Of a stretch of 64,000 nucleotides of DNA, positions 1 through 64,000 are shown piece by piece. Within the stretch, counting starts at the first letter, position 1, and the number at the start of each line of letters is the position of its first letter. The stretch is from the NCBI GenBank assembly GCA_943358385.1, contig CALRGX010000001.1:2380-66379 (forward strand), written 5' to 3'. A program made the translations under genes and the position numbers. The notes under the pieces were generated by a model. That model ran no database searches and had not been told where the DNA came from. It saw only the letters and a program-made list of their open reading frames with translations. Source of the stretch: Parcubacteria group bacterium (GTDB taxonomy: Bacteria > Patescibacteriota > Minisyncoccia > Phycocordibacterales > UBA2100).

Positions 1-243
1 CCTCTTTTGCATCCTCATCACCAAGTTCGGCAAGAATCTTCAGCGCGGCTTCTTGCATGTTGCGCAGAGTGTCGGCAGCGTCCAGTTCGGCAAGGCCGAA
101 CTCAAGAAAGGTAACCATGAGGCGGCCGCGTATTTCTTCGGGCAGTGTGGGAAGTGCATCCAAAAGGGCCTGGCGCCCTGCTGCGTCGTCATTTTTCGCC
201 AGGCAGTCGCGCAGAGTTTGTTCGAGTTTGAGTACAGTATCCA
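1..243 (-). CDS. hypothetical protein, N-terminal part only (gene runs off window start)
   Basis: Reverse-complement ATG at 241-243 opens a frame (MDTVLKLEQTLRDCLAKNDDAAG...) that stays open to position 1. It is absent from the ORF track because no stop lies inside the window. Confidence 0.35.
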
Positions 244-246
244 TAG

Positions 247-1428
247 TTATGTCAGTTTGGCATGAAGAGCGGCTTTGCGAGGCGCAAAGAAGTTGTCAAA
301 AATTCTGCCCCAAAACCCTTGCCCACCCTTTTTGCGTCGGTTTTCTTCGTTTGCAAACCATGTGTTACGCACCAGGTCAGGATCAGGTGCGGTCGCGAAA
401 TCGGTAAAGCTTAAACTCTTAGCAACAGCATCCTTCTCAGTAGCCCAGCGCGCCACCAGCACATCGTCGCTTTCGGCGTGCAGTTCTGGAATACTTCCGA
501 TCGGCGCCTGGGCCTCAAACGCTGGGTCTGTCTGCCCTTCCTCAGGAGTTTTCCCCGCTGCAACATTCTGGATTGAAAGGAGGAATTCTGGGCGGTGCTC
601 AAGAGTATTCGAGAGGAATGTTCCCAGCTGGTTGCGTGTTTCATCCATAGATTCTTGCATCTCGTGAATAGCGTTGACCGTTCTATCGATGCTACGGTTT
701 GCGCTCCCGGTCCATGTGCGAATGTAGCCCACCTGCTTTTTGATATATGCACGACGCTTAATCTCTGCTTCTGGATCAGTGGTGTCAAAAAGTGGGGCCA
801 AGGTTGATGCGCTCACATCATATTTGCTGCATACCTTGGCGAGTTTTGCTTCCACTGCTTTATACTCGCGCGATGTTTTCTTAATTTCCAATGTTTTGAG
901 ACGCTGTAGCATGGTGACCACCTGCGCTACCGAAGTGCCGTCCTCGCACGCCATGCGCTTAACAGTGAGCCGCAGTAATGCTCCCGCTTCCGCGCGAGGC
1001 GCTGAATCCATGGCAGCGATAAACAGCCCTGCTGCCCCAGCAGATCCTGCGGACGTCCCCGCAGACTCCATGGCTGACATAATTTTCCCAACATCTTCGT
1101 CGGACAGTTTCGCTGTTACTCCTTCAGCAAGAGACATGCGTTCATTGAATTTTTGCACATATTCGCCCTGTGCGGTGATGTCGTCGGCAGTCGGTGCTAC
1201 GCTACTATCCAACATGCGGGTCATTGCGGTCGCCCCTACAGACGGGTAGTTGTTTTCTAGAAAGTGACCAAATAAAACACTTTCCTCGGGGTGGCGCAAA
1301 ATTTCGCCCAGGTCTTTTCGACGTTCTGAAAGCATGCGCGCGTCCGTGGGGTCGAGGCCCAACCCTGCGGCATAGGTACTGCGGCGGTCGACTTCGCGGC
1401 GCTTTTTGGCGAACAGTTCCATGCTCAT
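247..1428 (-). CDS. hypothetical protein (393 aa)
   Basis: Long uninterrupted ORF, no recognisable motif. It is tightly packed between neighbouring genes. Confidence 0.55.
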   Translation of the reverse strand: MSMELFAKKRREVDRRSTYAAGLGLDPTDARMLSERRKDLGEILRHPEESVLFGHFLENNYPSVGATAMTRMLDSSVAPTADDITAQGEYVQKFNERMSLAEGVTAKLSDEDVGKIMSAMESAGTSAGSAGAAGLFIAAMDSAPRAEAGALLRLTVKRMACEDGTSVAQVVTMLQRLKTLEIKKTSREYKAVEAKLAKVCSKYDVSASTLAPLFDTTDPEAEIKRRAYIKKQVGYIRTWTGSANRSIDRTVNAIHEMQESMDETRNQLGTFLSNTLEHRPEFLLSIQNVAAGKTPEEGQTDPAFEAQAPIGSIPELHAESDDVLVARWATEKDAVAKSLSFTDFATAPDPDLVRNTWFANEENRRKKGGQGFWGRIFDNFFAPRKAALHAKLT

Positions 1429-1457
1429 GCGGGCAGTGTATCATGCGGGAGAATAAG

Positions 1458-1484
1458 AAGCCGCTCGCGGTGCGAGCGGCTTTA
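1458..1484 (-). terminator. rho-independent terminator hairpin
   Basis: aagccgctcgc-ggtg-cgagcggctt stem-loop immediately downstream of the minus-strand gene ending at 1491. Confidence 0.5.
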
Positions 1485-1490
1485 AGGCAA

Positions 1491-1925
1491 TTACAAATCT
1501 TGAATCCGGTCTCTTTCTGCCTGAAATACGCGGCGGCGAAGCTCGCTTGTTGAATATCCGTGGTCGCGAGTGTTGAAATGAACGGGAATCGACAGATCGT
1601 GTCCTGTGTACTGCTTCCCCTTCCAATCAGCACCAATAATGCGCACGTGTATGACTGAAAGATGCATTTGCAGGAGTGCGTAGAGGTCTTTTTCCGTGTG
1701 GTACACCACTACTTCATCTACATAGCGAATGCCGCGCATAACAGTGAACCGCTCCTCCAAAGTCATGATGGGCTTATTTTTGGTGGAGCGGTCGAGTGTC
1801 GGGTCTGACTGTAGTCCTACAATGAGATGTTCGCACACCTGTTTGCATTCTTCGAACATAAGAAAGTGGCCTGCGTGACATAGATCAAAAGTCCCGCAGG
1901 TAAAGCCAGTCTTGTACGGCGCCAT
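1491..1925 (-). CDS. cytidylyltransferase-family protein (TagD-like glycerol-3-phosphate cytidylyltransferase fold)
   Basis: Carries CGTFDLCHAGH (the HxGH nucleotidyltransferase motif), RYVDEVVV and GADWKGK, matching the TagD family. Start set at the internal MAPYK Met; the tracked ORF extends upstream to 2063. Confidence 0.7.
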   Translation of the reverse strand: MAPYKTGFTCGTFDLCHAGHFLMFEECKQVCEHLIVGLQSDPTLDRSTKNKPIMTLEERFTVMRGIRYVDEVVVYHTEKDLYALLQMHLSVIHVRIIGADWKGKQYTGHDLSIPVHFNTRDHGYSTSELRRRVFQAERDRIQDL

Positions 1926-1987
1926 AGCAGTCTCCTGTGCATGTCTCTTTGAGGACCATAGCAGAAAGATGGGTGGATGTGAATCGG

Positions 1988-2716
1988 CTACAGCCTGCGG
2001 TATAGCGCCTGGAAAATAACGCGCTGGAACGAGGCGAGCGTGTCGTTTTCGATAATGACGCATTCTTGGGTGTTTAGGTCGATAAAAGCAATGCGTGACC
2101 CATACACTAATTGAATAGCGTTTTGTCGGAATTGCTCACGCTCCCCTCCCAAAAACTTTATGAAACGTTCGAGTCTGGGTCGCTTGCGCTTCCCTGATTC
2201 TGGGTTGCTGATGACCTGTCGCTCGAGTCGCTTTTGGTCGCGCAAATGGCGGTACTTTTCAGGAAGGTACGCATTCACCTCGTCGAGGTCACATTCTGAG
2301 GTGTATCGATAAAAAGTGTCACCTCGCGCAGTGTGCGTCGTCACGTCTTCAAACACGGTGGCAATGCCAGCTGGCCCAGAAAGATGGTGAATGGTGGATG
2401 GGGTGGCGTGCGTGTTTTTGTTGTCGCTTACATCCCGGACCATCTCCGCAACTTCGGCGAATGCCTGCACTAATGAGTGAACTCCTTTGCTTCGAATGAG
2501 TGCGCGCTTTCCCGCTGCGTTGGTGGTGAAAACTATGCCAAGAGTGGAGAGTGCGCGTACTGAGCGGTATGCGGCAGGTCGGTGCACTTTTGCTTTGCGC
2601 ACCAGCTCACTCATATGCATCCCCCCGCTTTTTTCGAGTGCAACGAGAATCTGAGCGCTGCCCTTGGGAAGACCAAGGCGCATACACAAGACCCCAAGAG
2701 GTAGCTTTTTGGTCAT
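1988..2716 (-). CDS. putative winged-helix (HTH) transcriptional regulator
   Basis: The N-terminal ~70 aa resemble a MarR/TrmB-like wHTH (LVALEKSGGMHMSELVRKAKVHRPAAYRSVRAL). The rest is uncharacterised. Confidence 0.5.
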   Translation of the reverse strand: MTKKLPLGVLCMRLGLPKGSAQILVALEKSGGMHMSELVRKAKVHRPAAYRSVRALSTLGIVFTTNAAGKRALIRSKGVHSLVQAFAEVAEMVRDVSDNKNTHATPSTIHHLSGPAGIATVFEDVTTHTARGDTFYRYTSECDLDEVNAYLPEKYRHLRDQKRLERQVISNPESGKRKRPRLERFIKFLGGEREQFRQNAIQLVYGSRIAFIDLNTQECVIIENDTLASFQRVIFQALYRRL

Positions 2717-2818
2717 GATTCAATTGTACACTAAATAGTACAAAAATTAACGCATGCGTGCGACGAAAGCGTCCCCGATATAAGATGCCGGCAGTGCTCT
2801 TTAACAGAAAGGTGTCCC

Positions 2819-3820
2819 ATGCACAAAGATGATTCGACCTACGCCAGCCCATTTGTGGTGGTATCCACTCCACACATGCACGAAATGGCAGCGCGCTGTT
2901 GCGCTCATATCACCGGAAAGCATGGGGTAACGTTCCCCCATCATCGCGTCGAGTACAAAGTGTTTGCAAGTGGGGAGGTGTTGCCGCTCATTCCAGAAAC
3001 AGTACGTAGGCAGCATGTATTTCTCTTCCACGCGCTTCAGCACCCGACTCCAAATGATGCGCTCATGCGGATGCTCGTTTTGAACGACGCACTAGCACGC
3101 GCGTCGGTTCATGGCATCACCTTGGTGACGCCATTCATGTCGTATTTGCGGCAAGACCGTAAACACAAAAAACGCATGCCCATTTCCGGTAGAATGATTG
3201 CCGATCTTATTGAGTCAAATCGACAGGCTGAGCGAGTAATCACGGCAGATATGCACGCTGACCAAGCGCAAGGTTTCTTTACGATCCCTGTCGACAACCT
3301 GACCTGCTTTGGGTTGCTCGCTGATCATTGCCGGGAAAAACTCGGCGGCGACGTGTCTAATGTGGTGGTTGTGTCGCCAGATTTTGGTGGTGCGGTGCGT
3401 GCTCGCTCGCTTGCCAAACGTTTGCGCGTGCCGGTCGCCATTTTCGAGAAGCGGCGGGACGAAGACGGTGTCGCCGAAGTAGATATGCTGATTGGCGAAT
3501 CAATCGTCGAGAAACGCGTCATCATTTGCGACGACATCATTGACACGGGAGGAACTATGCGTGCCACGGTGAAAGAGTTACTTGCGCGTGGTGCAAAGGA
3601 AATAGAAGTGTGGACGACGCACGCGATTCTCAGTGGCAATGCAGCTCAGCTGTTTGCTGATGGAGGATATCGTATCACCTGCACCGACTCAATCCCCCGT
3701 AGTCAGTCTTATTGTGAAAAGAACGCTTCGTGGCTGACCGTTGTTTCAATGGACGTGCTTCTCGCTGAAGCAGTGTATGAAGCGTCGCTCGTTGGCGGTA
3801 GTGTTAGCAAACTCTTCTAA
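2819..3820 (+). CDS. prs: ribose-phosphate pyrophosphokinase (PRPP synthetase)
   Basis: PRPP-binding motif VIICDDIIDTGGT and overall Prs architecture. Confidence 0.85.
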   Translation: MHKDDSTYASPFVVVSTPHMHEMAARCCAHITGKHGVTFPHHRVEYKVFASGEVLPLIPETVRRQHVFLFHALQHPTPNDALMRMLVLNDALARASVHGITLVTPFMSYLRQDRKHKKRMPISGRMIADLIESNRQAERVITADMHADQAQGFFTIPVDNLTCFGLLADHCREKLGGDVSNVVVVSPDFGGAVRARSLAKRLRVPVAIFEKRRDEDGVAEVDMLIGESIVEKRVIICDDIIDTGGTMRATVKELLARGAKEIEVWTTHAILSGNAAQLFADGGYRITCTDSIPRSQSYCEKNASWLTVVSMDVLLAEAVYEASLVGGSVSKLF

Positions 3821-3832
3821 CAGGAGATCAGA

Positions 3833-4354
3833 ATGGACTTGAAGCAATATATCGCTCGTATCGAAAACTTTCCGAAGCTCGGCATCGTGTTTCGCGATAT
3901 CACCCCGCTCCTAACACACCCAAAAGCATTCACGCATGCGATTGGCGTTATCGTGAGGAAGTGGGCCGGGTCAGCGGATGCGGTTGCAGCACTGGATGCC
4001 CGGGGTTTTCTTTTTGGATCCCCCGTTGCACTCGCTCTCAATCTGCCGCTCATCATGATTCGAAAGAAAGGCAAGTTGCCTGGCAAAGTGCTCTCGCATA
4101 CCTACGCATTGGAATACGGAGAAGACACGATTGAGATGAAACCCGATGTTGTAGCAAAGGGTATGCGCGTACTGATTGTTGATGACCTGCTTGCAACGGG
4201 TGGTACTGCCGTGGCTGCGTGCTCGCTTATCCAAAAAGCGGGAGGCATCGTAGCGGGCTGTGCATTTGTTGCTGAGTTAGATCATCTGTATGGTCGCGCA
4301 AAACTTTCACCACACCCTGTGCAATCATTGGTTGTATATAGTGGAGAAGAGTGA
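3833..4354 (+). CDS. apt: adenine phosphoribosyltransferase
   Basis: VLIVDDLLATGGT PRTase motif and ~170 aa length typical of Apt. Confidence 0.85.
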   Translation: MDLKQYIARIENFPKLGIVFRDITPLLTHPKAFTHAIGVIVRKWAGSADAVAALDARGFLFGSPVALALNLPLIMIRKKGKLPGKVLSHTYALEYGEDTIEMKPDVVAKGMRVLIVDDLLATGGTAVAACSLIQKAGGIVAGCAFVAELDHLYGRAKLSPHPVQSLVVYSGEE

Positions 4355-4761
4355 TGCCGATGCAGAAAATTCGTTGCGCGGACATGGTGGTGTGCTTAGG
4401 TGAAACGCTCGTCTTGATTGAGCGGCTGTCTCATCCGTTAGGCATCGCACTTCCTGGTGGAAAATGCGAACCCGAGGAAACCCCGACGCAGACCATACGT
4501 CGTGAGCTCATCGAAGAGACGGGACTCACGGCACGCATCGAAGGTATGGTTGGTGTCTTTGATGCCGAGGGTCGAGATCCTCGTGGTCCCTACGCGACAG
4601 AGGTGTACTACGGGAGTGCACACGGCGTGGTGTCGGCAGAGCCGAATAGGACGCGCGTCGTCTTGATGCCGATCGATAGTGTGAAACACGAACGTTCGCG
4701 TTTCGTGCTCGACCACTACAGCATCATCGAAGCATATCTAAAGCTCGTGAAACGCTTGTAA
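4351..4761 (+). CDS. NUDIX hydrolase
   Basis: Nudix box GGKCEPEETPTQTIRRELIEETGL. The start overlaps the apt stop. Confidence 0.8.
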   Translation: MMPMQKIRCADMVVCLGETLVLIERLSHPLGIALPGGKCEPEETPTQTIRRELIEETGLTARIEGMVGVFDAEGRDPRGPYATEVYYGSAHGVVSAEPNRTRVVLMPIDSVKHERSRFVLDHYSIIEAYLKLVKRL

Positions 4762-4776
4762 TGAGCCAAAAAATAG

Positions 4777-4806
4777 AACCCCGGCACCTGGTGCCGGGGT
4801 TCTCTT
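4777..4806 (+). terminator. rho-independent terminator
   Basis: aaccccggcacc-tg-gtgccggggtt hairpin followed by tctct. Confidence 0.6.
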
Positions 4807-4878
4807 ATACGATTGCACCTGACGCATGCGTTGATATAGTGCTGCCAGTCTTGTTCGTTATCTTAGGAAGGAAAAGAC

Positions 4879-6279
4879 ATGAACACGCTCAAAGCCCTCT
4901 CTCCCTTGGATGGACGTTACCGTAAATTTGGATCAGTGCTTGCCACTCATTTCAGCGAGCAGGCACTCATCACCAATAGAATCGTCGTGATGGTTGAATG
5001 GTTGCGGTTCCTTGCCGCTGACAGTCGGTTTCCAGTGCGATCAATAACGGGGCGTGAAGATCTTAAGCTCGAGGAAATGATCAGTGGCATACGCAATGAC
5101 GACGATGCGCGCATCATCAAAGATATAGAGACAAAAGGGTGGGGCGATCATCCTCGCACGAATCACGATGTGAAAGCGTGCGAGTTATACATCCGCCATT
5201 GTCTGACTGAGATGGGCGCCACGGACCTGGTTGAGTGGGTGCACTTCGGCAGGACATCAGAAGACGTAAACAATATCGCGTATGCGCTGATGTTGGCGGG
5301 TGCGCTGGATGAAGTAATGGTGCCGAGTCTCGAAAAGATTCGTGCTACATTGTCTCGCTTTGCAGAGCAGTACGCACACCTCCCGATGCTTTCACGCACG
5401 CATGGACAACCGGCCACACCCACGACGCTGGGTAAAGAGTTTGCAGTGTTTGCGACGAGGCTGGCCAAACAAATTGTTCAACTTGAAAAAGTGAGCATCC
5501 TCGTGAAGAGCAATGGTGCTAGTGGAAACTATGCGGCCGAGCACGTTGCATTCCCAGAGGTTGATTGGCAAGAAGTATCACAAGCGTTTTGTGCACGAGT
5601 GGGGCTGCAGGCAATGTGGAACGTTGAGGCAAATGTTGTCACCACACAGATTGAGCCGCACGACACCTACGCAGAACTTTTTGCACCACTTATGAGAGCG
5701 AACACAATTCTCATCGATATGTGCCAAGACCTTTGGCGCTACATCAGTGATGATTGGATCGTGCAACGCGCTGAAAGAGGGGAAACAGGATCTTCGACCA
5801 TGCCTCACAAAGTGAACCCTATCAACTTTGAAAACGGAGAAGGCAATCTGGGAGTAGCGAATGCGCTCTTGGAATTCTTCTGCAGGAAGCTCCCTATCTC
5901 GCGTTTGCAGCGTGATCTGTCAGACTCGACGGTCGAGAGAAACTTTGGCAGTGCGTTTGGGTACGCGTATGTTGCGTATGAAAACATCTCCACAGGTTTG
6001 GGTAAAATTGTGGCAAACGAAGACCTGGTACGCGAGGCTCTGCGCAATCACCCTGAGGTCATCACCGAGGCATATCAAACGATACTGCGTAGTGTTGGCT
6101 ATCCCGACCCGTATGGTGCACTGAAGCAGATTTCACGCGGTGCGAAGATGATGTTGCCGAACCTGCACGCATTTGTGCTCGCACTTGATCCTGCTTTGGT
6201 TGACGATGCCACGAAAGCACGGATGCTCGCGATAACGCCGGAAAACTACATTGGCCTCGCGCCGCATCTCGTGGGATAA
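4879..6279 (+). CDS. purB: adenylosuccinate lyase
   Basis: SPLDGRY N-terminus and the fumarate-lyase signature GSSTMPHKVNP. Confidence 0.9.
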   Translation: MNTLKALSPLDGRYRKFGSVLATHFSEQALITNRIVVMVEWLRFLAADSRFPVRSITGREDLKLEEMISGIRNDDDARIIKDIETKGWGDHPRTNHDVKACELYIRHCLTEMGATDLVEWVHFGRTSEDVNNIAYALMLAGALDEVMVPSLEKIRATLSRFAEQYAHLPMLSRTHGQPATPTTLGKEFAVFATRLAKQIVQLEKVSILVKSNGASGNYAAEHVAFPEVDWQEVSQAFCARVGLQAMWNVEANVVTTQIEPHDTYAELFAPLMRANTILIDMCQDLWRYISDDWIVQRAERGETGSSTMPHKVNPINFENGEGNLGVANALLEFFCRKLPISRLQRDLSDSTVERNFGSAFGYAYVAYENISTGLGKIVANEDLVREALRNHPEVITEAYQTILRSVGYPDPYGALKQISRGAKMMLPNLHAFVLALDPALVDDATKARMLAITPENYIGLAPHLVG

Positions 6280-6296
6280 GGCACTTGAATTTTTGA

Positions 6297-6324
6297 ACCT
6301 CGGCACTCAGTGCCGGGGTTTTCT
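6297..6324. terminator. bidirectional terminator hairpin between convergent purB and comM
   Basis: cctcggcac-tca-gtgccgggg, T-rich on the plus side and A/T-rich on the minus side. The stem resembles the hairpin at 4777. Confidence 0.55.
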
Positions 6325-6329
6325 ACACA

Positions 6330-7853
6330 TCAGTCTCGCTGTCGATATTGCAGCGCTTCGAGCATGTGCTCAGGTTCGATAATGTCTGCGTCAACCAGAT
6401 CTGCAATGGTGCGGGCAAGTTTAATGGTGCGATGATAGCCGCGCGAAGATAAGTGCAACTTACGTGTGGCATCCACCAATACCTGTTCGGCCCTAGATGA
6501 CAGGTGCGCAAAAGTTTCAATGTCTCGCGCTTTCATAGAAGCATTGGTGGTGGTGTGTTTTACGGATGCAAAACGATTCTGTTGCACTATGCGTGCATTT
6601 TGCACACGCGTGCGTGCGGAGGCTGTTTCATGCGAGGTGTGCTTTTTTGTGTGCACTGACAGTGCTTCAGGTGCGATTTCACCGACGTGGACCCACATAT
6701 CAATACGATCAGCAATGGGTCCAGAAATTTTCTTGCGGTACTTTTCAATCGCCACCGGGAGACAGGTGCAGCGGTTGGAACCTGCAAACCCGCACGGGCA
6801 CGGGTTAAGTGCGGCGACCAACATAAAGCGTGCAGGAAAAACATGCGAAGCGCGAGCGCGCGACACTGAAACCACCTTGTCTTCGAGTGGCTCACGCAAT
6901 GCGTTGATGACATCACGATGGAACTCAGGAAATTCATCGAGAAACAGAACACCGCGATGAGCGAGCGTTACTTCCCCTGGGCGTGGGATGGCGCCGCCGC
7001 CAATGATGGAAGCGTAAGAAGAAGTGTGGTGCGGTGATCGAAACGGTGCCTCGCGGTGGATAGTGCCGTGAAGTGTTCCCGCCACCGAGTGAATAGTGGT
7101 CACTTCCAGCATGTCGTCGTGAGTGAGGGGCGGCAATATCGACGCAAGAGCTCGAGCGAGCATGGTCTTCCCTGTTCCAGGGGGACCATAGAAAGCGATG
7201 TTGTGCTCACCTGCTGCAGCAATTTCGAGCGCGCGTTTCGCTCCTTCTTGTCCGCGTATTTCATCCAATAGTGCAAACTGCTCGGTCGGTCTCTCAAGTT
7301 TTCGGCGGGTTCTTTCTGGGAGAGTGTGTTCTGTGGCTTTGGTGAGATGAAGGATTACCTCAAGTAGTGTTGTGGCTGGTCGCACTATCAAGCCGTCTAC
7401 GAGCGCAGCTTCATCCGCATTTCCCTCGGGAACAATCATTTCTCTAAACCCTGCTTTTTTCGCAGCTTGAGCAAGAGACAGTGCGCCGGCAATAGTGCGT
7501 AGACTCCCGTCGAGCGCGAGCTCTCCGGCGAATAGAATTCCCTCTGGCTTAAATGCTATTTCCTCAGCGGCAAGAAGGTACGTTAACGCCATGGGTAAGT
7601 CGAATGACGCACCTTCTTTTTTTAGAGCGGCCGGGGCAAGCGAAATAACAATTTTCAAGTTGCTGTGTTTTGGTGACTTGAAGCCACTGTTTTTGATAGC
7701 GGAAGCCACACGATCGCGCGATTCCTCGACTGCCTTGTCAGGCAGACCGACTACATTAAATTGATGTAGTCCTTTTCCGACGTCAGCTTCGACGTGCACG
7801 ATGTGTGCAACGGGGAGAGCGGGCTGGGCGCCGAAGACTCGCGCAAAACTCAT
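6330..7853 (-). CDS. comM: YifB/ComM-family Mg-chelatase-like AAA+ ATPase
   Basis: N-terminal Lon-like/ChlI domain, Walker A GPPGTGKT and the NPCPCG zinc-finger-like motif typical of ComM/YifB. Confidence 0.85.
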   Translation of the reverse strand: MSFARVFGAQPALPVAHIVHVEADVGKGLHQFNVVGLPDKAVEESRDRVASAIKNSGFKSPKHSNLKIVISLAPAALKKEGASFDLPMALTYLLAAEEIAFKPEGILFAGELALDGSLRTIAGALSLAQAAKKAGFREMIVPEGNADEAALVDGLIVRPATTLLEVILHLTKATEHTLPERTRRKLERPTEQFALLDEIRGQEGAKRALEIAAAGEHNIAFYGPPGTGKTMLARALASILPPLTHDDMLEVTTIHSVAGTLHGTIHREAPFRSPHHTSSYASIIGGGAIPRPGEVTLAHRGVLFLDEFPEFHRDVINALREPLEDKVVSVSRARASHVFPARFMLVAALNPCPCGFAGSNRCTCLPVAIEKYRKKISGPIADRIDMWVHVGEIAPEALSVHTKKHTSHETASARTRVQNARIVQQNRFASVKHTTTNASMKARDIETFAHLSSRAEQVLVDATRKLHLSSRGYHRTIKLARTIADLVDADIIEPEHMLEALQYRQRD

Positions 7854-7905
7854 GGCGTAAGTCTACAAGCATGTCGCCCGCTTCCCCACGTGGAGACATA
7901 TTCGC

Positions 7906-7944
7906 AGGGGAAAACAAATCACCTCATCACGTGAGGTGATTTGT
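7906..7944 (-). terminator. terminator hairpin (14-bp perfect stem)
   Basis: aacaaatcacctca-tcacg-tgaggtgatttgtt directly downstream of the minus-strand gene ending at 7961. Confidence 0.55.
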
Positions 7945-7960
7945 TACCCATGTGCCAACC

Positions 7961-8301
7961 TCACGCGGCGTGCTCGACGCAGGTGCGTGCGGCCGGGTTT
8001 GCGGCGAGGCGTTCTTCGGAAATTTCCTCACCACCAACTTCACACATGCCGTAGCTCCCTTCTTCAATTTTCTGGAGCGCGTGGAGAACATTTTTGTAGC
8101 GTGCTTCCAACTCTTCGACGATTGCACTGTTGGTGCCGAGCTCTTCCATGGTGTCTGCGGCGACATTCACATCCGCGCCCTCTGAGCTGTTCGCGATAGC
8201 GCTCCCCGTCCAATTGCCTGTCTCGGCATTAAAGCGGCCGTGCTCAGCCAGCTCTGCTTCTAAAGTGACTTTTTCAGTCTGAAGTTTTTCTTTCATGAGT
8301 G
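7961..8301 (-). CDS. DksA/TraR-family zinc-finger-like protein (113 aa)
   Basis: Coiled-coil N-terminal half and C-terminal CEVGGEEISEERLAANPAARTCVEH resemble the DksA/TraR C4 finger but with only two Cys. Start set at MNTTLMKEK; the tracked ORF (to 8533) overlaps the next gene. Confidence 0.6.
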
Positions 8302-8351
8302 TGGTATTCATGTCGCTATGATACCAACTACCCCTGTTGATGCAAATCTGC

Positions 8352-9662
8352 TCAGAGGCGACGCTCCGCACGCAAACGGGCGAGGATCTCCACGAATGAA
8401 TTGGGGCTTTCTGCAAAAATGAGGATGTCGCGAGTGGGAAATGCATACAAAAAGCGGACAGTGCCTCGTGCGTCGCGTAGGATGCGCACGTCGTAGTTTT
8501 GTACAATAACATCTTCAAACGCACGAGGAACACTCTTTCCTTCCGGGTTGGTTATCTGTGCGGGGATAGCGGTAAAAATGGGGGCGAGCTCGTCATTGAT
8601 GCTCTTTTCCCACTCAATCATCCCGGCAAATGCTCGCTCGTACACCAGTACGGGAACCACGAGTATGGGCACGTTTTCATCAAGTGCGTGCACGCCAAAG
8701 AAGAACTCATCCGAGAGAGCACGCACAAGGCTTTCAGGTGGTACTGCGCCGATGGAACGCATAAACTCCTCTGTGGTTGCCGGCCGCTGCACTGACTCAC
8801 CCAGTTCATTAGGTGTTGATATTAAAGGTGCAATGCGTGCGATGGCACCCAGAGTGAGGGCGACCTGTGTCCGTGCAAGAGCAAGCTGCTGGCGCGCTTC
8901 GCTGGCCAAACGCCCCTGTAACAAAGGAAATGCAAGCGTTTGCTCAGAGAACATAATAGAAGGGAGCGGTGGCGGTGTGTTGGTCTGCCGCTGCCCTGCG
9001 ACGAAAAACATGGCAGTCAGGGCAAGTACCCCTAAAAACACAAACGTGAGCGCAAAGATGACAACGCGGGCGATGGGTTTGCGGTCGCTCTTATGTGCAG
9101 GAGCCGGAGCGACATTATCGCGCTTCTGGCGCTTTTCCTCTTCCAGGGCCGTTGCTTTGATGAGCGACATTTTGTTGTCGTCTACCAAGCCTTGCAAGTC
9201 GTCCTTCAGGGTATGCAGTGCACGCATGTCGAACGGCTTTTCATCTACAGCGTTTAGAAGAGAGACCTCTTCTGCAGAAGGCATAACGTTCACCATCCCT
9301 GCTTTTTCTTTTTCACCCAAGGGCGTCGCACGTAGCTTTCGTTCGTGTGGTTCAGCGTCAAGTTTGGCTTTCACTTCTTCATGCTTCGCTGCGTTGTCTT
9401 TAGCATCGCGCGGGGCAAATACATTTTCGAATTGTGGCTGTACGGCTGGTTTATCAGGAGCATTTGGGCGAGCGGGGAGCTTAATTTCCTCGAGGATGCG
9501 CGCAACATCCTCGTTGAGGTTGCCGCTGTTTTCTGCCAGCTCATCAACGGCTGGTAGGGTGGGAATAGTGGGGAATGTCTGTGAGAACTTAGGTACTGGC
9601 GCTGCACTAGACTCGGTCGCCTGGGCTGCTGTTTTCTCGCTTTGGTTGTTCTCCTCGGGCAT
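8352..9662 (-). CDS. hypothetical single-pass membrane protein
   Basis: Pro/Glu-rich N-terminal region, one TM helix (IARVVIFALTFVFLGVLALTAMFFVAG) and a ~200-aa C-terminal domain. The upstream start overlaps the pnp 3' end by 56 nt, so an internal Met (around 9296) may be the real start. Confidence 0.5.
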   Translation of the reverse strand: MPEENNQSEKTAAQATESSAAPVPKFSQTFPTIPTLPAVDELAENSGNLNEDVARILEEIKLPARPNAPDKPAVQPQFENVFAPRDAKDNAAKHEEVKAKLDAEPHERKLRATPLGEKEKAGMVNVMPSAEEVSLLNAVDEKPFDMRALHTLKDDLQGLVDDNKMSLIKATALEEEKRQKRDNVAPAPAHKSDRKPIARVVIFALTFVFLGVLALTAMFFVAGQRQTNTPPPLPSIMFSEQTLAFPLLQGRLASEARQQLALARTQVALTLGAIARIAPLISTPNELGESVQRPATTEEFMRSIGAVPPESLVRALSDEFFFGVHALDENVPILVVPVLVYERAFAGMIEWEKSINDELAPIFTAIPAQITNPEGKSVPRAFEDVIVQNYDVRILRDARGTVRFLYAFPTRDILIFAESPNSFVEILARLRAERRL

Positions 9663-11811
9663 GGTTCATTGGTGCTGATGGTTTGAGTCCTTTGCGTTCT
9701 GCAAAACCTGGATCAGCAGCTTTGATTGAGAGATTGTACCTTCCTTTCTCATCAATCTCCTTTAGTATAACAGGCACCTTCTCTCCGAGTGACACAGCAT
9801 CAGACACTTTCTCGAATCTGAAGGGTGACATTTCCGAAATATGCACCAACCCTTCGGTGTTTGGTCCTATCTTTACGAACGCACCAAAGTCCATCAGGCG
9901 TGTTACCTCGCCTTCGAATCGTTCCCCTACCTCGTACTCGCGAGTCAGGTCGAATATTTCTTGGTGTGCGGCTTCTGCGGTGCCATTTTTGCCAGTGATG
10001 TAGATAGTGCCATCATCATCGATAGAGATTTCCTCCACTTTGGTGCGGTCTTTGATGCCGTTAATCATTTTGCCACCAGGGCCGATGACGAGACCGATCT
10101 GATCTACCGCCACTTTCATGGTGATAATTTTAGGTGCGCGTGGGTTGATGTCAGCGCGTGGGAGAGCGATAGCACCCTTAATAACTTCGAGGATCTCGAG
10201 CCGTGCTTTCTTTGCTTGAGCAAATGCTTCGGTAAGTACTGCAAGAGGAACTCCTTCTACTTTTACGTCCATCTGGACGCCGGTGACACCATCGCGCGTG
10301 CCCGCCACCTTAAAGTCCATATCACCATGGTGGTCTTCGGGCCCTTGGATGTCAGTGAACACTTTGTACACGCCTTTCTTCGCATCCGACATCATACCCA
10401 TTGCAATGCCTGCGACTGGCTTTTTAATCGGCACGCCTGCGTCCATCAATGCCAATGTGCCTGCGCACACGGTACCCATCGAGGTAGAACCGTTACTTGC
10501 CAGACACTCAGACACGATACGGATGGTGTACGGGAATTCGCCCTTTGGTGGGATAACAGCACGAAGTGCTTTCTCAGCTAGTGCGCCGTGGCCAATCATG
10601 CGGCGGTTGGTACCCCCAACGCGCCCTGTTTCACCTACAGAAAATGGGGGGAAGTTGTAGTGCAGCATGAATCGTTTCTTACCATTTTGCTGCTCAATAG
10701 TGTCGATTATTTGGGCCTGATCAGGGCCACCCAAGGTCACAATGCCTAATACGTGTGTTGCACCTCGGTAGAACAATCCCGTGCCATGAAGTATGGGAGA
10801 GATTCCTCCGGCTTGTGCAAAGAGCGGGCGGATTTCATCAAATCGACGACCATCCACGCGCTTCCCTTTCTCGATCGCCAACGTGTGCACGTATTCGTCC
10901 ATGTGGTGCTCAAAGTATCCATCCAGTTTCTTGGAGTCGATATCGGGCACTTGCTCCGCAGCGTGTGCCATCCATTCGCCTTTCAAAATCCCAAAATCTT
11001 CTTTCCGTAAGAGATGATTTTTGTCCTCAATACGCTTCATGATTTGTGAAGCGAAGATGGGGGCGAGGCGTGCATCGTCGGTCATTGCCGGGACGAATGA
11101 GAATTTTTCTGTACCGCCTTCTGCCACTATTTTTGCCTGCCAGACTTGGATTTTCTCGATCTCTTCTGATGCACGGGCGAGTGCCTTCGCCAGTATGTCT
11201 TCACTTACTTCACTTGCACCCACTTCGATCATGTTTATTAAACCATCCTTACCGCACGCGGTAAGGTCGAGCAGTGCTTTCGGAGTACCGTCCTCGTCAC
11301 GTTCCTTGTACGTAGGATTCACGATGAACTGGTCGTTTCCTTCCACTAAGCCAACTCGAATCGAGGAAACAGGGCCATTAAAAGGAATCTGTGATGTGGA
11401 GAGTGCCAACGACGCTGCGGTGACCGCCAAGATGTCGGCGTCGTACTCTTCCAGGGAGAGAACGGTAATAATGACCTGTACATCGCGCTTCAGCCCCTTT
11501 GGAAAGAGTGGGCGAATCGTTCTGTCGACAATGCGGCCTGAAAGCACAGCTTCATCCGATGGCTTACCTTCGCGACGCATAAAACGAGAGCCAAGAATGG
11601 CACCGGTGGCGTAGAAACGCTCTTCGTATTCGACAGAGAGGGGGAAATAGTCGAGCTGGGACTCCTTTGATCCCATGACGGCTGTTGCTAAAACAGCCGA
11701 GTTGCCATAGCGCACCAAAACTGATCCGTGTGCTTGGTCAGCCCAGTTGTTAAATTCTGCCGAGAGTGTCTTCCCTGCTACTTCCAATTCGTACACTTTT
11801 TTCTCCAACAT
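9607..11811 (-). CDS. pnp: polynucleotide phosphorylase
   Basis: Two RNase PH domains, KH and S1 domains; N-terminus MLEKKVYELEVAGKTLSAEF. Confidence 0.9.
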   Translation of the reverse strand: MLEKKVYELEVAGKTLSAEFNNWADQAHGSVLVRYGNSAVLATAVMGSKESQLDYFPLSVEYEERFYATGAILGSRFMRREGKPSDEAVLSGRIVDRTIRPLFPKGLKRDVQVIITVLSLEEYDADILAVTAASLALSTSQIPFNGPVSSIRVGLVEGNDQFIVNPTYKERDEDGTPKALLDLTACGKDGLINMIEVGASEVSEDILAKALARASEEIEKIQVWQAKIVAEGGTEKFSFVPAMTDDARLAPIFASQIMKRIEDKNHLLRKEDFGILKGEWMAHAAEQVPDIDSKKLDGYFEHHMDEYVHTLAIEKGKRVDGRRFDEIRPLFAQAGGISPILHGTGLFYRGATHVLGIVTLGGPDQAQIIDTIEQQNGKKRFMLHYNFPPFSVGETGRVGGTNRRMIGHGALAEKALRAVIPPKGEFPYTIRIVSECLASNGSTSMGTVCAGTLALMDAGVPIKKPVAGIAMGMMSDAKKGVYKVFTDIQGPEDHHGDMDFKVAGTRDGVTGVQMDVKVEGVPLAVLTEAFAQAKKARLEILEVIKGAIALPRADINPRAPKIITMKVAVDQIGLVIGPGGKMINGIKDRTKVEEISIDDDGTIYITGKNGTAEAAHQEIFDLTREYEVGERFEGEVTRLMDFGAFVKIGPNTEGLVHISEMSPFRFEKVSDAVSLGEKVPVILKEIDEKGRYNLSIKAADPGFAERKGLKPSAPMNHARGEQPKRENSSPGDRV

Positions 11812-11977
11812 AGGTCATCTGTAAAATAATGTGGCTCTCAGATTTCAGTATTCGTACCCACCAAGGGTGCAAATGCTGCGTATCCAAGAGTCACGCGAGT
11901 AATGAAGCTACTGTAGCAGAAAAAAAGAGGCGGTGGTATGGTGCCCAAAGCTGCAGTAGAAAAGGCGAGGTTCTCTT

Positions 11978-12238
11978 ATGTGGAAGCATACGCTCTATGT
12001 CGCTGCCGGACTCTTAGGTATCCCCGTACTGGCAGTCGGGATAGTTTCTTTGGTCCCGGCCCCAGGAAAAGCCCAAGCAAATAGACCTGAGATGATGACG
12101 TTTGTCGGGAAGATCCCGATCGATGGCACGTACGAGCACCTTCATCACTACCAGAGCAAGAATGGCACCAACTGTTTCGTTTTGGTGACAGAACGAGGTG
12201 CCAAAACGGCGCAGCACATCTCCTGTGTGCGCAACTGA
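11978..12238 (+). CDS. small hypothetical protein with N-terminal hydrophobic segment (86 aa)
   Basis: ORF with signal/TM-like N-terminus (LYVAAGLLGIPVLAVGIVSLVPAPG). No homology recognised. Confidence 0.3.
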   Translation: MWKHTLYVAAGLLGIPVLAVGIVSLVPAPGKAQANRPEMMTFVGKIPIDGTYEHLHHYQSKNGTNCFVLVTERGAKTAQHISCVRN

Positions 12239-12291
12239 GCACCTGTTTGCCGCCGCCTCTTCGAGGCGGCGGCTCTGTGTATACTGAGCCT

Positions 12292-12885
12292 ATGAAACAG
12301 TTATTTTTTGTGCACGGCGGTGATTCACTCAAGGCTGGAGAAGATTTTTTCACCCATTGGGAATCGGATGCATTGTGGCGAGTTATGGATCCATTTGTGA
12401 AGGGGCTGCCACATAAGAAATGGAAAGAAGACCTGTTTGAAAAACTGGGAGTTGATTGGGTATGCGCGGCACCCCGCTTCCCCAACGACATGGATGCGCA
12501 CTACGTGCAGTGGAAATGGTGGTTTGAAAAACACACTCCGTTTATGAAAGACGGAGTGGTACTCGTCGGGCACTCGCTCGGCGGCAACTTTCTGGGCAAG
12601 TATCTTGCCGAAAACGAGCTTCCTATTCGTGTAGGGCAGCTTCACTTGGTGGCACCAGCGTGGGGTGAAGGTGATTTCATCATGCCTGTGAGTCTGGCGT
12701 TAATTGAAAGACAAGTGTCTCGTACACACATCTACCACTCTAGTGATGATGTGGTGGTGCCAATTGCACACGGTGAGCGTTTTGCTGCCGCGCTCCCATC
12801 CGCAGAATTTGTGCGCTTTTTGGATAGAAATCACTTCTTTGCACAAGTAGAGTTCCCGGAATTACTTGAAAGACTACAGCGCTAA
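12292..12885 (+). CDS. alpha/beta-fold serine hydrolase (YdeN/RBBP9-like)
   Basis: FVHGG oxyanion-region start and GHSLGG nucleophile elbow. Start set at MKQLFFVHGG. Confidence 0.65.
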   Translation: MKQLFFVHGGDSLKAGEDFFTHWESDALWRVMDPFVKGLPHKKWKEDLFEKLGVDWVCAAPRFPNDMDAHYVQWKWWFEKHTPFMKDGVVLVGHSLGGNFLGKYLAENELPIRVGQLHLVAPAWGEGDFIMPVSLALIERQVSRTHIYHSSDDVVVPIAHGERFAAALPSAEFVRFLDRNHFFAQVEFPELLERLQR

Positions 12886-12888
12886 TCA

Positions 12889-12921
12889 GAAAAAAAACCG
12901 CACTACAGTGCGGTTTTTTTG
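12889..12921. terminator. bidirectional terminator
   Basis: aaaaaaaccgcac-taca-gtgcggttttttt between convergent genes. Confidence 0.65.
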
Positions 12922-13530
12922 CTACCAGCCAGTTGATGAGTCTTCTGTTGGCTCGACGAATGAATCTTCGGCAGGTATTTCTTCCTTTGGTTCGCGTCCT
13001 TTGCGTGAGAAGCGGGGGGCGCGATAATTAATGAGATAGCGACGTGGATCCTTATCCATATCGATAAAGTCGTTTGCAGCCTCCTTTAGTTTTGAAGAAG
13101 ATGATCGGCCAAATGAAATGACCTCAACCTGGCACCCCTCGTTGATTTTAAGGTACTCAACTAATGGTACAAAGTCTCCATCTCCGGTTGCCAAGATGAT
13201 GGCGTCAAGCTTTGGTGCAGCAGAAACTGCATCGATAGCCAAGCCAACGTCCCAGTCTGCTTTTTTGGCACCTCCAAAGAATATCTGGAGTGGTTTCGTG
13301 CGAATTTCAATACCCACTTTTTGGAGAGCTTCAAAAAAAGGCTTTTCATCGCCAGATTCGGTGTCTACTACGTAGGCTCGCGCACGGATGAGCTGGCGCC
13401 CTGCTACTGCATCCTTCAAAACGCTATCAAAATTTACCTTAGCGTGGTAGAGGTTGCGCGCACTGTGATAAAGGTTTTGCGTATCAATGAATACGGCCAC
13501 ACGCTGGCCGGGGTGTTTTATAACGTTCAT
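12922..13530 (-). CDS. NYN-domain (LabA-like, PIN-related) protein
   Basis: VAVFIDTQNLYHSA, DWDVGLAIDA and ILATGDGDFVPLV motifs of the NYN/LabA family. Start set at MNVIKH. Confidence 0.7.
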   Translation of the reverse strand: MNVIKHPGQRVAVFIDTQNLYHSARNLYHAKVNFDSVLKDAVAGRQLIRARAYVVDTESGDEKPFFEALQKVGIEIRTKPLQIFFGGAKKADWDVGLAIDAVSAAPKLDAIILATGDGDFVPLVEYLKINEGCQVEVISFGRSSSSKLKEAANDFIDMDKDPRRYLINYRAPRFSRKGREPKEEIPAEDSFVEPTEDSSTGW

Positions 13531-13636
13531 AACGTAATGTAGTAAGAGACCGCAGCCTCCTATCAAGTATAGGTAATCTAATTAAAAAAAGAGAAAAGTG
13601 GAGAATTTGGCCAAGAACGGTAGCTGCGGCTGCCGT

Positions 13637-13903
13637 CTATTTCTTGAGTCCAAGCTTCTTGACGAGCGCGTTGTATGAACGCTTGTCGTTCTTTTCGAGG
13701 TACTTCAAATGCCGACGGCGGTCAGCAACGAGCCCCAAAAGACCGCGACGTGAGTGCTTATCTTTGTGGTTTTTCTTCAAATGGTCAGAAAGCTCATCAA
13801 TACGGCGAGAAAGGACGGCAACCTGAACTTCAGGCGAGCCAGTATCCTCGTCGTGGCGACGGGTTTTCTTCATTTCGTTGACTTTCTTCTGCTTCGTCAG
13901 CAT
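13637..13903 (-). CDS. rpsO: 30S ribosomal protein S15
   Basis: GSPEVQVAVLSRRIDELSDHLKKNHKDKHSRRGLLGLVADRRRHLKYL matches S15. Start set at MLTKQKK. Confidence 0.9.
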   Translation of the reverse strand: MLTKQKKVNEMKKTRRHDEDTGSPEVQVAVLSRRIDELSDHLKKNHKDKHSRRGLLGLVADRRRHLKYLEKNDKRSYNALVKKLGLKK

Positions 13904-13933
13904 GATGCAAGTATAGCACAGCTGTTTGTGATT

Positions 13934-13984
13934 TGCAAGTCCGCACACCTTAGGCCGCGGTGCGGCTAAGGTGTGCGGGCAAGC
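13934..13984. repeat. copy 1 of a ~50-nt palindromic intergenic repeat (second copy at 35885-35934)
   Basis: tgcaagtccgcacaccttaggccgcggtgcggctaaggtgtgcgggcaagc. It contains a 14-bp bulged hairpin and aligns in register with copy 2 at about 84% identity. Confidence 0.6.
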
Positions 13985-14168
13985 CCCGCCCCATGGGGCC
14001 GAAGGACCGTAAAATCCTTACTCTCTATGATTTTAGGTGTAAGTGCCACCTATCTCAACCATGCTGCAAGCTCGTTCTGTTCAGTATATAAAATCTGCGG
14101 CAGACATTAGCCGCTTTGCTTTCGACTCAGGAAAAATATTGTGCGACGCCCCATGCTATGCTTTTTGT

Positions 14169-15083
14169 ATGGCGAGTAAATCCCCTATTGAAGAATATAA
14201 GCAGCAGTTTTTGGAATATGTGGAAATTGAGCGGGGCAGATCGGTAAAAACCGTTGAAAACTATGACCATTACCTCACTCGATTCTTTGAACAGGCAAAA
14301 GTAAGGCGCCCCGAAGACATTTCACATAGTACCGTACGAAAATTTCGTATTTGGTTGAATCGCCAAGACGGTACTACGGGAAGCCTAAAAAAACGCACTC
14401 AAAACTACTACCTAATCGCACTGCGCGCTTTTTTAAAGTATCTGCGCAAACACAACATTAAGACGCTCCAGCCCGAGACGATTGAGTTGGCAAAACTTCC
14501 TGACAGAGAGATCGACATGATAAGCGAATCTGACCTCATGCGCCTATTAAAAGCTCCTGAAGGTAGTTCCCTTTCCGTATTGCGCGACCGAGCCATCCTT
14601 GAAACGCTCTTTTCTACAGGTTTGCGTGTCTCTGAGCTCACTTCTCTTAATCAAGACATTGATTTGTCGCGCGACGAAATAACAGTACGAGGAAAGGGTG
14701 AAAAACTGCGCGTGGTATTTTTCTCTCCCACGGCAAAGGCTGCTATAGCGCACTACCTTAAGCAAAGGGATGATTTCGACGAGGCGCTCTTTGTGCAATA
14801 CGGGAAAAACCTGAAGCAAGCAAAAGAGCGGCGCCTCACTCCGCGCTCGGTAGAGCGAATGGTGAAGAAGTACGCCATAAAAGCAGGTATAACCAAGAAG
14901 GTGACACCCCATATCGTGCGGCACAGTTTTGCAACAGATTTGTTGCAAAACGGTGCGGATATACGTAGTGTCCAGGTACTCTTGGGGCACGCCAGTATCA
15001 ACACCACCCAGATTTACACGCACGTCACTGACAAGCACCTCCGTGAGATTCATAGCAAATTCCACGGCAAACGCCGCTCGTAG
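14169..15083 (+). CDS. tyrosine site-specific recombinase (XerC/XerD family)
   Basis: N-terminal SAM-like domain and C-terminal catalytic residues in RHSFATDLL...LGHASINTTQIYTHV. Start set at MASKSP. Confidence 0.8.
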   Translation: MASKSPIEEYKQQFLEYVEIERGRSVKTVENYDHYLTRFFEQAKVRRPEDISHSTVRKFRIWLNRQDGTTGSLKKRTQNYYLIALRAFLKYLRKHNIKTLQPETIELAKLPDREIDMISESDLMRLLKAPEGSSLSVLRDRAILETLFSTGLRVSELTSLNQDIDLSRDEITVRGKGEKLRVVFFSPTAKAAIAHYLKQRDDFDEALFVQYGKNLKQAKERRLTPRSVERMVKKYAIKAGITKKVTPHIVRHSFATDLLQNGADIRSVQVLLGHASINTTQIYTHVTDKHLREIHSKFHGKRRS

Positions 15084-15135
15084 TGTGTGCATAGCAGTGT
15101 TTTGCGTTTCTGCGTGTATAGCCTAGGATGTTGCT

Positions 15136-15672
15136 ATGCACCCCACCTCTCCTGAAGACATTAAATCTACGATGGTATTGTTTGCGCTGAAACACCCTTT
15201 AGGTGTAATTGCAACGAGTTCTTCCTCAAATTACCCGTCCGCATCGTGGGTATACGTATTCCCGCATGATGATTTCACTTTCTATGTGGGAGCACGAACG
15301 ACCACCCAGAAGTTTCACGATATTGAGGAAAATTCCGCTGTTTCTATAGCATTGGCAGATGCGGGTACCCTAGAAACGTTGCAGATACGGGGAGAGGCAG
15401 AGGCAATAGCAGACCCTGTACAGGTGCGCCAGCTGCTAGAAACTCTGCGTGAAACTTTCTCCAAAGAGCGCAAGGGATGGATGGCGCCAGCAGATCGAGA
15501 CACGCACGGATTGTATAACATCGACGTATCACGTTGGGTGCCCCCTGTGTCACAGATGCGCGAAGGGGCCTATATATTTTACAAAATTACACCTGCTTGG
15601 GCGCGCTACCGCCGCTATGATGCAGACTGGAAGGAAGGACGAGACTACACAGAGTACGAGATAAAAACGTAG
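15136..15672 (+). CDS. pyridoxamine 5'-phosphate oxidase-like FMN-binding split-barrel protein
   Basis: Size and the pattern LFALKHPLGVIATSSSSNYPSASWVYV fit the PNPOx-like family. Weak assignment. Confidence 0.5.
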   Translation: MHPTSPEDIKSTMVLFALKHPLGVIATSSSSNYPSASWVYVFPHDDFTFYVGARTTTQKFHDIEENSAVSIALADAGTLETLQIRGEAEAIADPVQVRQLLETLRETFSKERKGWMAPADRDTHGLYNIDVSRWVPPVSQMREGAYIFYKITPAWARYRRYDADWKEGRDYTEYEIKT

Positions 15673-15750
15673 CCAGGGTTGTTGTGGGGGGCATGGTCAC
15701 GGTGTAAGTGCGCGAGTATTCTGCGCAACGATTGTGCTAGCATGCGCTGT

Positions 15751-16542
15751 ATGAGAATTGTTTCATGGAACGTGAATGGTATACGAAGTGTACACAATAA
15801 GGGGCTGTTTCTCCCGATGATTGAAACACTGAAACCTGATATTTTATGCCTGCAGGAGACCAAGGCAGAACAAGGTCAGGCAGTCATTGATTTGCCGGAC
15901 TACGAGGAATACTGGCACTCTGCCCAAAAAAAAGGCTATAGTGGCACTGCTATATTTACTAAAATTAAGCCATTGAAAGTTTTGGTGGGCTTCGATCCTG
16001 CTGTTGCCAAAAAGTACAATTTGGTCGACAGTTATGGCGATCTGACACATGAAGGGCGCGTAATAACCCTTGAGTTTAAAGACTTTTTTGTCGTCAACTG
16101 TTACACACCGAACTCCAAAGGTGACCTCTCTCGTCTCCCGATGCGGCACAAACAGTGGGACCCTGCATTTCTCGAGCATTGCAAATCACTCGCAGAGAGC
16201 AAGGAAGTTTTCTTTTGCGGCGATTTAAACGTCGCGCACACGCCTGACGACGTTGCAAATGCCAAAGCGAATGAGGGTGAGCACGGTTTCACTGTGGAGG
16301 AACGTGAAGGCGTGGACCATATGATTGAAGCGGGTTTTGTAGATACTTTCAGAATTTTTGAAAAGGATAAAGGGCACTATACCTGGTGGACCCCATGGAG
16401 AAATGCTCGTGAGCGAAACGTGGGGTGGCGCATCGACTATATATTTGTGAGCAAAAAAATAGCGAAGAAGGTTTCCCATGCAACAATCCACCCACGTGTA
16501 CTCGGATCAGATCACTGTCCTGTCTCAGTGGATATTGCATAA
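15751..16542 (+). CDS. xthA: exodeoxyribonuclease III (AP endonuclease)
   Basis: MRIVSWNVNGIRS, LCLQETK, the DLNVAHTPDD region and the C-terminal SDHCPV: classic EEP/ExoIII signatures. Confidence 0.85.
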   Translation: MRIVSWNVNGIRSVHNKGLFLPMIETLKPDILCLQETKAEQGQAVIDLPDYEEYWHSAQKKGYSGTAIFTKIKPLKVLVGFDPAVAKKYNLVDSYGDLTHEGRVITLEFKDFFVVNCYTPNSKGDLSRLPMRHKQWDPAFLEHCKSLAESKEVFFCGDLNVAHTPDDVANAKANEGEHGFTVEEREGVDHMIEAGFVDTFRIFEKDKGHYTWWTPWRNARERNVGWRIDYIFVSKKIAKKVSHATIHPRVLGSDHCPVSVDIA

Positions 16543-16937
16543 AGGACATTTCCAAGTCTGTGTTCAGGCGAGAGGTGTGGAGTTGTCCACAGGTGGCGTG
16601 AATATGTCCTTTACATCTTTCTATAAAGGACAGATACTACATGAAGAAATTGTTCATTACACATAAGCGTCTTCTATGTGCCGAGGATCACATAGACACA
16701 AATAATAAACAAATTACCTCCAACAAAAAACGTAATAGTAGGAGCGAAAACATAAGAAGCCGAGACTTCTAAAAAGTAACTCTGATTGGAATAAAAGGTA
16801 CATTAATAAAATTGTGAAAAAGATGCGTCTAAAAGGTCGCTTCGTGGGGATATACAAAACCGCGAAGCGGCTTTTGTTTTTGTATTTTTGTGTTATGGTG
16901 ACATTTAGCGTAAAGCTTGCCCGCAACAGGAGGTGGC

Positions 16938-17480
16938 ATGACCGTTCGATACTACGCCAGCTTCTGGCGGACAATCCGGTATGCTCATGTATGCATACCG
17001 ACCGTTCGAAAAGAGAATTTTACGACACTGGGGACCCCTGAAATACTCCTGGTGCTCGATAAAGCAGACAAGGCGCCCCGCGAGCCGTGGTGGCGAATTC
17101 CTGGGGGTAGTATTGAAGATGGTGAAACCCCTGCAGCTGCTATGCACCGTGAGTTTCATGAAGAAACCAGCTGTCAGGTGCCCAAAACTGAAACCGTGTT
17201 GCAAAACAACGGTGGTCAGTTGGCTAACAAGACGAGGGCACTTCTTGTGGTTGGTATTAGCCCGCAGAAGATACTGCTTCCTGAGAACTTTAAGACGTCT
17301 GAGGTCTTTGCTGTGCGATACTTCCCCATCGATGCTCTTCCTTTCACTGGGAAAGAGCTTGGATCCGAGAGTTGCCGCCTGGACCGCTTTACGTATGAAC
17401 TGTTTGTGGCTTGCATACGAAGAAATTGGCGCCTATTGGAGCACCAAGGTATCGTCTCGTCGTTCAATTCGGTTCTATAA
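16938..17480 (+). CDS. NUDIX hydrolase (second copy in window)
   Basis: Nudix box GGSIEDGETPAAAMHREFHEETS. Confidence 0.7.
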   Translation: MTVRYYASFWRTIRYAHVCIPTVRKENFTTLGTPEILLVLDKADKAPREPWWRIPGGSIEDGETPAAAMHREFHEETSCQVPKTETVLQNNGGQLANKTRALLVVGISPQKILLPENFKTSEVFAVRYFPIDALPFTGKELGSESCRLDRFTYELFVACIRRNWRLLEHQGIVSSFNSVL

Positions 17481-17504
17481 ACCCCGCACGAGCTGCGGGG
17501 TTTC
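17481..17504. terminator. bidirectional terminator
   Basis: aaccccgcacg-agc-tgcggggttt between convergent NUDIX and cca genes. Confidence 0.6.
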
Positions 17505-17505
17505 A

Positions 17506-18972
17506 CTATACAACCTTGTATTTTTTTCTCAGCAAGGCAATCTCTTTTTCGTCTTCCTCAGATCGTCTATCCTTCCCCGCCTCCCCTACAATCCGCAGCT
17601 CCTCTTCTGGAAGGGCGAGTAGTGCAAGGGTGCGTTCTTCCAGGTATTGTTCGGTGTTTTTTATGGGATCATCGAGCACTTCTTCAAGGAGCGCATGTAG
17701 CACCCAACCCAGGCGTTTACTTGGTTTCTCGCTACTTATTGCCATAATGCGGGCGCCGTCTATTTTCAACATAGCGACCGAAATAGGATCTCGGAGCGCT
17801 TCTTCCACCATAGAAATGTATTTTCGCAGTCGAAAAGGTTGCTCTTTGGGCCGTCCGGTGCCAATACGGTCACAAATGCGCAGATTAAGAAGGTCCCAGA
17901 TCCTCTTCTCCCCCACGTTTGCGATGGTACGGCGGACGGCTGATAGGCTTATTTCATCCGGGTCTGAAAAGAACATGTGCCAGCGTATCAGGGAAACTAC
18001 TTCCTCTGAAATTTCCTTCGAAAAATGCAGGTTCTGCAGTATTTTTCTGGCCATTTTGGCCCCAACCACTTCGTGGCCATGGAAAGACCAGTCGTTCTTT
18101 TTAGCGTCGTGGGCGCGTGTGCGTGGCTTGCCAATGTCATGGAGAAGTGCCGCAAGACGCACCGGAAGGGGCCATTTCTTGTCAGCCGCATGCTGCAGAC
18201 TACGGAGAAGGTGCTCGAATACGTCAAAAGCATGTGCTTGATTCTGCGAGCAACCTATGCCTTCTTCGAGTTCGGGAATAATGTGGCTCAGAAGGCCGAC
18301 TTTTTGGGCAATGTAGAGTGCCTGCATAGGGGCGTCAGTGTTCAAAATTTTAACCAACTCATCACGGATACGCTCTTTTGATATCTTCCCCAACTGTGGT
18401 GCATTTTCAGCGATGCCTGCGAGTGTGCTGGGTTCAATAGTAAAACCAAGCTCCGCGGAGAGACGGATGGCGCGCATCATGCGGAGTGCATCTTCAGCAA
18501 AACGGGTACGAGCCTCCCCCACTGTGCGAAGCGTTTTGCGTCCAATGTCTTCAATTCCTTCATGCAGGTCGACGATTTCTTCCTTGAGTGGCTCGTACGC
18601 AATTGCATTAACCGTGAAATCACGTCTGCGGAGGTCCTCTACGATGGTGTCAGCAAATCGAATGTCGTCCGGGCGGCGTGCGTCACTGTACTTCCCCTCC
18701 TCGCGATATGGTGTTATTTCGATGATGCTTAGTCTGGGGTCGGTGCTCTCTGTTTTGACCCCCACTGTGCCAAATGTATTTTCATAGAATGAGTCCGGAA
18801 AGACTTCCTGTATCTGTTCAGGGTTGGCATTTGTGGTGATATCCCAATCTTTGGGCTCTTTTCCTATGAGTAGGTCTCGCACACAACCACCAATCAGATA
18901 TCCCTCATAGCCGGCGGCAGCAAGCTTCTCCGAAACGATGCGGACTTCGGTCGGGACGTCGAGCTTTCGCAT
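17506..18972 (-). CDS. cca: CCA-adding tRNA nucleotidyltransferase with HD domain
   Basis: Poly(A) polymerase head domain motifs GGCVRDLLIG and DWDITT, plus an HD domain (HD...LLHDIGK). Confidence 0.85.
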   Translation of the reverse strand: MRKLDVPTEVRIVSEKLAAAGYEGYLIGGCVRDLLIGKEPKDWDITTNANPEQIQEVFPDSFYENTFGTVGVKTESTDPRLSIIEITPYREEGKYSDARRPDDIRFADTIVEDLRRRDFTVNAIAYEPLKEEIVDLHEGIEDIGRKTLRTVGEARTRFAEDALRMMRAIRLSAELGFTIEPSTLAGIAENAPQLGKISKERIRDELVKILNTDAPMQALYIAQKVGLLSHIIPELEEGIGCSQNQAHAFDVFEHLLRSLQHAADKKWPLPVRLAALLHDIGKPRTRAHDAKKNDWSFHGHEVVGAKMARKILQNLHFSKEISEEVVSLIRWHMFFSDPDEISLSAVRRTIANVGEKRIWDLLNLRICDRIGTGRPKEQPFRLRKYISMVEEALRDPISVAMLKIDGARIMAISSEKPSKRLGWVLHALLEEVLDDPIKNTEQYLEERTLALLALPEEELRIVGEAGKDRRSEEDEKEIALLRKKYKVV

Positions 18973-19119
18973 GGGAGCATTGTAGTACTTTTGTTGTATT
19001 TGGGCGACTTCAAGCGTATCATTGTGGCCAGCGAGGATCGAAGTGAAAATTGTGATGCAACTTTCACTTCGTCCGAGCGAAGACGCAAAGAGGTCTGGAC
19101 AAACGCCTTATTGTGCCGC

Positions 19120-19191
19120 GCTCCCGTGGTGAAACGGATATCACGACTGACTTCGGATCAGTTGTTCCAGGTTCGAGTCCTGGCGGGAGCA
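19120..19191 (+). tRNA. tRNA-Arg (anticodon TCG)
   Basis: Manual cloverleaf fold: acceptor GCTCCCG/CGGGAGC, D-stem GTGA/TCAC, anticodon stem ACTGA/TCAGT with loop CTTCGGA, T-arm CCAGG-TTCGAGT-CCTGG, discriminator A. No encoded CCA. Confidence 0.8.
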
Positions 19192-19247
19192 CAAAACGAA
19201 GAAGCTGGATGCATAAGCATTCAGCAATTTTCGTTTTGTAGCCACGA

Positions 19248-19388
19248 CCAGGACTCGAAAGGCGGAGCTCGAATGAATACCGAGTGATATGCGGTAGAAA
19301 ACGAGCGAGCCAGGGCAGGAGCCACTTTCTCGAGCGCGGAGCTTCCGAGAGATTAGTGAGTTGCGCCGAGTCCTGGCGGGAGCACAAG
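19248..19388 (+). repeat. tRNA-associated conserved noncoding module, copy A (downstream of tRNA-Arg)
   Basis: In order: antisense T-arm segment ccaggactcgaa, then a conserved core (aggcggagctcgaatgaataccgag ... ggtagaaaacgagcgagc ... ccactttctcgagcgcggagcttccgagagattagtgagttgcgccga), then a direct repeat of the tRNA-Arg 3' end (gagtcctggcgggagcacaa). The core is near-identical to the copy at 26495-26673. Confidence 0.65.
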
Positions 19389-19612
19389 ACGAGAAAAGTG
19401 TGGCTATTTTGTATAAGGCCAAATACGACGCCCCACTGAAGGGAGATCGTCCCAGAATCGCTGGCTTTTGTCTCGGCCTGAGGCCTAACAAAAGACCTTG
19501 CGTTCTTGGACGGCGCCTCGGATGTTTTGCTCATGGTGCTCGCAAAACATATCCTGCGACGCTTCGATTCTCCACGGAAAGTGCGTAGGCACTTTCCTCT
19601 GCGCCGACTGCT

Positions 19613-19650
19613 ACAAAACTAAAGCTGCCTTGTAGGCAGCTTTAGTTTTG
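19613..19650 (-). terminator. terminator hairpin downstream of tRNA-Gly(GCC)
   Basis: aaaactaaagctgcc-ttgt-aggcagctttagtttt, a perfect 15-bp stem. Confidence 0.6.
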
Positions 19651-19654
19651 GCAG

Positions 19655-19725
19655 TGCGGGCAGGGAGAATCGAACTCCCGACTCATCCTTGGCAAGGACG
19701 TGTTATACCACTTAACCATGCCCGC
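19655..19725 (-). tRNA. tRNA-Gly (anticodon GCC)
   Basis: Reverse-strand fold: acceptor GCGGGCA/TGCCCGC, D-arm GTTA-AGTGGTA-TAAC, anticodon stem CGTCC/GGATG with loop TTGCCAA, T-arm GGGAG-TTCGATT-CTCCC. Confidence 0.8.
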
Positions 19726-19810
19726 AGCCCCCGCATATTCTCACACTATGCGGAGCTGTTCAACTCCATACCGGTGTATTCTCACACAAAGAACGGTGTT
19801 TGGCCCATCC

Positions 19811-20935
19811 CTACCTCGAGATTTCTTCCCGAGTGTCTTTGAAGAACGTAGGCGCAAATAGCGTTGCTAAGGTAATCAGTGTCACCATGATGGGAAACCA
19901 CTGGTTACTTCGGCATGAATCAAACGCAAACCAGAGGCCCAATAGGAGCGCGAATGGGACAAAAAGGGCAAGGGTGAAACGCCACCCGTTGCCCTGCAGA
20001 AGCGCAACTAAGAGGTTGATGACAAGGAGTGAGGCGACAATCTGAGCTATAAGTAGCACGGTCCACCACGACGTTGCCCAGCCACACTTCCCTACTTTCC
20101 CAGGCACTAAGGCGCCTGCCGCGTCTACGGGTACACCGCACTCTTTCGTAGGAGAAGTCACGACTGCCCTGCCGTCGCTTATACCTATAACGCGGTATGC
20201 GTACTGTGTTCCCGCGGTTACGCGTGTATCAACAAAGGTGAAGACTTTGCCGGAGACACTACCCAAACGTGTGAACGATGCGCCAGTGGCTGCCCGCTCG
20301 ATGGCGAATTCGCTCGATACTTTTGTCGGGGCGCTCCAGGAAAGTTCTACTTCTGCAGGAGCGCAAGACACTTCGAGGTCTATAGAAGCGCTGCCCGTTG
20401 TGCTCGGCATCATTGCGTTTGGTTGCGATGTGTTGCCGCCAGTCGTTGAGGGCGAGACTTGCGCTCCCGGCTTAGTTGATGGGCCAGTATATTCCACTGG
20501 CACAATCGCCGGTGTAACTGCACCCTGAGAGGCAGCGGGCAAGGTCACCAAGAAAGTTTGTGAGCTCAAGCAGCCCGTTCGGGAGAGTACTTGAACGTGG
20601 ATCGGCACACTTCCTGAAAGTGCATACCATCCTGGTACGTCAACGTGGACCTTTTGCGTAGATGTACCAGAAATCCAAACTGATGTGTAATTAGGAGTCA
20701 GCTCGATGTTTCCAACCGTAGTCTTAAGTATTGTTCCTGGAAGCCCACTGTGGAAGTAGTCGAACGAGTGAAGTTGCCCCTCATACACATAAGGGACAAA
20801 CCCAACAATCTCAGAAGGAATACATTGCGCAGAGACCGGTGTCTGTGCGTGCGCCTGATCCACTGGTGAGAAGACCAGAAACATGAGAAAGGCGATACCG
20901 AGCAAAGCCTTGAACGTGCTTTTTGCAGAGTGCAT
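19811..20935 (-). CDS. secreted/membrane-anchored protein with fibronectin-III-like region
   Basis: Signal peptide (MHSAKSTFKALLGIAFLMFLVFSPVDQAHA), Thr/Ser-rich linker, an FN3-like block (TQYAYRVIGISDGRAVVTSP) and two C-terminal TM helices. Confidence 0.55.
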   Translation of the reverse strand: MHSAKSTFKALLGIAFLMFLVFSPVDQAHAQTPVSAQCIPSEIVGFVPYVYEGQLHSFDYFHSGLPGTILKTTVGNIELTPNYTSVWISGTSTQKVHVDVPGWYALSGSVPIHVQVLSRTGCLSSQTFLVTLPAASQGAVTPAIVPVEYTGPSTKPGAQVSPSTTGGNTSQPNAMMPSTTGSASIDLEVSCAPAEVELSWSAPTKVSSEFAIERAATGASFTRLGSVSGKVFTFVDTRVTAGTQYAYRVIGISDGRAVVTSPTKECGVPVDAAGALVPGKVGKCGWATSWWTVLLIAQIVASLLVINLLVALLQGNGWRFTLALFVPFALLLGLWFAFDSCRSNQWFPIMVTLITLATLFAPTFFKDTREEISR

Positions 20936-21191
20936 AAATCGAGTGTACTGAATTAGTAAATTGAAGCGTGACGTCACCTCCCCCCTTTCGGGCAGGTGCT
21001 AGGGCCTTTTTAAGAGTCATGAACTGGGAAAGGCGCTATCTTTTGAGCAAAGGGGCTGGGTCAACAAGAATGTTGCTGTGGCTGTTCTATCACGGCGACC
21101 TACTTGCAGTCAAATCATTTTCTTGGCTTAAAATATAGCGATAATAGGGTTACGTCCTTGTGAACCGGAGACCTATAAAATAAGAGACGTG

Positions 21192-21226
21192 TGGATAAAC
21201 CCTGTGGACATGTGGATTAATCGGAC
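21192..21226 (+). promoter_or_regulatory. cluster of three DnaA-box-like sites
   Basis: tgtggataa is the exact reverse complement of TTATCCACA. tgtggacat and tgtggatta follow in tandem within 35 bp, inside a 390-bp divergent intergenic region. Confidence 0.4.
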
Positions 21227-21282
21227 AAATCTTGTCCCTTTTGGGTACAGACGGAGATACAGACCAATATGTTTCTTAGAAA

Positions 21283-21663
21283 CGTTTCACGTGAAAGCTT
21301 GGCTCGATTTTCCATTGTTTTCACATGAAACGAAACAAGGTGGCGGTCGAGTATAATAGAAACAAATCTATGTCTAAGAGAGAAACCAAGCATATTGGCG
21401 ATCTGGGCGAATCAATTGCTTGCAAATTTTTATTGCAGAAGGGTTACAAAATAGTAGAGCGCAATTTCCGTATTAAAGCGGGGGAGATTGATATTATTGC
21501 CAAGAAGGGCCCAAGGATTCATTTTGTTGAGGTTAAAGCAGTTTCACGTGAAAGTGCCCATTCGGCAGCAAAGACGCACGACCATAGACCAGAAGAGCTG
21601 GTTCATTCAAAAAAGGTACGCAAAATAAGAGCAGTAGCTGAATTCTATCTAGTTTCACGTGAA
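21283..21663. promoter_or_regulatory. four copies of the palindrome GTTTCACGTGAAA(C/G/T) around and inside yraN
   Basis: Perfect 13-mers at about 21285, 21541 and 21651, plus the variant ttttcacatgaaac at about 21313 overlapping the -35 region of a TATAAT (21352-21357) promoter. Confidence 0.45.
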
Positions 21664-21762
21664 ATCAGTTTATCCGCACAGATCGATGTAGTTGCTGTCG
21701 AGATCGAAAAAAGCGCGCAGAGAGCCTCCTGCAGGCTTATAGAGCACGCTGAGTGGTTATAA
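21370..21762 (+). CDS. yraN: YraN-family (UPF0102) endonuclease-like protein
   Basis: GESIACKFLLQKGYKIVERNFRIKAGEIDIIAKKGPRIHFVEVKA matches the YraN/UPF0102 core. Start set at MSKRETKH after a TATAAT box. Confidence 0.75.
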   Translation: MSKRETKHIGDLGESIACKFLLQKGYKIVERNFRIKAGEIDIIAKKGPRIHFVEVKAVSRESAHSAAKTHDHRPEELVHSKKVRKIRAVAEFYLVSREISLSAQIDVVAVEIEKSAQRASCRLIEHAEWL

Positions 21763-21839
21763 AGGACACTAGTTCTTCGAATGTCCTTTAGACAAAATAC
21801 CCACACATGGTATATTTCCACAGCCGGTGCGCAGGTAAT

Positions 21840-21910
21840 CGGGGCGTAGTATACCGGTAGTACGTCTGGTTTGGGACCAGATAGACCGAGTTCGATTCTC
21901 GGCGCCCCGA
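21840..21910 (+). tRNA. tRNA-Pro (anticodon TGG)
   Basis: Acceptor CGGGGCG/CGCCCCG, D-arm GTAT-ACCGGTA-GTAC, anticodon stem TCTGG/CCAGA with loop TTTGGGA, T-arm CCGAG-TTCGATT-CTCGG, discriminator A. Confidence 0.8.
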
Positions 21911-22150
21911 CACGAAATAGAGCGATTGAAAATAAGTCAGTGCTGCCGAGCGTACTGTCTAGCATGCTGGGTTCCCGGGGTTTGCTACGAGAACGTCGCT
22001 AGTAACAGGTAAAAGGACCATCCTGAATGCAAGATTTTGTGAGGCTTAAGGCCGAACTCAAAACCTGGAATTCTGGCAATTCTCTGCAGCCAGACAAAAT
22101 TCAGGTACGTCTTATCCAATTGCTTTACCAAATCTCGGCCTAATATAGAG

Positions 22151-23945
22151 ATGCGTATGTCTACACACGACAGCAATCCTAAGAAACTTGTTTGGCACGA
22201 CTTGCTCCAGGCAGCTCGCGTGTTGTTTTTGTTTATTGCTGAGAGTCGAGCTCAGGCTTGGGCGCTTCTTTTGCTAGGCATGCTCTCTGCGGTCCTTGGC
22301 GCAGTAGTGCCCTATGCAGTAGGTAGTTTTGTGGACGGGCTTATATCACTTTCCACAGCTACTCCAGTATCTTGGCATTTTCCACTCGCGCTTTGGTTCA
22401 GCGTCACATCGTTTTCAGCACTGGTTGATTGGATTTTGGGCCTTCGTGCGACCAAATTAGGAAACCACATCTATTCGACTTCTGCTCATCGTTGGTATGG
22501 CTACCTACTCGGGCTACCGATTAGTTTTCATAAAGAGCAAAAGGGAGGGGAGACCTTAAACAAGATAAGCCGCTCTAGCGGCTACGCATCGCAGTTGGTC
22601 GACAACATCCTCTTGAATACCGGGCCGCAGATTCTCAGTATGTTTATTGGCATCGGTTTTGCGCTGTATCTGCAGCCTGTTTTAGCGGCGATTATTACTT
22701 TCGGGATGATGGTGTATGCAACCGTTTCAATACGAGCCGCACTGCCTTTGGCGCAACTACAGTTGGCGAATAACAAAGCATGGCATGAGGCTTACGGTGA
22801 CACGTATGATCTGTTGGGGAGTATCCATGCGGTCAAACAGTCGACCGCTGAAAAATTTGCGGACAAAAAGATATACGACGGCTTTGTGCTCAAGGCGGGT
22901 GTTGCCTCGAATGCTTCTGAAATGATATGGGTAAAGATTCGTTTTTTCCAACGACTTTCCGTCGTTTTTACACAACTCGCTGTATTTATTGGGTCGGTCT
23001 GGTTTGTGATGCAGGGGGAACTTTCGGTAGGCGCCTTGGTTGCCCTGAATGGATATAGCGCCATGGTGTTTGGACCATTGGCCAGCCTTGCCATGAATTG
23101 GAACACTATTCAGAACGGTTTAACGAGTATCTACGAAGTACAGGGAATCATGAGTCGCGCGCAAGAGGCGTACGACCGACCTGGAGCAGTTACGGTACAG
23201 AATGGCGCCGTTTCCTTTGAGCGTGTCTCCTTTGCCTACCCAGATGCACCTGATCGACAGATTCTCAAAGATGTATCTTTTACCATCACGGATGGGGAAA
23301 CAGTGGCGTTTGTAGGAGAGTCTGGGGTGGGGAAGAGCACCGTCATTGAACTTATTGGTGGTTACTACTACCCAACCAGTGGGAAAGTGCTGGTGGGCGA
23401 TGTGCCTACGGATGCAGTTTCTTTGAGCAACTTGCGCGATCTGATAGCGGTAGTCCCTCAGGAGCCGGTCTTGTTGAACGACACGGTGCTGAGTAATATC
23501 CGCTTTGGCAGGCAATCGGCGAGCGATGAGGAGGTGATCGACGCTGCAAAACAAGCGTATGCTCACGATTTTATCGACTCATTTCCTGAAAAGTATCAGC
23601 AGCTGGTTGGAGAGCGAGGCGTCAAATTGTCTGTAGGACAAAAGCAGCGCATTGCGATAGCGCGTGCGGTGCTGCGGAATCCTCGAATTTTGATTCTCGA
23701 TGAGCCCACTTCGGCGCTGGATGCTAAAACCGAGTCTCAAATAACCACATCCCTCGAGCACCTTATGAAAGGGAGAACGACTATCATTATCGCGCACCGA
23801 CTCTCCACTGTGCGAAAAGCTTCAAACATAATCGTTTTTGATGGCGGTGCAGTGGTTGAACAGGGGGGCGCACCAACAGCTCATGGCGAAAGAAGACGGA
23901 GTCTATAAAAAGCTGTATGAGTATCAGATAGGGCATCATAGCTAA
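22151..23945 (+). CDS. ABC transporter, fused permease/ATPase (MsbA-like exporter); C-terminus frameshifted at a G6 run
   Basis: Six-TM N-terminal domain, Walker A GESGVGKST, signature LSVGQKQR, Walker B ILILDE and H-loop IIAHRL. The tracked ORF stops at 23908. Removing one G from gggggg at 23863-23868 restores the canonical tail ...VEQGAHQQLMAKEDGVYKKLYEYQ ending at 23945. Confidence 0.8.
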
Positions 23946-23967
23946 GGCGTTGTGCTATTCTCTCTGC

Positions 23968-24888
23968 ATGTCACTGCGATACCGATTCAAATCTAAAGAA
24001 GATGCCACGTTCAGGGAAGTGGAGGATTTTTGTGCTGGCGTTTGGATCGAGGTGGTCGCACCTACCGAAGAGGATGTGCAACTCTTGGTTGCGAAGCATG
24101 GTTTGGAAGAAGGGCACTTGCGCGATGCTCAAGACTTTTTCGAGGCTCCGCGACTCGAACTTGAGGAAGGTACCTCATATTTCTTCACACGTTTTCCTGC
24201 CCAAATCGAAGGAGAGACTACCACTGCGCCGATTTTGATTGCTATCGGAGACGACTTCGTACTGACGGTCATGCACGAACGTTCTGAGTGGGTTGATAAA
24301 ATGACACAACGCGTTGATGTGTATACCACGCAAAAAGCTAAATTCTTCCTGCACATCATTGCTGCTATTGAAAGGGAATACACCCGTGTATTTACAGGAG
24401 TGAGAAGGGAAGTGCGTCGGGCAAGACTTACTGTGCGCGATGTATCCGAATCCGCTATCGAACAATCAGTCCAAATGGAGTATGCGCTGAACGAGTTCGT
24501 GAGTGCTTTGGTGCCTACAAACAGTGCGCTCCAGGCCATGACCTCGGGGAAGCATCTACAATTTTTCGAGGAAGATCTTGAGATGGTGGAAGATGTACAA
24601 CTGGCAAATGCGCAGTTGATTGAAAGTGCAAAAAACAGCTTAAAAACAATTCAGAACATTCGCACGGCGCATGCTGCTTTGGTCTCTAATCGACTTAATA
24701 AAGTCGTCCGCACGCTCACTGCGCTCACCATCCTACTTACCATCCCAACGATTATTGGCGCTTTCTACGGCATGAATATACCGCTCCCTCTTCAGACAAG
24801 CGTGTATGCGTTTCCTTTGGTGGTAGTCGCGACTCTCTGTGTGATGGGTGCCGTCGCACATCTGTTTGTGAGAAACCGGTGGCTCTAG
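23968..24888 (+). CDS. corA: CorA-family Mg2+/Co2+ transporter
   Basis: C-terminal two TM helices with FYGMNIPLP, the GMN signature. Confidence 0.8.
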   Translation: MSLRYRFKSKEDATFREVEDFCAGVWIEVVAPTEEDVQLLVAKHGLEEGHLRDAQDFFEAPRLELEEGTSYFFTRFPAQIEGETTTAPILIAIGDDFVLTVMHERSEWVDKMTQRVDVYTTQKAKFFLHIIAAIEREYTRVFTGVRREVRRARLTVRDVSESAIEQSVQMEYALNEFVSALVPTNSALQAMTSGKHLQFFEEDLEMVEDVQLANAQLIESAKNSLKTIQNIRTAHAALVSNRLNKVVRTLTALTILLTIPTIIGAFYGMNIPLPLQTSVYAFPLVVVATLCVMGAVAHLFVRNRWL

Positions 24889-24893
24889 CTGCA

Positions 24894-25988
24894 CTAAAGA
24901 CCTTGGAGGACTGCGGTAGTCAAGAGTGCTGCCAACATACGCCCTTTTGCTTCTCGATAGAGCGCAGAGCCAGTCCGAGGATCTGAGGTGAGGTGATATG
25001 ACAAATTTGAGCCGGTTTCTTGAATGAGGATCCGATCAATATGCGCCAATGTAAGGGCGCGCAAATCACGTTCGGCCGTTGTTTTGGCGTCACTCGAGGT
25101 GACAATGAGGCCAACCAACTTACCCCACGCATTTACTAATGCTCCGCCCGAGGAACCTTGTTGTGCGACTATGACACCACCCAATGACAGCAAATCAATG
25201 GTCTGGTCAGAGAACGTGTACAGCCGCTTGATGGTGGCGATGGTCGATATGAGAGAAAGGTCGTTGTATATGGTGATCGCACCGGCAAAGCCAGCTGGGT
25301 AACTTGCGGCCAGTGCTTTTTCTTCCGTGAGGATGACTCCATCGCGCGTGTCCGGTTCAATGTATGGCAATGGCAGAGAGAGGGGTGTGTCAATGGGTTC
25401 AAGTGCAATGAGCGCGAAATCGTACTCGCCGGTGCCTGTGGGGCGTGCAATGCGGATATCTTTTGCATGTTGTGCGAGCCATGTTTCGGAAATGTACAAC
25501 AGGCGGGGTTTCCATTGAGTTTTTGCAGGGGATCCTGTGCGCACGAAACACTCCATAGCAATGGGCGACGAATCCTGGAGGAGTATGTATTGTCCTATGT
25601 GCGCATTGGTGAGCACGATGCCCTTGCCATCAATTATGACGCCGCTGCCGCTCACAGGGTTGAGGTCATTTCCAGTGGCTGTGCAGAGTATGTTGACTAA
25701 GGCACTTCGGGCTTGAGTATTTACCGTCTCGAAAGAAAAGGGTGGAGTGGCATACATCGCCTCCTCTACTAGAACGGTCGTACTTTCTTCGGTGTTTTGA
25801 GGTGGTGCAGTTGCACGCAATTTTTCCGTGGGTGGTGTGGGTATGACCGTTGCAGCTGTCGCTGCGGCGGTATGCGTTTGCACCGCTTGGCGAGGGACGT
25901 AGTGAGTGTATGAACCCGTGCCCCATGGGTGGATGAGCGCTCCCATAAGTAGGGCTACAATAAAAGTAAGGAGGACACGTGCGTGCAT
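24894..25988 (-). CDS. trypsin-like (S1 family) serine protease, membrane-anchored
   Basis: Catalytic triad contexts TNAHI (His), DFALIAL (Asp) and GSSGGALVN (Ser), with an N-terminal signal/anchor. No PDZ domain seen. Confidence 0.7.
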   Translation of the reverse strand: MHARVLLTFIVALLMGALIHPWGTGSYTHYVPRQAVQTHTAAATAATVIPTPPTEKLRATAPPQNTEESTTVLVEEAMYATPPFSFETVNTQARSALVNILCTATGNDLNPVSGSGVIIDGKGIVLTNAHIGQYILLQDSSPIAMECFVRTGSPAKTQWKPRLLYISETWLAQHAKDIRIARPTGTGEYDFALIALEPIDTPLSLPLPYIEPDTRDGVILTEEKALAASYPAGFAGAITIYNDLSLISTIATIKRLYTFSDQTIDLLSLGGVIVAQQGSSGGALVNAWGKLVGLIVTSSDAKTTAERDLRALTLAHIDRILIQETGSNLSYHLTSDPRTGSALYREAKGRMLAALLTTAVLQGL

Positions 25989-26131
25989 GCTCGTATTATT
26001 GGCACAGACCGAAGACGAACGCAAAGAAGAGATGCTGATTCTCCTTGTGGAGATGAAAGACTTGACCATTTCAGAATGATTCATACAATACGACTGCCTG
26101 CATGCAGGTTTAGCAAATAATTCTTTGTGCT

Positions 26132-26284
26132 ATGGCGGATGACGACCGAGACCTACCAGAAAAAGAGGAAGAGATTGAGATACCAGAGATTGCTGCTGCT
26201 CTCCTTGGTGAAGAGGAAGTTCCCCTTGCTGACGAGGATGATCCTCTGATGGGCGATTTTGATGAGGAAGAAGATGACGAATAG
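26132..26284 (+). CDS. possible small highly acidic protein (50 aa)
   Basis: ATG-initiated ORF MADDDRDLPEKEEEIEIPEIAAALLGEEEVPLADEDDPLMGDFDEEEDDE, below the ORF-track size cutoff. A Ser-rich mirror ORF on the other strand was judged less likely. Confidence 0.3.
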   Translation: MADDDRDLPEKEEEIEIPEIAAALLGEEEVPLADEDDPLMGDFDEEEDDE

Positions 26285-26369
26285 AAAGAGATAAAACCAA
26301 AAAGAGGCCCGCCTGGGGCCCCTTTGGTTTTTGGCAAAGTGTAGTGTATTCTCTCTACACGTGCCATTT

Positions 26370-26440
26370 GCGGGGTTAGTTTAGTGGTAAAACGAGAGTT
26401 TTCCAAACTTTTGTCGGGAGTTCGATTCTCCCACCCCGCA
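26370..26440 (+). tRNA. tRNA-Gly (anticodon TCC)
   Basis: Acceptor GCGGGGT/ACCCCGC, D-arm GTTT-AGTGGTA-AAAC, anticodon stem AGAGT/ACTTT (one G-U pair) with loop TTTCCAA, T-arm GGGAG-TTCGATT-CTCCC, discriminator A. Confidence 0.75.
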
Positions 26441-26494
26441 CTGAAACAGGAAGCCCTACATGTATATGTAGGGCGACCTTGTTTCCGTAGCGAC

Positions 26495-26673
26495 GGGTGG
26501 AGAATCGAAAAGCGGAGCTCGAATGAATACCGAGCACAGCGAGGTAGAAAACGAGCGAGCTCGGCGTAGGTTTTCTTATATGCACGCTTTTAGAAAACCA
26601 AGTGCAAAGCTCAGGAACCACTTTCTCGAGTGCGAAGCTTGCGAGAGATTAGTGAGTTGCGCCGATTCTCCCA
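26495..26673 (+). repeat. tRNA-associated conserved noncoding module, copy B (downstream of tRNA-Gly-TCC)
   Basis: Antisense T-arm segment gggtggagaatcgaa, the same conserved core as copy A with a 45-nt hairpin insertion, then a direct repeat of the tRNA 3' portion (cgattctccca). It is followed by a strong terminator. Confidence 0.65.
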
Positions 26674-26675
26674 AT

Positions 26676-26710
26676 AAAACAAGGCGACAGCTCTGCTGTC
26701 GCCTTGTTTT
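26676..26710. terminator. bidirectional terminator
   Basis: aaaacaaggcgacagc-tct-gctgtcgccttgtttt, a perfect 13-bp stem flanked by A and T runs. Confidence 0.7.
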
Positions 26711-26727
26711 ATTGAGAAGACCTCTGC

Positions 26728-26832
26728 TTACGCAGCCGGTGTTTCTGCAGGAGCTTCTTTGTGGCAAGGGCACTCGCATGGGTCCATTTTGCAAGTTTCT
26801 GCTCCTTGGCAAGTGCACATTTTTTCGTCCAT
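26728..26832 (-). CDS. possible Cys-rich metallothionein-like peptide (34 aa)
   Basis: Minus-strand ORF MDEKMCTCQGAETCKMDPCECPCHKEAPAETPAA with 6 Cys and 1 His in 34 aa, below the ORF-track cutoff. No clear SD sequence. Confidence 0.3.
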   Translation of the reverse strand: MDEKMCTCQGAETCKMDPCECPCHKEAPAETPAA

Positions 26833-26966
26833 AATAGTCAGAAGATTTATTCAGCAACCTCCGAGAAGATTGCGCTGCTGATAATCATTCCGCCCGTTTG
26901 TACAAGCGTTCTGAAATTATACACATGAGTCTGAAGTTCATGAAAGGGGACCGCCCTTCTGTGTGG

Positions 26967-27003
26967 AAATCAAAACGACTGCCGGGGGCAGTCGTTTTGA
27001 TTT
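26967..27003 (-). terminator. terminator downstream of hup
   Basis: aaatcaaaacgactgcc-ggg-ggcagtcgttttgattt. Confidence 0.65.
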
Positions 27004-27018
27004 GTAGTGCAAGGATGC

Positions 27019-27291
27019 TTATTTAACAGCGTCCTTCAGCGTCTTTGAAGCGCTAAACTTAGGAACGCGCATCGATGGAATCTGCACTGCCTCTCCGGTG
27101 CGTGGGTTTCTGCCTTCGCGCGCGGCACGTATGCGTGCGGTGAATTTGCCCAGCCCTGCGATAGCTACCTCTTCGCCTTTCTTGAGCGTCCCGGTAATGG
27201 TATCGAGTACCACGTCCATCATGCGCTCTGCGTCTGCTTTAGTGCATCCACACTTCTCGGCTATCTTGTCGATAATGTCTGCCTTGTTCAT
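27019..27291 (-). CDS. hup: HU/IHF-family nucleoid DNA-binding protein
   Basis: MNKADIIDKIAEK...GFGKF-like arm RIRAAREGRNPRTGEAVQIP and 90-aa length. Confidence 0.9.
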   Translation of the reverse strand: MNKADIIDKIAEKCGCTKADAERMMDVVLDTITGTLKKGEEVAIAGLGKFTARIRAAREGRNPRTGEAVQIPSMRVPKFSASKTLKDAVK

Positions 27292-27470
27292 AGGTATTGT
27301 GTATAAATATCATTAATCTCGACCAAGAGGATACACCTACATTCTTTGGCAAACTGAATTTCGTGTCAACCCTGCGGAAAATCAAGTGTGAATAGTGATT
27401 TATTAGCAAATATATTGTGTAATGTTTTGTGACTCAATGTTTGGTGTGCACATGATAAAATCATGAACAT

Positions 27471-28034
27471 ATGAAAATAGGTATTATGGGGGAAAAAGGG
27501 AGTTTTAGTGAGCAGGCTGCACGTGTGTATTGTTCAGAAAACCCTTTGTTTAATTGGGAAATTGACTATTTGGTGAATGCAGAGCGCGTCCTCACTGCTG
27601 TGGAGGAAGGTCAGACAGATCGCGGTATTTTTCCCATAGAAAACAGCAATGGTGGTATTGTCATTGAGGCAGTGCATGCGATGGCGAAGCACAATTTTGA
27701 GATTGAGAAAATGTTTGAAATCGAAGTAAAACACAATCTTTTAGTGTTGCCAGGGACCAAGGCCAGTGACATCACGGCTATCACATCTCACGATCAAGCC
27801 ATAAAACAGTGCCGCATGTACCTGAAGCGCGTGTGGCCACAGGTAGATATTCAAGTGTATGCTGATACAGCTCTGGCAGCAAAAGACATAAAAAATGGCG
27901 TTCTTCCCCCTACGGCAGCAGCGGTTGCGTCAAAAGGAGCGGCGGAATTGTACGGGTTAGAGATTCTTGAGGAAGGTATCCAGGACCTAAAGTTCAACTA
28001 CACCACATTTATCGTTGCGAAAAAGAGAGCCTAG
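27471..28034 (+). CDS. pheA: prephenate dehydratase catalytic (PDT) domain protein
   Basis: MKIGIMGEKGSFSEQAA start and ~185 aa PDT domain. No ACT regulatory domain. Confidence 0.7.
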   Translation: MKIGIMGEKGSFSEQAARVYCSENPLFNWEIDYLVNAERVLTAVEEGQTDRGIFPIENSNGGIVIEAVHAMAKHNFEIEKMFEIEVKHNLLVLPGTKASDITAITSHDQAIKQCRMYLKRVWPQVDIQVYADTALAAKDIKNGVLPPTAAAVASKGAAELYGLEILEEGIQDLKFNYTTFIVAKKRA

Positions 28035-28339
28035 TTGATGCTCTCGATGATGGGGGTGGTGCTCGATATGGCTGTTTCTTCCATCCGTATTGTTGAGGTT
28101 GATTCAGAAAGAGCGACCCATTCGAGGGGTTGTTCAAGCGCCGCTGCCGAAGGAGTCGCGTCTACTGCCTGTAGTGCCGCTGCGGGGAGCGCATCGGCGA
28201 CTTCAAGTGGACTCGAGGCTTGTACACCTACAAACAACAGCAAAGCCGCCACACCAAGACCAGCGAGTGCTCGCAGTTCAGCTGTTTGGAGGATAGGTTG
28301 TTCGCACAGGTCATCGCCACTCATTTCTGTAGGATTCAT
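28031..28339 (-). CDS. small hypothetical membrane protein (~102 aa)
   Basis: Start set at MNPTEMSG so the gene does not overlap the rny terminator hairpin. It has one TM segment (ALAGLGVAALLLFVGV). Confidence 0.4.
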   Translation of the reverse strand: MNPTEMSGDDLCEQPILQTAELRALAGLGVAALLLFVGVQASSPLEVADALPAAALQAVDATPSAAALEQPLEWVALSESTSTIRMEETAISSTTPIIESIN

Positions 28340-28386
28340 GTTATGAGGATACCATGTGCACGCTCTTATGGTGTATGTGTACAAAA

Positions 28387-28412
28387 GAAAAACCGGCTGA
28401 CGCCGGTTTTTC
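28387..28412 (-). terminator. terminator downstream of rny
   Basis: gaaaaaccggc-tgac-gccggtttttc. Confidence 0.65.
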
Positions 28413-28427
28413 TTTTTAGAGAAGAAT

Positions 28428-29957
28428 CTATCGTGCGAACTCAATAACCCTGTTCTCTCGAATCACGTGCACTTTGATTTCACCTGGGTACTGCATTTCG
28501 CTTTCAATATCCAGAGCGATAGCACGAGCCATGTCGCGAGCTTCAAGGTCTGAGATCTCTTCGGGGCGCACAAAGACGCGTACTTCGCGTCCTGCCTGGA
28601 TTGCGTAGACTTTCTCGATACCTTTTTGGCGTTTGGCGATTGCTTCAAGATCTTCAAGACGTTTTATGTACTGTTCTACTGAATCGCGACGTGCACCGGG
28701 GCGTGCACCTGAAAGTGCGTCCGCCACCTGTACAATCATGCTCTCTGGAGTCTCGTACGGGTATTCTTCGTGGTGGGCCTGCATGGCGAGGATCACGCGC
28801 TCGTCGACATTGAATTTTTGGAGAATGCGGCGACCAATTTCAACGTGTGTTCCCGGAACTTCATGGTCGACTGCCTTACCGATATCGTGGAAGAGTGCCC
28901 CCGCGCGAGCGATGGCAACATTTGCACCCAATTCTTCGGCAAGAATAGCTGCGACATGGCTCATTTCCACCGAGTGCGCGAGCACATTTTGGCCGTAACT
29001 GGTGCGGAAGTAGAGGCGGCCAAGGATTTGCACCAACTTAGGATCAAGGTTGGTCACACGTGCTTCAAATGCCGCCTCTTCGCCTTTTTTCTTCATAATC
29101 TGGCTGATTTCCTCGTGCGCCTTCTGTACTACTTCTTCAATGCGCGCTGGCTGGATGCGGCCATCCATGATGAGGTTTTCAAGAGCTACACGCGCTACCT
29201 GGCGACGTGCGGGGTCGAATGAGGAAAGGGTAATGGTGCCCGGTGTGTCGTCTACGATAACATCAACACCTGTTGCGCGCTCAAAGGCGCGGATGTTGCG
29301 GCCCTCCTTGCCGATAATCTTTCCTTTGATCTCTTCATTCGGAAGTTGCACCGTCGTCGACAGTATGTCTGCGGTCATTGAGTTTCCGATGCGATGCACG
29401 GCAGTCACCAAAATATCGCGGGCTTTTGCCTCGAGTTTCTCTCGTCCTGCCAGTTCCATCTTGTGAATACGAGAGAGAAGGTCTTCTTCATACTGCTTCT
29501 CGATGGTCTTCATCAGCTCGAGTTTTGCCTCTTCTTTATCAAGCTGCGCTACTTTTTCGAGCTCGAGAGAGCGCTGCGCTGCCATACCATCGACACGCTC
29601 CTTAAGTTTTTTCACCTCCTCAATCTTGGTCCTCAGTTCAGTCTGCTCACCGTCCAGATTCTGTTGGCGTTTGTCCAACAGTTTTTCACGGTCAATTAAA
29701 CGTTCTTCGGTTTTTTTGAGGTCGCGCTCTTTTTCTTTTCGCTCAACCTCTGCTTTTTCTGTGCGCTCCTTGGCCTCAGTTTCAGCCTTTTCAGTGACGC
29801 GCTGCGCCTCTTCCTGGGCTTCGAGTCGCATCTGCTTGATCTCGAGCTCCATTGAGCCGCGTTTCCCCAGGCTAATAATCCATCGCAGGAAGTACCCAAA
29901 TGCAATACCAATAACCCCTGAAAGGGCGACGAGCATAAGAACAACTTTTAATGACAT
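28428..29957 (-). CDS. rny: ribonuclease Y
   Basis: N-terminal TM helix, coiled coil, KH domain (IIGKEGRNIRAFERATG) and HD domain (LFHDIGKA). Confidence 0.9.
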   Translation of the reverse strand: MSLKVVLMLVALSGVIGIAFGYFLRWIISLGKRGSMELEIKQMRLEAQEEAQRVTEKAETEAKERTEKAEVERKEKERDLKKTEERLIDREKLLDKRQQNLDGEQTELRTKIEEVKKLKERVDGMAAQRSLELEKVAQLDKEEAKLELMKTIEKQYEEDLLSRIHKMELAGREKLEAKARDILVTAVHRIGNSMTADILSTTVQLPNEEIKGKIIGKEGRNIRAFERATGVDVIVDDTPGTITLSSFDPARRQVARVALENLIMDGRIQPARIEEVVQKAHEEISQIMKKKGEEAAFEARVTNLDPKLVQILGRLYFRTSYGQNVLAHSVEMSHVAAILAEELGANVAIARAGALFHDIGKAVDHEVPGTHVEIGRRILQKFNVDERVILAMQAHHEEYPYETPESMIVQVADALSGARPGARRDSVEQYIKRLEDLEAIAKRQKGIEKVYAIQAGREVRVFVRPEEISDLEARDMARAIALDIESEMQYPGEIKVHVIRENRVIEFAR

Positions 29958-30114
29958 ACGCCTTTAGGCGCACGACAAGACTACGGTTTACACGCTATTG
30001 TACGAGGGAAACTGATGATTTGCTGTATAAACGTCATATTCTGGGCGCACGCAATATTACTTAATTTTTAGATAACTGTGGGTTCAGTATACCGCAGCGT
30101 TTTTGGAAAGCCAA

Positions 30115-30154
30115 CAAAAGCACACCGCAGGCAAGGCCTGCGGTGTGCTTTTGG
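30115..30154 (-). terminator. terminator downstream of clpP
   Basis: aaaagcacaccgcaggc-aag-gcctgcggtgtgctttt. Confidence 0.65.
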
Positions 30155-30166
30155 TTTTAAGAGCTT

Positions 30167-30775
30167 CTACTTCAGTACCTTGTCGACAATGCCGTATTTT
30201 ACTGCCTCGTCTGCCTCCATGAAGAAATCACGGTCGATGTCCCCTTGAATCTTTTTGAGAGGCTGTCCAGTGTTTTTAGCGAGCATTTGAGCCAATATTT
30301 CACGCATACGGATGATGCGGCGCGCGCTAATTTCGATATCAGATGCCTGGCCCTGGGCGCCACCATGCGGCTGGTGGATCATCACTTCTGCATGGGGGAG
30401 CACAAAACGCTTGCCTTTCGCGCCGCACGAGAGAATCATGGCACCCATGGATGCTGCCATGCCCACACACACGGTCGAAACGTCCGCCTTAATGTGATTC
30501 ATAGTGTCGATGATGGCCATACCGTCGGTCACCACACCGCCTGGCGAGTTGATGTACAGGGAGATATCTTTTTTTGGATCCTCTGAGTCCAGGAAGAGGA
30601 GTTGTGCAATGACGAGGTTGGCCACATGGTCATCAATGGGGCCACCCAAAAAGACGATGCGTTCCTTCAGGAGACGTGAGTAAATATCGTAGGCTCGCTC
30701 TCCCATACCCGTCTTTTCGACGACCATCGGCACCAGCTGCGCTCTTGGTTGTTTGTGTGTGTTGCTGTTTTCCAT
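30167..30775 (-). CDS. clpP: ATP-dependent Clp protease proteolytic subunit
   Basis: [21 protein letters not shown] and the catalytic Ser context GMAASMGA. Start set at MENSN. Confidence 0.9.
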
Positions 30776-30900
30776 GGAGAGAGCGTAACACAGGCACCGA
30801 GTGGGTGCTACCCAGACTCCCTTTCGAAAAAGCACTTGTGCTATGTGATACCAAAATGAACGACCTCGTGGGTCGTTCATTTACAAGGAATCTAGAAATA

Positions 30901-31986
30901 CTACTTCTGCTCTTCGAGCCACTTCAACACCGCTTCGTTTCTGAGCATGTGCTCGAAATAGGCACGCACGTTGTGCTCTTGGGCATCTTTGTGGTGCTTC
31001 ATAGTGTGCGTCACGTGCGCGGTCACTTCATCGGGGTTTGCTTTGATACCCTCCTTCATGGCGATGTCACCCAAAATGAGCTGCACTTTTGCTCGCTTTT
31101 CAGCCGGCTCGTGCCATTCCTGGTGGAGTTCGTCGTGTGTTTTCTTAATATTCTTCAGGTAGTCAGCAAGGTTGGTACCGGCACGTGCCAAATCATCGGC
31201 AAACTGTGCTTCCATCTTGTCGATTTCGTGATAGATGAGCGAGTGGGGAACACCCAGTGTGGTCTTGGCGAGAATCGCATCGATGATAGAGATGCGCACT
31301 TTGTCCTTCTCTTGCGCTTCCTTATCGGTCTTTATGTTGCCCTGCAATTTCTCAGTAAACTTTTCTGCGCTTTCATAGCCTAATCCTTTTACAAACTCAT
31401 CGTCAATTGGCGGCAAATCTTTCTCTTCCAATTCTTTAATCTTTTCTGCAGCATCCTCTGGTTTTTCACCTTTTTCAATAAATTCTATCTTTGCGCGCTC
31501 TTTGCGTAGGTACAAAAGCACGTCCTGCAGTTCTTTTTCGGTTACCTCGACCGTCGTGCGCTTGGCGTTCTCTCTTGCGGCGAGCGCTTTGTAATCGGGC
31601 AGCTCAATAGTTGGCAACACTTCCACAGTGACGGTGAACCCAAGCGGATTGCCTGGAGCGAGTTTCGTCACGCTCACTTTGGGTGTCGAGATTCCGGGCA
31701 CGCGTTCTGCGGCCAAAAGAAGAGGTAGCTCTTCCTGGATCGCAACGTCAGCAGTTTCCTGCAGAATAGTGCCTTCGCCCAGGTTCTTCAGAATGATTGC
31801 CTCAGGCACGTGGCCTTTGCGAAAGCCGTCCATGGAGGCGTCCTTCTGGAGTCGACGCAGGGCTTTTGCGCGATATTTTTCCACCTCGCTCCATGGCAAT
31901 TCCGCCTTGATTTCCAGTGTTGCGTGTGGTTTGTCCTCGGTCTTGGAGACCGCGGTGCAGTGGTGTTTTATTTCTTGTTCGGTCAT
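30901..31986 (-). CDS. tig: trigger factor (short form)
   Basis: N-terminal ribosome-binding signature DGFRKGHVP and tig-clpP gene order. Only ~360 aa, so the PPIase domain appears reduced or absent. Confidence 0.75.
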   Translation of the reverse strand: MTEQEIKHHCTAVSKTEDKPHATLEIKAELPWSEVEKYRAKALRRLQKDASMDGFRKGHVPEAIILKNLGEGTILQETADVAIQEELPLLLAAERVPGISTPKVSVTKLAPGNPLGFTVTVEVLPTIELPDYKALAARENAKRTTVEVTEKELQDVLLYLRKERAKIEFIEKGEKPEDAAEKIKELEEKDLPPIDDEFVKGLGYESAEKFTEKLQGNIKTDKEAQEKDKVRISIIDAILAKTTLGVPHSLIYHEIDKMEAQFADDLARAGTNLADYLKNIKKTHDELHQEWHEPAEKRAKVQLILGDIAMKEGIKANPDEVTAHVTHTMKHHKDAQEHNVRAYFEHMLRNEAVLKWLEEQK

Positions 31987-32062
31987 ACAAGAGTGGAGCA
32001 TATCAACAAAAAGAGCGCCCGCCAAATGGCGGGCGCTCTTTTTACCAGGTCACTGGGAGTGC

Positions 32063-32425
32063 CTAATAATTCTCAATTGCTTGCAAATCAGCGTCGATAC
32101 TTGCCTCCAGCTGCTGCATGTATGCATCATCCGCATCCTTTTCTATTGCCGCAGGCTCGTCCGAGGTGGAGAGGGCTGCGTTGTCTTGCACGGGAGCTGC
32201 CTGTACCTGCTGCTCATCGCCCAGAATCATAGGCAATGTTTCAGGTGTCTGTTCTTTTTCTATTTGCATACCCCAGAAGTACAAACCTCCGAAGATAAGC
32301 AACGCAATGATAATCACTGCTCCCACGATAGGGCCAATCCCACCCTTAGCCTCAGGTGCAATGGTGTGCACTGGCTGCTGCGCAGTGTCGATTGGTGTGG
32401 TATTTGGTGTTTGGTTAGGTTCCAT
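32063..32425 (-). CDS. hypothetical small membrane protein
   Basis: One TM helix (IGPIVGAVIIIALLIFGGLYFWG) and an acidic C-terminal tail. Confidence 0.45.
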   Translation of the reverse strand: MEPNQTPNTTPIDTAQQPVHTIAPEAKGGIGPIVGAVIIIALLIFGGLYFWGMQIEKEQTPETLPMILGDEQQVQAAPVQDNAALSTSDEPAAIEKDADDAYMQQLEASIDADLQAIENY

Positions 32426-32442
32426 GGCTCGAATTATAACTA

Positions 32443-33333
32443 CTAGTTTTGAGTCTCAGCTGAAGCATCAACAGCGGCACTTGCTGCAGGGCGAGGGATT
32501 GCCTTGAGTGCATCGAGCGCGGCTTTAATCGCAACGTGTGCAGCTTTCACCGCATCACCTGCTGTTTTGGTGGCAGTGCGTACTGTTTCCATCTGTGCGC
32601 GAGGGTCCTCGGCACCCGCTGCTGCATCAATGGCTGCTTGCGCTTCGCTTACCTTAGCTCCTGCAGTATCAATAGCTGTTTGAGCTGCGGTAGCGGCCGT
32701 CTGTGCCGCGGCCGTATCTGCTCCGCCCTCGTTAAGTTTTGTAATGCGGGTGTTGATGCGCAACATAATCTGCGCAAAACGCTCTGTAGCGTTGGTGAGG
32801 CGCGTCATCATGAGTTTCAGGTGCGACACCATCTTCCCACGAGCTTCTTGGCGTAATTCCTTTCTCTGACCTTTGTTTTCTTCAAACAAAGCCTTGCGGT
32901 CTTCCTTCACGTCACCGCGGAACTCTGCGCGTGTGCCTCGGGCTTCCTCCATAATCGCTTTCTTTTCCTCGGGTGTTGTTGCCGCATCGAGTTTGGCTTT
33001 CATCTCTGCATTCATTTCTGCTCGGTCTTCTTTTACCTCTGCGCGGAACTCTTTGCGCTCGCCCATGTTCTCTTCTTTGAGATCCATGCGCTTCTCCTTG
33101 ATGTCCATGCGATCTTCTTTAATTTCTCCACGCATTTCTTTTAGATTCTCTTTCGCCTGCTGCGCTTTCTCTTTCAGCATCTTTCCAGGAGCAGGTCGCG
33201 GCACGGGTGGCTGTGTCGCACCGGTATCTTCCTGTGCAGAGGCAATGGTGATGCTTGCAGCAAACACTCCCACTATCAGGGTGAGTGCAGCTAGCAACTG
33301 CACCGCCTCATGTTTCATGACCTTTGTATTCAT
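32443..33333 (-). CDS. secreted repetitive charged protein (KEDR/KEER repeats)
   Basis: Signal peptide (MNTKVMKHEAVQLLAALTLIVGVFAASITIASA), then tandem charged repeats (EIKEDRMDIKEKRMDLKEENMGERKEFRAEVKEDRAEMNAEMKAK) and an Ala-rich tail. Confidence 0.5.
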   Translation of the reverse strand: MNTKVMKHEAVQLLAALTLIVGVFAASITIASAQEDTGATQPPVPRPAPGKMLKEKAQQAKENLKEMRGEIKEDRMDIKEKRMDLKEENMGERKEFRAEVKEDRAEMNAEMKAKLDAATTPEEKKAIMEEARGTRAEFRGDVKEDRKALFEENKGQRKELRQEARGKMVSHLKLMMTRLTNATERFAQIMLRINTRITKLNEGGADTAAAQTAATAAQTAIDTAGAKVSEAQAAIDAAAGAEDPRAQMETVRTATKTAGDAVKAAHVAIKAALDALKAIPRPAASAAVDASAETQN

Positions 33334-33493
33334 ACGTCTCATTCTAGAACTAGTAATTAAAAGCACGAGCACATCCCGAGGTGGCTGTGTCCCTCACAGA
33401 ATAGCATTAAATTTTCATCCACCAGGGAGACGATGTGGGCGGTGCACTCTTACGAATCTATGGTACAAAAATGCTAGAACGAGATAGAAGGAA

Positions 33494-33835
33494 ATGAGTA
33501 TGGCCAGGAAATACATGCATGAAATCCCTCATGCACGGTCCATAAACCCACGAGACTTTGTGCCCAAAACAAAGGCGCAGCTTGCCGAACGACGCCAGGC
33601 GCGAGAGCGGTTGCGCGATGTGCTTGATGGTCATCACGGGCAACTTGCGTTCAAGTTGCAGTCGACACGCAGCCCAGCACGTGCGGTCCTCAGTAACCTC
33701 CTCTTGAATCCGTGGCCATTCGAGCAGTGGGAAGTAGCAACTATCATTCGCCTTTGGGCATGGGAAAACTTTAAAGGGCAGTTGGCTCTTGAACAGTACG
33801 ACCATGGCCACAAACGCATTATCTTCTATTGGTGA
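33494..33835 (+). CDS. hypothetical protein (113 aa)
   Basis: Clean ORF followed by a terminator. No motif recognised. Confidence 0.45.
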   Translation: MSMARKYMHEIPHARSINPRDFVPKTKAQLAERRQARERLRDVLDGHHGQLAFKLQSTRSPARAVLSNLLLNPWPFEQWEVATIIRLWAWENFKGQLALEQYDHGHKRIIFYW

Positions 33836-33852
33836 TGCCTAGGGCAAAAATC

Positions 33853-33880
33853 TGAAAGCGCGGCCTCTGACCGCGCTTTC
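33853..33880 (+). terminator. terminator hairpin
   Basis: gaaagcgcggc-ctctga-ccgcgctttc. Confidence 0.55.
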
Positions 33881-33944
33881 TCTATTTGCCGTACAGGGCC
33901 AACACGGTATACTCGCTGCATCACTACTAGTAAGAATAATAGGT

Positions 33945-34475
33945 ATGACCAATTTCAACACTGCATACACCCCTGGGGATTTGGATTCTTTTAAAGTGAA
34001 CACGGTCATTGAGATTCCAGAAAGGTCGATTCTCAAAATTGAGTACAACCGTACGACCTGTGCATTTGAGCTTGACCGAGTCGAGCCGGCCATTTTTGCA
34101 AAACCAGCCAACTACGGCTTTATTCCAGGCACCAAAGACGAAGATGGAGACGAGCTCGACACACTACTGATTACCGCTGAGCCGGTGCCCACAGGAGTGG
34201 TCGTCGAGGCTGCCATTATCGGCGTGCTGAACTTTGAAGACGATGGAGAAAAAGATCACAAAATCATCTGTGTTCCTGCGGACGATCGCGACAGTGGGAA
34301 TCGTATCAAAAGCCTGGATGATCTGGGTGAAATGTGGAAAAACAAGATTGAGTACCATTTCAACACCTATAAAGACCTTAAAAAGCGAGGCACTACGAAG
34401 GTATTGGGGTATGGTGATCGAGAACAGGCAGTTGCCGTGGTTAAAGACTGTATTGCTCGCTTCAAAGGCGAATAA
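33945..34475 (+). CDS. ppa: inorganic pyrophosphatase
   Basis: DGDELDTLL (the family DGDPLD motif) and family-I PPase length. Confidence 0.85.
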   Translation: MTNFNTAYTPGDLDSFKVNTVIEIPERSILKIEYNRTTCAFELDRVEPAIFAKPANYGFIPGTKDEDGDELDTLLITAEPVPTGVVVEAAIIGVLNFEDDGEKDHKIICVPADDRDSGNRIKSLDDLGEMWKNKIEYHFNTYKDLKKRGTTKVLGYGDREQAVAVVKDCIARFKGE

Positions 34476-34492
34476 ATGCTGAAAACAAAGGG

Positions 34493-34525
34493 AAAAAGGC
34501 CGCGCACAAAGTGCGCGGCCTTTTG
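34493..34525. terminator. bidirectional terminator between ppa and nusA
   Basis: aaaaaggccgcgcac-aaa-gtgcgcggccttttg. Confidence 0.7.
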
Positions 34526-34541
34526 TATGAAATGTATTTTC

Positions 34542-35747
34542 TTATTCCTCAAGTTTCTCAGCTTCCTGTGCGGCAACGGCGGCAACTTCAGGAGCTACTG
34601 TCGGTGCTTCAATTGGTGTTTGGCCACTTTCATCTGCCAATGATGAGCCACCCATCGAGCGGATGTCGATTTTCCATCCGGTAAGGCGTGCGGCGAGGCG
34701 CACGTTTTGGCCACCACGGCCAATGGCGAGCGACTGTTGGTCTTCGGCAACCTGGGCGGTTGCGCGGCCATCGTCTTCGGAAATGGTCACATCCTGAATC
34801 TCAGCAGGCTTCAATGCTTCACGCACGAACTCTGCCGGGTTCTCGCTCCACTCAACGACGTCAATCTTTTCACCACCAAGTTCCGAGGTAACCACGGCGA
34901 CGCGTACACCACGTTGGCCCACAAGTGCACCTACTGGGTCAATGTGCGAGTCTTTCGAGAAGATCGCAATTTTCGCACGGCTTCCCGGTTCGCGGACTAC
35001 CGCCTTTACTTCCAATGTTCCCTGTGCGAGTTCTGGCACTTCGGTCTCGAAGAGTTTCGTGAGGAAACGCGGGTGCGAGCGCGACAGTTTCAAGAATGAA
35101 CCACGGGCATTTTCGTCTACCTTAAAGAGAAGTGCGCGGATGCGTTCACCTTGGCGGTATCGCTCTCCTGGGATCTGTTCGTCGTAAGGAAGGATAGCAG
35201 TAGCGCGACCGAGGTCGATGAATAGATTACCTCGCTCGAAACGTTGCACGTGGCCAGTCACAATCTCACCTTCGCGCTCGCCGTACTCTGCCATCATTGA
35301 CTCTCGCTCTGCTTCACGAATTTTCTGGAGGATTACCTGCTTTGCGGCTTGTGCAGCAATGCGGCCGAATTCTTCGCGGGTTTCGAGTGGGAAGGTAATT
35401 TCCTCATCGAGCTGGACGTCTTTCTTCATACGACGCGCGTCATCAATCATGATGTGCTGTTCGGGGTTGAAGCGAGAGCGGTGGTCGTCGTCGGCGCGTT
35501 CTGGTTCCTTTTCGATGTCGTACACGAGAGAATCATCTACGACAATTTTTGCCTGTTTAAATTCCATCTCTCCGGTCTGTGGGTTAAACGTACAGCGGAT
35601 GATTTGGCTTTTCTTGCCGTACTCACGGCGATACGCGGTTGCAAGCGCAGTTGCAATTGCTGAAATAACTGAATCGCGAGAAACACCGCGCTCTTCGCGC
35701 AGTTCATCAAGAGCAAGGTTAAGTGCTTTAAGATCGAGCAAGGCCAT
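34542..35747 (-). CDS. nusA: transcription termination/antitermination factor NusA
   Basis: N-terminal domain, S1 and two KH domains; MALLDLKALNLALDELREERGVSRDSV N-terminus. Confidence 0.9.
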   Translation of the reverse strand: MALLDLKALNLALDELREERGVSRDSVISAIATALATAYRREYGKKSQIIRCTFNPQTGEMEFKQAKIVVDDSLVYDIEKEPERADDDHRSRFNPEQHIMIDDARRMKKDVQLDEEITFPLETREEFGRIAAQAAKQVILQKIREAERESMMAEYGEREGEIVTGHVQRFERGNLFIDLGRATAILPYDEQIPGERYRQGERIRALLFKVDENARGSFLKLSRSHPRFLTKLFETEVPELAQGTLEVKAVVREPGSRAKIAIFSKDSHIDPVGALVGQRGVRVAVVTSELGGEKIDVVEWSENPAEFVREALKPAEIQDVTISEDDGRATAQVAEDQQSLAIGRGGQNVRLAARLTGWKIDIRSMGGSSLADESGQTPIEAPTVAPEVAAVAAQEAEKLEE

Positions 35748-35884
35748 AACGTACTAATTAATTTGATAGTTATATAAAGGGGAACCAATCTATCGCCATA
35801 AACAGAGAAAGTCCGGCGCGTGCCGGACTGACATACATTGCTGTATTCAGCGATAGGTGCATTATAGCGCGTTTGCAGGAAAAA

Positions 35885-35934
35885 TGCAACCCCCACATAT
35901 TAGGCCGCAGTGCGGCTAAGGTGTGTGGGCCAGC
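35885..35934. repeat. copy 2 of the ~50-nt palindromic intergenic repeat (copy 1 at 13934-13984)
   Basis: tgcaacccccacatattaggccgcagtgcggctaaggtgtgtgggccagc. Confidence 0.6.
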
Positions 35935-36023
35935 ATATCGCCAAAAAGGCTCAGACATGCAGGCATTTCTGCATCACTGCTTGTTCACCGCGAATATTTC
36001 AACGTCCGTGCTACGATTTCTCG

Positions 36024-37262
36024 ATGCATATAATCAATTCACCTGCGTGCGGAGCATGCCAGATACGGCTTCTTGATGTTGCCCAAGGATTAGAACTTTC
36101 AACCAAAGAACGAGCGATTTTGGAACACGCGCAGCGCGTCGTCACGACCACTATGCCGGTCAGCATGGACGATGGCTCCACACGCGTTTTCACTGGACTA
36201 CGTGTTCAATACAATGACGCACTGGGCCCGACCAAGGGTGGGCTGCGCTATCACTCCGAGGTAGATGCGGGAGAGGTACAAGAGCTGGCTTTTTTGATGA
36301 TGCTTAAGAATTCTCTGGCTGGTTTACCGTATGGTGGCGGCAAAGGAGGTATCACCTGCGACCCTAAAAAACTCAGCACCACGGAGCTCGAGCGTCTCAC
36401 GCGCAGTTTTGTACGGGCACTGGGTACCACTGTGGGGCCGGAAACAGATATTCCTGCTCCCGACGTGAATACCGGCGCTCAGACCATGGATTGGTTTGTG
36501 GATGAATACGAAAAGATGGTGGGTCATCCGGCGCGAGCAGTCGTTACCGGAAAATCTGTGTCGGAAGGAGGTTCTTTGGGTCGCGATAGTGCTACGGGGC
36601 GCGGAGGCGTCTATCTATTGGAGAAATATGCACAGGAGCAAGGATGGAGCCCCAAAGAAACCACCATTGCCATACAGGGATTTGGGAATGTAGGGGGCTG
36701 GTTTGCACGTTTGGCCGTCGAGCTAGGGTTCACGGTGGTTGCGGTATCAGGAAGCAAGGGGGGAGTATATGCACCCGAAGGTCTGGCGAAAGCAGCACTG
36801 GAAACGGCGCTTACGTCAAAAACATTTCCGGCAGGTAAGGAAATAACAAACGAAGAGCTTTTGGCGCTTCCGGTGCGTGTGTTGGTGCCGTCGGCGCTTG
36901 CGCACCAAATCCATAAATACAACGCCTCAACGGTACAGGCCGAACTGGTGATTGAGATGGCCAATGCTCCTATTACGGTGGGTGCTGATGACATTCTTGC
37001 ACAAGAAAAGGTTGTGGTGATTCCGGATATTTTGGCAAATGGTGGTGGGGTGACCGTGAGCTACTTCGAATGGGTGCAAAATCGCGCGCAAGAATCGTGG
37101 GAGGAGAACAAGGTAAACGAGTTGCTGAAAAAAAGCATGCTCGATGCATATGAACGCGTATCAGTGAGGAGAAAAAAAGTGGGGAATACATTGCGCCAGG
37201 CGGCGTACCACGAATCTATTGAGCGCATTCTCAACGCAGAACGCGCACGTGGACGCGTGTAG
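36024..37262 (+). CDS. gdhA: Glu/Leu/Phe/Val dehydrogenase family (glutamate dehydrogenase)
   Basis: Catalytic region GGKGGITCDP and NAD(P)-binding GFGNVGGW. Start chosen at an internal Met; the tracked ORF begins at 35910. Confidence 0.8.
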   Translation: MHIINSPACGACQIRLLDVAQGLELSTKERAILEHAQRVVTTTMPVSMDDGSTRVFTGLRVQYNDALGPTKGGLRYHSEVDAGEVQELAFLMMLKNSLAGLPYGGGKGGITCDPKKLSTTELERLTRSFVRALGTTVGPETDIPAPDVNTGAQTMDWFVDEYEKMVGHPARAVVTGKSVSEGGSLGRDSATGRGGVYLLEKYAQEQGWSPKETTIAIQGFGNVGGWFARLAVELGFTVVAVSGSKGGVYAPEGLAKAALETALTSKTFPAGKEITNEELLALPVRVLVPSALAHQIHKYNASTVQAELVIEMANAPITVGADDILAQEKVVVIPDILANGGGVTVSYFEWVQNRAQESWEENKVNELLKKSMLDAYERVSVRRKKVGNTLRQAAYHESIERILNAERARGRV

Positions 37263-37356
37263 ACGAAAACACTTGCTATAATCGATGTGCGCATGACGCA
37301 TGTCTTTGTAGACATGGGTACTTCTTTTGTTTGTGTTTGATGTCCGAGACTCCGCT

Positions 37357-39078
37357 ATGTACATATCCAGCCAACACTTAAAAAAATTCCTTCTTGATGC
37401 CGCGCTCGTGGGCAAATCAAATTTTGAAAACGCAGAGCGCGAAAGTGTAAAGACAGGAAAGACGGTGGGTGAGGTGCTAGTGGCCGAAGGCGAGATTGGC
37501 GAAGATGAACTACGCCGTACCTACGCATACATTCTGGGTATCCCTTTCGTCAACCTGAAAGGAACCAAGGTGGATTTCCAAACGCTCTCGATGATTCCAG
37601 AGCCGATCGCGCGCAGGAATAACATTATTGCCTACAGTCACAAGGCAGACGAGCTGGAAGTGGCGATGCTCAATACTGATGACTTGGCGTCACTCGACTT
37701 CATCAAGAAGAAGACGCGTCTCAAAATTCAGCCGCGCCTTACTGATGTGGCGTCAATCAAATCCGCACTCAAGCAGTATCAACACACACTGAACGACAAC
37801 TTGGGCGAGGTGATACGTAAAGAAACGCAGATTCTTAGCACTGGTGATGCAGAAGCACAAAAGCAAGGAGAGAGTGGTTCTGCAGTGCGCATTGTAGATA
37901 CACTCTTGCGCCACGCGATTGCGCAGAACGCTTCCGATATTCACATAGAGCCACAAGAAGAGTCGCTCGTCATTCGGTATCGTATCGACGGTATTTTGCA
38001 TGACGCCATGGTGCTGCCCAAGCAGGCAGCTGCGGCAATTACTGCGCGCGTGAAAGTCCTTTCTAATCTGCGTATTGATGAAAAGCGCCTGCCTCAAGAC
38101 GGTCGATTCGCCATCGAAGCGTCAGGAGAGAAAGTGTCATTCCGAGTCTCGATTCTCCCTGTCTACTATGGAGAAAAGATGGTGATGCGTCTTTTGCGCG
38201 AGACGGTTTCAGGATTCACACTTGAAGCACTCGGTTTTCACGGGTCAGGCCTCGAGCGCATTCACGATGCGATGCGCAAAACCACCGGTCTTATCCTCAC
38301 CACGGGCCCAACCGGCTCAGGTAAATCGACGACACTGTATACCTTGCTCGATATTTTGAACACACCAGGGGTTAACATTTCAACGGTGGAGGATCCAATC
38401 GAATATCAAATGCCGCGCGTAAATCAAACACAGGTGCGTCCTGACATTGGTTTCACGTTTGCTTCCGGACTGCGCTCCCTCGTGCGTCAAGATCCAGACA
38501 TCATTATGGTGGGTGAAATCCGTGACAAAGAGACGGCAAGCCTCGCCATTAACGCAGCACTTACCGGACACTTGGTACTTTCTACGCTACACACCAATTC
38601 CGCCGCAGGGGCGATTCCGCGTTTGATGGATATGGGCATAGAGCCTTTTCTCTTGGTCTCTACACTGCGCGTAGTGATTGGGCAACGTTTGGTGCGAAAA
38701 ATGTGTGACAAGAAAGAGCGTGCACTCACACGTGATGAGCAAACACACTTGGAACAGGTTGTTGATATCGGAACCGTGTTTAAGGCGCTGAAAGATGAAA
38801 AGGTGGTGCAAAAAGCAGAAACGTGGAAAAACATCCCGTTTTATGAGGCGGTAGAGAGTGAAGAGTGCCCTGAAGGCTTTTCTGGTCGTGTGGGTATTTA
38901 CGAAGTGCTGGGGGTGACCGAAACCATCAAGGAACTGATTATGAAGGGCGCGACGTCTGACGAGATGCACACACAGGGGCGCAAGGAGGGCATGCTCACC
39001 ATGTCTGAAGACGGTATCTTCAAGGCGGCGCAAGGAGTGAGCACGATTGAAGAAGTGTTCCGTGCGATCACTGAATAA
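37357..39078 (+). CDS. pilB: type IV pilus / type II secretion assembly ATPase (PilB/GspE family)
   Basis: GspII_E N-domain, Walker A GPTGSGKST, Asp box, His box and the tetracysteine-like motif CDKKE...CPEGFSGRVG. Confidence 0.85.
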   Translation: MYISSQHLKKFLLDAALVGKSNFENAERESVKTGKTVGEVLVAEGEIGEDELRRTYAYILGIPFVNLKGTKVDFQTLSMIPEPIARRNNIIAYSHKADELEVAMLNTDDLASLDFIKKKTRLKIQPRLTDVASIKSALKQYQHTLNDNLGEVIRKETQILSTGDAEAQKQGESGSAVRIVDTLLRHAIAQNASDIHIEPQEESLVIRYRIDGILHDAMVLPKQAAAAITARVKVLSNLRIDEKRLPQDGRFAIEASGEKVSFRVSILPVYYGEKMVMRLLRETVSGFTLEALGFHGSGLERIHDAMRKTTGLILTTGPTGSGKSTTLYTLLDILNTPGVNISTVEDPIEYQMPRVNQTQVRPDIGFTFASGLRSLVRQDPDIIMVGEIRDKETASLAINAALTGHLVLSTLHTNSAAGAIPRLMDMGIEPFLLVSTLRVVIGQRLVRKMCDKKERALTRDEQTHLEQVVDIGTVFKALKDEKVVQKAETWKNIPFYEAVESEECPEGFSGRVGIYEVLGVTETIKELIMKGATSDEMHTQGRKEGMLTMSEDGIFKAAQGVSTIEEVFRAITE

Positions 39079-39079
39079 T

Positions 39080-40297
39080 ATGGCTCGCTTTATATACACG
39101 GCACAGAAAGCAGAGGGAGAAATCTACAAGGGTATTTCTGAAGCAAAGGACAAACTCGAGTTGTTCCAGCAAATCAGGCGCGAAGGAGGGAAGGTGGTCT
39201 CGGTAAAGCTCGATACCAGCACGTCACCGTGGAGCTGGCACTACTGGAATGCAAAAATCACTACGGTGCCCGAGCACGACAAAGTGATTTTCGCTCAGAC
39301 ACTCTCGTCAATGCTCAAAGCCGGCCTCGGGCTTTCTCGCGCGCTTGCGGTGATCGAGCGACAAACACACAACCCAAAATTTTCCAGCGTTCTCTCTGAG
39401 ATTGAAAGCGACATACGTCGTGGTGCACCCTTGAATCAGGCGTTGGCTCGATTTCCCAAAGTTTTTTCAGATCTGTTTGTCTCAATGGTACGTGCTGGAG
39501 AAGAAAGTGGTGATGTGCCGGGCGCTTTGCGCACGGTAGGGAATCAGATGGAGAGTATGTACAACCTTAAGAAAAAAGTGAAAGGCGCGCTCATGTATCC
39601 GTCTATTGTACTGATTGCCATTGTAGGTATTTCTATATTGATGATCACGCAGGTAGTGCCTACACTCGCCGCCACTTTCAAGGAACTAAATGCAGATTTG
39701 CCTCGCTCAACGCAAGTCATGATTGGCATTAGCGACTTCCTCATCGGGCACAGCATTTTGGCCGTTGTGCTTACAGTCATGTTCGTCGGCGGGATTGCGA
39801 CGATTCTGAAAACAACCTGGGGAAAAATAGGAAAAGATTGGGTTGCTATCAACATGCCCCTGATTGGTCCTTTGGTAAAAGAAGTGAATGCGGCGCGTAC
39901 GGCGCGTACGTTCTCGTCTTTGGTTGCCGCTGGGGTTGATATTATTACCGCAATCTCAATCACGCGTGAAGTGGTGCAGAATAGTTTCTTTAGACGAGTA
40001 CTTGATCAGGCAGAGAAAGGGGTAAAGCAGGGCGAACCATTTTCTCGCGCATTCGCACTTAATGAACACCTGTATCCACCACTCGTCGGCGAAATGATTG
40101 CGGTAGGAGAAGAAACCGGAGATTTGAAAACGATGCTCGAGAATCTAGCTATTTTTTACGAAGAAGAGGTGTCGCGCAAAACAAAAGATATGTCGACGAT
40201 CATTGAGCCGTTCCTTATGGTGTTTATTGGTGGCGCCGTCGGTTTCTTCGCGGTATCTATGGTCTCGCCAATCTACTCGCTCTCAGATGCAATCTAG
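39080..40297 (+). CDS. pilC: type IV pilus assembly platform protein (PilC/GspF family)
   Basis: Two T2SSF repeats, three TM helices, and immediately follows pilB. Confidence 0.8.
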   Translation: MARFIYTAQKAEGEIYKGISEAKDKLELFQQIRREGGKVVSVKLDTSTSPWSWHYWNAKITTVPEHDKVIFAQTLSSMLKAGLGLSRALAVIERQTHNPKFSSVLSEIESDIRRGAPLNQALARFPKVFSDLFVSMVRAGEESGDVPGALRTVGNQMESMYNLKKKVKGALMYPSIVLIAIVGISILMITQVVPTLAATFKELNADLPRSTQVMIGISDFLIGHSILAVVLTVMFVGGIATILKTTWGKIGKDWVAINMPLIGPLVKEVNAARTARTFSSLVAAGVDIITAISITREVVQNSFFRRVLDQAEKGVKQGEPFSRAFALNEHLYPPLVGEMIAVGEETGDLKTMLENLAIFYEEEVSRKTKDMSTIIEPFLMVFIGGAVGFFAVSMVSPIYSLSDAI

Positions 40298-40379
40298 GTT
40301 CGTTGACGCTTCGTTTTTACTGCGTTAGCCTCAAGGAAGATGTGGCATGTCGCTGCACACAATAGAGGAGTGACACTCA

Positions 40380-40754
40380 ATGCTTGCAAAGACGCCGCCT
40401 GCGGCTCTCCTGCTTGAGGAAGCGGTACGCTACCTTAAAAGTCGTCAGCTGTGCAAAGGTGTACTCGGTAGATATGCAGACGGTACCGAAGTAGGCTCGT
40501 TCAGCGCGTTTCAGCAACCATGTGCCGACATTGTTTCCGTATGCGCGCATGGCGCAATCTACGGGGCCGCCGTTGCATCCAGCTGGTCTGAGCATGAAAC
40601 CGATGCGCTTTTGGACGAGCTCGACGACTTTGTCGATATGAGGACCGATGGCGTGCACACGTGTGCTCCGGCTTACAATGACGCACGATTTCGACGCAAG
40701 CGCGAAGTCGTCGGTCTCCTGCGGGAGTTCCGTGCGGCGCTCTTGGATCGGTAA
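40380..40754 (+). CDS. hypothetical protein (124 aa)
   Basis: AGGAG 9 nt upstream of the ATG and a terminator hairpin downstream. The overlapping minus-strand ORF was rejected. Confidence 0.5.
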   Translation: MLAKTPPAALLLEEAVRYLKSRQLCKGVLGRYADGTEVGSFSAFQQPCADIVSVCAHGAIYGAAVASSWSEHETDALLDELDDFVDMRTDGVHTCAPAYNDARFRRKREVVGLLREFRAALLDR

Positions 40755-40787
40755 CACCGATGTCATGTAATGTAGGTGCTCACGATG

Positions 40788-40819
40788 GAACCGACGCAGC
40801 GATGCTGCGTCGGTTTTCT
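40788..40819 (+). terminator. terminator hairpin
   Basis: gaaccgacgcagc-gat-gctgcgtcggttttc. Confidence 0.6.
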
Positions 40820-40868
40820 TTGGTGAGTAGACATACTGCCACCCGTGGGCAGCCTTTACGGCCAGCGG

Positions 40869-42035
40869 TTAGATAGCATGCTCTGAGTCTGGCGCCGCTC
40901 TGTGCTTTTCTTGGTCAGCACGAATGAGGCGACTCTCCTCAGTTGCTTGTATACGGCATGATGCTTCTTCCTTTGGAGGTAAGCCAGAGCATGCAATAAG
41001 CGCATCTTGTAGAGAAAAGTAATAAGTGAAACGGCGGGCAGCGTGTGTGTGACAGGTATAGCGAAGAGCTGCGTCCGTGGTAACCATACTGCAGATTTTT
41101 TCTGTGAGTGCAGGTTGTTCATTTGTAAGCAATTGCATACGATTTGCGACTCCCTTGATACAGGCAGTTAATGAATCTGGTGAGGGCGCTTTGACGCACC
41201 ACCCACCCATCTTTGCTGCCATAACTTCATCAAGGTTGCGCTCAGGTGATGCGAGCATCCACCACATGGGGAGCCAGTACATACAGGAAGATAGGTATCC
41301 ATCAATACGCAAACTACCGCATGGTTCCAAGATATTATCTTTGGTTAGTATGCGAGGGTCAATTCCGCCAGACGCCATAGATTTCACTAAATACTCCATG
41401 AAAACACCACCTGCGCAACCTGATATAGGGTGCGATGGGGGGTCTAGGTGGTCGCATGCTGAAAGTGCAACCGACAAGTCTTCAATAGTTGCGTCGTTTT
41501 TAATTGTGGCGAGGAGTCCATGACCAATGCCGTGCTCACACTCGGGCGAGCTCGCACCTAAGGTTTGCCTACATATATCATACAATTGCTGCGAACTGGC
41601 AGCACCGCCTTCTGCGAGTGCGCGTATCATAAAAGAGTGGAAGCATGCGTACCCAAATCGCCCGTCACAGGTAGATATGCCTCGCAGGCCTTCCGTTCTA
41701 TAAAGGACGTCCCCAAAGATGTGTACCTCATCATGCTGGTACTGTGATGGGTACATTTCAATTACTATTGCCAGTTCAGCATATGCCTTATCGGCTCCAG
41801 AGGCGTGGATACGGCCCGTCCAGTACTGTATCTTCTCATCGAGTACAAGTACGGCATAGCCATTTTTATTGAGCGGGGGAGACCATCTGTTATGTGTCTT
41901 GTGTACATACGCAGTACATACGAGGAAGACTGAAGCAATAATGAGCAGGAACATATAGAAGAGAAAAGTCGCCTTTCTTCGCAGCTGCATAAGAACAGTA
42001 TACTCACTAGGTTTTGTGATGCGGCGGGCGGGCAT
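40869..42035 (-). CDS. membrane-anchored Cys/His-rich protein, paralog 1 (CxHGxGHG family)
   Basis: N-terminal TM anchor. Conserved blocks HIFGDVLY, STCDGRFGYACFHSF and ECEHGIGHGLLA are shared with the protein at 61181-62410. Confidence 0.6.
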   Translation of the reverse strand: MPARRITKPSEYTVLMQLRRKATFLFYMFLLIIASVFLVCTAYVHKTHNRWSPPLNKNGYAVLVLDEKIQYWTGRIHASGADKAYAELAIVIEMYPSQYQHDEVHIFGDVLYRTEGLRGISTCDGRFGYACFHSFMIRALAEGGAASSQQLYDICRQTLGASSPECEHGIGHGLLATIKNDATIEDLSVALSACDHLDPPSHPISGCAGGVFMEYLVKSMASGGIDPRILTKDNILEPCGSLRIDGYLSSCMYWLPMWWMLASPERNLDEVMAAKMGGWCVKAPSPDSLTACIKGVANRMQLLTNEQPALTEKICSMVTTDAALRYTCHTHAARRFTYYFSLQDALIACSGLPPKEEASCRIQATEESRLIRADQEKHRAAPDSEHAI

Positions 42036-42113
42036 GCTTTAAACACTCCATGTTACCCACCGCATAAAACGTGCTGCCAGTTTTACGCACGATGTGCGCG
42101 CTACAATGTGCCT

Positions 42114-43895
42114 ATGAAAGTGTCTCGTTTTTCCTCTGTGCCCACTGCGAGGCGAAAGAGTAATTCGCGTGGCGTGGGGCTCCTTGATTCAGTTGTTGGT
42201 GTCGCGTTGATGGTCATTATATTTGTAGGCATTTCGGGGGTGTTTAAGCTCTCGATCGAGTTGGTGAGTAACAACAAAGCGCGGGTTGGAGCTTTGGCGC
42301 TGGCGCAAGGGCACATGGAGTACATCCATTCACTTGATTATGATGCGGTGGGGACCACGGGTGGTATTCCATCAGGTGCGCTCACTGAAATTTCTCAAGA
42401 AACGCTCAATGGGGTGTTATATACCAGACGCACGCTCATCCGCTACATCGATGATCCTAAAGATGGGTTGGGAGTCGCTGATCAAAACAGTATTCCTACC
42501 GATGCAAAGGAGGTAAAGATTGAGCTTTCGTGGGTCACGCGCGGGCAATTGAGAAGTTCTTCTTTGATCACTCGGCGGTCGCCGGATGGTATAGAGCAAT
42601 TGGTACCAGGCGGAACGCTATCCATCTCAGTGCTCGATGCGAGTTCCACGCCAATACAAGGGGCGTTGGTCGATATTGTGAATGCCTCAACTTCTGTTGA
42701 TACGCAGGCATATAGCAACGACACTGGTACAGTGAGTTTCCTAGGCGCTCCTGCAGGTACTGGTTATCGCATTACTGTGTCGAAATCTGGCTACAGTAGT
42801 GCTCAGACATACAATGCGAGCAGTACTAATTCATCGCCTGATCCAGGGCATTTGACGGTAGCACTAAATCAGACAACATCTGCCACCTTTGTTATAGGCC
42901 TGGTTGGGACCCATACGTTCATGACCTACGAGGCTATTCAAGAGAGAATGTGGAATGATACATTTGCTGATGTAAGCAAGCTGTATGCAGTTGCAAGTTC
43001 CACCATTGCAGGCGGAGCCGTGGTCCTTGAGGGAGGCGCTGGTTCTTATGAGCCAGAAGGATTTATACGCGCGGTACCCGTATCAGTAAGTTACTTGTCA
43101 GCCTGGAACGAAGTTCATTTTGCTGACAGTAAGCCAAGTGGCACAGCAATCCGCTATTACATCTACGCAGACGACGTCGGTACGCTTGTGCCTGATGCTG
43201 ATTTGCCAGGCAACAGTAGTGGGTTCACCGCTTCACCTATTGATATTTCTTCGTTATCGACAACCACATACACGACAGTGCGTGTGGGCGCGGTGTTAAC
43301 GACGCTCGATAGCGACGAGACGCCCCGCATCAATGATTGGGAGGTTCGCTACGACCAAGGGCCAATTCCTTTGGGCAATGTGCCATTCACCATGACCGGT
43401 GCTAAGACCATAGGTACTCATTCTGGTGCACCTGTCTACAAATTCATTCAAACGTACCAGACCGATGCGGGGGGTGGACTAGACATTGGTAATCTAGAGT
43501 TCGATACGCATCGCCTCGCCATTGATGGAGCAACACTCGGTCACGATATTGCAGAGAGTTGCCCACCGTTGCCACGTTCGCTATTTGCCGGGGGAGGGTT
43601 GCTAACTCGGTTGTACTTTTTGCCTCATACAGCTCACTCGCTGCGAGTAGATGTTCGTGCGGCTGATGGCACCACGGTGCCGAATGCAAGTGTGCGACTG
43701 TATAGAACCGGCGTGAATACCACCCAGACAACAGGTGGTTGTGGACAAACTTTCTTTTCAAATCTGGCTTGGGGAACGATTAGTGGCGGGAATGCGTACG
43801 CTGTAGATATCACCGCCGCTGGTTATGCGCCGCAGACAATTACTAGCGTTGAAGTGAGCGGGGCCTCCTCGGTGAGCGCTATCGTTGCCCCATAA
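42114..43895 (+). CDS. large pilin-like/pseudopilin-like protein (degenerate prepilin N-terminus)
   Basis: N-terminus RG-VGLLDSVVGVALMVIIFVGISGV resembles a class III signal peptide with Asp at +5. A Thr/Ser-rich beta-rich domain follows. Located after pilB-pilC. Confidence 0.5.
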   Translation: MKVSRFSSVPTARRKSNSRGVGLLDSVVGVALMVIIFVGISGVFKLSIELVSNNKARVGALALAQGHMEYIHSLDYDAVGTTGGIPSGALTEISQETLNGVLYTRRTLIRYIDDPKDGLGVADQNSIPTDAKEVKIELSWVTRGQLRSSSLITRRSPDGIEQLVPGGTLSISVLDASSTPIQGALVDIVNASTSVDTQAYSNDTGTVSFLGAPAGTGYRITVSKSGYSSAQTYNASSTNSSPDPGHLTVALNQTTSATFVIGLVGTHTFMTYEAIQERMWNDTFADVSKLYAVASSTIAGGAVVLEGGAGSYEPEGFIRAVPVSVSYLSAWNEVHFADSKPSGTAIRYYIYADDVGTLVPDADLPGNSSGFTASPIDISSLSTTTYTTVRVGAVLTTLDSDETPRINDWEVRYDQGPIPLGNVPFTMTGAKTIGTHSGAPVYKFIQTYQTDAGGGLDIGNLEFDTHRLAIDGATLGHDIAESCPPLPRSLFAGGGLLTRLYFLPHTAHSLRVDVRAADGTTVPNASVRLYRTGVNTTQTTGGCGQTFFSNLAWGTISGGNAYAVDITAAGYAPQTITSVEVSGASSVSAIVAP

Positions 43896-43902
43896 TACAG
43901 CT

Positions 43903-44502
43903 ATGTTCCGCGATAAACATCGAGGTATAACCATGATTGAAGCTCTCGTCTGGGTCACCGTCTTCGTGGTTTCGATGATGGCATTAATCGTGTCGCTGCT
44001 TTCGTTTTATCGAGCGAATAACTACACACTCGACCAGGCGCAGGCAGTCTCTGATGCGCGCCGAGCAATCGACCGTGTAGTACAGACGCTGCGCGAGGCA
44101 ACGTACTCAAGTGAAGGGGCGTACCCGATCATTGCCATGTCCACATCATCCATTACGTTTTATGCCGATGTAGACGAAGACCCGCTGATCGAGCGCGTAC
44201 GCTACTTTCTGAGCGGCGATGCTATTAAGCGAGGCATAGTTGATCCGTCGGGCGACCCCCCTGCATATACCGCAGCAGAAATAGTGGCGACAACGTCGGA
44301 ACATGTGCGCAACTTGAGTCTCGGGCAGAGTTTCTTCACGTATGTAAACGAGAATGGTGCCACTATAACGAACTTGACTGATGTCGCATCACTCCGCTTC
44401 GTAACAGTAGAAGCAGTGGTGAATGTTAAACCAGATCGCCTTCCAAACGAATTAACGATTCGGTCCGCTGCAGCGCTGCGTAATTTGGACAATGCAATAT
44501 GA
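43903..44502 (+). CDS. type IV minor pilin / pseudopilin
   Basis: Canonical prepilin motif RG-ITMIEALVWVTVFVV, with Gly at -1 and Glu at +5. Confidence 0.65.
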   Translation: MFRDKHRGITMIEALVWVTVFVVSMMALIVSLLSFYRANNYTLDQAQAVSDARRAIDRVVQTLREATYSSEGAYPIIAMSTSSITFYADVDEDPLIERVRYFLSGDAIKRGIVDPSGDPPAYTAAEIVATTSEHVRNLSLGQSFFTYVNENGATITNLTDVASLRFVTVEAVVNVKPDRLPNELTIRSAAALRNLDNAI

Positions 44503-45926
44503 ATCACATTATTTTTTTAAAAAAACGAGGGGTGACCGTCATGTTAGTATTGGTGTTTATGGGTGTCTTTGGCCTCGCCGTCTCGACACTCGCGAGCTAC
44601 ATCTTTACACAATCAAACGTTTCTCGTGCAAAATTGGCACGCGAGCAAGCATTCTCTGTCGCTGAGGCAGGGTTGGAGTACTATCGTTGGTTTCTCGAAC
44701 ATAACCCGGGCAATTTAACGAATGGCACAGGAGCAAGTGGGCCATACGAATACACTGTTACCGATCCGGAAGGGGGCGAATTGGGCACGGCATCCATCTC
44801 AGTCACCGGGAACACGGTGTGCAATGTGCTGCAGTCTATAGACATCAGTTCGGAAGGAAGTGCAGATGCAAACCCAGCATTTTCGCGTACGCTCTCTGCG
44901 CGTTACGCGCAGCCTTCCGTCGCACGCTTTTCACATGTATTGAATGCAAATGTATGGGCAGGGTCCGACCGAAACATTACTGGTCCCTATCACTCCAACG
45001 GTGGCATTCGCATGGATGGCACCAATAATTCCACTGTTTCAAGTGGTGTAGCTACATGGTTGTGTACTTCAAGTTTTGGCTGTAGTCCAAACCAAAATCG
45101 CCCAGGAGTATTTGGGGGAAGTCCTAATTCGTCACTCTGGGAATTTCCTGTGCCGCAGGTAAATTTTGCAGGCATGCTTTCTGACCTGCCATCGCTTAAG
45201 TCGCGCGCACAATCGCATGGTTTGTATTTTGCATCGTACAGTGGTGGAAATGATCGACGAGGGTATTGGCTCATATTTAATAGCAACCGCACGGTCACTG
45301 TGCGTCGGGTGACCGGGACCAACTATGCAGATTCTATTCATATCGACAACATGAGCACATGGGTTCGAGACTATCACCGTATTACCACGTACAACACATT
45401 GGGGACGTACACCATTCCTGCAAACTGCGGGCTTATCTTTGTTGAAGACAAAGTGTGGGTTCAGGGGACCATTTCTGGAAAAGTGACGTTGGTTGCTGCA
45501 GATTTGGTGCATGCAGGATATGCGCCCGACATGATTTTGCAAAATAACATTGGCTATACGACCCCTGCGGGCACTGACGGCTTTACAGCAATAGCCGAGC
45601 ACTCGGTTTTGTATGGGTACGATATTCCGACGAATATGAGCGTTCGCGGCATCTACGTAGCTCAAACGGGGTATTACGGACGAAATCTGTACCCATGCAC
45701 CTATGCACCTTATGACAAACGCACCTCGCTCTTGTTACATGGTTCAATCGTTTCAACACAGCGTGTCGGGACACAGTGGGGCTATACCATGTCAGGTTGT
45801 GGCAGTACCTGGTCTGGATTCAATACACGTACTGACTCATATGACCGTCTTCTTGCACTGGACCCTCCTCCGTTCACTCCCGTAACAAGCGCCGACCATC
45901 GTTTTATTTTGTGGAGAGAGGAGTAA
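44499..45926 (+). CDS. pilin-like protein with N-terminal hydrophobic anchor (PilX-like)
   Basis: KKRGVTVMLVLVFMGVFGLAV N-terminus followed by a large Ser/Thr/Gly-rich domain. The start overlaps the preceding pilin gene. Confidence 0.5.
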   Translation: MNHIIFLKKRGVTVMLVLVFMGVFGLAVSTLASYIFTQSNVSRAKLAREQAFSVAEAGLEYYRWFLEHNPGNLTNGTGASGPYEYTVTDPEGGELGTASISVTGNTVCNVLQSIDISSEGSADANPAFSRTLSARYAQPSVARFSHVLNANVWAGSDRNITGPYHSNGGIRMDGTNNSTVSSGVATWLCTSSFGCSPNQNRPGVFGGSPNSSLWEFPVPQVNFAGMLSDLPSLKSRAQSHGLYFASYSGGNDRRGYWLIFNSNRTVTVRRVTGTNYADSIHIDNMSTWVRDYHRITTYNTLGTYTIPANCGLIFVEDKVWVQGTISGKVTLVAADLVHAGYAPDMILQNNIGYTTPAGTDGFTAIAEHSVLYGYDIPTNMSVRGIYVAQTGYYGRNLYPCTYAPYDKRTSLLLHGSIVSTQRVGTQWGYTMSGCGSTWSGFNTRTDSYDRLLALDPPPFTPVTSADHRFILWREE

Positions 45927-45941
45927 CCACTCGTCCCCGAG

Positions 45942-46694
45942 GTGCGTGCTACACTTTCACCTATGATTCTTGTGTTGAATTGGAAAATGAACCCGAAAAC
46001 CTTGAAAGAAGCGTTTTCTCTCCTGGACGCCACCAAGAAAAGCATCCTACGAAAAAAAATAACTGGTATCGTGGCGCCGCCGTCAGTATTTTTGGCGGAT
46101 ATTGCTAGAAAAAAGGGCACACTCCATGTTGCTGCGCAAAGTATCCATACTGAAGAGTCTGGTTCACATACGGGCGACGTAGCCGCGGCGCAAGTTTCAA
46201 GCGTCGGTGCTGACCATGTCCTCATTGGTCATGCAGAACGACGCGCACTTGGTGAGACAAATGAAGAAGTAGGGAAAAAAGTGGTCGCCGCGCTTGCCTC
46301 ACATCTGGCGCCTATTATTTGTGTCGGTGAGAATGCGCGGGACGGGCAAGGGCACTATCTGGAGACGATTAGGATACAGCTGGAAGCAGCGCTTTGCGAC
46401 GTGTCTAAGACAAAAGCGAAGCACCTAGTGATTGCTTACGAGCCCGTATGGGCCATTGGCGCCGCCAAGCCAATGAGTACGCATGAGATGCATGAAATGA
46501 CTATTTATATCCGCAAATTCCTCTTTTCAAAGTTCGGGAAAACAGGCATGAGCATGCCGATTCTCTATGGTGGTTCTATTGATGGCACCAGCGCTCGTGA
46601 CATGATGCACCACGGTGAGGTAGATGGACTCTTGGTAGGACGAGCAAGTAGTGACATGAGCAAAATGCACGAACTCTTTGATGCGTTGAAATAA
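45942..46694 (+). CDS. tpiA: triosephosphate isomerase
   Basis: VLNWKMN start, catalytic IGHAERR and the YEPVWAIG loop. Confidence 0.85.
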   Translation: MRATLSPMILVLNWKMNPKTLKEAFSLLDATKKSILRKKITGIVAPPSVFLADIARKKGTLHVAAQSIHTEESGSHTGDVAAAQVSSVGADHVLIGHAERRALGETNEEVGKKVVAALASHLAPIICVGENARDGQGHYLETIRIQLEAALCDVSKTKAKHLVIAYEPVWAIGAAKPMSTHEMHEMTIYIRKFLFSKFGKTGMSMPILYGGSIDGTSARDMMHHGEVDGLLVGRASSDMSKMHELFDALK

Positions 46695-46696
46695 AT

Positions 46697-47818
46697 ATGC
46701 GTTACTTTAAAAACGTAGCAGACGCAGAAATCTCAGACAAGAAAGTACTATTGCGCGCTGATTTGAATGTGCCCATGCAAGGGAAGGTGGTTGTAGATAC
46801 CTACCGCATTCGTCGCTCTACGCAGAGTATTCTGCACCTACGTGAAAAAGGCGCAAAAACCGTCGTGTTGGCACACATTGGGCGTGACCCAAAAGAGTCC
46901 CTCGAAGCCGTAGCGGAAGAGTTGCGAAAATATGTTCCCCTTTCGTTTGTGCAGGATCTCACGGGCCCTGAGGCACAAACGGCGATCTCTGCTATGCGAG
47001 CAGGGGACGTGTTGTTGCTAGAAAACCTGCGTCGTGCACCGGGAGAAACCGAAAATGACCAAGCCTTTGTGCAAGAACTGGCACGTGCAGGAGATTTCTA
47101 TGTAAATGACGCTTTTTCTGCCGCACATCGCGCACATGCATCAATTGTTGGGTTGGCCAAAGCATTGCCGCACTGCGGTGGCTACCTGTTGGAAGAGGAA
47201 GTTGAGAATTTATCCTTGGCCCTTTCGCCGCAGGCTCCATCTTTGGCGATTTTGGGTGGAGCTAAATTTGAAACCAAAGAGCCGCTCATAAAAAAATTAC
47301 TAGATGCATATGATCATGTATTTTTGGTAGGTGCGCTGGTGAATGATGCATTAAAAGCGAAAGGGCATGAAATTGGGCGGTCGCTCATTTCCGATGGTGT
47401 ACCTGATATGCAGGTGTTGAATAATCCAAAATTGCTCTTACCTGTCGATGTATTGGTAGAGCGCTCAAATGGACAGGCACGTGTCCGTCCTGTGCACGAA
47501 GTGGCACCCGATGAAAAGATTGTTGATATTGGGCCCGAGTCGTTCGCATCGCTGTTGCCGTATATTCGAGAGGCAAAGACGATACTATGGAATGGTCCTA
47601 CCGGATGGTATGAGGGTGGCTATGACGACTGGACGCATGCACTGGCGCATGCGATTGCCGAGAGTAAGTCTCAATCTATTGTAGGTGGTGGTGACACTGT
47701 TGCTGCAATTGGCAAAAGCGGGGTTGATAAGCAATTTACATTCCTTTCAACAGCGGGCGGTGCGATGTTGGAATTTCTATTGAACGGGACGTTGCCTGGA
47801 TTGGAGGCGTTGGAGTAA
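46697..47818 (+). CDS. pgk: phosphoglycerate kinase
   Basis: LLRADLNVP N-terminal motif, VVLAHIGR region and C-terminal GGGDTVAA. Confidence 0.85.
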   Translation: MRYFKNVADAEISDKKVLLRADLNVPMQGKVVVDTYRIRRSTQSILHLREKGAKTVVLAHIGRDPKESLEAVAEELRKYVPLSFVQDLTGPEAQTAISAMRAGDVLLLENLRRAPGETENDQAFVQELARAGDFYVNDAFSAAHRAHASIVGLAKALPHCGGYLLEEEVENLSLALSPQAPSLAILGGAKFETKEPLIKKLLDAYDHVFLVGALVNDALKAKGHEIGRSLISDGVPDMQVLNNPKLLLPVDVLVERSNGQARVRPVHEVAPDEKIVDIGPESFASLLPYIREAKTILWNGPTGWYEGGYDDWTHALAHAIAESKSQSIVGGGDTVAAIGKSGVDKQFTFLSTAGGAMLEFLLNGTLPGLEALE

Positions 47819-48012
47819 GTCTGGGGAAGCGGCCGTTCGGCCATGTAAAGAACGTAATCCGGCTTGGGCGCTCTTTTCTGGATGAGAATCGGCCACCGCC
47901 GATGCATCATTTGTGTCGCCACTTGGCGACACGCCAGTAAGAGCTGTGCACAGGGTACGTCTTTCAAGGTACCCACCCCTCTGGGACAATAGGGGGTACT
48001 TACTCACTTTTC

Positions 48013-49920
48013 ATGAAAAAAACGATTATAGGAATGTTTCTCGTGGTCGCGCTGGTGATGCCATTTGCATCGTCGGCTCTTACCGTGGATGACGTACAAA
48101 CACAAATAAACGCACTCCTCTCTCAAATTCGCATGTTGCAAGAACAGCTGGCGCAACTGACTAATGGCGGTGCTGTACTATCTCCCCCTACACTCCCGAA
48201 TCCTCCTCAACGGTGCTATCCAATAAATCGCGTGCTCCGTTACGGCCACCAAGGGGACGATGTACGTGCCCTTCAAGAACGCCTCCAGGAACAGGGTATA
48301 TTTACTGGTGAGGCAACGGGCTTTTTTGGGGCTGCTACTCAGGCTGCGGTGCAGCAGCTGCAAGCGAATGAGGGCATTGTTACCGGCGGATCGCCTGATA
48401 CTACTGGATACGGCTCAGTTGGCCCACGCACATCGCGACGAATCTGGATATGCGACGGCGGTGTCGACCCATACCCTAGCCATCTACAGTTACGCGCAAC
48501 GCCACAACAAGGCTCGGCGCCATTGTGGGTCTCTTTTGAGACGCGCATCGGTGGCCTACGCATGGCAAATCCATCGTACCTGATTGATTTTGGAGACGGT
48601 ACCTCTGAGCGACCAACGGAGTGTTTTGCACCTGCAGATGCGTGTGTAAATGCAGGGATAAATAAACATCTCTATCAGAATGAAGGTACGTATGTAGCAC
48701 GACTACTCGAAGTGACGGATGGTTGCAATGGCATACCAGGATGTATGGCCCCAGTGAGTCAACGCGAGCTTTCGTCAGTGCGTATAAAAGTTGGTGGAGA
48801 AGTTGCATGTATGACGGTTGAGTATCAAAGGCCTATTTGTGGACCTGGCGAAGAGGCACGACCTGTGAATTCAGGCAGTCAATGTCCAGGCCCATGGCAA
48901 TGCGTACCTGTAGAAGCGCCTGCACAGTGCAAAGTGTGGTACGACGGTTGTAACACCTGTAGCCGCACCTCACCCGGAGGTATGATGGCGTGCACGATGA
49001 TGTACTGTTTTGCGCACAATCAACCGATGTGTCGTGAGTACTTTGATGGTTCCACAGGGAACAGGCCACCAGTCATTTCAGGATTCGCAGGGCCAACGGT
49101 ACTCTACACCAATCAGTCAGGCACGTGGAAAATAGATGCAGCGGATCCAGAAAATCAATCACTCTCGTACAGAATTTCCTGGGGCGACGAAGGGGGTGTG
49201 TCTGCAAACAATGCACAAGGAGTGATGGACCTTGGTCGTCCTGTAGTGCAAAACACGACGTTCACTCACGCCTACAGTACGCCGGGTACCTACACCATCT
49301 CTATAACAGTCCAAGATATCGGCGGGCAGAGCGCTGTTACCACGACAACGGTCCGTGTCGAAGGAAGTGTTACGAGCGCCGATCTTGACGTCTCGCCCAA
49401 GAGTGGGAACGCGCCACTCACAGTTACTTTTTCTACAAAGGGAACAACCTCATCGTGGATGGAAGGCAATCAGATGGTGCAGCTAGCAGACGGTGGTACG
49501 CGTTATATTGAATTTGGTGATGGGTCGGTGCAGCGTCTTGACTGTCCGACGCCGGCTTATAGTTCGACGTGTGTGCTTCGCATTAGTCACACCTACAGCC
49601 AACAAGGGATTTATATCGCGAAATTGTTTGTGGCTGGATACTATGGCGTGCAAAATGATGCGGTCTACGGCACACGCAGCGACATTGCACAGGCTAAAGT
49701 CCAGGTATTTGGACCAGTCGCGGGAGGCGGAGATGTGTGTACGGCACAGTACAATCCTGTATGCGCAACAAAAACAATGTGTTCGGTAAGCGCTAATAAT
49801 GGGTCGGGAAACCAGTACCCAGCGCAGTGTTACTTGCAGCGGAAGACGTATTCAAGTTCATGTTTTGCTGAGGCAGATGGGGCTACTGTGGAGCACCAAG
49901 GAACTTGCGAAGTCTACTAA
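48013..49920 (+). CDS. secreted multidomain protein: signal peptide + peptidoglycan-binding domain + PKD-like repeats + Kazal-like Cys-rich C-terminus
   Basis: SP MKKTIIGMFLVVALVMPFASSA. PG_binding_1-like LRYGHQGDDVRALQERLQEQGIFTGEATGFFGAATQAAVQQLQ. A PKD-like block YRISWGDEGG...FTHAYSTPGTYTISITVQD. A C-terminal CTAQYNPVCATKT...CYLQRKTYSSSCFAEADGATVEHQGTCE resembling a Kazal inhibitor domain. Confidence 0.6.
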   Translation: MKKTIIGMFLVVALVMPFASSALTVDDVQTQINALLSQIRMLQEQLAQLTNGGAVLSPPTLPNPPQRCYPINRVLRYGHQGDDVRALQERLQEQGIFTGEATGFFGAATQAAVQQLQANEGIVTGGSPDTTGYGSVGPRTSRRIWICDGGVDPYPSHLQLRATPQQGSAPLWVSFETRIGGLRMANPSYLIDFGDGTSERPTECFAPADACVNAGINKHLYQNEGTYVARLLEVTDGCNGIPGCMAPVSQRELSSVRIKVGGEVACMTVEYQRPICGPGEEARPVNSGSQCPGPWQCVPVEAPAQCKVWYDGCNTCSRTSPGGMMACTMMYCFAHNQPMCREYFDGSTGNRPPVISGFAGPTVLYTNQSGTWKIDAADPENQSLSYRISWGDEGGVSANNAQGVMDLGRPVVQNTTFTHAYSTPGTYTISITVQDIGGQSAVTTTTVRVEGSVTSADLDVSPKSGNAPLTVTFSTKGTTSSWMEGNQMVQLADGGTRYIEFGDGSVQRLDCPTPAYSSTCVLRISHTYSQQGIYIAKLFVAGYYGVQNDAVYGTRSDIAQAKVQVFGPVAGGGDVCTAQYNPVCATKTMCSVSANNGSGNQYPAQCYLQRKTYSSSCFAEADGATVEHQGTCEVY

Positions 49921-49933
49921 ATTCCACGCTTAG

Positions 49934-49970
49934 AAAAACAAGCCCCCGGTTTTGCCGGGGGCTTGTTTTT
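49934..49970. terminator. bidirectional terminator
   Basis: aaaaacaagcccccgg-tttg-ccgggggcttgttttt. Confidence 0.7.
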
Positions 49971-49977
49971 GGGCGGG

Positions 49978-50442
49978 TCAGCTATTTCTAATACGTTCTG
50001 CAATCTCTGTGAGTTGTGCGTCGTCTGCACGCTCGGCGTCATGCGACGACATATACCCTTCATACACAGTGAAAAACTTTTGCTCGTGGCTTTTGTGTTG
50101 CCTCCAAGATTCATCCGAAGTGCCATGCATCGGGAAGATTTTCGCATGCAAGTGATTCACTCCAAAACCCTCAAACATGAATCCAGTGCGCCCCACGTCC
50201 GGGAAAGCTGCATCAATTTTTCTGGCGACGATACGTGCGGCTTTGAAAATGCCGTCGGCCACTTCTTCAGACACCGCGGCGACGTAACTATCCTGGTGTT
50301 CCTTCGTAATAACGACTGTGAAACCTTCGGTATTTGGGAAAATGGAAAGGAATGCCAGGTGCTTTTCGTCTTCCCAGACCTTGTGGCAAGGAGCTTCTCC
50401 TTGCGCAATCTTGCAAAAAATACAATCAGCAATGTGTTTCAT
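49978..50442 (-). CDS. HIT-family (histidine triad) hydrolase
   Basis: CIFCKI N-terminus and the HIT motif VNHLHAKIF. Confidence 0.8.
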   Translation of the reverse strand: MKHIADCIFCKIAQGEAPCHKVWEDEKHLAFLSIFPNTEGFTVVITKEHQDSYVAAVSEEVADGIFKAARIVARKIDAAFPDVGRTGFMFEGFGVNHLHAKIFPMHGTSDESWRQHKSHEQKFFTVYEGYMSSHDAERADDAQLTEIAERIRNS

Positions 50443-50495
50443 GGGGAAAGTATAGCAAAAGAGTGGCGGCAAACCGTAGGTTTGCCGCTGTGAGC

Positions 50496-50873
50496 TTACT
50501 CTGCGTGGTGCTCAATGAGGGAGATGTCTTCCTTCTTTTTTATCAGTGCAATAGCTCGGTCGGCACGAAACGCATGTATGCGTTCAACAACGTTTACCAT
50601 GTGAGCGACGCTCGTGGCGCTTGGGTCCCAATCGCTTTTTGCATGCAGTGTGGTAACACGAACGGCAATTTTAGCGAGCAGTTGCAGGTCACGCTGCGAG
50701 AGTTTGGGAAGGAGAATTTCAAGGTCGCTCGGTGTAGTCAGCCAGCGCAGCCAATACTTAATAACTGACTTCTGTTTGTCAGAAAGGTCGTGCACATCTC
50801 TCCCAATACTGCGGCTGTAGATGGTGCCCACTTTGTCGAGTAGGGAAAGATCGATACATCCTAGTGCGTACAT
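50496..50873 (-). CDS. hypothetical protein (125 aa)
   Basis: GGAGG 5 nt upstream of the chosen ATG (MYALGC...). No motif recognised. Confidence 0.45.
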   Translation of the reverse strand: MYALGCIDLSLLDKVGTIYSRSIGRDVHDLSDKQKSVIKYWLRWLTTPSDLEILLPKLSQRDLQLLAKIAVRVTTLHAKSDWDPSATSVAHMVNVVERIHAFRADRAIALIKKKEDISLIEHHAE

Positions 50874-50990
50874 AGCTTCCTCCTTGTTTCCGCTAAGTAT
50901 TAAACAGTGTGCGCACATTTTAAGTAAATTTGTGCGCATTTTATGCACATATAGTGTTCAATAATGAATATTATTGCGTATAATACGAGT

Positions 50991-51482
50991 ATGATCGCAA
51001 GGAAGCTTCCACGGAAGGTGCCTCTCGACGAGAAAGACAAAGCTATTTTGAGTGCGCTTTTGCGCGATCCGCGCACCTCAACGGCCGAAGTTGCTCGCAA
51101 AACTGGCGTGCAACGCGACACAGTGCTTCATCGGGTAGAGAAAATGGAAAAGCGCGGGCTCATATCCAAATACCACACTATTATTGAACCGGAGGCCTTG
51201 GGTATGTCGATGTTCGTTCTCGTCCTCATTAAAGCAGAGCCTGTTTCTCACGACATACTCGGAGTATTTGTTGAAAAGTTAGTAGCGCATGCACATGTTA
51301 CCCATGTGGCGCGTCTTGTGGGGAACTACGATTATTTTGTTCAAGTTGCAGCAGAAGACATTGCGCAGCTTGATGGGGTGCTGAGTGACATAAAGCGTAT
51401 GGGGCAAGGTGTTATTCGTGATGTGGAAGTGGCAAATATCATTGATGGACTCAAAACCGACGACTTCTCAGCATTGGTGTAG
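50991..51482 (+). CDS. Lrp/AsnC-family transcriptional regulator
   Basis: N-terminal HTH (LDEKDKAILSALLRDPRTSTAEVARKTGV) plus a C-terminal RAM domain. Confidence 0.8.
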   Translation: MIARKLPRKVPLDEKDKAILSALLRDPRTSTAEVARKTGVQRDTVLHRVEKMEKRGLISKYHTIIEPEALGMSMFVLVLIKAEPVSHDILGVFVEKLVAHAHVTHVARLVGNYDYFVQVAAEDIAQLDGVLSDIKRMGQGVIRDVEVANIIDGLKTDDFSALV

Positions 51483-51501
51483 CAGGTGATACCATGCGCA
51501 C

Positions 51502-53169
51502 ATGGTGTTGCCTGATTTCATTACGAAGCTCTTGGACGAGCGGGGTGTCATAACAGATAACGATAAGACTGCCTTTCTTTCGCCAGATTTCCTGCAAGGG
51601 ACACACGGTGCGTTTCTCTTGGCGGACATTCGTGCCGCAGCACTACGCGTAGTAGAAGCGTGTGAACGAAAAGAAAAAATTGCCATCTATGCTGATTTTG
51701 ATGCTGACGGTATCCCCGGGGCGGTCATCCTCCATGATTTCTTTACTAAAATTGGCGTACAGCCCATTGTATACATTCCGCATCGGCACAATGAGGGATA
51801 TGGTCTCCATCCTGCGGCAATTGAAAAACTGCACGAACAAGGCGTCACGCTACTTATTACAGTAGACGTAGGCATCAGTGGCCACGAGGGGGCACGACGC
51901 GCGCAAGCGTTGGGTATCGACCTCTTAATCACCGATCATCACGAACTGCCTGCAGAACTTCCTGCGGCGTATGCCATTGTGCATCCGCGGCTCATCTCTG
52001 AAGAAACAAAGGCGCAGTATCCCTTCGTACATTTATGTGGTGCCGCGGTTGCGTTCAAGCTGGTACAGGCGACACTCGCTGTTGGCAGAGAGCAGAAAAT
52101 TTCTACATATCTCGCTGTACCAGAAGGGTGGGAGAAATGGCTCTTGGATATGGTAGGGATTGCGACACTCTCCGACATGGTGCCCTTGAAAGGAGAGAAT
52201 CGTGTGCTCGCCAGTTTCGGTCTGATGGTCTTGCGTAAATCACCACGTAAAGGGCTGAAAGCACTCTGTAAGAAAAATCGTATAGACCAGCGATCACTCA
52301 CCGAAGAGGATATAGGATTTACCATCACGCCGCGTATTAATGCTGCCTCGAGAATGGATGAGCCTGAGTTGGCCTTTCGCCTACTCGCGACCCAAGACAT
52401 GGAGGAAGCTGAACTGCTAGCAGCAACATTGGAGAAGTTAAACACTAAACGCAAAGGGGCCGTTGCATCGGTAGTCAAAATAGCCCGGGCAAAAGTGCTC
52501 GAAAGGCACCCTGATGATTTTGTGGCAGTGGTAGGAGACCCTTCGTGGAAACCAGCTCTCCTTGGTCTTGCGGCCAACTCGCTACTCGACGGACGCAAGG
52601 GGGTGGTGTGTCTCTGGGGAAGAGACGGTACCGGGATGTTGAAAGGGTCGTGTCGTTCTGATGGGAGCGTGCATGTGACCGAGATGTTCGCTGCCGCCGG
52701 TGTAGCGTTAGAAGAATCTGGTGGACACGCTTGTGCCGGCGGCTTTTCAGTGTCCTTGGATGAAGTACACACACTTCATACGCATTTTTCTCGGGTGGCA
52801 CGCACGGTACCTGCCGCGCCGGCAACCGTATCCGTGCCACACGCTATTCATCCGCGCGAGCTGACCTATGCATTGTATGAGTCACTGCGCATTCTTGCTC
52901 CCTTTGGGGTGGGGAATGAGAAGCCGCAGCTTGAGCTCCCAGACGTATTAATAGAGGAGGTACGCATTTTCGGGAAGGAGGGAAATCATACAGAGATTAT
53001 CGTATCAAAAGATGGCTACCGTATTCGCGCCTTCCAATTTTTTAAGACGCCTGATGATTTCACCAAGTTGCCCACTGTAGGTGAGACGTGCACTTTGCGG
53101 GGCTCAGTCGAGCGGGACCAGTTTAAAGGGATACGCAAAGTTGCGCTACGCACAGTGGACGTACGCTGA
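51502..53169 (+). CDS. recJ: single-stranded-DNA-specific exonuclease RecJ
   Basis: DHH motifs (IYADFDADGI, TDHH) and a DHHA1 domain. Confidence 0.85.
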   Translation: MVLPDFITKLLDERGVITDNDKTAFLSPDFLQGTHGAFLLADIRAAALRVVEACERKEKIAIYADFDADGIPGAVILHDFFTKIGVQPIVYIPHRHNEGYGLHPAAIEKLHEQGVTLLITVDVGISGHEGARRAQALGIDLLITDHHELPAELPAAYAIVHPRLISEETKAQYPFVHLCGAAVAFKLVQATLAVGREQKISTYLAVPEGWEKWLLDMVGIATLSDMVPLKGENRVLASFGLMVLRKSPRKGLKALCKKNRIDQRSLTEEDIGFTITPRINAASRMDEPELAFRLLATQDMEEAELLAATLEKLNTKRKGAVASVVKIARAKVLERHPDDFVAVVGDPSWKPALLGLAANSLLDGRKGVVCLWGRDGTGMLKGSCRSDGSVHVTEMFAAAGVALEESGGHACAGGFSVSLDEVHTLHTHFSRVARTVPAAPATVSVPHAIHPRELTYALYESLRILAPFGVGNEKPQLELPDVLIEEVRIFGKEGNHTEIIVSKDGYRIRAFQFFKTPDDFTKLPTVGETCTLRGSVERDQFKGIRKVALRTVDVR

Positions 53170-53198
53170 GGCACTCTGCGGTGGTACACTGTGCGCAT

Positions 53199-53819
53199 AT
53201 GAAAGACCTCACTATAAAAGCACTGTTTACGTGGGCGTGGGAGAAATTTACTCAGCGACCGTGGGCGTTTATTGGCCTGTTTGCCGGAGCACTCATTGTC
53301 TCAGGCATCTCCTCAGCAATCCTCAGTTCTGCTGAGGGTGTGGCCGGGCTCTACCAGCTCCTGTGGTTGGGTGACTATGCTGTGCAAACGCTTGTGTCGA
53401 TGGGGATCATGGCAATCGGCCTCAAAGCCTACAAAGACACGGCTCATCTATCAATTCACGATTTGTGGCATCCGAAACGATTCGTCCCGTATCTTTTTGC
53501 GACACTGCTGACTGGCATTACGGTGATCGTGGGCCTGGTGCTCTTGATTGTACCTGGACTTGTTGCCATGACGATGTTTATGTTTGCTCCGTACCTCGTT
53601 CTTGATAAGGGCATGAGCCCAGTTGACGCTATGAAGCACAGCATGAAGATGACAGAAGGGCATCGCATGTCGTTGTTTGTTTTTCTCCTCGCCATGATCG
53701 GTATCAACATACTCGGTGCACTTCTCATTGGTGTCGGGCTTCTGGTTTCGGTACCGGTGTCCCTCTTGGCAACAGTGCGTGCGTATCGCTTGCTTGAAGC
53801 GATGCCAAAGTCTGCATAG
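53199..53819 (+). CDS. hypothetical polytopic membrane protein
   Basis: Five to six predicted TM helices. Resembles DUF975-type membrane proteins (weak). Confidence 0.45.
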   Translation: MKDLTIKALFTWAWEKFTQRPWAFIGLFAGALIVSGISSAILSSAEGVAGLYQLLWLGDYAVQTLVSMGIMAIGLKAYKDTAHLSIHDLWHPKRFVPYLFATLLTGITVIVGLVLLIVPGLVAMTMFMFAPYLVLDKGMSPVDAMKHSMKMTEGHRMSLFVFLLAMIGINILGALLIGVGLLVSVPVSLLATVRAYRLLEAMPKSA

Positions 53820-53820
53820 C

Positions 53821-54237
53821 ATGGGAGTGGTCGTGTTTTCAGATGGTGGTGCGCGCAATAATCCCGGGCCTTCTGGCATCGGGGTTGTTGTATATAAAGA
53901 CGACCAGAAAGTTCTCGAGCTCGCCGAGTACTTGGGGGAGCAAACAAACAACTGGGCTGAATATCAAGGAGTCATTCGCGGTTTGGAAAAGTTGATTGAG
54001 CAAGGCTTGCAAGAAGAGCAAGTGGAAGTCCGCATGGACAGCAAGTTGGTCATTGAGCAGTTGCTCGGACACTGGAAGATTAAAGAGCTCGGTCTTCAAG
54101 AGCAGGCGCGGCGCGCGAAGATACTGATGCAATCATTTCCTGCACTCGATTTTACGCATATTCCGAGAGAAAAAAATAAAGAAGCCGACCTGCTCGCGAA
54201 CGCGGCAATGGATCAGGGGATGGGCATACAGGTGTAA
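53821..54237 (+). CDS. rnhA: ribonuclease HI
   Basis: VFSDGGARNNPGPSGIGVVV (Asp), NNWAEYQG (Glu), and the MDSKLV and KNKEADLLAN (Asp) motifs. Starts 2 nt after the previous stop. Confidence 0.85.
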   Translation: MGVVVFSDGGARNNPGPSGIGVVVYKDDQKVLELAEYLGEQTNNWAEYQGVIRGLEKLIEQGLQEEQVEVRMDSKLVIEQLLGHWKIKELGLQEQARRAKILMQSFPALDFTHIPREKNKEADLLANAAMDQGMGIQV

Positions 54238-54296
54238 AGTGTAGGCTTTTCGTATACCATTGCCACATTACTTGAGTATGTAGCTACCTATATATT

Positions 54297-54614
54297 ATGC
54301 CTACAACAGTTGCGCCAGGAGGTTTTGCAGGGTTCATGCAATTTATCCGAGAACAGGGTGTCGTTGGTCTTGCGGTCGGTTTTATTCTCGGGGGCGCAGT
54401 ATCAAAGGTTGTGTCTGCATTAGTGAACGACATTGTGAACCCACTTCTCGGCGCGGTTCTTGGGTCAACTGAAGGTTTGAAGGCGATGAAGCTTGGTCCC
54501 GTACTTTTGGGAGATTTCGTTTCAGTTGCTATTGATTTCATCATCATTGCGGCAGTGGTCTACTTTGTAGTGAAAGGGCTTGGGTTAGACAAGATGGACG
54601 TGAAGAAGACGTAG
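54297..54614 (+). CDS. mscL: large-conductance mechanosensitive channel
   Basis: GFMQFIREQGVVGLAVGFILGGAVSKVVSALVNDIVNPLL matches the MscL TM1 consensus. Confidence 0.8.
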   Translation: MPTTVAPGGFAGFMQFIREQGVVGLAVGFILGGAVSKVVSALVNDIVNPLLGAVLGSTEGLKAMKLGPVLLGDFVSVAIDFIIIAAVVYFVVKGLGLDKMDVKKT

Positions 54615-54629
54615 ATTTCAGTTTGTTTC

Positions 54630-54657
54630 AAACAGCGGCCTATATAGGCCGCTGTTT
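54630..54657 (+). terminator. terminator hairpin
   Basis: aaacagcggcc-tatata-ggccgctgttt. Confidence 0.65.
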
Positions 54658-54720
54658 GCTTCCGCGCTTTGGTCCATGGTATATGAAAAGTAGCTACTCT
54701 TTAGCAGAAAAGGAAAGGTG

Positions 54721-55287
54721 ATGTCACAGGCTAGCCTAGAAGAAGTGGCAGAGCGCTATGCGCGCTTCTGCCAGATGCTCGTACCACCACGCTTTGGTGC
54801 AGAACGGTACACGGGAGCTTTTGCCGAGTTTGAAGAACTCTGCAGGCATCCATTAGTGGCAGGATGTTCAATCTCCGAAAGAGCCGTGCACATCGGGACA
54901 GAGTTTTTAACGGGTACGGCAGGCGGGGATGTGTATGACATTGGGGAATTCATCCTCACTGTTTCAAAGGATGCGGTCACCTGGGAGAACATAACAAAAA
55001 CTTCAGGTTCGCATCATGCACCATGTATAAGTTCTGCCAAAGTACTATGCGGCGATCCAGAATTGAACAACAGAATACGGCACGCGCTAAAAGATGGGCT
55101 CCTGCATGAAGTATTTTTCAACATGATCGACGCTGCTCAGCGAGATGGTTATCTTGCGCCTCTCGCGAAATCCTGGCCCAAAAGTTCGCGGCCGCATGTT
55201 TCCGCGTTATCACCCAAACGGGTGATAGTCGCGACACCTGTGGAAAAGCAAGTGAAACCGTTGTTTACCTGGAGGTTGTGGAAATGA
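54721..55287 (+). CDS. hypothetical protein; candidate UBC/E2-like fold partner of the downstream E1-like enzyme
   Basis: Predicted secondary-structure order: helix, four-strand meander, then SGSHHAPCISSAKVLCGD (an HPN-like flap plus a Cys in an LCGD context), then two helices. The stop overlaps the next gene's ATG (ATGA). Confidence 0.45.
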   Translation: MSQASLEEVAERYARFCQMLVPPRFGAERYTGAFAEFEELCRHPLVAGCSISERAVHIGTEFLTGTAGGDVYDIGEFILTVSKDAVTWENITKTSGSHHAPCISSAKVLCGDPELNNRIRHALKDGLLHEVFFNMIDAAQRDGYLAPLAKSWPKSSRPHVSALSPKRVIVATPVEKQVKPLFTWRLWK

Positions 55288-55964
55288 ACTTCTCGCGTCA
55301 AGAATCACGATTCAATCCTGCACAGTTTGCGCTCAAAGTTGCCGTTATTGGACTTGGAGGAGTTGGTGGCGACGTGGTGTACGAACTGGTAAAGCATGGA
55401 GTCAGTGGAGTTGTGGGGTTCGACCACGATACGGTTGCACCAGAGAATCCACCGGGGCAGCTCTATCGAGTTCGCGACGCAGGTCAACAGAAGGCAACGG
55501 TCTTGCGAGATATAGTCGTTGAGTTTGCAGACGGCGAATTCACCGGTTTTGCTCACAAGGTCATCGAAGAGTTGCCTGAAGCGGACGTGCTGTTTCTGTG
55601 TGTAGACGACATGGGTGCCCGAAAGAGCATTATGCACGCTGCTTTTCGGTCGACGGGTGTCAGATTGGTAATTGAAACACGGGTCGACGCTGACTCGGTC
55701 GTGGTGTTCACCGTCATCCCTCAAAATGTTGAACATCAAGAGTTATGGGATCACTATTGGTTTCCCAATGAAGAGGCTGAGAATAATGGCGGATGTTCAG
55801 TCCCCACGTCACTTGGGGTTACGTCATCTATCGCTGCGCAGATAGCAGTCAATCAGCTCTTCAACTGGTTCGGAAACGGCGAGAAGGATCTTGCACTTGT
55901 TAGTGACCATCACATTGTGGTCACCTTGCGACCCCAATTCACGGCGCGCGCTGCCACGTGGTGA
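55284..55964 (+). CDS. ThiF/MoeB/HesA-family E1-like adenylyltransferase (short form)
   Basis: Rossmann motif VAVIGLGGVGG, a block (VDDMGARKSIMHAAF) aligned to the ThiF-family Arg-finger region, and C-terminal GGCSVPTSLG. GGAGG 8 nt upstream of the ATG. Confidence 0.7.
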   Translation: MNFSRQESRFNPAQFALKVAVIGLGGVGGDVVYELVKHGVSGVVGFDHDTVAPENPPGQLYRVRDAGQQKATVLRDIVVEFADGEFTGFAHKVIEELPEADVLFLCVDDMGARKSIMHAAFRSTGVRLVIETRVDADSVVVFTVIPQNVEHQELWDHYWFPNEEAENNGGCSVPTSLGVTSSIAAQIAVNQLFNWFGNGEKDLALVSDHHIVVTLRPQFTARAATW

Positions 55965-56086
55965 CGGAGATCGCATCGTGTTTGACAACATCATGTCACT
56001 CGGTATGCTGGAAACAGCCTGCTGTACATCCATGGTGTCTACGCGCAGGTACTCGACAACCGTAGACATACAGAAGGAGCAAGAAC

Positions 56087-56237
56087 ATGGCACGAATGAC
56101 GGAAAAACTCGAATCGCTCGGCCACGCCGTGGCCTTGTCTGACAAAGTTTCCATCGTTGCCGTTGTTTCATCTCAAGGCAGTGTCCCGACGGCCGATGCG
56201 AAGCTTCAGATTTCGCCGAAGGTTTCGTCGAGCTGAC
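56087..56237 (+). CDS. possible small protein (49 aa) downstream of the E1-like gene
   Basis: AGGAG 8 nt upstream of the ATG. Sequence MARMTEKLESLGHAVALSDKVSIVAVVSSQGSVPTADAKLQISPKVSSS. A 12-bp hairpin follows at 56258-56284. Confidence 0.35.
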
Positions 56238-56310
56238 GTTCGCCGGCAGACGATCCGCAGCCTCCTTCATTGAAGGAGGCTGCACTCATTTCCCTTGCTA
56301 CCATTTCGGT

Positions 56311-57807
56311 ATGCAGGGGCATGTTTTTTACTCAGGAGTTGCAGCTTTTTTAGTGGCAACGGCGATAGCGCTTGTGGTTCCTTTGGGTTGGTGGGAGATT
56401 GCGTGGATGGTGATGATCGGCAGTGTACTTGGTGTGGCTGCTTGGGCTATGCGTGTGCCGTACACGATGTCGCTCGTGGTTACTATCAGTTTGTGTGCAC
56501 TCGCGTGGGTGCGGGTAGCATTGCTGCCGCCAATTACACATCCGGAAATCGATGCGTTCCTCGGGCAAAAAGTGCATCTCACGGGAGAGTTGCGCGATGA
56601 GGTTGATGAACGCGAAGCAAACGCGCGATTGGCGATTCGTGTCACGCACATTGATGGAGTGGATGTGGCGCATATACAGCCGGTGCATGTTCTAGCTCTT
56701 GTTGCGCCACATCCTACAGTATCCTACGGGGACACGGTGGTAGTTGAAGGAACTCTCAAAAAGCCAGAGACATTTGAAACTGATGCAGGCCGCACATTTG
56801 ATTATCCGCAGTATCTTGCAGTGGAAGGTATTGGTTACACAATGTCATTCGGTCACATCGTGAAAACGGAAGACGGGGGTACGTCATTTCGCCGCATTCT
56901 TTTTTCAATAAAGGACCATTATCTTGATGGTATTGGGCAGACATTAGTCGAACCATATGCGGCACTCGCTGGTGGGCTCACGGTGGGTGACAAGCGCGCG
57001 CTCGGCGGAGAACTCCTTGATACGTTTCGCGATGCAGGCATCGTACACATTGTGGTACTGTCGGGTTTCAATATCACCATCATCATTGCGTTTCTTTTAG
57101 GCTGGATGAGGAACTTAAGCAAAAAAGTGCAATTGATGGTAGGAACTTTGGTCATCGTTGCGTTTGTTTTGATGACAGGAGCGTCTGCAACAGGTGTGCG
57201 TGCAGGCATTATGGCTACACTTGCGCTTTTGGCGACCGCACTCACGCGCCAGTACGCCATTATGCGCGCACTGGCGATAGCGGCCGCCGTGATGGTGCTA
57301 TGGAATCCGCGCATTCTTTTGTACGATCCTGGGTTTCAATTGTCAGTGGTTGCAACGATTGGATTAGTGACGGTGGCGCCTCGTATTGCCAAGCGTTTCC
57401 TATGGCTCACGGAGCGCTTTGGTCTGCGTGAGATTGTGGCGAGCACTATTGGTACGCAGATTGCCGTCTTGCCACTCCTCGTCTACCTCATTGGCGAAAT
57501 ATCACTTGTTGCGCTTCCAGCAAACCTGCTCGTCCTTCCTACGGTGCCGTTTGCCATGCTTCTTGCATCAGTTGCGGGGCTATACGGCATGATCGGCTTA
57601 CCATTCGCTGCCTTGATTGGGTATCCATCCTACTTATTGCTCGCGTGGATTGTATGTGTTGCTGAATGGGCTGCTGCAATGCCATTAGGTACAGTAGTTG
57701 TTCCCGCACTCCCATTGTGGATGGTGGGTAGTATGTATGCGGTCGCGTGCCTCTGGTTGATTATGCGGCCAAGCGACTCTCCACAACACTCCAATTCAGG
57801 TTCTTGA
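56311..57807 (+). CDS. comEC: ComEC/Rec2 DNA-uptake channel (DUF4131 + competence domain; no MBL domain in this gene)
   Basis: Many TM helices and the competence-domain block VHIVVLSGFNITIIIAFL. Confidence 0.8.
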   Translation: MQGHVFYSGVAAFLVATAIALVVPLGWWEIAWMVMIGSVLGVAAWAMRVPYTMSLVVTISLCALAWVRVALLPPITHPEIDAFLGQKVHLTGELRDEVDEREANARLAIRVTHIDGVDVAHIQPVHVLALVAPHPTVSYGDTVVVEGTLKKPETFETDAGRTFDYPQYLAVEGIGYTMSFGHIVKTEDGGTSFRRILFSIKDHYLDGIGQTLVEPYAALAGGLTVGDKRALGGELLDTFRDAGIVHIVVLSGFNITIIIAFLLGWMRNLSKKVQLMVGTLVIVAFVLMTGASATGVRAGIMATLALLATALTRQYAIMRALAIAAAVMVLWNPRILLYDPGFQLSVVATIGLVTVAPRIAKRFLWLTERFGLREIVASTIGTQIAVLPLLVYLIGEISLVALPANLLVLPTVPFAMLLASVAGLYGMIGLPFAALIGYPSYLLLAWIVCVAEWAAAMPLGTVVVPALPLWMVGSMYAVACLWLIMRPSDSPQHSNSGS

Positions 57808-58348
57808 AAAATGCATCCACATACTTGGCTTTTCCTGCAGCGCCATAGTCCAAAAGGTACGCATGCTCCCAAACATCAAGCGCGATGATGATGGGGAGTG
57901 TAGCAAAATGTCCTTGGTGCTGTTCTCCTGAGAAACCAAGATGAAACATTTTTTCCTGAGGGTCGAAGTAGAGGTTTGCCCATCCCGGGCCACGCATCAG
58001 CGCCACTCCTTTCATGTGCTGTACGAGCACCTCGACACTGCCAAACTGGAGGGTGAGTGCTTTTGAAAGCGAGCTCTCTGCGCTAAAAGGGCTGGCGCCG
58101 CCTTCCAATTGCGCAAAATACAGCTCGTGCAAACGCATGCCACCAAATTCAAACGAACGGCGGCGGATGATTTCGGAAAGTGCATGTGCATTTTTTTCTG
58201 AATCTACCGCCAGCTCAGTAATCAATCCACTCATCGCGTTGAAATTTTTTACATACCCAAGGTACAGGCCGAGGTGCTCTTCGATAGAGCGTGCAGAGAT
58301 GCCTTCTAGGGTGGGAATGATAAACGTTTTTGCTTCGTAGGTATGCAT
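57761..58348 (-). CDS. Fe/Mn-family superoxide dismutase
   Basis: ALDVWEHAYLLDY C-terminal signature and HxxxH in the N-terminal domain. Start set at MHTYEAK. The 3' end overlaps the comEC 3' end by ~47 nt. Confidence 0.85.
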   Translation of the reverse strand: MHTYEAKTFIIPTLEGISARSIEEHLGLYLGYVKNFNAMSGLITELAVDSEKNAHALSEIIRRRSFEFGGMRLHELYFAQLEGGASPFSAESSLSKALTLQFGSVEVLVQHMKGVALMRGPGWANLYFDPQEKMFHLGFSGEQHQGHFATLPIIIALDVWEHAYLLDYGAAGKAKYVDAFFKNLNWSVVESRLAA

Positions 58349-58428
58349 ACACAATAGATTAGAGATTAAAATGGAAGAATCAAAGATTACACACTCACAG
58401 TATAGCAAAGCGTCGTATACTAGAATGT

Positions 58429-59289
58429 ATGAAGAGAAGTGCGATCCTGTGGGGCGTGCTCCTGCTCTTGGTCGTCATGACGATGGGGGTCTGGGGCGCA
58501 GTCGTAGAGCTTTCGCGACCCGGGCAACTAAGGGTCACCTTCCTCAATGTCGGCCAAGGTGATGCCATCCTCATTGAGTCTCCTACGCGCAGGCAGGTAC
58601 TTATTGACGGCGGGCGCGACCGAGCAGTATTGCGTGAGTTGGGGGCAGTGATGCCATGGTGGGATCGAAGCATTGATGTGGTGATTGCGACACATCCCGA
58701 TGCAGACCATGTAGGTGGGCTGTTTGAAGTGCTCGCTCGCTATGAAGTGCAGACCATTTTCCAAAGTGGGGTACAAAATGACACGCTGCAGACCGAATCT
58801 TTACTTTCTGCAGTCTCTCGCGAGCGCAGTAATGGGGCAGAAGAGCGCTTGGCGCGGCGTGGGCAGATTATTGATATAGGTGGGGGTGCGTACATACAGA
58901 TTCTTTTTCCCGATAGGGATGTGTCTGGGCTTGAAACAAATACGGCGTCAATTGTTATGCGTGTTGTGTATGGAGACACTGCCTTTTTGCTGAACGGAGA
59001 CTCTCCGAAGACTATCGAAGAGTATCTCGTGCTCTTGGACGGGGTGCATTTAAAATCAAACGTACTCAAGGCAGGGCACCACGGGTCAGATACCTCGTCT
59101 GCCATTTCTTTTGTGGGGTATGTATCACCCGAGTGGGCTGTGTTTTCCCGAGGTTGTGACAATACCTATGGCCATCCGCACCAAGAGGTGGTTGACCTTA
59201 TGAAGCGCTTTGAAATTGCAACCAAAGATACTTGCCTGGACGGGCGCGTATCCTTTACGTCGGACGGGAAGTCGGTGCTTGCTAAATAG
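58429..59289 (+). CDS. membrane-anchored metallo-beta-lactamase-fold protein (ComEC C-terminal-domain-like)
   Basis: N-terminal anchor, then HPDADHVGG (HxHxDH), NGDSPK and KAGHHGSDTS motifs typical of the ComEC MBL domain. Confidence 0.75.
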   Translation: MKRSAILWGVLLLLVVMTMGVWGAVVELSRPGQLRVTFLNVGQGDAILIESPTRRQVLIDGGRDRAVLRELGAVMPWWDRSIDVVIATHPDADHVGGLFEVLARYEVQTIFQSGVQNDTLQTESLLSAVSRERSNGAEERLARRGQIIDIGGGAYIQILFPDRDVSGLETNTASIVMRVVYGDTAFLLNGDSPKTIEEYLVLLDGVHLKSNVLKAGHHGSDTSSAISFVGYVSPEWAVFSRGCDNTYGHPHQEVVDLMKRFEIATKDTCLDGRVSFTSDGKSVLAK

Positions 59290-59357
59290 CATATTTTATT
59301 ATATAATATACAACAGAGGAGCCTGCACCTGCATGCTCTAGAAGTAGGAGAAAAGCC

Positions 59358-59807
59358 TTGAAAAACGTGATGAAATGCGTCCTTGCTGCCTTCGGTCTGT
59401 GGAACTGCGTTGTGCCGGCTTCGGCCCAGCACACCGCCGATCCTTATGCCATTCTGCGCGGCATGACCTGCGACCCGCGGCTCCCTAACTGCGGCCAGCA
59501 CCAGGGCCGTCCGGGGCAACCCAATGACGGACGCTACCGGCACTATGGGCGCGCATTTCCGGAGCGACGAGACCACCTCCATGGACGGCCGCTTTTCGGA
59601 AACGGAGCTGGTTTCACCAGTGGTCGCTACGGCGACAACCGTGTGCGGCAGTTCGATGGGCGCTTCCGCAACGACCATCGACGTCACGGCGGCGTGACTC
59701 ACGGGACACCGCACGTTCAGCAGCATGGTCCGCAGCTCCTCGGCCACCAGGTGTGCGACTTCACAGCGAGTGGGCAGCCTCTTGGTTGCCGATTCGTGCC
59801 TCGCTAA
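59358..59807 (+). CDS. secreted Arg/Gly/His-rich small protein encoded in a GC-rich islet
   Basis: TTG start with AGGAG 9 nt upstream. Signal peptide MKNVMKCVLAAFGLWNCVVPASA-QH, 4 Cys, and locally elevated GC. A terminator follows. Confidence 0.45.
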   Translation: MKNVMKCVLAAFGLWNCVVPASAQHTADPYAILRGMTCDPRLPNCGQHQGRPGQPNDGRYRHYGRAFPERRDHLHGRPLFGNGAGFTSGRYGDNRVRQFDGRFRNDHRRHGGVTHGTPHVQQHGPQLLGHQVCDFTASGQPLGCRFVPR

Positions 59808-59835
59808 GACAGCGTCGAGTCGCAACGCGAACAAA

Positions 59836-59870
59836 ACAACCCGGACTAATTGTCCGGGTTGTCCTTTTTG
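59836..59870. terminator. bidirectional terminator
   Basis: acaacccggac-taat-tgtccgggttgt followed by cctttttg. Confidence 0.6.
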
Positions 59871-59887
59871 AATCGGATGCTTTCGCC

Positions 59888-60154
59888 CTACTTTGTCACA
59901 GGAGTGTTTCGCTTGATGATGCCCGCCTTTTTGAGGGTTGCGTACGCACCATTCTTGCGGAGGGTCTTCAAGCCTTTTGCTGATGCAGTAAAGGTTACTT
60001 TCTTGCCGATTTCAGGCACGAATACTGTTTTCTTCTGGAGGTTGACGTGGCGGCGGCGTTTCCCTGTAGGATTGAACTGTGTTGCACGGGTGCGGTTAGA
60101 GTACCCGCCTCCAACGATTGATGTCTTGCCTGTGATGTCACACTTTTTGGCCAT
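59888..60154 (-). CDS. rpmB: 50S ribosomal protein L28
   Basis: MAKKCDITGKTSIVGGGYSNRTRATQFNPTGKRRRHVNLQKKTVFV matches the L28 consensus. Start set at MAKKCD. Confidence 0.85.
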   Translation of the reverse strand: MAKKCDITGKTSIVGGGYSNRTRATQFNPTGKRRRHVNLQKKTVFVPEIGKKVTFTASAKGLKTLRKNGAYATLKKAGIIKRNTPVTK

Positions 60155-60181
60155 AACGCGTCGTATGCTACCATTCTCGCA

Positions 60182-60811
60182 TTGAGTATGCAACCAGACA
60201 CTATTTTTCTCGTTATCGTCCTTATTTACTCGGTGGTCCTGCATGAGGCAGCACACGGCTACATGGCAAATTACCTCGGCGACCCCACCGCCCGCTTGTT
60301 GGGAAGGCTCACCCTGAACCCCTTAAAGCATATAGACCCGATGGGTTCGGTCATTTTGCCGGCACTCCTTGCATTCAGTAACGCACCATTTCTTTTTGGG
60401 TGGGCAAAACCAGTTCCGTATAACCCATACAACTTGCAGCGCGGTGGAAGGTGGGCAGAGGCGTTGGTTGCTGGTGCAGGGCCGCTCAGTAACATTTTTT
60501 TGGCCGTGGTATTTGCGGTGGTAACCCGCTTCGCTACATCACCCGCAATCGCAGAGTTGTCTTTTATGATCGTGTCGGTGAATGTCATGCTCGCCTTTTT
60601 CAATCTGGTGCCGATCCCACCACTGGATGGGTCAAAGATTCTTTCTGCCTTGTTGCCGCACCCACTCAATCTTTCGTGGGAGCGCGTGCGCGTGCAGCTG
60701 GAACAAAACCCTTTTCTTGGTTTCGGCATGGTCATACTTTTCGTTGTACTGTTCGGAGGTATCTTTGGAAGTGCGGTGTTTGCCCTGGCACGCCTGCTTG
60801 CGGGCGTATGA
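60182..60811 (+). CDS. M50-family (site-2 protease-like) membrane zinc metalloprotease
   Basis: HEAAHG (HExxH) in TM1 and the NLVPIPPLDGSK (LDG) motif. Confidence 0.8.
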   Translation: MSMQPDTIFLVIVLIYSVVLHEAAHGYMANYLGDPTARLLGRLTLNPLKHIDPMGSVILPALLAFSNAPFLFGWAKPVPYNPYNLQRGGRWAEALVAGAGPLSNIFLAVVFAVVTRFATSPAIAELSFMIVSVNVMLAFFNLVPIPPLDGSKILSALLPHPLNLSWERVRVQLEQNPFLGFGMVILFVVLFGGIFGSAVFALARLLAGV

Positions 60812-61194
60812 GGTGGATAATTGCAGTAAGCCTGGCAGCTCTCTGTATCCTTGGCTTGGGTCTATGGCTACTCGATCAGCTGAACAATCACGGGGCAACT
60901 CCTGTGCCAGTGGTGCAAGACACGCTCTCCATCGTGCTCACGCCTGACGGATTTGTGCCAAAGGAGCCGACCATACAGTTGGGAACGACGGTTACCTTTT
61001 CAAATACTACTGGTAGAGAATATTGGCCAGCGTCTGACCTGCACCCGTCACATGCGATATACAGTGCTTTTGACCCTGCTCGGCCTCTGCAACCCGATGA
61101 GATGTGGGCTTTCACGTTTGAAAAGGTTGGATCATGGGGCCTTCACGACCATATCCGTTCGTACTACACTGGGCTGATTCATGTTGTGGAATAA
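60808..61194 (+). CDS. membrane-anchored cupredoxin-like protein (weak assignment)
   Basis: Start MRWII overlaps the upstream stop (ATGA). TM anchor, then a ~100-aa beta-rich domain with His clusters (HPSHAIY, GLHDHI). Confidence 0.45.
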   Translation: MRWIIAVSLAALCILGLGLWLLDQLNNHGATPVPVVQDTLSIVLTPDGFVPKEPTIQLGTTVTFSNTTGREYWPASDLHPSHAIYSAFDPARPLQPDEMWAFTFEKVGSWGLHDHIRSYYTGLIHVVE

Positions 61195-62410
61195 TCGCAA
61201 AAGTTTCCTCGTTGCAAGTTGCCTTATTGGTGTCGCTGTTATCGGCGGCCTATTTTATTTTTTCCTGAGCCGTTCGCCTTTGTCTGAGTACATCAAAAAG
61301 GCTGATGCGTGTGCGGTGCAATTTGCTCAAGCAGAAGAACAGATCGGTTGCTGGTACCGTGTTATAGAAGAGGCGATCAACACTGAGAGCATCGACGACG
61401 GCATGAAAGTGTTTTCGTACGTGTACGAAAACTTCACGCCCTTTATCGAATCAGGATGCCATCGTCATGCTCATAAAATAGGCGATATTGTGTACTATGG
61501 CCAATACCTCGCCAACCCCGACATTGACGCTATTGATTTTCCACAATCAACAACCGCCTGCGGGTATGGGTTTTACCATGGTTTCCTAGAACACCTCGTC
61601 CAAGATAATCCTGATTCCGCTTTTGTGACTGATGTGTGCACAACGTTGGGAAAGAAATATGGAGCAACTATGGGCGACATTCAGCTCACGTGTTACCACG
61701 GTGCGGGGCATGGATTTATGCTTGCCGAAATTGAAAAGCAAGAAAAACAATACTGGGGAAACATCCCGGTGTTCTCAAAGCGTCCTGTGGAACTTTGCAA
61801 TGGGTTGCCTGAGGCACGAGAGGGAGACCGCGAAGAATGCAGACAGGGTATTTTTAACGTGATTATGGAGTGGGGAGAGGTGAAGAACTATGGTTTTAGT
61901 TACGAAAAAGAGGCGCCGCTTGCGGTGTGTCATGGGCTGAGCGCAGGACTCCTTCATGCGTGTTACTACGAAGCGGCGCAGAAGTTTGATGGCGTTGCGC
62001 AGAAGGACCTTGCTCGTGCGTGGCGCATTGCACAAGCAGAATCTCCCGAACACGCACTGATGATTCTCAACGTTGCGGTGGCAGGAGTAGTGCAACAGAC
62101 CATCGCTGATGATTCATATGCAGCATTCGGAAAAGGATGCACTACCTTGCCGACAGGGCCAAAATCTGGATGCATCGAATCAATCGTCAATGGTCTGTAT
62201 GAACATGGAGCACCCACCGAAGAATTCAAAAGAGCGCTGGCTTTCTGTCAGTTGGACTATGTGCAAAATGACCCGGATGCTTCAGAGGCGTGCATGCGCG
62301 CTTTTGTGCAGCGATTGCCGCGCTTCTACACTCCAGATCGAATTGTGGGCGAAGTGTGCCCCCTTTTAGAGGGGAAACCACGCGAAACCTGTGACGCATT
62401 TGGCGAATAA
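61181..62410 (+). CDS. membrane-anchored Cys/His-rich protein, paralog 2 (CxHGxGHG family)
   Basis: TM anchor. Blocks HRHAHKIGDIVYY, TTACGYGFYHGF and LTCYHGAGHGFMLA align with the protein at 40869-42035. Confidence 0.6.
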   Translation: MLWNNRKSFLVASCLIGVAVIGGLFYFFLSRSPLSEYIKKADACAVQFAQAEEQIGCWYRVIEEAINTESIDDGMKVFSYVYENFTPFIESGCHRHAHKIGDIVYYGQYLANPDIDAIDFPQSTTACGYGFYHGFLEHLVQDNPDSAFVTDVCTTLGKKYGATMGDIQLTCYHGAGHGFMLAEIEKQEKQYWGNIPVFSKRPVELCNGLPEAREGDREECRQGIFNVIMEWGEVKNYGFSYEKEAPLAVCHGLSAGLLHACYYEAAQKFDGVAQKDLARAWRIAQAESPEHALMILNVAVAGVVQQTIADDSYAAFGKGCTTLPTGPKSGCIESIVNGLYEHGAPTEEFKRALAFCQLDYVQNDPDASEACMRAFVQRLPRFYTPDRIVGEVCPLLEGKPRETCDAFGE

Positions 62411-62501
62411 ACATCTACTTGAACTTGCGTTCTGAAAGCGGTAGGGTGCACGAGGAGGTGAGCCATTCTCATCAATAAATAGGCATACGGAGGTACCTGC
62501 A

Positions 62502-62950
62502 ATGCACCACTTTCTCTTCTACCTTTTCGCCAGCCTCTTTCTCATGGCTGGTGCGGCAACCGGAGGATTGTACTATCTGGCGAGCGTACAGCTTGCCGAT
62601 GGTGCCCTGGTGGTCCCCATGGCTGTTCTCACGATGCTCTTGGCAGGCTGCGTCATATATTGGGGCGTCAGCTTGCGCCGGCACGCACATGTGGTGCGCA
62701 CCTTCGGTGTGAATCGCTCATCATCGGCGTGGGCATGCTCATCGTCAAGCTCTCGGCTTTCAAGGGTGTGGTCACCCTTGCTTCGGCGGTGCAGTTTCTC
62801 ACACAGTCATACAACTGGGGCGTGCTCGTCGCCGCGCTCGGCTTCGTGATAGTGGGCATCTATCTGGTGTTTGAGTTCGAACACAAGCATCAGGTCGAGC
62901 ATCTCGTCGAGAGGGGTTCCGCAGAGAAGAGTATGATTGAGACTGCCTGA
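62502..62950 (+). pseudogene. four-TM membrane protein split across two frames (probable frameshift near 62690-62720)
   Basis: ORF 62502-62849 gives TM1-TM2 then low-complexity sequence. The overlapping frame at 62660-62950 gives TM3-TM4 and an acidic tail. Joined at ...RTFGV|ESLIIGV... it yields a coherent ~150-aa 4-TM protein. Confidence 0.45.
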
Positions 62951-62959
62951 CGTTGCATT

Positions 62960-62996
62960 AGACGCGGACCAAAGGTCCGCGTCTTCACTTTTTTAA
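62960..62996 (+). terminator. terminator
   Basis: agacgcggacc-aaa-ggtccgcgtct followed by tcacttttttaa. Confidence 0.65.
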
Positions 62997-63040
62997 GTGT
63001 TGCACCAGCGTCTTTCGGGGGTGTTGGCGCGGGCTGCTTG

Positions 63041-63069
63041 TTGCATTATGGAGTGCGCTGTAGTACAGT
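63041..63069 (+). promoter_or_regulatory. candidate sigma70-type promoter for the str operon
   Basis: TTGCAT-N17-TACAGT, about 30 nt upstream of the rpsL ATG. Confidence 0.35.
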
Positions 63070-63097
63070 GCCCGCACCTCGTTAGAGGCGATTTCAC

Positions 63098-63514
63098 ATG
63101 GCAACAATCAATCAATTGGTAAAGCGCGGTCGCACCGATCGCATCAGAAAGACCAAGACGGCTACGCTTGGCCGTGGTTTCAATGTGCTTAAAAATCGCC
63201 CAACATTCTATGCGTCGCCATTCAAGCGCGGCACGTGTGTCAAAGTAACTACCAAGACTCCTCGCAAGCCTAACTCTGCTATCCGTAAAATTGCTCGCGT
63301 ACGCCTTACTAATGGCCAAGAAGTTACTGCGTACATCCCAGGAGAGAAGCACACGCTCCAAGAGCACTCGGTGGTTATGATTCGCGGAGGTCGTGTAAAA
63401 GACATCGGGGTGCGTTACACAATTGTGCGCGGTCGCCTCGACGCTGCAGGTGTTGATGCGCGCCGCCGTGGCCGTTCACGCTACGGAGCCAAGAAACCAA
63501 AGGCAGGTAAATAA
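63098..63514 (+). CDS. rpsL: 30S ribosomal protein S12
   Basis: [12 protein letters not shown]..., [45 protein letters not shown]. Confidence 0.95.
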
Positions 63515-63525
63515 TTTTCTATACT

Positions 63526-63987
63526 ATGCGACGCCCGATAAAGAAACGTGATCCAGTGCGCCCAGACCCGATATACCAATCGGTATTGGTAACCAAACTC
63601 GTCAACTACGTCATGGAACGTGGCAAGAAAGACACCGCACGAAAAGTCATCTACGACGCATTTGAAATCTTGAAGAAAGATGGCGAGCCTGCAACGATGC
63701 TTGCAACGGCTATCGAGAATGTGCAGCCTTCACTCGAAGTGCGCTCGCGCCGCGTCGGTGGCGCAAACTATCAAGTGCCTACCCCTGTTCGTCCTGAACG
63801 TCAGCTTGCTCTCGCACTCCGCTGGATGCGCGACGCTGCTCGCTCCAAGAAGGGGAAGCCAATGTCGCAAAAGCTCGCTGCAGAAATTCTTGCTGCAAGC
63901 AAAGGGGAAGGGGACGCTATTGCTAAGAAGGAGAATATGCACAAAATGGCAGAGGCCAACAAAGCATTCGCTCACTTTGCGTGGTAA
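63526..63987 (+). CDS. rpsG: 30S ribosomal protein S7
   Basis: MRRPIKKRDPVRPDPIYQS..., and the block VRSRRVGGANYQVPTPVRPERQLALALRWM. Confidence 0.95.
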   Translation: MRRPIKKRDPVRPDPIYQSVLVTKLVNYVMERGKKDTARKVIYDAFEILKKDGEPATMLATAIENVQPSLEVRSRRVGGANYQVPTPVRPERQLALALRWMRDAARSKKGKPMSQKLAAEILAASKGEGDAIAKKENMHKMAEANKAFAHFAW

Positions 63988-64000
63988 CACACTAAACACA

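What the first reader, a model, noticed from the sequence alone, without database searches (positions are those of the whole stretch)
18973..19810. Conserved ~110-nt noncoding module appended to two different tRNA genes, each copy framed by the host tRNA's own T-arm
Downstream of tRNA-Arg(TCG) at 19120-19191 the sequence runs: a hairpin, the motif gtagc, an antisense copy of the Arg T-loop/T-stem (ccaggactcgaa), a core, then a 20-nt direct repeat of the tRNA-Arg 3' end (gagtcctggcgggagcacaa). The core is aggcggagctcgaatgaataccgag-N9-ggtagaaaacgagcgagc-N11-ccactttctcgagcgcggagcttccgagagattagtgagttgcgccga. The same core reappears at 26495-26673 after tRNA-Gly(TCC), which is 7 kb away and a different tRNA. 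There the flanks are replaced by the Gly T-arm antisense (gggtggagaatcgaa) and a Gly 3'-end repeat (cgattctccca). The core is therefore portable between tRNA genes, while its bracketing inverted and direct repeats are re-derived from each host tRNA. Between copies, the three substitutions within the ctcgagYgcgRagcttScgagag stretch include a C/G to T/A pair that could be a compensatory change in a stem. No ORF is conserved between copies. This fits neither a simple att-site duplication by a tRNA-targeting integrase (no integrase nearby, element about 140-180 nt, extra inverted copy) nor any ncRNA I recognise (tmRNA, RNase P, SRP, 6S, group I or II intron cores, T-box). It could be a tRNA-3'-end-targeting miniature mobile element, or a structured RNA co-transcribed with tRNAs whose closing helix must mimic the T-arm.
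Basis: seen in the sequence. Interest (0 to 1): 0.8.

Follow-up and report, generated by a model that had tools for sequence, protein, structure and literature searches.

The report
Tiny structured insertions behind tRNA genes
Three tRNA genes in this candidate-phyla-radiation bacterium carry a small protein-less DNA insertion built from a duplicated tRNA 3' end, an inverted copy of it and a conserved three-way-junction fold; it looks like an undescribed kind of tRNA-targeting mobile element.

Summary
The window (a Ca. Kaiserbacteria/Paceibacterota genome) holds three elements, not two: A after tRNA-Arg, B after tRNA-Gly(TCC), and C on the minus strand after tRNA-Gly(GCC).

All three share one layout:
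- the tRNA, whose nt 56 to 73+1 form segment X;
- a terminator-like hairpin, h1;
- X', an imperfect inverted copy of X that ends exactly at the antisense of T54;
- a structured core of 60-160 nt;
- X'', a direct repeat of X that starts exactly at C56.

Close relatives have clean empty sites, in which the tRNA is followed directly by the terminator that follows X'' in occupied sites. These are therefore 190-240-bp insertions with a roughly 19-nt duplication of the tRNA 3' end.

Five related genomes yield about 11 copies, some tandem and some decayed. They lie at three different tRNAs, and the same core type occurs at different tRNAs. All fold into one three-way junction: 94% of cells are paired and 30 of 37 pairs show double-sided changes.

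No copy was found away from a tRNA. There is no Rfam, phage or plasmid match, and no element-specific recombinase gene in the window.

Best reading: a non-autonomous, structure-dependent element that targets tRNA 3' ends. Its enzyme and mechanism are unknown.

The parts
19120..19192 (+). tRNA-Arg(TCG), intact; host of element A. CCA is not encoded.
   Evidence: ARAGORN; Rfam tRNA, 65.1 bits.
19174..19192 (+). X(A): tRNA nt C56 to discriminator+1. This is the left copy of the duplicated target.
   Evidence: Direct-repeat family D4; read in sequence.
19193..19237 (+). h1(A): terminator-like hairpin flanked by an A-tract and a T-tract. It is the apex of the X-h1-X' palindrome.
   Evidence: Terminator-like site at 19204-19225; folds.
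19238..19259 (+). X'(A): gtagccacgaccaggactcgaa, an imperfect inverted copy of the tRNA-Arg 3' end. It ends at the antisense of T54.
19248..19376 (+). Three-way-junction core of element A. P1 is 19248-19256 paired with 19368-19376; J1/2 is GAAA; P2 is 19261-19311; P3 is 19314-19367.
   Evidence: Fold z = -4.4; covariance-model hit of 157.5 bits; covariation.
19367..19392 (+). X''(A): direct repeat of the tRNA-Arg 3' end, starting at C56. It matches 25 of 26 positions, including 7 nt past the tRNA.
   Evidence: family D4.
19654..19725 (-). tRNA-Gly(GCC), intact; host of element C.
19440..19653 (-). Element C, which has a 'type-3' core. The parts are h1 at 19615-19650, GTAGC at 19610-19614, a small extra hairpin, the X' T-part gtggagaatcgaa at 19563-19575, the core, a conserved internal cgattctggga at 19450-19460, and a degenerate X'' cgatctccct at 19440-19449.
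   Evidence: Sequence; fold z = -5.5; model R2 hit at 19451-19574, E = 0.003; homologous core after tRNA-Arg in L018.
26370..26441 (+). tRNA-Gly(TCC), intact; host of element B.
26442..26486 (+). h1(B): terminator-like hairpin.
   Evidence: Terminator-like site at 26453-26474; palindrome with the tRNA 3' end.
26487..26509 (+). X'(B): gtagcgacgggtggagaatcgaa, an inverted copy of the tRNA-Gly(TCC) 3' end with three indels.
26498..26672 (+). Three-way-junction core of element B, with the same core type as A. A 46-nt extra hairpin is inserted at J2/3 (26562-26607).
   Evidence: Covariance-model hit of 135.4 bits; fold.
26663..26673 (+). X''(B): ccgattctccca. The direct repeat is truncated after the T-stem. 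The orthologous copy in L001/L009 keeps 18 of 19 nt.
26669..26717 (+). Original tRNA terminator (T0). It is homologous to the hairpin that directly follows tRNA-Gly(TCC) at the empty site in L011.
   Evidence: Inverted repeat I6; comparison with L011 and L001.

Best explanation
These are members of a family of small (about 130-240 bp), protein-less insertion elements that target the 3' part of tRNA genes in a Kaiserbacteria-like lineage of Patescibacteria.

Shown:
- Each insertion sits between two direct copies of the tRNA segment C56 to discriminator+1 (about 19 nt). The tRNA stays intact, and the original terminator is pushed downstream.
- The inserted DNA carries three parts: its own terminator-like hairpin (h1), an inverted copy of the target (X'), and a core. 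The core folds with X' and the downstream repeat X'' into a conserved three-way junction.
- That junction consists of P1 (the X':X'' helix), J1/2 = GAA(A), P2 with a G(G/C)A/GA internal loop, and P3, whose last pair uses C56.
- X' can pair either with the tRNA's own 3' end through h1, as a long palindrome, or with X''.

Inferred mechanism:
- The element is mobilised in trans by a site-specific recombinase or transposase encoded elsewhere.
- That enzyme acts at the conserved T-loop (cut or crossover 5' of C56).
- It recognises the element in a folded single-stranded form, in which the X-h1-X' hairpin imitates the duplex tRNA-gene target. This is the logic of CTX-phage attP(+) and integron attC.
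- Host-matching of X' is kept or reset by templated correction or exchange. The conserved TTCGA on one side of X and the GCAC-A-tract on the other would serve as micro-homologies.
For: Insertion status:
- L011 (CCA-enzyme 84% identical) has all four syntenic tRNAs without elements. Its tRNA-Gly(TCC) is followed directly by the GCGACAGC...GCTGTCGC terminator that follows X'' in B and B'.
- In L015, tRNA-Arg and tRNA-Gly(GCC) lie 8 nt apart.
- L019, L020, L021 and L029 are empty.

Portability:
- Type-1 cores occur at Arg, Gly(TCC) and Gly(GCC).
- Type-2 cores occur at Gly(TCC) and Gly(GCC). A third, contig-truncated element at Arg (L014) has the type-2-like h1.
- Type-3 cores occur at Gly(GCC) and Arg.
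- In every case the flanks match the host tRNA.
- The h1 hairpins of L014 (Arg), L015 (Gly TCC) and L018 (Gly GCC) are homologous to one another.

Exact boundaries: in all copies X' ends at the antisense of T54 and X'' starts at C56.

Tandem and partial units occur in L018. Decay is seen as a truncated A plus a deleted C in L009, and as a truncated X'' and an extra insert in B.

Structure:
- Covariance models built from A, B and B' retrieve the other types.
- 94.2% of cells are paired, and 30 of 37 pairs show double-sided changes, against at most 12 in slid controls.
- RNAalifold recovers the same fold.
- Only the tRNA-sense strand scores.

Hints for single-stranded DNA:
- GCGNAGC mini-hairpins are about 12-fold enriched, on the sense strand only.
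- h1 scans as an intrinsic terminator placed between the tRNA and the core.

No ORF is shared, because A and B differ by a 46-nt indel.
Against: - No recombinase, transposase, HUH, Cas1 or reverse-transcriptase gene specific to the elements was found in the 64-kb window. The only recombinase is a Xer-like gene that is also present in element-free relatives.
- No excised form, circle junction or recent identical copy was seen.
- A fixed attP-type mechanism does not by itself explain why X', which lies inside the element, matches each new host. The resetting step is speculation.
- Core identity between orthologous copies (91%) is higher than the coding identity of the two genomes (81-85%). That would also fit a selected RNA.
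- The alignments used for the pair counts were fitted by the covariance model.
- Only about 11 copies from 5 genomes were available.
Confidence: 0.45

Rival explanations
1. A functional structured RNA co-transcribed with the tRNA. Read-through transcripts would fold so that X':X'', continued into the acceptor part, forms a 12-17-bp acceptor/T-stem-like minihelix capped by a three-way junction. This RNA could be processed by RNase P, by 3' trimming and by the CCA-adding enzyme. Alternatively, the X:X' versus X':X'' choice could act as a cis switch on tRNA folding and maturation.
For: - The fold is strand-specific and always co-oriented with the tRNA.
- Covariation is strong, with conserved junction and internal-loop nucleotides.
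- Orthologous cores are 91% identical against 81-85% for coding DNA.
- Whole-transcript folds predict a 'tRNA with a giant T-loop insertion' conformer. In it the tRNA 5' acceptor and T-stem strands pair with the distal X''.
- In L014 and L018-G1, X' is a near-perfect copy of the acceptor 5' strand plus the T-stem 5' strand.
Against: - A terminator-like hairpin separates the tRNA from the core, and no promoter-like site was found.
- The elements are absent from most close relatives, and are truncated, deleted or interrupted in others.
- The acceptor part of the helix is degenerate in A, B, G1 and G2.
- Core sequences differ widely between types, which argues against one conserved ligand or partner.
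- There is no Rfam match.
Confidence: 0.25
2. A guide-bearing element. X' (20-22 nt, antisense to the tRNA 3' end), placed 5' of a conserved scaffold, would be a programmable guide, as RNA or single-stranded DNA. It would direct a trans-acting nuclease, recombinase or transposase to the tRNA gene, in the manner of bridge RNAs, omega RNAs or CAST homing guides.
For: - The same scaffold occurs with different target-matching segments at three tRNAs.
- Guide-like length and position next to a structured scaffold.
- Type-3 cores carry a fossil 'cgattctggga' (Gly/Pro-type C56-T62) just upstream of the current X''. This suggests serial retargeting.
Against: - No effector gene (DEDD recombinase, TnpB, IscB, Cas12k or Tns) is adjacent or in the window.
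- X' is predicted to be fully base-paired in cis, to X or to X''.
- There is no resemblance to bridge or omega RNA families in Rfam.
- No mechanism is known for acquiring a new guide.
Confidence: 0.15
3. By-products of local replication errors rather than a mobile element. Template switching at palindromic tRNA terminators would extend the palindrome into the tRNA 3' end (quasi-palindrome expansion). Gene conversion between loci would then spread the cores.
For: - X-h1-X' is one long imperfect palindrome.
- In L018, X''1 and X'2 co-vary with each other but not with the tRNA.
- L020 shows plain tandem duplication of the tRNA-Pro 3' end plus a hairpin, with no core.
Against: - This does not explain a conserved three-way junction with covariation across species and tRNAs.
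- It does not explain homologous h1 hairpins at three different tRNAs.
- It does not explain the identical C56 and T54 boundaries in all copies.
- It does not explain the clean empty sites.
Confidence: 0.08
4. Scars (attL-attR remnants) of larger integrase-carrying islands or prophages that integrated into the tRNA genes and were later deleted internally.
For: - A direct repeat running from the T-loop to the tRNA 3' end is the classic signature of tyrosine-integrase elements (established knowledge: Williams 2002, sublocation classes).
- Cargo ORFs of unknown function lie between the convergent tRNAs in L018, L011 and L021.
Against: - Independent deletions would not leave the same structured 60-130-nt core at different tRNAs in five genomes.
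- No gene fragments are present.
- No integrase lies nearby other than the conserved Xer-like gene.
- There is no match in phage, plasmid or viral collections.
Confidence: 0.05

Closest known systems
tRNA-targeting integrative elements of the T-loop sublocation class (P4-like tyrosine integrases) and their integrase-less derivatives (CIMEs)
   Same: - Insertion at the 3' part of a tRNA gene.
- A direct repeat running from the T-loop to the 3' end.
- The tRNA is regenerated by the element-proximal copy.
- Tandem arrays form at one tRNA.
   Different: - The elements are only 130-240 bp and have no integrase or any other gene.
- They carry an extra inverted copy of the target.
- They have a conserved three-way-junction fold.
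- The same core occurs with different tRNA specificities.
Folded single-stranded recombination sites: CTX-phage attP(+) used by XerCD, and integron attC
   Same: - Two inverted copies of a target-like sequence, separated by tens of nucleotides, can form a hairpin that imitates the duplex target.
- The integrated layout is direct copy, spacer, inverted copy, cargo, direct copy.
- Structure is conserved more than sequence, and is strand-specific.
- A conserved unpaired base is present (the extra A in GT-A-GC).
   Different: - The target is a tRNA gene, not dif or attI.
- There is no GTTRRRY or dif-like consensus.
- The cargo is a structured non-coding core, not genes.
- Dependence on any recombinase is untested.
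MITEs and REP/PATE-type small non-autonomous elements
   Same: - Small, non-coding and structured.
- Patchy among relatives, and prone to decay.
- GTAG lies just 5' of the foot of an imperfect palindrome, as in REPs.
   Different: - The inverted repeats are not family-constant; they are copied from each host tRNA.
- The duplication is about 19 nt rather than 2-10 bp.
- Target choice is strict.
- No parent IS or RAYT was found.
Programmable guide RNAs of mobile elements (IS110 bridge RNA/seekRNA, TnpB/IscB omega RNA, CAST homing crRNAs that target tRNA genes)
   Same: A conserved scaffold is joined to a variable segment that matches the insertion target. The target class (tRNA genes) is shared with type V-K CAST homing.
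   Different: - There is no associated effector gene.
- The fold is different (a three-way junction closed by guide:target-copy pairing).
- The guide is predicted to be sequestered.
- There is no Rfam similarity.

Membership tests
Any Rfam family (tmRNA, RNase P, 6S, SRP, T-box, group I/II introns, small ribozymes, HEARO/omega RNA and others) | Covariance-model match at or near the family's gathering score | tested here: not met
   Only the four tRNAs reach gathering scores. Permissive hits on the elements are far below threshold.
Tyrosine-integrase tRNA-targeting integrative element / CIME | Direct repeats made of the tRNA 3' end flank the insert, and the tRNA is restored | tested here: met
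   Repeats of 19-26 nt starting at C56 in A, B', E, G2 and H; the tRNAs score 61-70 bits.
Tyrosine-integrase tRNA-targeting integrative element / CIME | An integrase gene inside or next to the element, or a related autonomous element with the same ends | tested here: not met
   No gene lies in the elements. The only Phage_integrase gene (14043-15083) is syntenic in element-free relatives. No larger relative was found in the genome, metagenome, viral, phage or plasmid searches.
MITE | Family-constant terminal inverted repeats and a short (2-10 bp) target-site duplication | tested here: not met
   The inverted repeats X'/X'' differ with the host tRNA. The duplication is about 19 nt.
Integron attC / CTX attP(+) folded sites | An imperfect hairpin on one strand that imitates the duplex target, with conserved unpaired bases | tested here: inconclusive
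   The X-h1-X' palindrome is present, and the extra A is conserved in 7 of 10 copies. Folding as DNA is only predicted.
Integron attC / CTX attP(+) folded sites | R-box consensus GTTRRRY or dif-like arms; IntI or XerCD dependence | tested here: not met
   The T-loop GTTCGAN does not fit GTTRRRY (sequence). Enzyme dependence is not testable here.
IS110-family bridge RNA / seekRNA | Encoded at the end of an element that carries a DEDD recombinase; two internal loops carry the target and donor guides | tested here: not met
   No recombinase ORF is in or beside the elements. The fold is a three-way junction without such loops.
TnpB/IscB omega RNA | Overlaps or abuts a tnpB or iscB gene; a scaffold plus a flank-derived guide | tested here: not met
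   No tnpB or iscB in the window. X'' is flank-derived, but it is base-paired into P1.
Group I / group II intron | Intron catalytic core; interruption of the host gene | tested here: not met
   No Rfam intron hit. The tRNA upstream is complete. Patescibacterial tRNA introns described so far are group I introns in the anticodon loop, and group II introns were not found in the phylum (PMC13011429).
REP / RAYT | GTAG-type head plus an imperfect palindrome; many dispersed copies; a RAYT gene | tested here: inconclusive
   GTAG/GTAA occurs 5' of the palindrome foot in 7 of 10 copies. All copies are tRNA-linked, and no HUH gene is in the window. Whole genomes were not available.
Casposon / Cas1-type integration | Long target duplication at a tRNA 3' end, terminal inverted repeats, and a Cas1 gene | tested here: not met
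   A long duplication at the tRNA 3' end is present. There is no Cas1 or polymerase gene, and the inverted repeats are host-derived.

The most novel reading that the evidence does not exclude
A protein-less mobile element whose target is specified by nucleic-acid pairing. The inverted target copy X' would act as a resettable guide (as RNA or single-stranded DNA) held in a conserved three-way-junction scaffold. The same scaffold could then be re-aimed at different tRNA genes. That would be a new class of programmable, tRNA-homing element exploiting a host or trans-encoded enzyme.
Probability: 0.15. Interest if true: 0.9.

Novelty: new variant of a known kind. Interest (0 to 1): 0.72.

Why it matters
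If this is a mobile element, it is a minimal one: under 250 bp and with no gene. It still homes precisely into the T-loop of different tRNA genes without damaging them.

Its distinguishing feature is an internal inverted copy of each target, next to a fold that covaries across species. This raises a directly testable question: how can a tiny element carry, and reset, target information?

The element occurs in reduced CPR genomes, where the mobilome is poorly known and group II introns are reported absent.

There are practical consequences too. The elements create partial tRNA 3'-end copies and long palindromes that appear to break assemblies next to tRNA genes. They could also be mis-annotated as att scars or as small RNAs.

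Tried and rejected
- Rfam at gathering and permissive thresholds found nothing but tRNAs.
- An exact-pattern scan of GTDB genomes with the core found only one relative, L001.
- The metagenome scan gave seven chance hits in unrelated, mostly coding DNA.
- Four viral-contig scans gave nothing, or chance hits in coding DNA with no tRNA nearby.
- Phage and plasmid blastn found no match.
- A plain MAFFT alignment of all types was structurally inconsistent. It was replaced by covariance-model alignments.
- A hand-written descriptor search was barely above shuffled background (9 hits against 5-7). It was used only as a sanity check.
- A possible fourth element after tRNA-Pro (21912-22100) was examined. 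The window has about 170 extra nt compared with L009 and L011, plus a 14-of-19 match to the tRNA-Pro 3' end. However, the fold z-score is only -1.85 and the models give no hit, so it was not counted.
- Hammerhead, twister and other small ribozymes, group II domain V, retron msr/msd and permuted tmRNA were considered from the sequence and dropped. There is no consensus core, no RT gene and no ARAGORN or Rfam call.
- Proteins near the elements in relatives (L018 109 aa and 214 aa, L015 236 aa, L020 203 aa, L021 224 aa) have no informative Pfam domain.
- Literature searches found no description of such elements.
Full report
**1. Check of the observation**

ARAGORN and Rfam find four tRNA genes: Arg(TCG) at 19120-19192 (+), Gly(GCC) at 19654-19725 (-), Pro(TGG) at 21840-21911 (+) and Gly(TCC) at 26370-26441 (+). 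None encodes CCA. A CCA-adding enzyme gene lies next to tRNA-Arg (17506-18972).

The repeat finder recovers the two halves of the shared core: 19252-19310 against 26502-26560 at 85%, and 19316-19372 against 26612-26668 at 91%. It also recovers the 26-nt direct repeat of the tRNA-Arg 3' end (19174-19199 against 19367-19392, 25 of 26).

The flanks are host-specific rather than generic T-arm matches. The organism is a Ca. Kaiserbacteria/Paceibacterota bacterium of the Patescibacteria (record title; source names).

**2. Anatomy**

Reading the region on both strands showed a third element (C) inside the reported interval. It lies on the minus strand after tRNA-Gly(GCC) and has the same layout but a different core.

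The common layout has five parts:
- **X.** This is tRNA nt 56 to discriminator+1.
- **h1.** This is a roughly 45-nt hairpin flanked by an A-tract and a T-tract. It scans as an intrinsic terminator.
- **X'.** This is an imperfect inverted copy of the whole tRNA 3' end. It starts with GT(A)GC, which is the antisense of GC-A-C plus one extra A. It ends exactly at the antisense of T54.
- **The core.**
- **X''.** This is a direct repeat of X that starts exactly at C56.

X, h1 and X' form one long imperfect palindrome.

**3. They are insertions**

Syntenic loci were fetched through homologues of the CCA-adding enzyme.
- L011 (84% protein identity) has all four tRNAs without any element. Its tRNA-Gly(TCC) is followed directly by a terminator homologous to the hairpin that follows X'' in B and in the orthologous copy B' of L001/L009.
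- L015 has tRNA-Arg and tRNA-Gly(GCC) only 8 nt apart.
- L009 keeps B' intact. One deletion there removed most of C and the 3' half of A, and the remaining part of A has decayed.
- The inserted DNA measures 193 bp in A, 240 bp in B and about 223 bp in C.

**4. A family with portable cores**

The same architecture, with other cores, occurs in three more loci:
- after tRNA-Gly(TCC) in L015, with a roughly 60-nt core and a perfect 19-nt repeat;
- after tRNA-Arg in L014, where the contig end cuts it;
- in L018, where elements are tandem. Two lie after tRNA-Gly(GCC). One full element plus partial units lie after tRNA-Arg.

The L018 tRNA-Arg element has the core type of window element C. The first L018 tRNA-Gly(GCC) element has the core type of A and B. 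Each core type therefore occurs at more than one tRNA, always with host-matching X' and X''.

The h1 hairpins at three different tRNAs in three genomes are homologous to one another. This indicates that h1 travels with the element.

Type-3 cores carry a conserved 'cgattctggga' just upstream of the current X''. It looks like a fossil of an earlier Gly/Pro-type X''.

Four other species, some represented by several strains, have no elements at these tRNAs.

**5. Structure**

Each element folds far better than shuffled controls (z from -2.6 to -5.5).

Individual folds of eight copies, with RNA or DNA parameters, give the same three-way junction:
- P1 is the T-part of X' paired with X'' (9-10 bp).
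- J1/2 is GAA(A).
- P2 has a 3-5-bp base, an internal loop of 5'-G(G/C)A against 5'-GA, and a variable hairpin.
- J2/3 is 0-2 nt.
- The last pair of P3 uses C56 of X''.

A covariance model built from A, B and B' alone finds four further copies:

| Copy | E-value |
|---|---|
| L018, first element after tRNA-Gly(GCC) | 9e-10 |
| L018, second element after tRNA-Gly(GCC) | 1e-8 |
| L015 | 6e-6 |
| L009 truncated copy | 4e-8 |

A second model adds the L018 tRNA-Arg element (E = 8e-6), a further partial unit (E = 6e-5) and window element C (E = 0.003). The E-values are rough.

No credible hit lies away from a tRNA 3' end in about 480 kb.

Pair counts on the eight full copies:

| Measure | Real structure | Slid controls |
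|---|---|---|
| Cells forming standard pairs | 94.2% | 31-47% |
| Pairs with changes on both sides | 30 of 37 | at most 12 |

RNAalifold predicts the same consensus. One caveat applies: the alignment was fitted by the model.

G.U pairs far outnumber A.C mismatches, and the reverse strand scores about 8 bits. The tRNA-sense strand is therefore the one that folds.

**6. Alternative pairing**

Folding the whole tRNA plus element gives the same result for A and for L015. X pairs with X' through h1. The tRNA's 5' acceptor strand and T-stem 5' strand pair with the distal X''. The result is a 'tRNA with a giant T-loop insertion'. X' therefore has two mutually exclusive partners.

**7. What it is not**

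- There is no Rfam family match.
- There is no similar DNA in phage, plasmid or viral collections.
- The exact core is limited to the window genome and one relative.
- No ORF is conserved, because A and B differ by a 46-nt indel.
- The window encodes housekeeping genes, competence and pilus genes, and one Xer-like recombinase. That recombinase is also present in element-free relatives. There is no transposase, HUH, Cas1, DEDD, TnpB or reverse-transcriptase gene.
- The only related literature found describes group I introns in anticodon loops of patescibacterial tRNAs, and reports no group II introns in the phylum.

**8. Interpretation**

Shown:
- These are insertions specific to tRNA 3' ends.
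- About 19 nt of target is duplicated, from C56.
- The tRNA is preserved.
- Structured cores are portable between tRNAs.
- Tandem arrays and decay occur.

Inferred: mobilisation in trans by an unknown site-specific enzyme acting at the conserved T-loop. It probably acts on a folded single strand in which X-h1-X' imitates the duplex target.

The layout (direct copy, spacer, inverted copy, cargo, direct copy) is what integration of a folded hairpin site produces in CTX phage. That comparison rests on established knowledge and was not tested here.

Two further observations lean towards a DNA-level role. GCGNAGC mini-hairpins are enriched on the sense strand. A terminator-like hairpin stands in front of the core.

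The weakest point is how X' comes to match each new host. I propose templated correction or exchange, using the conserved TTCGA and GCAC-A-tract micro-homologies. This is speculation.

The rivals are scored in the report sections. They are a selected co-transcribed RNA, a true guide function of X', replication by-products, and island scars.

**9. Verdict**

The nearest known kinds are tRNA-targeting integrative elements and folded-DNA recombination sites. The protein-less size, the internal inverted target copy and the conserved three-way junction have no described counterpart that I could find.

Noticed in passing
window 21912-22100 (+), after tRNA-Pro: The window has about 170 nt here that L009 and L011 lack. 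The stretch includes a 14-of-19 match to the tRNA-Pro 3' end at 22077-22095 and a possible degenerate inverted copy near 21975-21995. The fold z-score is only -1.85, and the covariance models give no hit. It may be an old, decayed fourth element.
   Followed up: partly
L020 7276-7418 (-), after tRNA-Pro: There are 3.3 tandem copies of a 43-nt unit, 98% identical. Each unit is a small hairpin (CCACCgtaaGGTGG) plus the tRNA-Pro 3' end from the T-loop onward. There is no inverted copy and no core. This is a different, simpler duplication of a tRNA 3' end in the same clade.
   Followed up: partly
L010, L012, L013, L016, L017, L034 (contig ends 86-362 nt upstream of the CCA-enzyme gene): Many independent assemblies of relatives break at the tRNA-Arg / CCA-enzyme boundary. 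This suggests that repeated or palindromic sequence there fragments assemblies.
   Followed up: no
window 26562-26607 (+): A 46-nt extra hairpin (GGTTTTCT...AGAAAACC) is inserted at junction J2/3 of element B. It is absent from A and from the orthologous copy B'. Its origin is unknown.
   Followed up: no
window 19450-19460 (-) and L018 about 9637-9647 (-): Type-3 cores share 'cgattctggga' immediately upstream of the current X''. It resembles C56-T62 of a Gly/Pro-type T-arm, even in the copy that sits at tRNA-Arg. It may be a fossil of an earlier host.
   Followed up: partly
L018 7760-9420; L011 8595-9791; L021 9245-9919: In several relatives the gap between the convergent tRNA-Gly(GCC) and tRNA-Arg holds variable small ORFs. 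They comprise proteins of 109, 214, 72 and 224 aa, of which the 109-, 214- and 224-aa ones were scanned and have no informative Pfam domain, and a TrmB-like regulator. The gap seems to be a hotspot for insertion of cargo.
   Followed up: partly
elements in window, L009, L014, L018: The heptamer GCGNAGC is known as an exceptionally stable DNA mini-hairpin. It occurs 10 times in 1852 nt of element sequence, on the sense strand only, against 0.46 per kb in the background. Eight of the ten are in or next to hairpin loops.
   Followed up: partly
window 21325-21762 (+): A UPF0102/NERD-like (YraN-type, nuclease-fold) gene lies immediately upstream of tRNA-Pro. It is syntenic in all relatives, with or without elements.
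   Followed up: no
window 37327-40297 and 56311-57807: Type IV pilus ATPase and platform genes and a ComEC-like competence gene are present. This is DNA-uptake machinery that brings in single-stranded DNA, which is relevant if the elements act as single strands.
   Followed up: no

Follow-up and report, generated by a model that had tools for sequence, protein, structure and literature searches.

The window, as the whole 64,000-nt stretch of DNA that was analysed is called here, carries a tRNA-Gly(UCC) gene which is followed directly by a short module, named copy B, and a terminator. The parts of this locus were assigned as follows:

26370-26441, plus strand: tRNA-Gly(UCC) gene (ARAGORN; Rfam tRNA, 70.1 bits)
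26423-26441, plus strand: direct repeat DR1, the 3' part of tRNA-Gly from T-loop residue C56 on (CGATTCTCCCACCCCGCAC)
26443-26485, plus strand: element-borne, terminator-like spacer consisting of an A-tract, a 9-bp GC hairpin (26453-26474) and a U-rich tract
26487-26509, plus strand: GUAGC motif and then the arm, which is the 5' strand of helix P1 (sequence; IR screen, 11/12; MFE fold)
26510-26560, plus strand: junction AAAA and helix P2, with the conserved block GCGGAGCTCGAATGAATACCGAG...GGTAGAAAACGAGCGAGC inside P2
26561-26611, plus strand: lineage-specific 51-nt replacement between P2 and P3, with an 8-bp hairpin at 26569-26599
26612-26662, plus strand: helix P3 with the conserved block CAGGAACCACTTTCTCGAG...GAGAGATTAGTGAGTTGCGC, its 3' end exactly at the repeat boundary
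26663-26673, plus strand: direct repeat DR2 (CGATTCTCCCA), the shortened displaced original tRNA 3' fragment and 3' strand of P1
26672-26714, both strands: ancestral bidirectional intrinsic terminator with a 20-bp stem

The arm of copy B, GGAGAATCGAA (26499-26509), is the reverse complement of the T-loop and the 3' strand of the T-stem of the tRNA, and forms helix P1 (GGAGAAUCG/CGAUUCUCC in the MFE fold). This property of the 5' part of the module is absent from the initial annotation of this DNA, as is the terminator-like character of the spacer hairpin.

Copy B (26442-26673) can be aligned with copy A (19193-19392), located behind tRNA-Arg(UCG). The existence of two module copies, claimed in the initial annotation, was confirmed: the blocks GCGGAGCTCGAATGAATACCGAG (19262 and 26512) and GAGAGATTAGTGAGTTGCGCCGA (19347 and 26643) each occur exactly twice in the window and not once in shuffled sequences, and the repeat finder joined the copies through a 57-nt block at 91% and a 59-nt block at 85% identity. 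A third module (module C), which has a "type 2" core, lies behind tRNA-Gly(GCC), giving three copies in 64 kb, every one of them behind a tRNA. Module C is homologous to a module behind tRNA-Arg in the genome L045. The parts of copy A and module C are:

19174-19392, plus strand: copy A (repeat finder, IR screen)
19174-19199, plus strand: DR1 of copy A
19191-19239, plus strand: spacer hairpin of copy A
19248-19259, plus strand: arm of copy A (CCAGGACTCGAA), followed by the core to 19366
19367-19392, plus strand: DR2 of copy A
19654-19725, minus strand: tRNA-Gly(GCC) gene
19440-19653, minus strand: module C
19614-19650, minus strand: terminator hairpin of module C
19576-19597, minus strand: extra hairpin of module C
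19563-19573, minus strand: arm of module C, followed by the core to 19450
19440-19449, minus strand: decayed DR2 of module C

The insertion point of each module was located between T-loop positions 55 and 56, directly 3' of the fixed short motif (G/A)GTT, and C56 is precisely the first residue of the direct repeat in six or more independent modules. The element junctions read ...GCGC/CGA, ...GTGAC/CGA and ...GGGA/CGA, the slash marking the boundary. From its left end the module provides a fresh tRNA 3' end (C56 to position 73), which keeps the tRNA intact. DR1 and DR2 share 26 nt in copy A (96% identity), 19 nt in the genomes L004 (with one mismatch), L007 and L045, and 11 nt in copy B; this last value agrees with that given previously for copy B, CGATTCTCCCA at 26663-26673 being equal to tRNA positions 26423-26433. 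DR2 has decayed in copies B and C, and in L004 a further deletion has taken out part of module A and part of module C. Integrative elements in tRNA genes are flanked by one complete and one partial tRNA copy as direct repeats (PMC9897764). The modules show the same arrangement, with tRNA 3' direct repeats on both sides and a complete tRNA at one end.

Unoccupied target sites were found among relatives (L006, L007, L054-L063 and L064-L073). The tRNA-Gly of L006 is directly joined to the matching terminator hairpin with no module between them, and L004 has a module without the extra hairpin at the same tRNA-Gly. L006, L007 and two other species have no module at the tRNA-Arg and tRNA-Gly(GCC) sites. 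The displaced 3' ends of these two convergent tRNAs lie 42 nt apart in the window, between modules A and C, a layout that mirrors the module-free locus of L007, where the same two tRNAs are 8 nt apart. An empty site could alternatively result from precise deletion between the repeats and not from a lack of insertion; since the CCA-adding enzymes of the window, L004 and L006 place all three at equal distances (83-84% identity), the direction of the change cannot be polarised.

The module was predicted to fold into a three-way junction closed by P1, that is, by the arm paired with the displaced tRNA fragment. The order of the elements is P1, GAAA, P2 with a 5'-G(G/C)A/3'-GA internal loop, and P3 stacked directly on P1. 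This shape is retained across unrelated hairpin sequences, with identical topology in all eight modules compared, and in all eight the tRNA-sense strand folds more stably than the opposite strand. Module fold z-scores were -7.1, -10.1, -4.2 and -4.2, and the module also folds with DNA parameters (z -4.3). In the type 2 pair, 39 of 39 base pairs are retained, with six double changes, two wobble changes and no broken pair, against zero to one double changes in slid controls. In the type 1 trio, all P2 and P3 pairs are retained except one lost in a deletion (two double changes, several G-U), and one P1 pair is broken in one copy. Module identity between the window and L004 is 89%, compared with 36-74% for flanking non-coding DNA, although such high conservation could alternatively reflect recent lateral spread rather than selection. 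The arm matches the tRNA 3' end at 18 of 19 positions in L050, where the contig end leaves DR2 unseen; it is nearly full-length in the Gly-1 module of L045, with DR2 decayed, and in L007 the length of P1 is about 14-16 bp. Pairing in copy A is limited to 9-10 bp, and the acceptor part is deleted in copy B. Duplex energies computed for the arm with DR2 or with DR1 did not discriminate between the two partners.

Copy B had been described as carrying a 45-nt hairpin insertion. The extra stem-loop is present between the conserved blocks as stated, and its size requires correction: measured against the L004 copy at the same tRNA, 51 nt (26561-26611) replace 5 nt, a net gain of 46. The alignment of copies A and B contains a single gap block, in copy A. 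The extra stem, GGTTTTCT/AGAAAACC, is a perfect 8-bp helix (26569-26576/26592-26599) with a 15-nt loop and is unique in the window; on its own the hairpin has a predicted energy of -9.6 kcal/mol (z -0.48) and folds no better than shuffles. It is situated between P2 and P3, turning the three-way junction into a four-way junction in which P1, P2 and P3 are retained, and the comparative fold of copies A and B thus placed the insertion at the junction and not within a helix, in keeping with the loop position considered earlier. The 51-nt replacement is missing from copy A and from the L004 copy and present in six of six assemblies of the window's species.

The terminator behind copy B had been given as a perfect 13-bp hairpin at 26676-26710. 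The stem is indeed perfect, and it extends further, to 20 bp (26672-26691/26695-26714) with the loop UCU. The structure (26672-26714) has a GC-rich core followed by UUUUAUU, the features of an intrinsic terminator (-32.9 kcal/mol, z -10.5), and a matching hairpin is found in L004 and L006. It is equally stable on the minus strand (-36.8 kcal/mol), on which it also serves a convergent 34-codon Cys-rich ORF (26731-26832, minus strand). On the plus strand it escaped a simple terminator scan, the probable reason being that its U-tract falls inside the extended stem. Because the empty site of L006 consists of the tRNA and then the same terminator, the module lies inside the ancestral tRNA-Gly transcription unit. 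To this extent the proposal of one transcription unit running from the tRNA to the terminator holds; a clean single unit is contradicted by the internal, terminator-like spacer hairpin, and the terminator, ancestral and bidirectional as it is, is no proof of an end belonging to the module itself. The spacer hairpin of copy B (-24.6 kcal/mol, z -6.1) belongs to an A-tract/GC-hairpin/U-tract that the simple scan calls terminator-like right after the tRNA in both copies, and it could stop most transcription ahead of the module. In the predicted full read-through RNA, the module arm pairs with the tRNA's own 3' half and the cloverleaf unfolds. Expression of the module as RNA is plausible. The earlier opinion that copy B is not a silent scar is supported by its position in the ancestral unit, by the 89% conservation and by the conserved sense-strand fold with compensatory stem changes. 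The tRNA genes in this region have no encoded CCA, and genes for a CCA-adding enzyme and RNase Y are located nearby.

Modules of the same plan were identified in further genomes. Each consists of a replacement tRNA 3' end, a conserved A-tract/hairpin/U-tract, an arm reverse-complementary to the tRNA 3' end, a core, and, as the right-hand direct repeat, the original 3' end in its displaced position. The sample comprises eight complete modules from four genomes, several of them related and all from metagenome assemblies; incomplete copies in L004 (truncated) and L050 (cut by the contig end) bring the number of genomes to five. Modules are about 150-230 nt in size with no conserved ORF inside. 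At least five core types share this plan at three tRNA species, namely tRNA-Arg, tRNA-Gly(UCC) and tRNA-Gly(GCC), and a single core type can be found behind different tRNAs, its arm and repeat in each case fitting the tRNA at hand. The spacer is homologous in all types and also equal in length in five modules at three tRNA species. Two to three modules stand in tandem in L045, the distal ones decayed. The fixed T-loop insertion position and this wider, apparently mobile family had been overlooked in the initial annotation.

A simple descriptor applied to 883 kb yielded 16 hits, 14 of which were modules adjoining tRNAs; the rest fell at two chance loci, one of them occurring in two overlapping contigs. 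Descriptor and block searches of the 883 kb and of the window revealed no module away from tRNAs. When the type 1 motif GAATGAATACCGAGN{5,14}GGTAG was searched in genome and metagenome collections, only the L004 genome matched besides, other hits being due to chance; this points either to a very narrow distribution of the type 1 core or to an overly strict pattern. Among 185,579 species genomes the only other type 1 scaffolds were two ORF-less copies in the genome of L004.

The only recombinase in the window is encoded by a syntenic Xer-like gene (14043-15083) 4-5 kb away, which is also found in module-free relatives. No integrase was present in or attached to the modules (150-230 nt) in the window and syntenic loci, and neither the window nor any syntenic locus contained a TnpB, IscB or Cas gene. 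No mobilising enzyme and no autonomous relative were found in the genomes, loci and collections searched. Rfam 15 at the gathering threshold returned only tRNA for the window, and permissive searches (E<=10 on copies A and B, E<=1 on L045 and L007) gave no relevant match, whether to self-cleaving ribozymes, Y RNA-like RNAs, HEARO or any other family. The core had no blastn match in phage and plasmid collections, pattern scans of viral contigs gave nothing or chance hits only, and no description of such modules was found in the literature searched.

Several candidate identities were rejected. Small ORFs between the modules of L045, L050 and L054, considered as recombinases, proved to encode an HTH protein and a phage protein of unknown function and nothing else. 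Cores of the hammerhead and other ribozymes were compared by eye and dismissed, the junction strands being GAAA, 1-2 nt and 0 nt, with no CUGANGA. A casposon or MITE-like element with target duplication was discarded for want of terminal inverted repeats; by inspection, the ends just inside the repeats are unrelated (AGAAGCTGG... and ...GAGTTGCGC), and the repeat is 19-26 nt of the tRNA. The spacer hairpin was not accepted as a fold-back copy of the native terminator, as spacers are homologous across tRNAs and unlike native terminators. TIGR-Tas arrays were likewise rejected; these are 36-nt units adjoining a Tas gene (PMC12045711).

Judged from their sequences, the modules look like uncatalogued, strongly folded, non-coding mobile elements. 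The best explanation, to which we would give an even chance, is that copy B is an old member of a small, protein-less family of tRNA-gene insertions in one clade of ultra-small, Paceibacteria/Kaiserbacteria-like CPR bacteria, which is mobile and read as RNA. Such modules would be, or have been, moved in trans by a site-specific enzyme acting between T55 and C56, new copies entering beside the tRNA and older ones being shifted downstream. A circular form is predicted to have the core end joined to C56 (...GTTGCGC/CGATTCTCC...). Copy B has lost the acceptor part of its repeat and gained the 51-nt segment at the P2/P3 junction with P1 to P3 unbroken. The conserved junction would act in single-stranded form, with the polarity of the tRNA. 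RNA is the likeliest material: transcripts started at the tRNA promoter would read past a leaky spacer hairpin, stop at the ancestral terminator and be released from the tRNA through ordinary 3' processing. Our best guess is that such an RNA serves the element itself, in recognition or retargeting of tRNA genes or in its own maintenance, and not the host. It is rather improbable, yet worth stating, that the family represents a novel type of protein-less mobile element in which pairing between nucleic acids determines the target, the arm (complementary to T54 through position 73) recognising the tRNA 3' end or being re-templated from it. One scaffold, made of the spacer hairpin and the three-way junction, would then be redirected among tRNA genes with entry always between T55 and C56; the element would ride the tRNA promoter as RNA, and its programmability would show in the alternation of tRNA-specific with element-specific segments.

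The fold may instead act as single-stranded DNA, a reading we regard as unlikely. The folded form would be a recombination site for a tyrosine recombinase, in the manner of integron attC and CTX phage attP(+), mimicking the duplex tRNA-gene target, with RNA incidental; the site itself would be the long imperfect palindrome of tRNA 3' end, spacer hairpin and arm and/or the P1-closed junction. In size and imperfect-palindrome character the modules resemble attC sites. The tRNA 3' end, spacer and arm form a hairpin of about 100 nt in which some 35 positions are paired and a bulged A (GTAGC) is conserved, the newest unit adjoins the target in tandem arrays, and the strand asymmetry, with a DNA-parameter fold at z -4.3, fits one DNA strand equally well. 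The spacer hairpin may also block transcription. The Xer-like gene is the only recombinase nearby, but it is found equally in module-free genomes, no integron-type integrase was seen, and the junctions have by inspection no R-box (GTTRRRY). Further, many stem pairs are G-U (G-T in DNA, where they are weak), and within a type the loops of P2 and P3 keep their sequences, something not needed in a hairpin that serves recombination alone. There is only a slim chance that the modules are a non-mobile, tRNA-linked RNA serving the host, a structured 3' trailer or small RNA comparable to that of dicistronic tRNA-snoRNA genes, whose closing helix copies the T-arm and acceptor and could engage or titrate tRNA-processing enzymes or protect the transcript 3' end. 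The sense-strand structure and its conservation are consistent with such a role, as are the CCA-less tRNA genes with the two enzyme genes nearby. In the least-decayed copies (L050, L045 Gly-1, L007) the arm is complementary to the greater part of the tRNA 3' end, and L007, with DR2 intact, would resemble an acceptor/T-stem minihelix; this acceptor-like pairing is, however, poor in A and B, and B is devoid of the acceptor part. The modules are also patchy among close relatives with clean empty sites, and their tandem arrays and decaying copies are typical of selfish insertions.

It is quite improbable that the modules are inert scars, i.e. functionless attL- or attR-side remnants of larger phages, plasmids or islands deleted internally. 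Integrative elements classically leave a tRNA 3' direct repeat, one tRNA copy being complete and the other partial (PMC9897764), and the decay of DR2 in B and C and the L004 deletion in A and C would suit a remnant. Independent deletions would nevertheless not leave the same stretches of about 55 nt and about 115 nt at different tRNAs and genomes, and the compensatory stem changes, the contrast between module and flank identity and the match of the arm to each tRNA all speak against scars, as does the lack of a larger relative in phage, plasmid and viral collections. Very improbable, finally, is a guide RNA of the OMEGA/CRISPR kind, with the core as scaffold, the next 16-20 nt (C56 to position 73) as guide and a nuclease or recombinase encoded elsewhere. 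TnpB omega-RNAs sit at the right end of IS200/IS605 and IS607 elements, and such a geometry would fit here: the structured RNA ends exactly at the right boundary with target-identical sequence next, insertion is immediately 3' of (G/A)GTT, and the element is non-autonomous. Against this stand the lack of TnpB, IscB and Cas genes in the window and syntenic loci, the recovery from the 185,579 species genomes of nothing but the two ORF-less L004-genome copies, the absence of an Rfam match, the sequestration in P1 of the first 9-10 nt of the would-be guide, and the fact that IS200/IS605 elements make no long direct repeat.

The modules share features with several known systems. As with integrase-type elements of tRNA genes, the insertion lies inside the tRNA gene, a replacement 3' end keeps the tRNA functional, one site may be occupied in tandem and relatives have clean empty sites. 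Those elements measure 9 kb to over 100 kb, whereas the modules, at 150-230 nt, have neither integrase nor other gene; the modules, moreover, repeat the tRNA 3' end in inverted orientation, possess a conserved three-way junction and interleave tRNA-specific with element-specific segments, and several tRNAs are served by a single core type. MITEs and other small repeats (Correia/NEMIS, RPE, bcr1, REP/BIME) are likewise small, non-coding, strongly folded, often situated within transcription units and dependent on an enzyme in trans. Unlike such repeats, the modules have no terminal inverted repeats, a repeat of 19-26 nt of one gene in place of a 2-10-bp duplication, a strict location at the tRNA T-loop (every copy found) and a very low copy number.

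Like the modules, integron attC and CTX phage attP(+) sites form imperfect palindromes (about 60-140 nt) that contain bulged bases, with structure better conserved than sequence; arrays grow at the target-side end and the folded stem reproduces the target duplex. The modules differ in having no R boxes (R''/R', RYYYAAC...GTTRRRY), no L boxes and no IntI, a tRNA gene as target, stems rich in G-U pairs and a large conserved branched core. TnpB/IscB omega-RNAs are structured RNAs of 100-150 nt that end at the right boundary of the element, with the sequence of the uninterrupted target next to them, beside a short fixed motif in the empty site (GTT here). The modules, in contrast, have no nuclease gene, possess a long direct repeat, pair the guide equivalent with an internal arm, and show no sequence or Rfam similarity to these RNAs. 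Dicistronic tRNA-ncRNA genes (plant tRNA-snoRNA, MALAT1 mascRNA, gammaherpesvirus tRNA-miRNA) also have an ncRNA directly 3' of a tRNA in one unit, separable by the normal tRNA 3' processing enzyme, but they are fixed host or viral genes, eukaryotic or viral in origin, rather than insertions flanked by tRNA repeats, and lack the anti-T-arm segment.

Insertion into a tRNA gene with restoration of the 3' end is a hallmark of large, integrase-bearing elements; here it is associated with gene-less inserts of 150-230 nt. If mobile, these would be the smallest site-specific integrative elements known to us, and they would raise the question of how a non-coding element retargets between tRNA genes. 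If the fold is that of an RNA, the modules would constitute an uncatalogued class of structured RNA in CPR bacteria, tied physically and perhaps functionally to tRNA 3' ends. In practical terms, partial tRNA copies, long palindromes and possibly assembly breaks are to be expected at tRNA loci of CPR metagenome bins. Several further contigs stop just upstream of tRNA-Arg.

Four tRNA genes were identified in the window, two of which carry related sequence at their 3' side, on the same strand (copies A and B, type 1 core). A module with a different core (type 2) lies behind a third tRNA gene.

19193-19392, strand of its tRNA: copy A, 3' of tRNA-Arg(UCG)
26442-26673, strand of its tRNA: copy B, 3' of tRNA-Gly(UCC)
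19440-19653, minus strand: module C, type 2 core, 3' of tRNA-Gly(GCC)

Based on the repeat finder, A and B share blocks of 59 nt (85% identity) and 57 nt (91%), and two 23-nt cores occur exactly twice each in the 64 kb and not at all in shuffled sequences. Each of the two copies recurs unchanged in six independent assemblies of the same species, so the arrangement is not an assembly artefact. The extra hairpin described for B in the initial annotation was confirmed: the pairwise alignment has a single long gap, in A, and 51 nt of B (26561-26611) replace 5 nt of the copy found at the same tRNA in a related genome. This segment, which has a single occurrence in the window, holds a perfect 8-bp hairpin (26569-26599) whose stability on its own does not exceed that of shuffled sequence (z -0.48). 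The 11-nt remnant of the tRNA 3' repeat was likewise recovered (26663-26673, identical to 26423-26433), and a strong hairpin does follow B directly, its stem comprising 20 perfect base pairs and not the 13 claimed (26672-26714; -32.9 kcal/mol, z -10.5).

The annotated features of B were thus right, with numbers slightly changed; further anatomy had been overlooked. About 55 nt past the tRNA, both copies contain the reverse complement of the T-loop and T-stem of the neighbouring tRNA. This arm reads CCAGGACTCGAA in A (tRNA counterpart TTCGAGTCCTGG) and GGAGAATCGAA in B (counterpart TTCGATTCTCC). The 3' end of the module is a direct copy of the tRNA segment which the arm complements, from T-loop C56, and in the predicted folds of A and B the two pair as helix P1, closing a three-way junction. 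The spacer from tRNA to arm consists of an A-tract, a 9-bp GC hairpin and a U-rich tract, and was flagged as terminator-like in A and B by a simple scan. Five modules, at three tRNA species, have homologous spacer hairpins of the same length, so this hairpin is part of the element. The order of parts is tRNA-specific segment, element hairpin, tRNA-specific arm, element core and tRNA-specific repeat. Where the arm starts, the U-tract-GU-A-GC motif of most copies contains an additional A. Module C lies tail-to-tail against copy A; its direct repeat is decayed (CGATCTCCCT), and an extra hairpin (19576-19597) precedes its arm. Module C as a whole is homologous to the one behind tRNA-Arg in the related locus L045.

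Syntenic loci of related genomes were obtained via homologs of the CCA-adding enzyme (percentages are protein identity to the window). In L006 (84%) tRNA-Arg and tRNA-Gly(GCC) are without module, and a matching terminator stands directly 3' of tRNA-Gly(UCC). The hairpin at 26672-26714, previously read as the end of the module unit, is therefore the ancestral tRNA-Gly terminator and not part of the module. L004 (84%) carries a type 1 module at tRNA-Gly(UCC), lacking the 51-nt segment and with a repeat of 19 nt (one mismatch), and a truncated type 1 module at tRNA-Arg. A shorter module with a different core is found at tRNA-Gly(UCC) of L007 (70%), a further distinct core at tRNA-Arg of L050 (72%), and in L045 (70%) a tandem pair lies behind tRNA-Gly(GCC) while tRNA-Arg carries a type 2 module and two decayed ones. 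Modules were absent from the syntenic loci of two more distant species (66-68%). The convergent tRNA-Arg and tRNA-Gly(GCC) genes of L007 are spaced by only 8 nt; in the window 42 nt separate their displaced 3' ends, which lie in the middle with module A on one side and module C on the other. Entry of each module into its tRNA, leaving the old convergent ends where they were, would give this layout. In all complete cases the right-hand repeat starts exactly at C56 and the left copy completes the tRNA. Taken together, the loci show that modules are inserted between positions 55 and 56, with the tRNA 3' end restored, the old end displaced as a repeat, and tandem accumulation. Precise loss of a module by deletion from repeat to repeat could also have left the empty sites, and with the window, L004 and L006 all equally far apart (83-84%), gain and loss cannot be polarised.

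The L045 arrays behind tRNA-Gly(GCC) and tRNA-Arg (7425-7800, plus strand, and 9400-9817, minus strand) hold two to three modules each, the tRNA-proximal unit intact and the distal units decayed. Between them lie about 1.7 kb of small ORFs without assigned function, one of which matches the phage protein family phrog_8970. Six contigs from relatives at 72-79% (L042-L044, L051-L053) terminate 70-111 nt upstream of the gene for the CCA-adding enzyme, the side which in the window holds tRNA-Arg and its module; a repeated or palindromic locus may have broken the assemblies there.

Eight modules from four genomes, which are not eight independent cases, were folded separately; the module sequences are few and all come from metagenome assemblies. 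One topology was predicted for all eight on the tRNA-sense strand: P1, of which the arm is the 5' strand, is joined by the junction strand GAAA (or GAA) to P2, in which a 3-5 bp outer stem is followed by an internal loop 5'-G(G/C)A / 3'-GA and then by a hairpin that varies; a link of 1-2 nt leads on to P3, a long hairpin abutting the 3' strand of P1. The sense strand was the stabler one in every module. The asymmetric P2 loop and the GAAA junction are kept in seven of the eight, the hairpin sequences being otherwise unrelated; together with the extra arm A they may be protein-binding or tertiary-contact motifs. Comparison of the type 2 modules at tRNA-Gly(GCC) in the window and at tRNA-Arg in L045 revealed that none of the 39 pairs predicted outside P1 is broken; six are changed on both sides and two have wobble-compatible single changes, as against 0-1 double changes and 36-50% pairing in slid-partner controls. 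The type 1 trio retains its P2 and P3 pairs save one lost in a deletion, and shows two double changes and several G-U pairs outside P1; a single P1 pair is disrupted in one of the copies. Identity between the window and L004 is 89% for the module, 100% for the tRNA and 36-74% for the adjacent non-coding segments. A crude descriptor (9-nt arm ending TCG, then AA(A/G), exact complement 60-300 nt downstream) gave 16 matches over 883 kb; 14 are tRNA-adjacent modules, and the rest represent two chance loci, one seen in two overlapping contigs. The predicted folds and their pair changes show a three-way junction conserved on the sense strand.

The 51-nt segment of B is specific to the lineage of the window's species. 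It lies at the P2/P3 junction, where in a single fold prediction it forms its own small hairpin and gives a new 5' strand at the base of P3, while P1 to P3 persist. Such a placement fits a junction insertion tolerated under structural constraint.

The genes near the modules in the window are housekeeping genes (CCA-adding enzyme, RNase Y, HU, CorA, ABC transporter, ClpP, trigger factor, NusA and others), and the nearest homologs of the CCA-adding enzyme are in Paceibacterota and Kaiserbacteria metagenome bins. The modules have no coding capacity. The window contains neither transposase nor reverse transcriptase, and neither HUH enzyme nor RNA-guided nuclease. Its sole recombinase, Xer-like and of the tyrosine type (14043-15083), keeps a syntenic position in every relative, module-bearing or module-free. 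No match to the modules was found in Rfam 15 or in phage, plasmid and viral collections, and full-text literature searches returned no description of them. MITE, known ribozyme, attC site and omega-RNA were each rejected by family-defining features. Their footprint matches the one left by tRNA-gene integrative elements (PMC9897764), although the integrase defining these is absent and the modules are smaller by two orders of magnitude. The description that fits best is of a new variant, miniature and structured, among the tRNA-gene insertion elements; that the modules constitute a programmable, protein-less mobile element is a minority reading.

We infer that a site-specific enzyme supplied in trans, with the T-loop as its site of action, would mobilise the modules, and that the three-way junction would work as RNA. 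The main rival holds that the fold works as single-stranded DNA, mimicking the target for a recombinase as attC or CTX attP do, and the fold does also form with DNA parameters. Less likely are scars of larger elements, a trailer RNA serving purely the host, and an omega-RNA-like guide. For the match of arm and 3' end to each new tRNA there are three candidate routes. The arm may be a guide re-copied from the target, or template switching, nucleated at the spacer hairpin, may bring it into line with the adjacent tRNA end; template-switch correction of imperfect palindromes is an established mutational process. Recombination between modules at the shared TCGAA and CGA motifs is the third.

Copy B had been interpreted as expressed RNA within one transcription unit, and here the initial annotation, whose observation was confirmed, is only partly supported. 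The position between tRNA and ancestral terminator and the constraint on the sense strand argue for transcription. Against it stand the terminator-like spacer, conserved in all types, and the minimum-energy fold of the full read-through RNA, in which the arm pairs with the tRNA's own 3' half and the cloverleaf is unfolded. Judging from this model, read-through would depend on kinetic folding, on rapid processing of the tRNA, or on the downstream repeat capturing the arm. In the spacer of B, GACC separates hairpin and U-tract; this separation suggests a leaky signal and counts in favour of transcription. The chances that a discrete or read-through module RNA exists are about even.

A motif upstream of tRNA-Gly(UCC) (26340-26365), TAGTGTATTCTCTC(T)ACACGTGC, is conserved in the window, L004 and L006, and a portion, TATTCTCTCT, is found again upstream of CorA (23943-23971, repeat D16); it may be a promoter element outside the sigma-70 consensus of the scan. 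The terminator hairpin at 26672-26714 folds on both strands and doubles as the terminator of a convergent Cys-rich ORF of 34 codons (26731-26832, minus strand). The product of this ORF, MDEKMCTCQGAETCKMDPCECPCHKEAPAETPAA, may be a metallothionein-like peptide; L006 has a Cys-rich counterpart, and the region aligns in L004. Just upstream of this ORF, a non-coding block (26836-26900) is 80-84% identical among the same three genomes, the surrounding intergenic DNA being 36-58% identical; it has no Rfam match and could be a leader or regulatory element. Perfect 17-bp hairpins with A-/T-tracts on both sides follow tRNA-Gly(GCC) (19614-19650) and the HU gene (26967-27003), and this genome seems as a rule to have terminators that are bidirectional.

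Follow-up and report, generated by a model that had tools for sequence, protein, structure and literature searches.

Does a relay of an E1-like and an E2-like enzyme require a ubiquitin-like protein as its cargo? The question is raised by a three-gene unit in the 64,000-nt stretch of Parcubacteria DNA analysed here (the window), which combines an E1-like gene, a very divergent E2-like gene and a gene for a peptide of 49 residues, and which is conserved in Patescibacteria. To our knowledge, the cargo of every characterised E1/E2 system is a beta-grasp modifier or, in the case of CBASS, an enzyme's tail, and the bacterial E1/E2 systems known to us are located on mobile defence islands. The initial annotation had proposed an E2/E1 pair at this locus, based on the order of predicted structural elements and the His-to-Cys spacing in the first protein, with a tiny ORF trailing behind. 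We read the locus as a cassette of a Patescibacteria lineage whose three components conjugate a peptide in the manner of ubiquitination, and give this reading a probability of about one half.

The cassette lies between mscL (54297-54614) on its 5' side and comEC (56311-57807) on its 3' side, and both flanks were confirmed by Pfam. A 13-bp hairpin 3' of mscL (54629..54658, + strand, -24.4 kcal/mol, z -3.8) is a probable terminator that would set the upstream boundary of the cassette. Gene A, the E2-like gene (54721..55287, +), begins at ATG 54721 and ends with the stop codon at 55285-55287, and gene B, the ThiF/E1-like gene (55284..55964, +), runs from ATG 55284 to the stop codon at 55962-55964. 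The stop of gene A and the start of gene B overlap as ATGA (55284-55287), and a GGAGG Shine-Dalgarno sequence for gene B is embedded in the 3' end of gene A (55271..55275, +), 8 nt upstream of the ATG; both features indicate translational coupling of the two genes. The lengths given at first, 189 and 228 aa, hold only when counted from GTG 54718 and GTG 55278, respectively, and from the ATG codons the products are 188 and 226 aa. Further downstream, a promoter-like element of the sigma-70 type, TTGACA-16 nt-TATGCT (55982..56009, +), is placed for the small ORF, followed by an AAGGAG Shine-Dalgarno sequence (56074..56079, +, 7 nt upstream of the ATG) and by gene C itself (56087..56236, +), which encodes the 49 aa MARMTEKLESLG...ISPKVSSS. 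A perfect 12-bp hairpin 3' of the small ORF (56257..56283, +, -26.5 kcal/mol, z -4.2) is another probable terminator and would close the cassette 27 nt before comEC; most other loci also have GC-rich hairpins downstream, and in L002, L003 and L009 a T-run comes after them. The overlap, the GGAGG, the 49-aa ORF and the 12-bp hairpin were all found where the initial annotation had placed them, and the motifs that it quoted (VAVIGLGGVGG, VDDMGARKSIMHAAF, GGCSVPTSLG and SGSHHAPCISSAKVLCGD) are all present in the translations. No RNA family of Rfam was detected in the cassette.

The pairing of genes A and B extends to related genomes. Their overlap or near-abutment is kept in L001-L005, L008, L009, L012 and L013, and at every related locus that reaches past the 3' end of the gene A homologue the ThiF gene overlaps or abuts it, with the exception of L017, where one further E2-like paralogue is inserted between them. 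The small ORF is present at every related locus with DNA beyond ThiF, and genes A, B and C are thus together wherever the DNA is readable. Such recurrence of ThiF and the small ORF argues that the A-B-C order is not a chance juxtaposition. In L017, three E2-like paralogues surround one E1 and one peptide gene, an arrangement typical of conjugation systems that use several E2s. L003, L005 and L006 come from groundwater samples of the Hainich. Scanning of genome contigs yielded one locus, metagenome-contig scans gave no further loci, and the A5 alignment was too diverse for deriving search patterns.

The cassette is located inside a conserved chromosomal block of Patescibacteria, RecJ-DUF975-RNaseH-MscL / ComEC, with MscL, ComEC, RNase H and a SOD-like gene as its neighbours, and the same RecJ...ComEC synteny is observed across genomes in which the E2-like proteins are no more than 20-37% identical. 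The context is therefore a vertically conserved chromosomal block and no mobile island, which goes against the kinship with defence cassettes considered at first and points to housekeeping or regulation more than to defence against phages. Neither a JAB nor any other peptidase was found at any locus examined, and the locus itself holds no E3 or target gene and no peptidase, transporter or immunity gene.

For gene B, the assignment to a ThiF-type adenylation domain was borne out by Pfam (PF00899, 56.8 bits against a cut-off of 28.1, 2.3e-15), with the domain at residues 17-196 of 226. The Rossmann fold begins at about residue 17, and its motif GLGGVGG occupies residues 22-28. Further conserved positions are D47, N55, Q59, K70, D107/D108 and R113, and the conserved residues align to the G-loop, D59, Q71, K83 and D127 of E. 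coli ThiF (1zud), as well as to UBA5; gene B has no Arg corresponding to R70 of ThiF. G170-C171 is invariant or near-invariant among 10 gene B sequences; both HMM alignments, with ThiF and with UBA5, end near profile position 126, so that the correspondence of C171 to ThiF C184, the cysteine beyond the crossover region that stands for the catalytic Cys of E1s, is suggested by motif context only. Zn-binding CxxC pairs, a rhodanese domain and an E2-recruiting UFD domain were not found in gene B. None of the NCBIfam equivalogs reaches its cut-off (ThiF 43.4 bits against 159, PRTRC ThiF 40.2 against 144.75, TcdA 20.7 against 304, MoeB 18.3 against 266). In the PDB search the domain matches ThiF, MoeB, TcdA and Uba4 at 1e-13 to 1e-10, UBA5, Uba1 and MccB score as high as ThiF, and further matches include MccB at 1e-11, PaaA at 6e-10 and Cap2 (7tsx) at 1e-8. 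As judged from its sequence, gene B is a minimal E1-like adenylyltransferase that keeps the nucleotide and Mg2+ residues and is no orthologue of ThiF, MoeB or TcdA; the clear orthology to TcdA or MoeB that formed part of the refuting evidence named in the initial annotation was not found.

The gene A product was originally described as a protein without obvious family, and this holds for Pfam, NCBIfam, PADLOC and PHROG models, none of which matches it; in Pfam it is unmatched even at E<=1. Word-indexed homologue searches gave only 2-6 relatives, and an exhaustive search recovered 112 distant relatives (cluster representatives), from which a family profile of 93-114 sequences was built. With Pfam models, UQ_con, Prok-E2_A-E, RWD and UEV included, none of the 114 family members is matched at E<=0.01, and with PADLOC E2 models a single member is marginal (0.009) and the window protein is unmatched. 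The cassette defines in this way an E2-like family of 112 cluster representatives without any Pfam, NCBIfam, PADLOC or PHROG model.

The relation of this family to E2 enzymes emerges from profile comparison. In hhalign, the family profile aligns to canonical UBC E2s over 105-111 columns, from helix alpha1 to helix alpha2, with a probability of 93.7% (P 2e-7, 111 columns) and, in a second comparison, of 87.6% (E 3.5e-6), whereas all controls (reversed, 30 column-shuffled and ThiF) stayed below 1%; the E2 profile used here had been verified against the PDB. The register places 'hHPHV...G..C' of the family over 'HPNI...G.IC' of the E2s. In an hmmsearch of the family profile against 177,635 distinct PDB sequences, the top 14 matches are E2 enzymes, individually sub-significant (best E 0.022). 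The family consensus H-[HA]-P-H-[VI]-x3-G-x2-C matches in register the E2 motif HPN-[IV]-x3-G-x-[IV]-C, with Pro101 and Cys110 (codon 55048-55050) each found in 112 of the 114 sequences, and with His at the position of the HPN Asn in 101 of them, as in UBE2W. Cys110 falls on Cys86 of UbcH7 in the PDB hmmsearch and on Cys85 of UBE2D1. The E2-like nature guessed from the element order and the spacing is thereby upheld, as is the Cys that was likened to an E2 active site: by profile comparison gene A is remotely homologous to UBC E2s, and Cys110, near-invariant in the family and aligned to their catalytic Cys, is a candidate catalytic cysteine.

The HPN-like position named in the initial annotation stands in part. 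Its Pro and its spacing are confirmed and the register is that of the family, but the window protein reads H99-A-P101-C-I-S at this region, with A100 and C102, and thus lacks the His and Asn of HPN. Most of the family has H-H-P-H, and H-A-P-C/Y is found in the clade of the window. The structural check for a UBC fold was likewise divided. An AF2 model based on the 114-sequence alignment, which replaced a poor earlier model from 5 sequences (pLDDT 65), reached a pLDDT of 87.5 and a pTM of 0.82. It consists of an alpha-beta meander of five or six beta-strand segments, a Cys-bearing loop and then 3 helices, with an extra N-terminal helix at residues 3-19 and with Cys110 in the loop 91-112 that precedes helix 113-124. 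Foldseek against the PDB, however, gave no match at E<=0.001 and had the CorA N-domain on top (E 0.076); E2 and RWD structures appear repeatedly among its weak matches (7v8f at E 0.2, 6cp2_B with TM-scores of 0.34/0.40, and 4nf9), with 0.40 as the best E2 TM-score. The family also has a conserved C-terminal W-P motif. Domains of the gene A-type branch occur as well, one or two at a time, at the C-termini of large uncharacterised proteins. Foldseek against BFVD gave weak matches to unnamed phage proteins of about 500 aa, and no long-form E2-like protein was found in viral contigs, GenBank phages (tblastn) or PHROGs.

The small ORF had been taken for an appendage of the pair, and comparison of the loci corrects this. 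An ORF of 47-60 aa is found at the same position in 10/10 related genomes with readable downstream DNA, intact in 9 of them, and its place next to ThiF is kept even where E2 identity is as low as about 20%. In the encoded peptides a semi-conserved motif at the N-terminus is followed by a middle part of low complexity and by a conserved tail, P-[KR]-V-[SD]-[SLG]-[SG], which in the window is P44-K-V-S-S-S49, encoded at 56216-56233. The extreme C-terminus is the most conserved segment of the peptide and its final residue is small, either Ser or Gly: the ends are SSS, TSS or SGS, or LG in two relatives (...V-S-L-G and ...V-D-L-G). Tail residues are kept though their codons vary, including Ser from both the TCN and AGY families, which places the conservation at the amino-acid level, and the differences between gene C of the window and of L001 are distributed over the three codon positions as 9/10/26. 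Gene C is a real coding gene and a conserved third component of the cassette. The type of tail follows the E2, since loci with HHPH-type E2s have Gly-ending tails and those with HAP[CY]-type E2s have Ser-ending tails. As deviations, the L017 peptide ends in ...PKVGRIALEDTRILTAPGF, the L005 tail is frameshifted relative to L003, and L003 and L013 have Arg in place of the Lys at tail position -5.

With 40-64% A/P/S/T/G/Q, 0-2 aromatic residues and no Cys, the peptides are probably disordered. No Pfam, NCBIfam or PADLOC family covers gene C. A beta-grasp modifier would be expected to have about 65-100 aa and a Gly-Gly or Gly end, a description to which these 47-60-aa peptides do not conform; a search of small ORFs in the window for such a modifier gave one GG-ending ORF, spurious-looking, and no MoaD- or ThiS-like gene was found nearby. 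The promoter-like motif has 10/12 matches, is the sole + strand site in 1.8 kb, and could allow expression uncoupled from the enzymes. Over 8 aligned loci TTGAC and TA...T are invariant columns, and TTGAC-16-TAnnnT is found in 7/8, L004 having CTATCC at -10. In the 5'UTR of the small ORF, RNAalifold gave one weak 6-bp stem with little covariation, and the 5'UTR of the window folds no better than shuffles (z -1.2). A second frame in this region, 55993-56142, was rejected as a gene; outside the window, only the close relative L001 has it open, and it was not seen at the other loci.

How could the three products work together? As a possible first step, the ThiF/E1-like enzyme would bind ATP and adenylate the C-terminal carboxylate of the separately transcribed peptide of about 50 aa. 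The acyl group would then pass to Cys110 of the E2-like protein as a thioester, either straight from the adenylate or via Cys171 of the E1, and the E2-like protein would finally hand the peptide to an amine or other nucleophile on a target. A short, probably disordered tag would here replace the beta-grasp ubiquitin-like protein. We infer the role of gene C as E1 substrate, the thioester chemistry, the conjugate product, the target and the biological role. Two observations, the conserved adjacency and the conservation of the tail, would tie the peptide to the enzymes and make it the best candidate for E1 substrate and modifier. E1 substrates end in a small residue; for a C-terminal Ser we know of no precedent among them. 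The absence of the HPN His and Asn from the window E2, the lack of a significant fold match and the deviating tails of L017 and L005 count against the mechanism, and so do the E1's missing counterpart of ThiF R70, its missing CxxC pairs and UFD domain, the Ser at the peptide end, and a locus empty of deconjugating peptidase, E3 and target genes. The fuller picture, in which a disordered Ser/Gly-ending peptide of about 50 aa, a minimal E1 and a new branch of UBC E2s form a vertically inherited housekeeping system of 'ubiquitination without ubiquitin', is put forward tentatively.

Other readings of the same genes have to be considered. Genes A and B may be a true E1/E2 conjugation pair whose substrate is encoded elsewhere. 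Such a substrate might be a Ubl of the beta-grasp type or another protein modified at its C-terminus, in the way that CBASS Cap2 acts on its CD-NTase; the small ORF would in that case code for a conserved small protein of no relation to the pair, for a regulator or for the target itself. Our view of the genome spans 64 kb and leaves room for an unlinked Ubl; the small ORF, with its own promoter-like motif and probable terminator, would not be co-transcribed with A and B, and its tail is not Gly-Gly and deviates in L017 and L005. We nevertheless hold this to be unlikely, because the small ORF stays beside ThiF in 10/10 genomes while E2 identity falls to about 20%, its best-conserved segment is the extreme C-terminus with a small last residue, the kind of tail changes in step with the active-site motif of the E2, and the window holds no plausible GG-ending ORF. 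Far less probable, indeed very improbable, is that gene B is an enzyme of sulfur transfer or tRNA modification like MoeB, ThiF or TcdA, with gene A and the small ORF as unrelated neighbours, which is close to the alternative of a TcdA/CsdL-like E1 with an unrelated partner in the initial annotation. The generic similarity to ThiF, MoeB, TcdA and Uba4 in the PDB (1e-13 to 1e-10) would be expected of it, but UBA5, Uba1 and MccB score equally with ThiF, and the NCBIfam scores (ThiF 43 vs 159, TcdA 21 vs 304, MoeB 18 vs 266) exclude TcdA or MoeB orthology. Moreover, gene B is translationally coupled to a UBC homologue at every locus, and a rhodanese domain, a CxxC zinc site and a nearby MoaD-/ThiS-like gene are all missing.

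The locus could also be one of RiPP-like maturation, in which the ThiF-like enzyme, like MccB, IndF and similar enzymes, adenylates the peptide C-terminus, the activated end is captured inside the peptide or by a small nucleophile (cyclisation, amidation or thioacid formation), gene A serves as a scaffold or acyl carrier, and a free modified peptide is released. The peptide does resemble a precursor, its semi-conserved N-terminal part, variable middle and conserved C-terminus corresponding to a 'leader' and a 'core'; peptide C-termini are known targets of ThiF-like enzymes (PMC12596934), and MccB (1e-11) and PaaA (6e-10) are among the PDB matches of gene B. We consider this reading quite unlikely for several reasons. 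With its Rossmann fold starting at about residue 17 of 226 aa, gene B has no N-terminal RRE/peptide-clamp; the locus is without peptidase, transporter and immunity gene; gene A, a UBC homologue that conserves its Cys, is a partner foreign to RiPP clusters; the vertically inherited block in reduced genomes is unlike a sporadic biosynthetic cluster; and the sole candidate internal nucleophile, Lys -5, is Arg in L003 and L013.

If the cassette does conjugate its peptide, an E1 and an E2 kept together in chromosomal synteny and supplied with a short peptide of their own would imply that the E1/E2 relay is separable from the ubiquitin fold. It would also be a functional parallel to Pup based on ubiquitin-type chemistry, and a new post-translational system for CPR bacteria, a group with reduced genomes of which little is understood. 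At 188, 226 and 49 aa, the three proteins are small enough for a direct test of the hypothesis in vitro, and the cassette could serve as a compact C-terminal ligation tool. We found no description of such a short-peptide E1-E2 tagging system in the literature.

Among known systems, MccB, PaaA, GrcB and IndF likewise have a ThiF-like adenylation domain beside a short ribosomal peptide with a reactive C-terminal region. RiPP ThiF-like enzymes have fused RRE/peptide-clamp domains and are accompanied by peptidases and transporters, and none has a UBC-like partner, unlike the cassette (PMC12596934). Pup, a tag, and gene C, a candidate tag, share the form of a small low-complexity peptide with a functional end, proposed in the case of gene C, at the C-terminus. 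Pup is a ribosomal tag of about 50-64 aa, low in complexity and probably disordered, with a functional C-terminal end, and it is ligated via the side chain of its C-terminal Glu by the glutamine-synthetase-like PafA, free of E1 and E2. Pup-PafA belongs to a different phylum (Actinobacteria) and has no sequence similarity to the cassette.

Type II CBASS Cap2, like the cassette, combines bacterial E1-like and UBC-like chemistry and has no E3, and it acts on a flexible tail at the C-terminus of a non-beta-grasp protein, as is proposed here for the cassette. The operon of Cap2, an E1-E2 fusion, is reportedly class 6b in the scheme of Iyer et al. 2006. The ThiF domain of the cassette weakly matches Cap2 (PDB 7tsx, 1e-8) and the PADLOC E1-E2 models, whereas gene A matches no PADLOC E2 model. 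Cap2 is a fusion of about 600 aa with the JAB partner Cap3, resides in mobile defence islands and has an enzyme, the CD-NTase, as substrate; the cassette, in contrast, has a separate minimal E1 and E2, no JAB, a candidate dedicated peptide of about 50 aa and a conserved chromosomal block. In Bil (class 6d) and Bub (class 6e) the modifiers are beta-grasp Ubls, sometimes in tandem, and the operons carry JAB or serine-protease deconjugases, whereas the cassette has a non-Ubl peptide and no peptidase. More generally, the known E1/E2 defence operons (CBASS type II, Bil, Bub and 6A-MBL) have a deconjugase and a mobile or defence-island context, and the cassette has neither. According to PMC11601596, a disordered C-terminus outside any beta-grasp fold can be a substrate of bacterial E1/E2 enzymes, as CBASS Cap2 illustrates in favour of the mechanism proposed here, and Bub works through oxyester intermediates without catalytic cysteines. 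The E2-like family of the cassette, with its near-invariant Cys, is unlike Bub in this respect.

Canonical E2s differ from gene A by an identity of only about 17-20%, by the absence of its extra N-terminal helix (3-19) and C-terminal W-P, by four beta-strands in place of the five or six segments of the AF2 model, and by HPN or HPH where the window clade has H-A-P-C/Y. At the same time, they share with the gene A family a profile homology of about 105-111 columns and the arrangement H-P-(N/H)-[IV]-x3-G-x2-C in identical register, and UBE2W, which is among the PDB matches (2mt6), has HPH instead of HPN just as the gene A family does.

The cassette between MscL and ComEC comprises gene A (ATG at 54721, stop at 55285-55287), which encodes an E2-like protein of 188 aa, gene B (ATG at 55284, to 55964), which encodes a ThiF/E1-like protein of 226 aa, and gene C (56087-56236), a 49-aa ORF preceded by AAGGAG, all on the forward strand. 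The stop of gene A and the start of gene B share an ATGA overlap, a GGAGG Shine-Dalgarno sequence (55271-55275, forward strand) lies 8 nt 5' of the ThiF start, and a perfect 12-bp hairpin (56257-56283, forward strand) was folded 3' of gene C. These coordinates and motifs are as the initial annotation gave them, and protein lengths differ only by the choice of start codon: gene A has 189 aa only with a GTG start at 54718, and gene B 228 aa if counted from GTG 55278. Pfam agrees with the placement of the cassette between mscL and comEC: the upstream genes are RecJ, DUF975, RNase H, and MscL, and those downstream are ComEC, a SOD-like gene and one with a metallo-beta-lactamase fold. The cassette is a genuine finding, and its interpretation as an E2-like/E1-like pair is backed and extended here. 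On the minus strand, long ORFs (78-153 aa) run antisense to genes A, B, and C at 54736-54992 and 55824-56285; one of them, of 153 aa, has its frame open in the related locus L001 too; most likely they are codon-bias by-products in DNA of about 50% GC and not genes.

Gene B had been read as a ThiF/MoeB-type adenylation domain, and Pfam ThiF matches it at 56.8 bits (cut-off 28.1). The NCBIfam equivalogs all fall far short (bits/cut-off: ThiF 43/159, PRTRC-ThiF 40/145, TcdA 21/304, MoeB 18/266), and the family profile matches UBA5, E. coli ThiF, Uba1, MccB, MoeB, TcdA, Uba4, and Cap2 about equally among PDB sequences (1e-13 to 1e-8). The glycine loop, D47, N55, Q59, K70, D108, and R113 are conserved and align to the residues that serve ATP and Mg2+ in ThiF and UBA5, the G170-C171 pair is near-invariant in the family, and gene B lacks an RRE/clamp domain, a rhodanese domain and a CxxC zinc site. 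Judged by these profiles, gene B is an E1-like adenylyltransferase outside every known subfamily.

Gene A was described as having no obvious family, and it indeed has no match in Pfam, NCBIfam, PADLOC, or PHROGs. Word-indexed searches recovered only 2-5 relatives, and scanning 1.84 billion cluster representatives exhaustively with an HMM yielded 112 at E<=1e-3; none of the 114 aligned family sequences matched a curated family. G75, N90, P101, C110, W152, and P153 are near-invariant, within the consensus ...IGEF.I.I...N.TR...H-[HA]-P-H-[VI]-x3-G-x2-C...WP. The AlphaFold2 model built from the family alignment is confident (pLDDT 87.5, pTM 0.82) and places two N-terminal helices before a beta-meander (46-90), a loop (91-112) bearing H99, P101, and C110, and three helices. 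When the family domain (93 sequences) was compared by hhalign with 14 canonical E2s, whose profile was checked against PDB, the probability was 93.7% (P 2e-7, 111 columns), whereas the reversed alignment, 30 column-shuffled versions and a ThiF alignment all remained below 1%, with scores of at most 16 against 48; a second run gave 87.6% (E 3.5e-6). Both alignments put UBC helix alpha1 on the EFD.L helix of the family, the UBC "GG.F.l.i" strand on IGEF.I.I, HPN on the HPH motif and the catalytic Cys on Cys110. As an unbiased check, the family profile was run by hmmsearch against all 177,635 distinct PDB sequences; the 14 best matches, none significant on its own, were E2 enzymes, including UBE2L3 (0.022), UBE2A, and UBE2W, with Cys110 aligned to Cys86 of UbcH7. 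The profile evidence supports gene A as a remote UBC/E2 homologue, in line with the initial annotation. Foldseek of the model against PDB returned nothing at E<=0.001, with E2s and RWD domains among its weak matches (7v8f at E 0.2; best E2 TM-score 0.40). At the Asn position of HPN, His stands in 101/114 members, as in UBE2W, and the window's own clade is atypical with H-A-P-[C/Y]. The E2-like domain is also found C-terminally, sometimes in two copies, in uncharacterised proteins of 300-1022 aa from the profile search (P0031, P0036, P0040, P0047-P0050, P0103, P0117, and others), one of them from a Planktothrix MAG. These keep the Cys and a "MHAPHV" motif; their structural neighbours are only unnamed phage proteins of ~500 aa (BFVD), and they have no matches in PHROGs or GenBank phage.

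In the genomes examined, among them Candidatus Kaiserbacteria (GCA_002773285.1) and "Patescibacteria group bacterium", the cassette lies in a recurring block, RecJ-DUF975-RNaseH-MscL-[A-B-C]-ComEC-...-SOD-like-MBL-L28-M50. The block persists even at 20-37% identity between the E2-like proteins and that of the window. The cassette is inherited vertically in a CPR lineage and is not a mobile defence island. The part from RecJ to MBL (51502-59289), with the SOD-like gene on the minus strand, is kept across divergent Patescibacteria; here the usual C-terminal metallo-beta-lactamase domain of ComEC is a separate gene (58429-59289), parted from the Competence-domain gene by the oppositely oriented Sod_Fe_C gene. 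At locus L017 (GCA_964534465.1, 6001-9001) the synteny is shared, ComEC is not adjacent and the cassette is a variant, with one ThiF and one small ORF amid three E2-like paralogues (193, 198, and 203 aa). Its 51-aa ORF keeps the N-terminal motif of gene C (MSRMEERLQALG...VDV) and ends ...GPKVGRIALEDTRILTAPGF, and may encode a precursor that is extended C-terminally beyond PKVG.

The small ORF had been taken for a tiny trailing element; it is a conserved gene and probably the third component of the cassette. All ten genomes with readable DNA 3' of ThiF (window, L001, L002, L003, L004, L005, L009/L010, L011/L012, L013/L014, and L017) carry an ORF of 47-60 aa that lies 58-137 nt past ThiF in the same orientation. 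At the N-terminus the products share the motif M-x-[KR]-[FML]-x-[DE]-[KR]-[LM]-A-x-x-G...V-D-V; their middle varies and has many A, P, S, and T residues, and the extreme C-terminus is conserved: PKVSSS (window, L001, L004), PKVTSS (L002), PRVSSS (L003), PKVSGS (L009), RKVDLG (L012), and PRVSLG (L013). Amino acids of the tail are kept while codons vary (Ser as TCG, TCA, TCC, AGC, and AGT; Val as all four), and the window and L001 differ at 9/10/26 sites in codon positions 1/2/3. Since the peptides have no Cys, 0-2 aromatic residues and 40-64% A/P/S/T/G/Q, their composition suggests a largely disordered chain. The L005 copy (4515-4680) is identical to that of L003 (1548-1700) for 93 nt, after which deletions of 1 nt and 3 nt and a stop altered from TAG to CAG destroy the PRVSSS tail; the copy is either decaying or misassembled, coverage being 3.5x. 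The L017 peptide (C-terminus ...PKVGRIALEDTRILTAPGF) may be a processed precursor or bear a different tail.

In the ThiF-gene C spacer, TTGAC and, 16 nt on, TA...T are invariant columns of an eight-locus alignment; inspected locus by locus, the promoter-like pattern holds in 7/8, L004 having CTATCC at -10. The window's TTGACA-16-TATGCT (55982-56009) is the only such forward-strand site in 1.8 kb. In most loci the gene C stop is followed by a GC-rich hairpin, and in L002, L003, and L009 by a T-run as well, as judged by eye outside the window. From the promoter-like motif and downstream hairpins, gene C seems to have a transcript of its own, beside the translationally coupled enzyme pair. The spacer itself is near-constant at 112-137 nt (window 55965-56086; L002 1391-1502; L003 1421-1547; L004 1540-1661; L012 6708-6823). 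In L002, L003, L004, and L012 a GC-rich inverted repeat has the conserved -35 element TTGACA in its loop and a T-run after it (e.g., GCCGGGC-TTTGACA-GCCCGGC-TTTTTC), which looks like an enzyme-operon terminator overlapping the gene C promoter; in the window this stem is weak (z +0.47). The gene C 5'UTR of ~70 nt (window 56014-56086; equivalents in L001-L004, L009, and L013) has a stem, (G)ACCTG...CAGGT(C), that recurs between loci and shows one compensatory change in L009. Interleaved with it is a second stem, which reads GTCTACG...CGTAGAC in the window and GCCGC...GCGGC in L002-L004. RNAalifold gives weak support (6 pairs), and the window UTR folds no better than shuffles.

We consider a minimal E1-E2 relay on the peptide C-terminus the best-supported reading, with a probability of roughly 0.5 for this specific mechanism. 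ThiF would adenylate the C-terminus of the gene C peptide, which would pass to a thioester on Cys110 of gene A, possibly via E1 Cys171, and from there to a nucleophile. That E1/E2 enzymes of bacteria can act on a tail other than a Ubl has a precedent in CBASS Cap2. A link between the peptide and the enzymes is supported by its invariant adjacency to them and by its extreme C-terminus, the best-conserved part, which ends in a small residue. H-A-P-[C/Y] loci (window, L001-L004, L009) end in Ser, and H-H-P-H or A-H-P-H loci (L012, L013) in Leu-Gly; this apparent co-variation of E2 motif and tail, a further pointer to the link, compared at window 54721-55287 and 56216-56233 and in L009, L012, and L013, is suggestive at most, covering two or three independent clades. 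Against the relay count a C-terminal Ser, which to our knowledge has no precedent among E1 substrates, the deviating L017 tail (...PKVGRIALEDTRILTAPGF) and the L005 copy, frameshifted relative to near-identical L003 in a 3.5x assembly.

An E1/E2 substrate encoded elsewhere, unlinked to the cassette, is an unlikely rival. No locus examined carries a JAB or other peptidase, an E3 or a beta-grasp gene, and a search of the window for ORFs ending in GG gave no plausible one, the single hit looking spurious. RiPP-like intramolecular chemistry on the peptide seems somewhat less probable still, as RRE, peptidase, and exporter are absent and a UBC partner is present. A sulfur-transfer or tRNA role is very improbable; the TcdA/CsdL-like tRNA-modifying E1 once offered as the alternative finds no backing in TcdA or MoeB orthology, because none of the NCBIfam equivalogs comes near its cut-off.

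Prokaryotic E1/E2 operons have been grouped into classes 6a-6e (Iyer et al. 2006, PMC1779556), the characterised descendants of which are CBASS type II, Bil, and Bub (PMC11601596). Each of these has a beta-grasp modifier, a deconjugase of the JAB or serine-protease type, or both, and for most a location on mobile elements or an antiphage context is reported. A short peptide dedicated to this use, the part for which gene C is the candidate here, occurs in none of them, and our literature search found no such system in CPR/Patescibacteria; therefore we set this small, conserved, unannotated and directly testable cassette outside every named system, as machinery for E1/E2 conjugation whose E2 forms a new branch and whose candidate modifier is not a Ubl.
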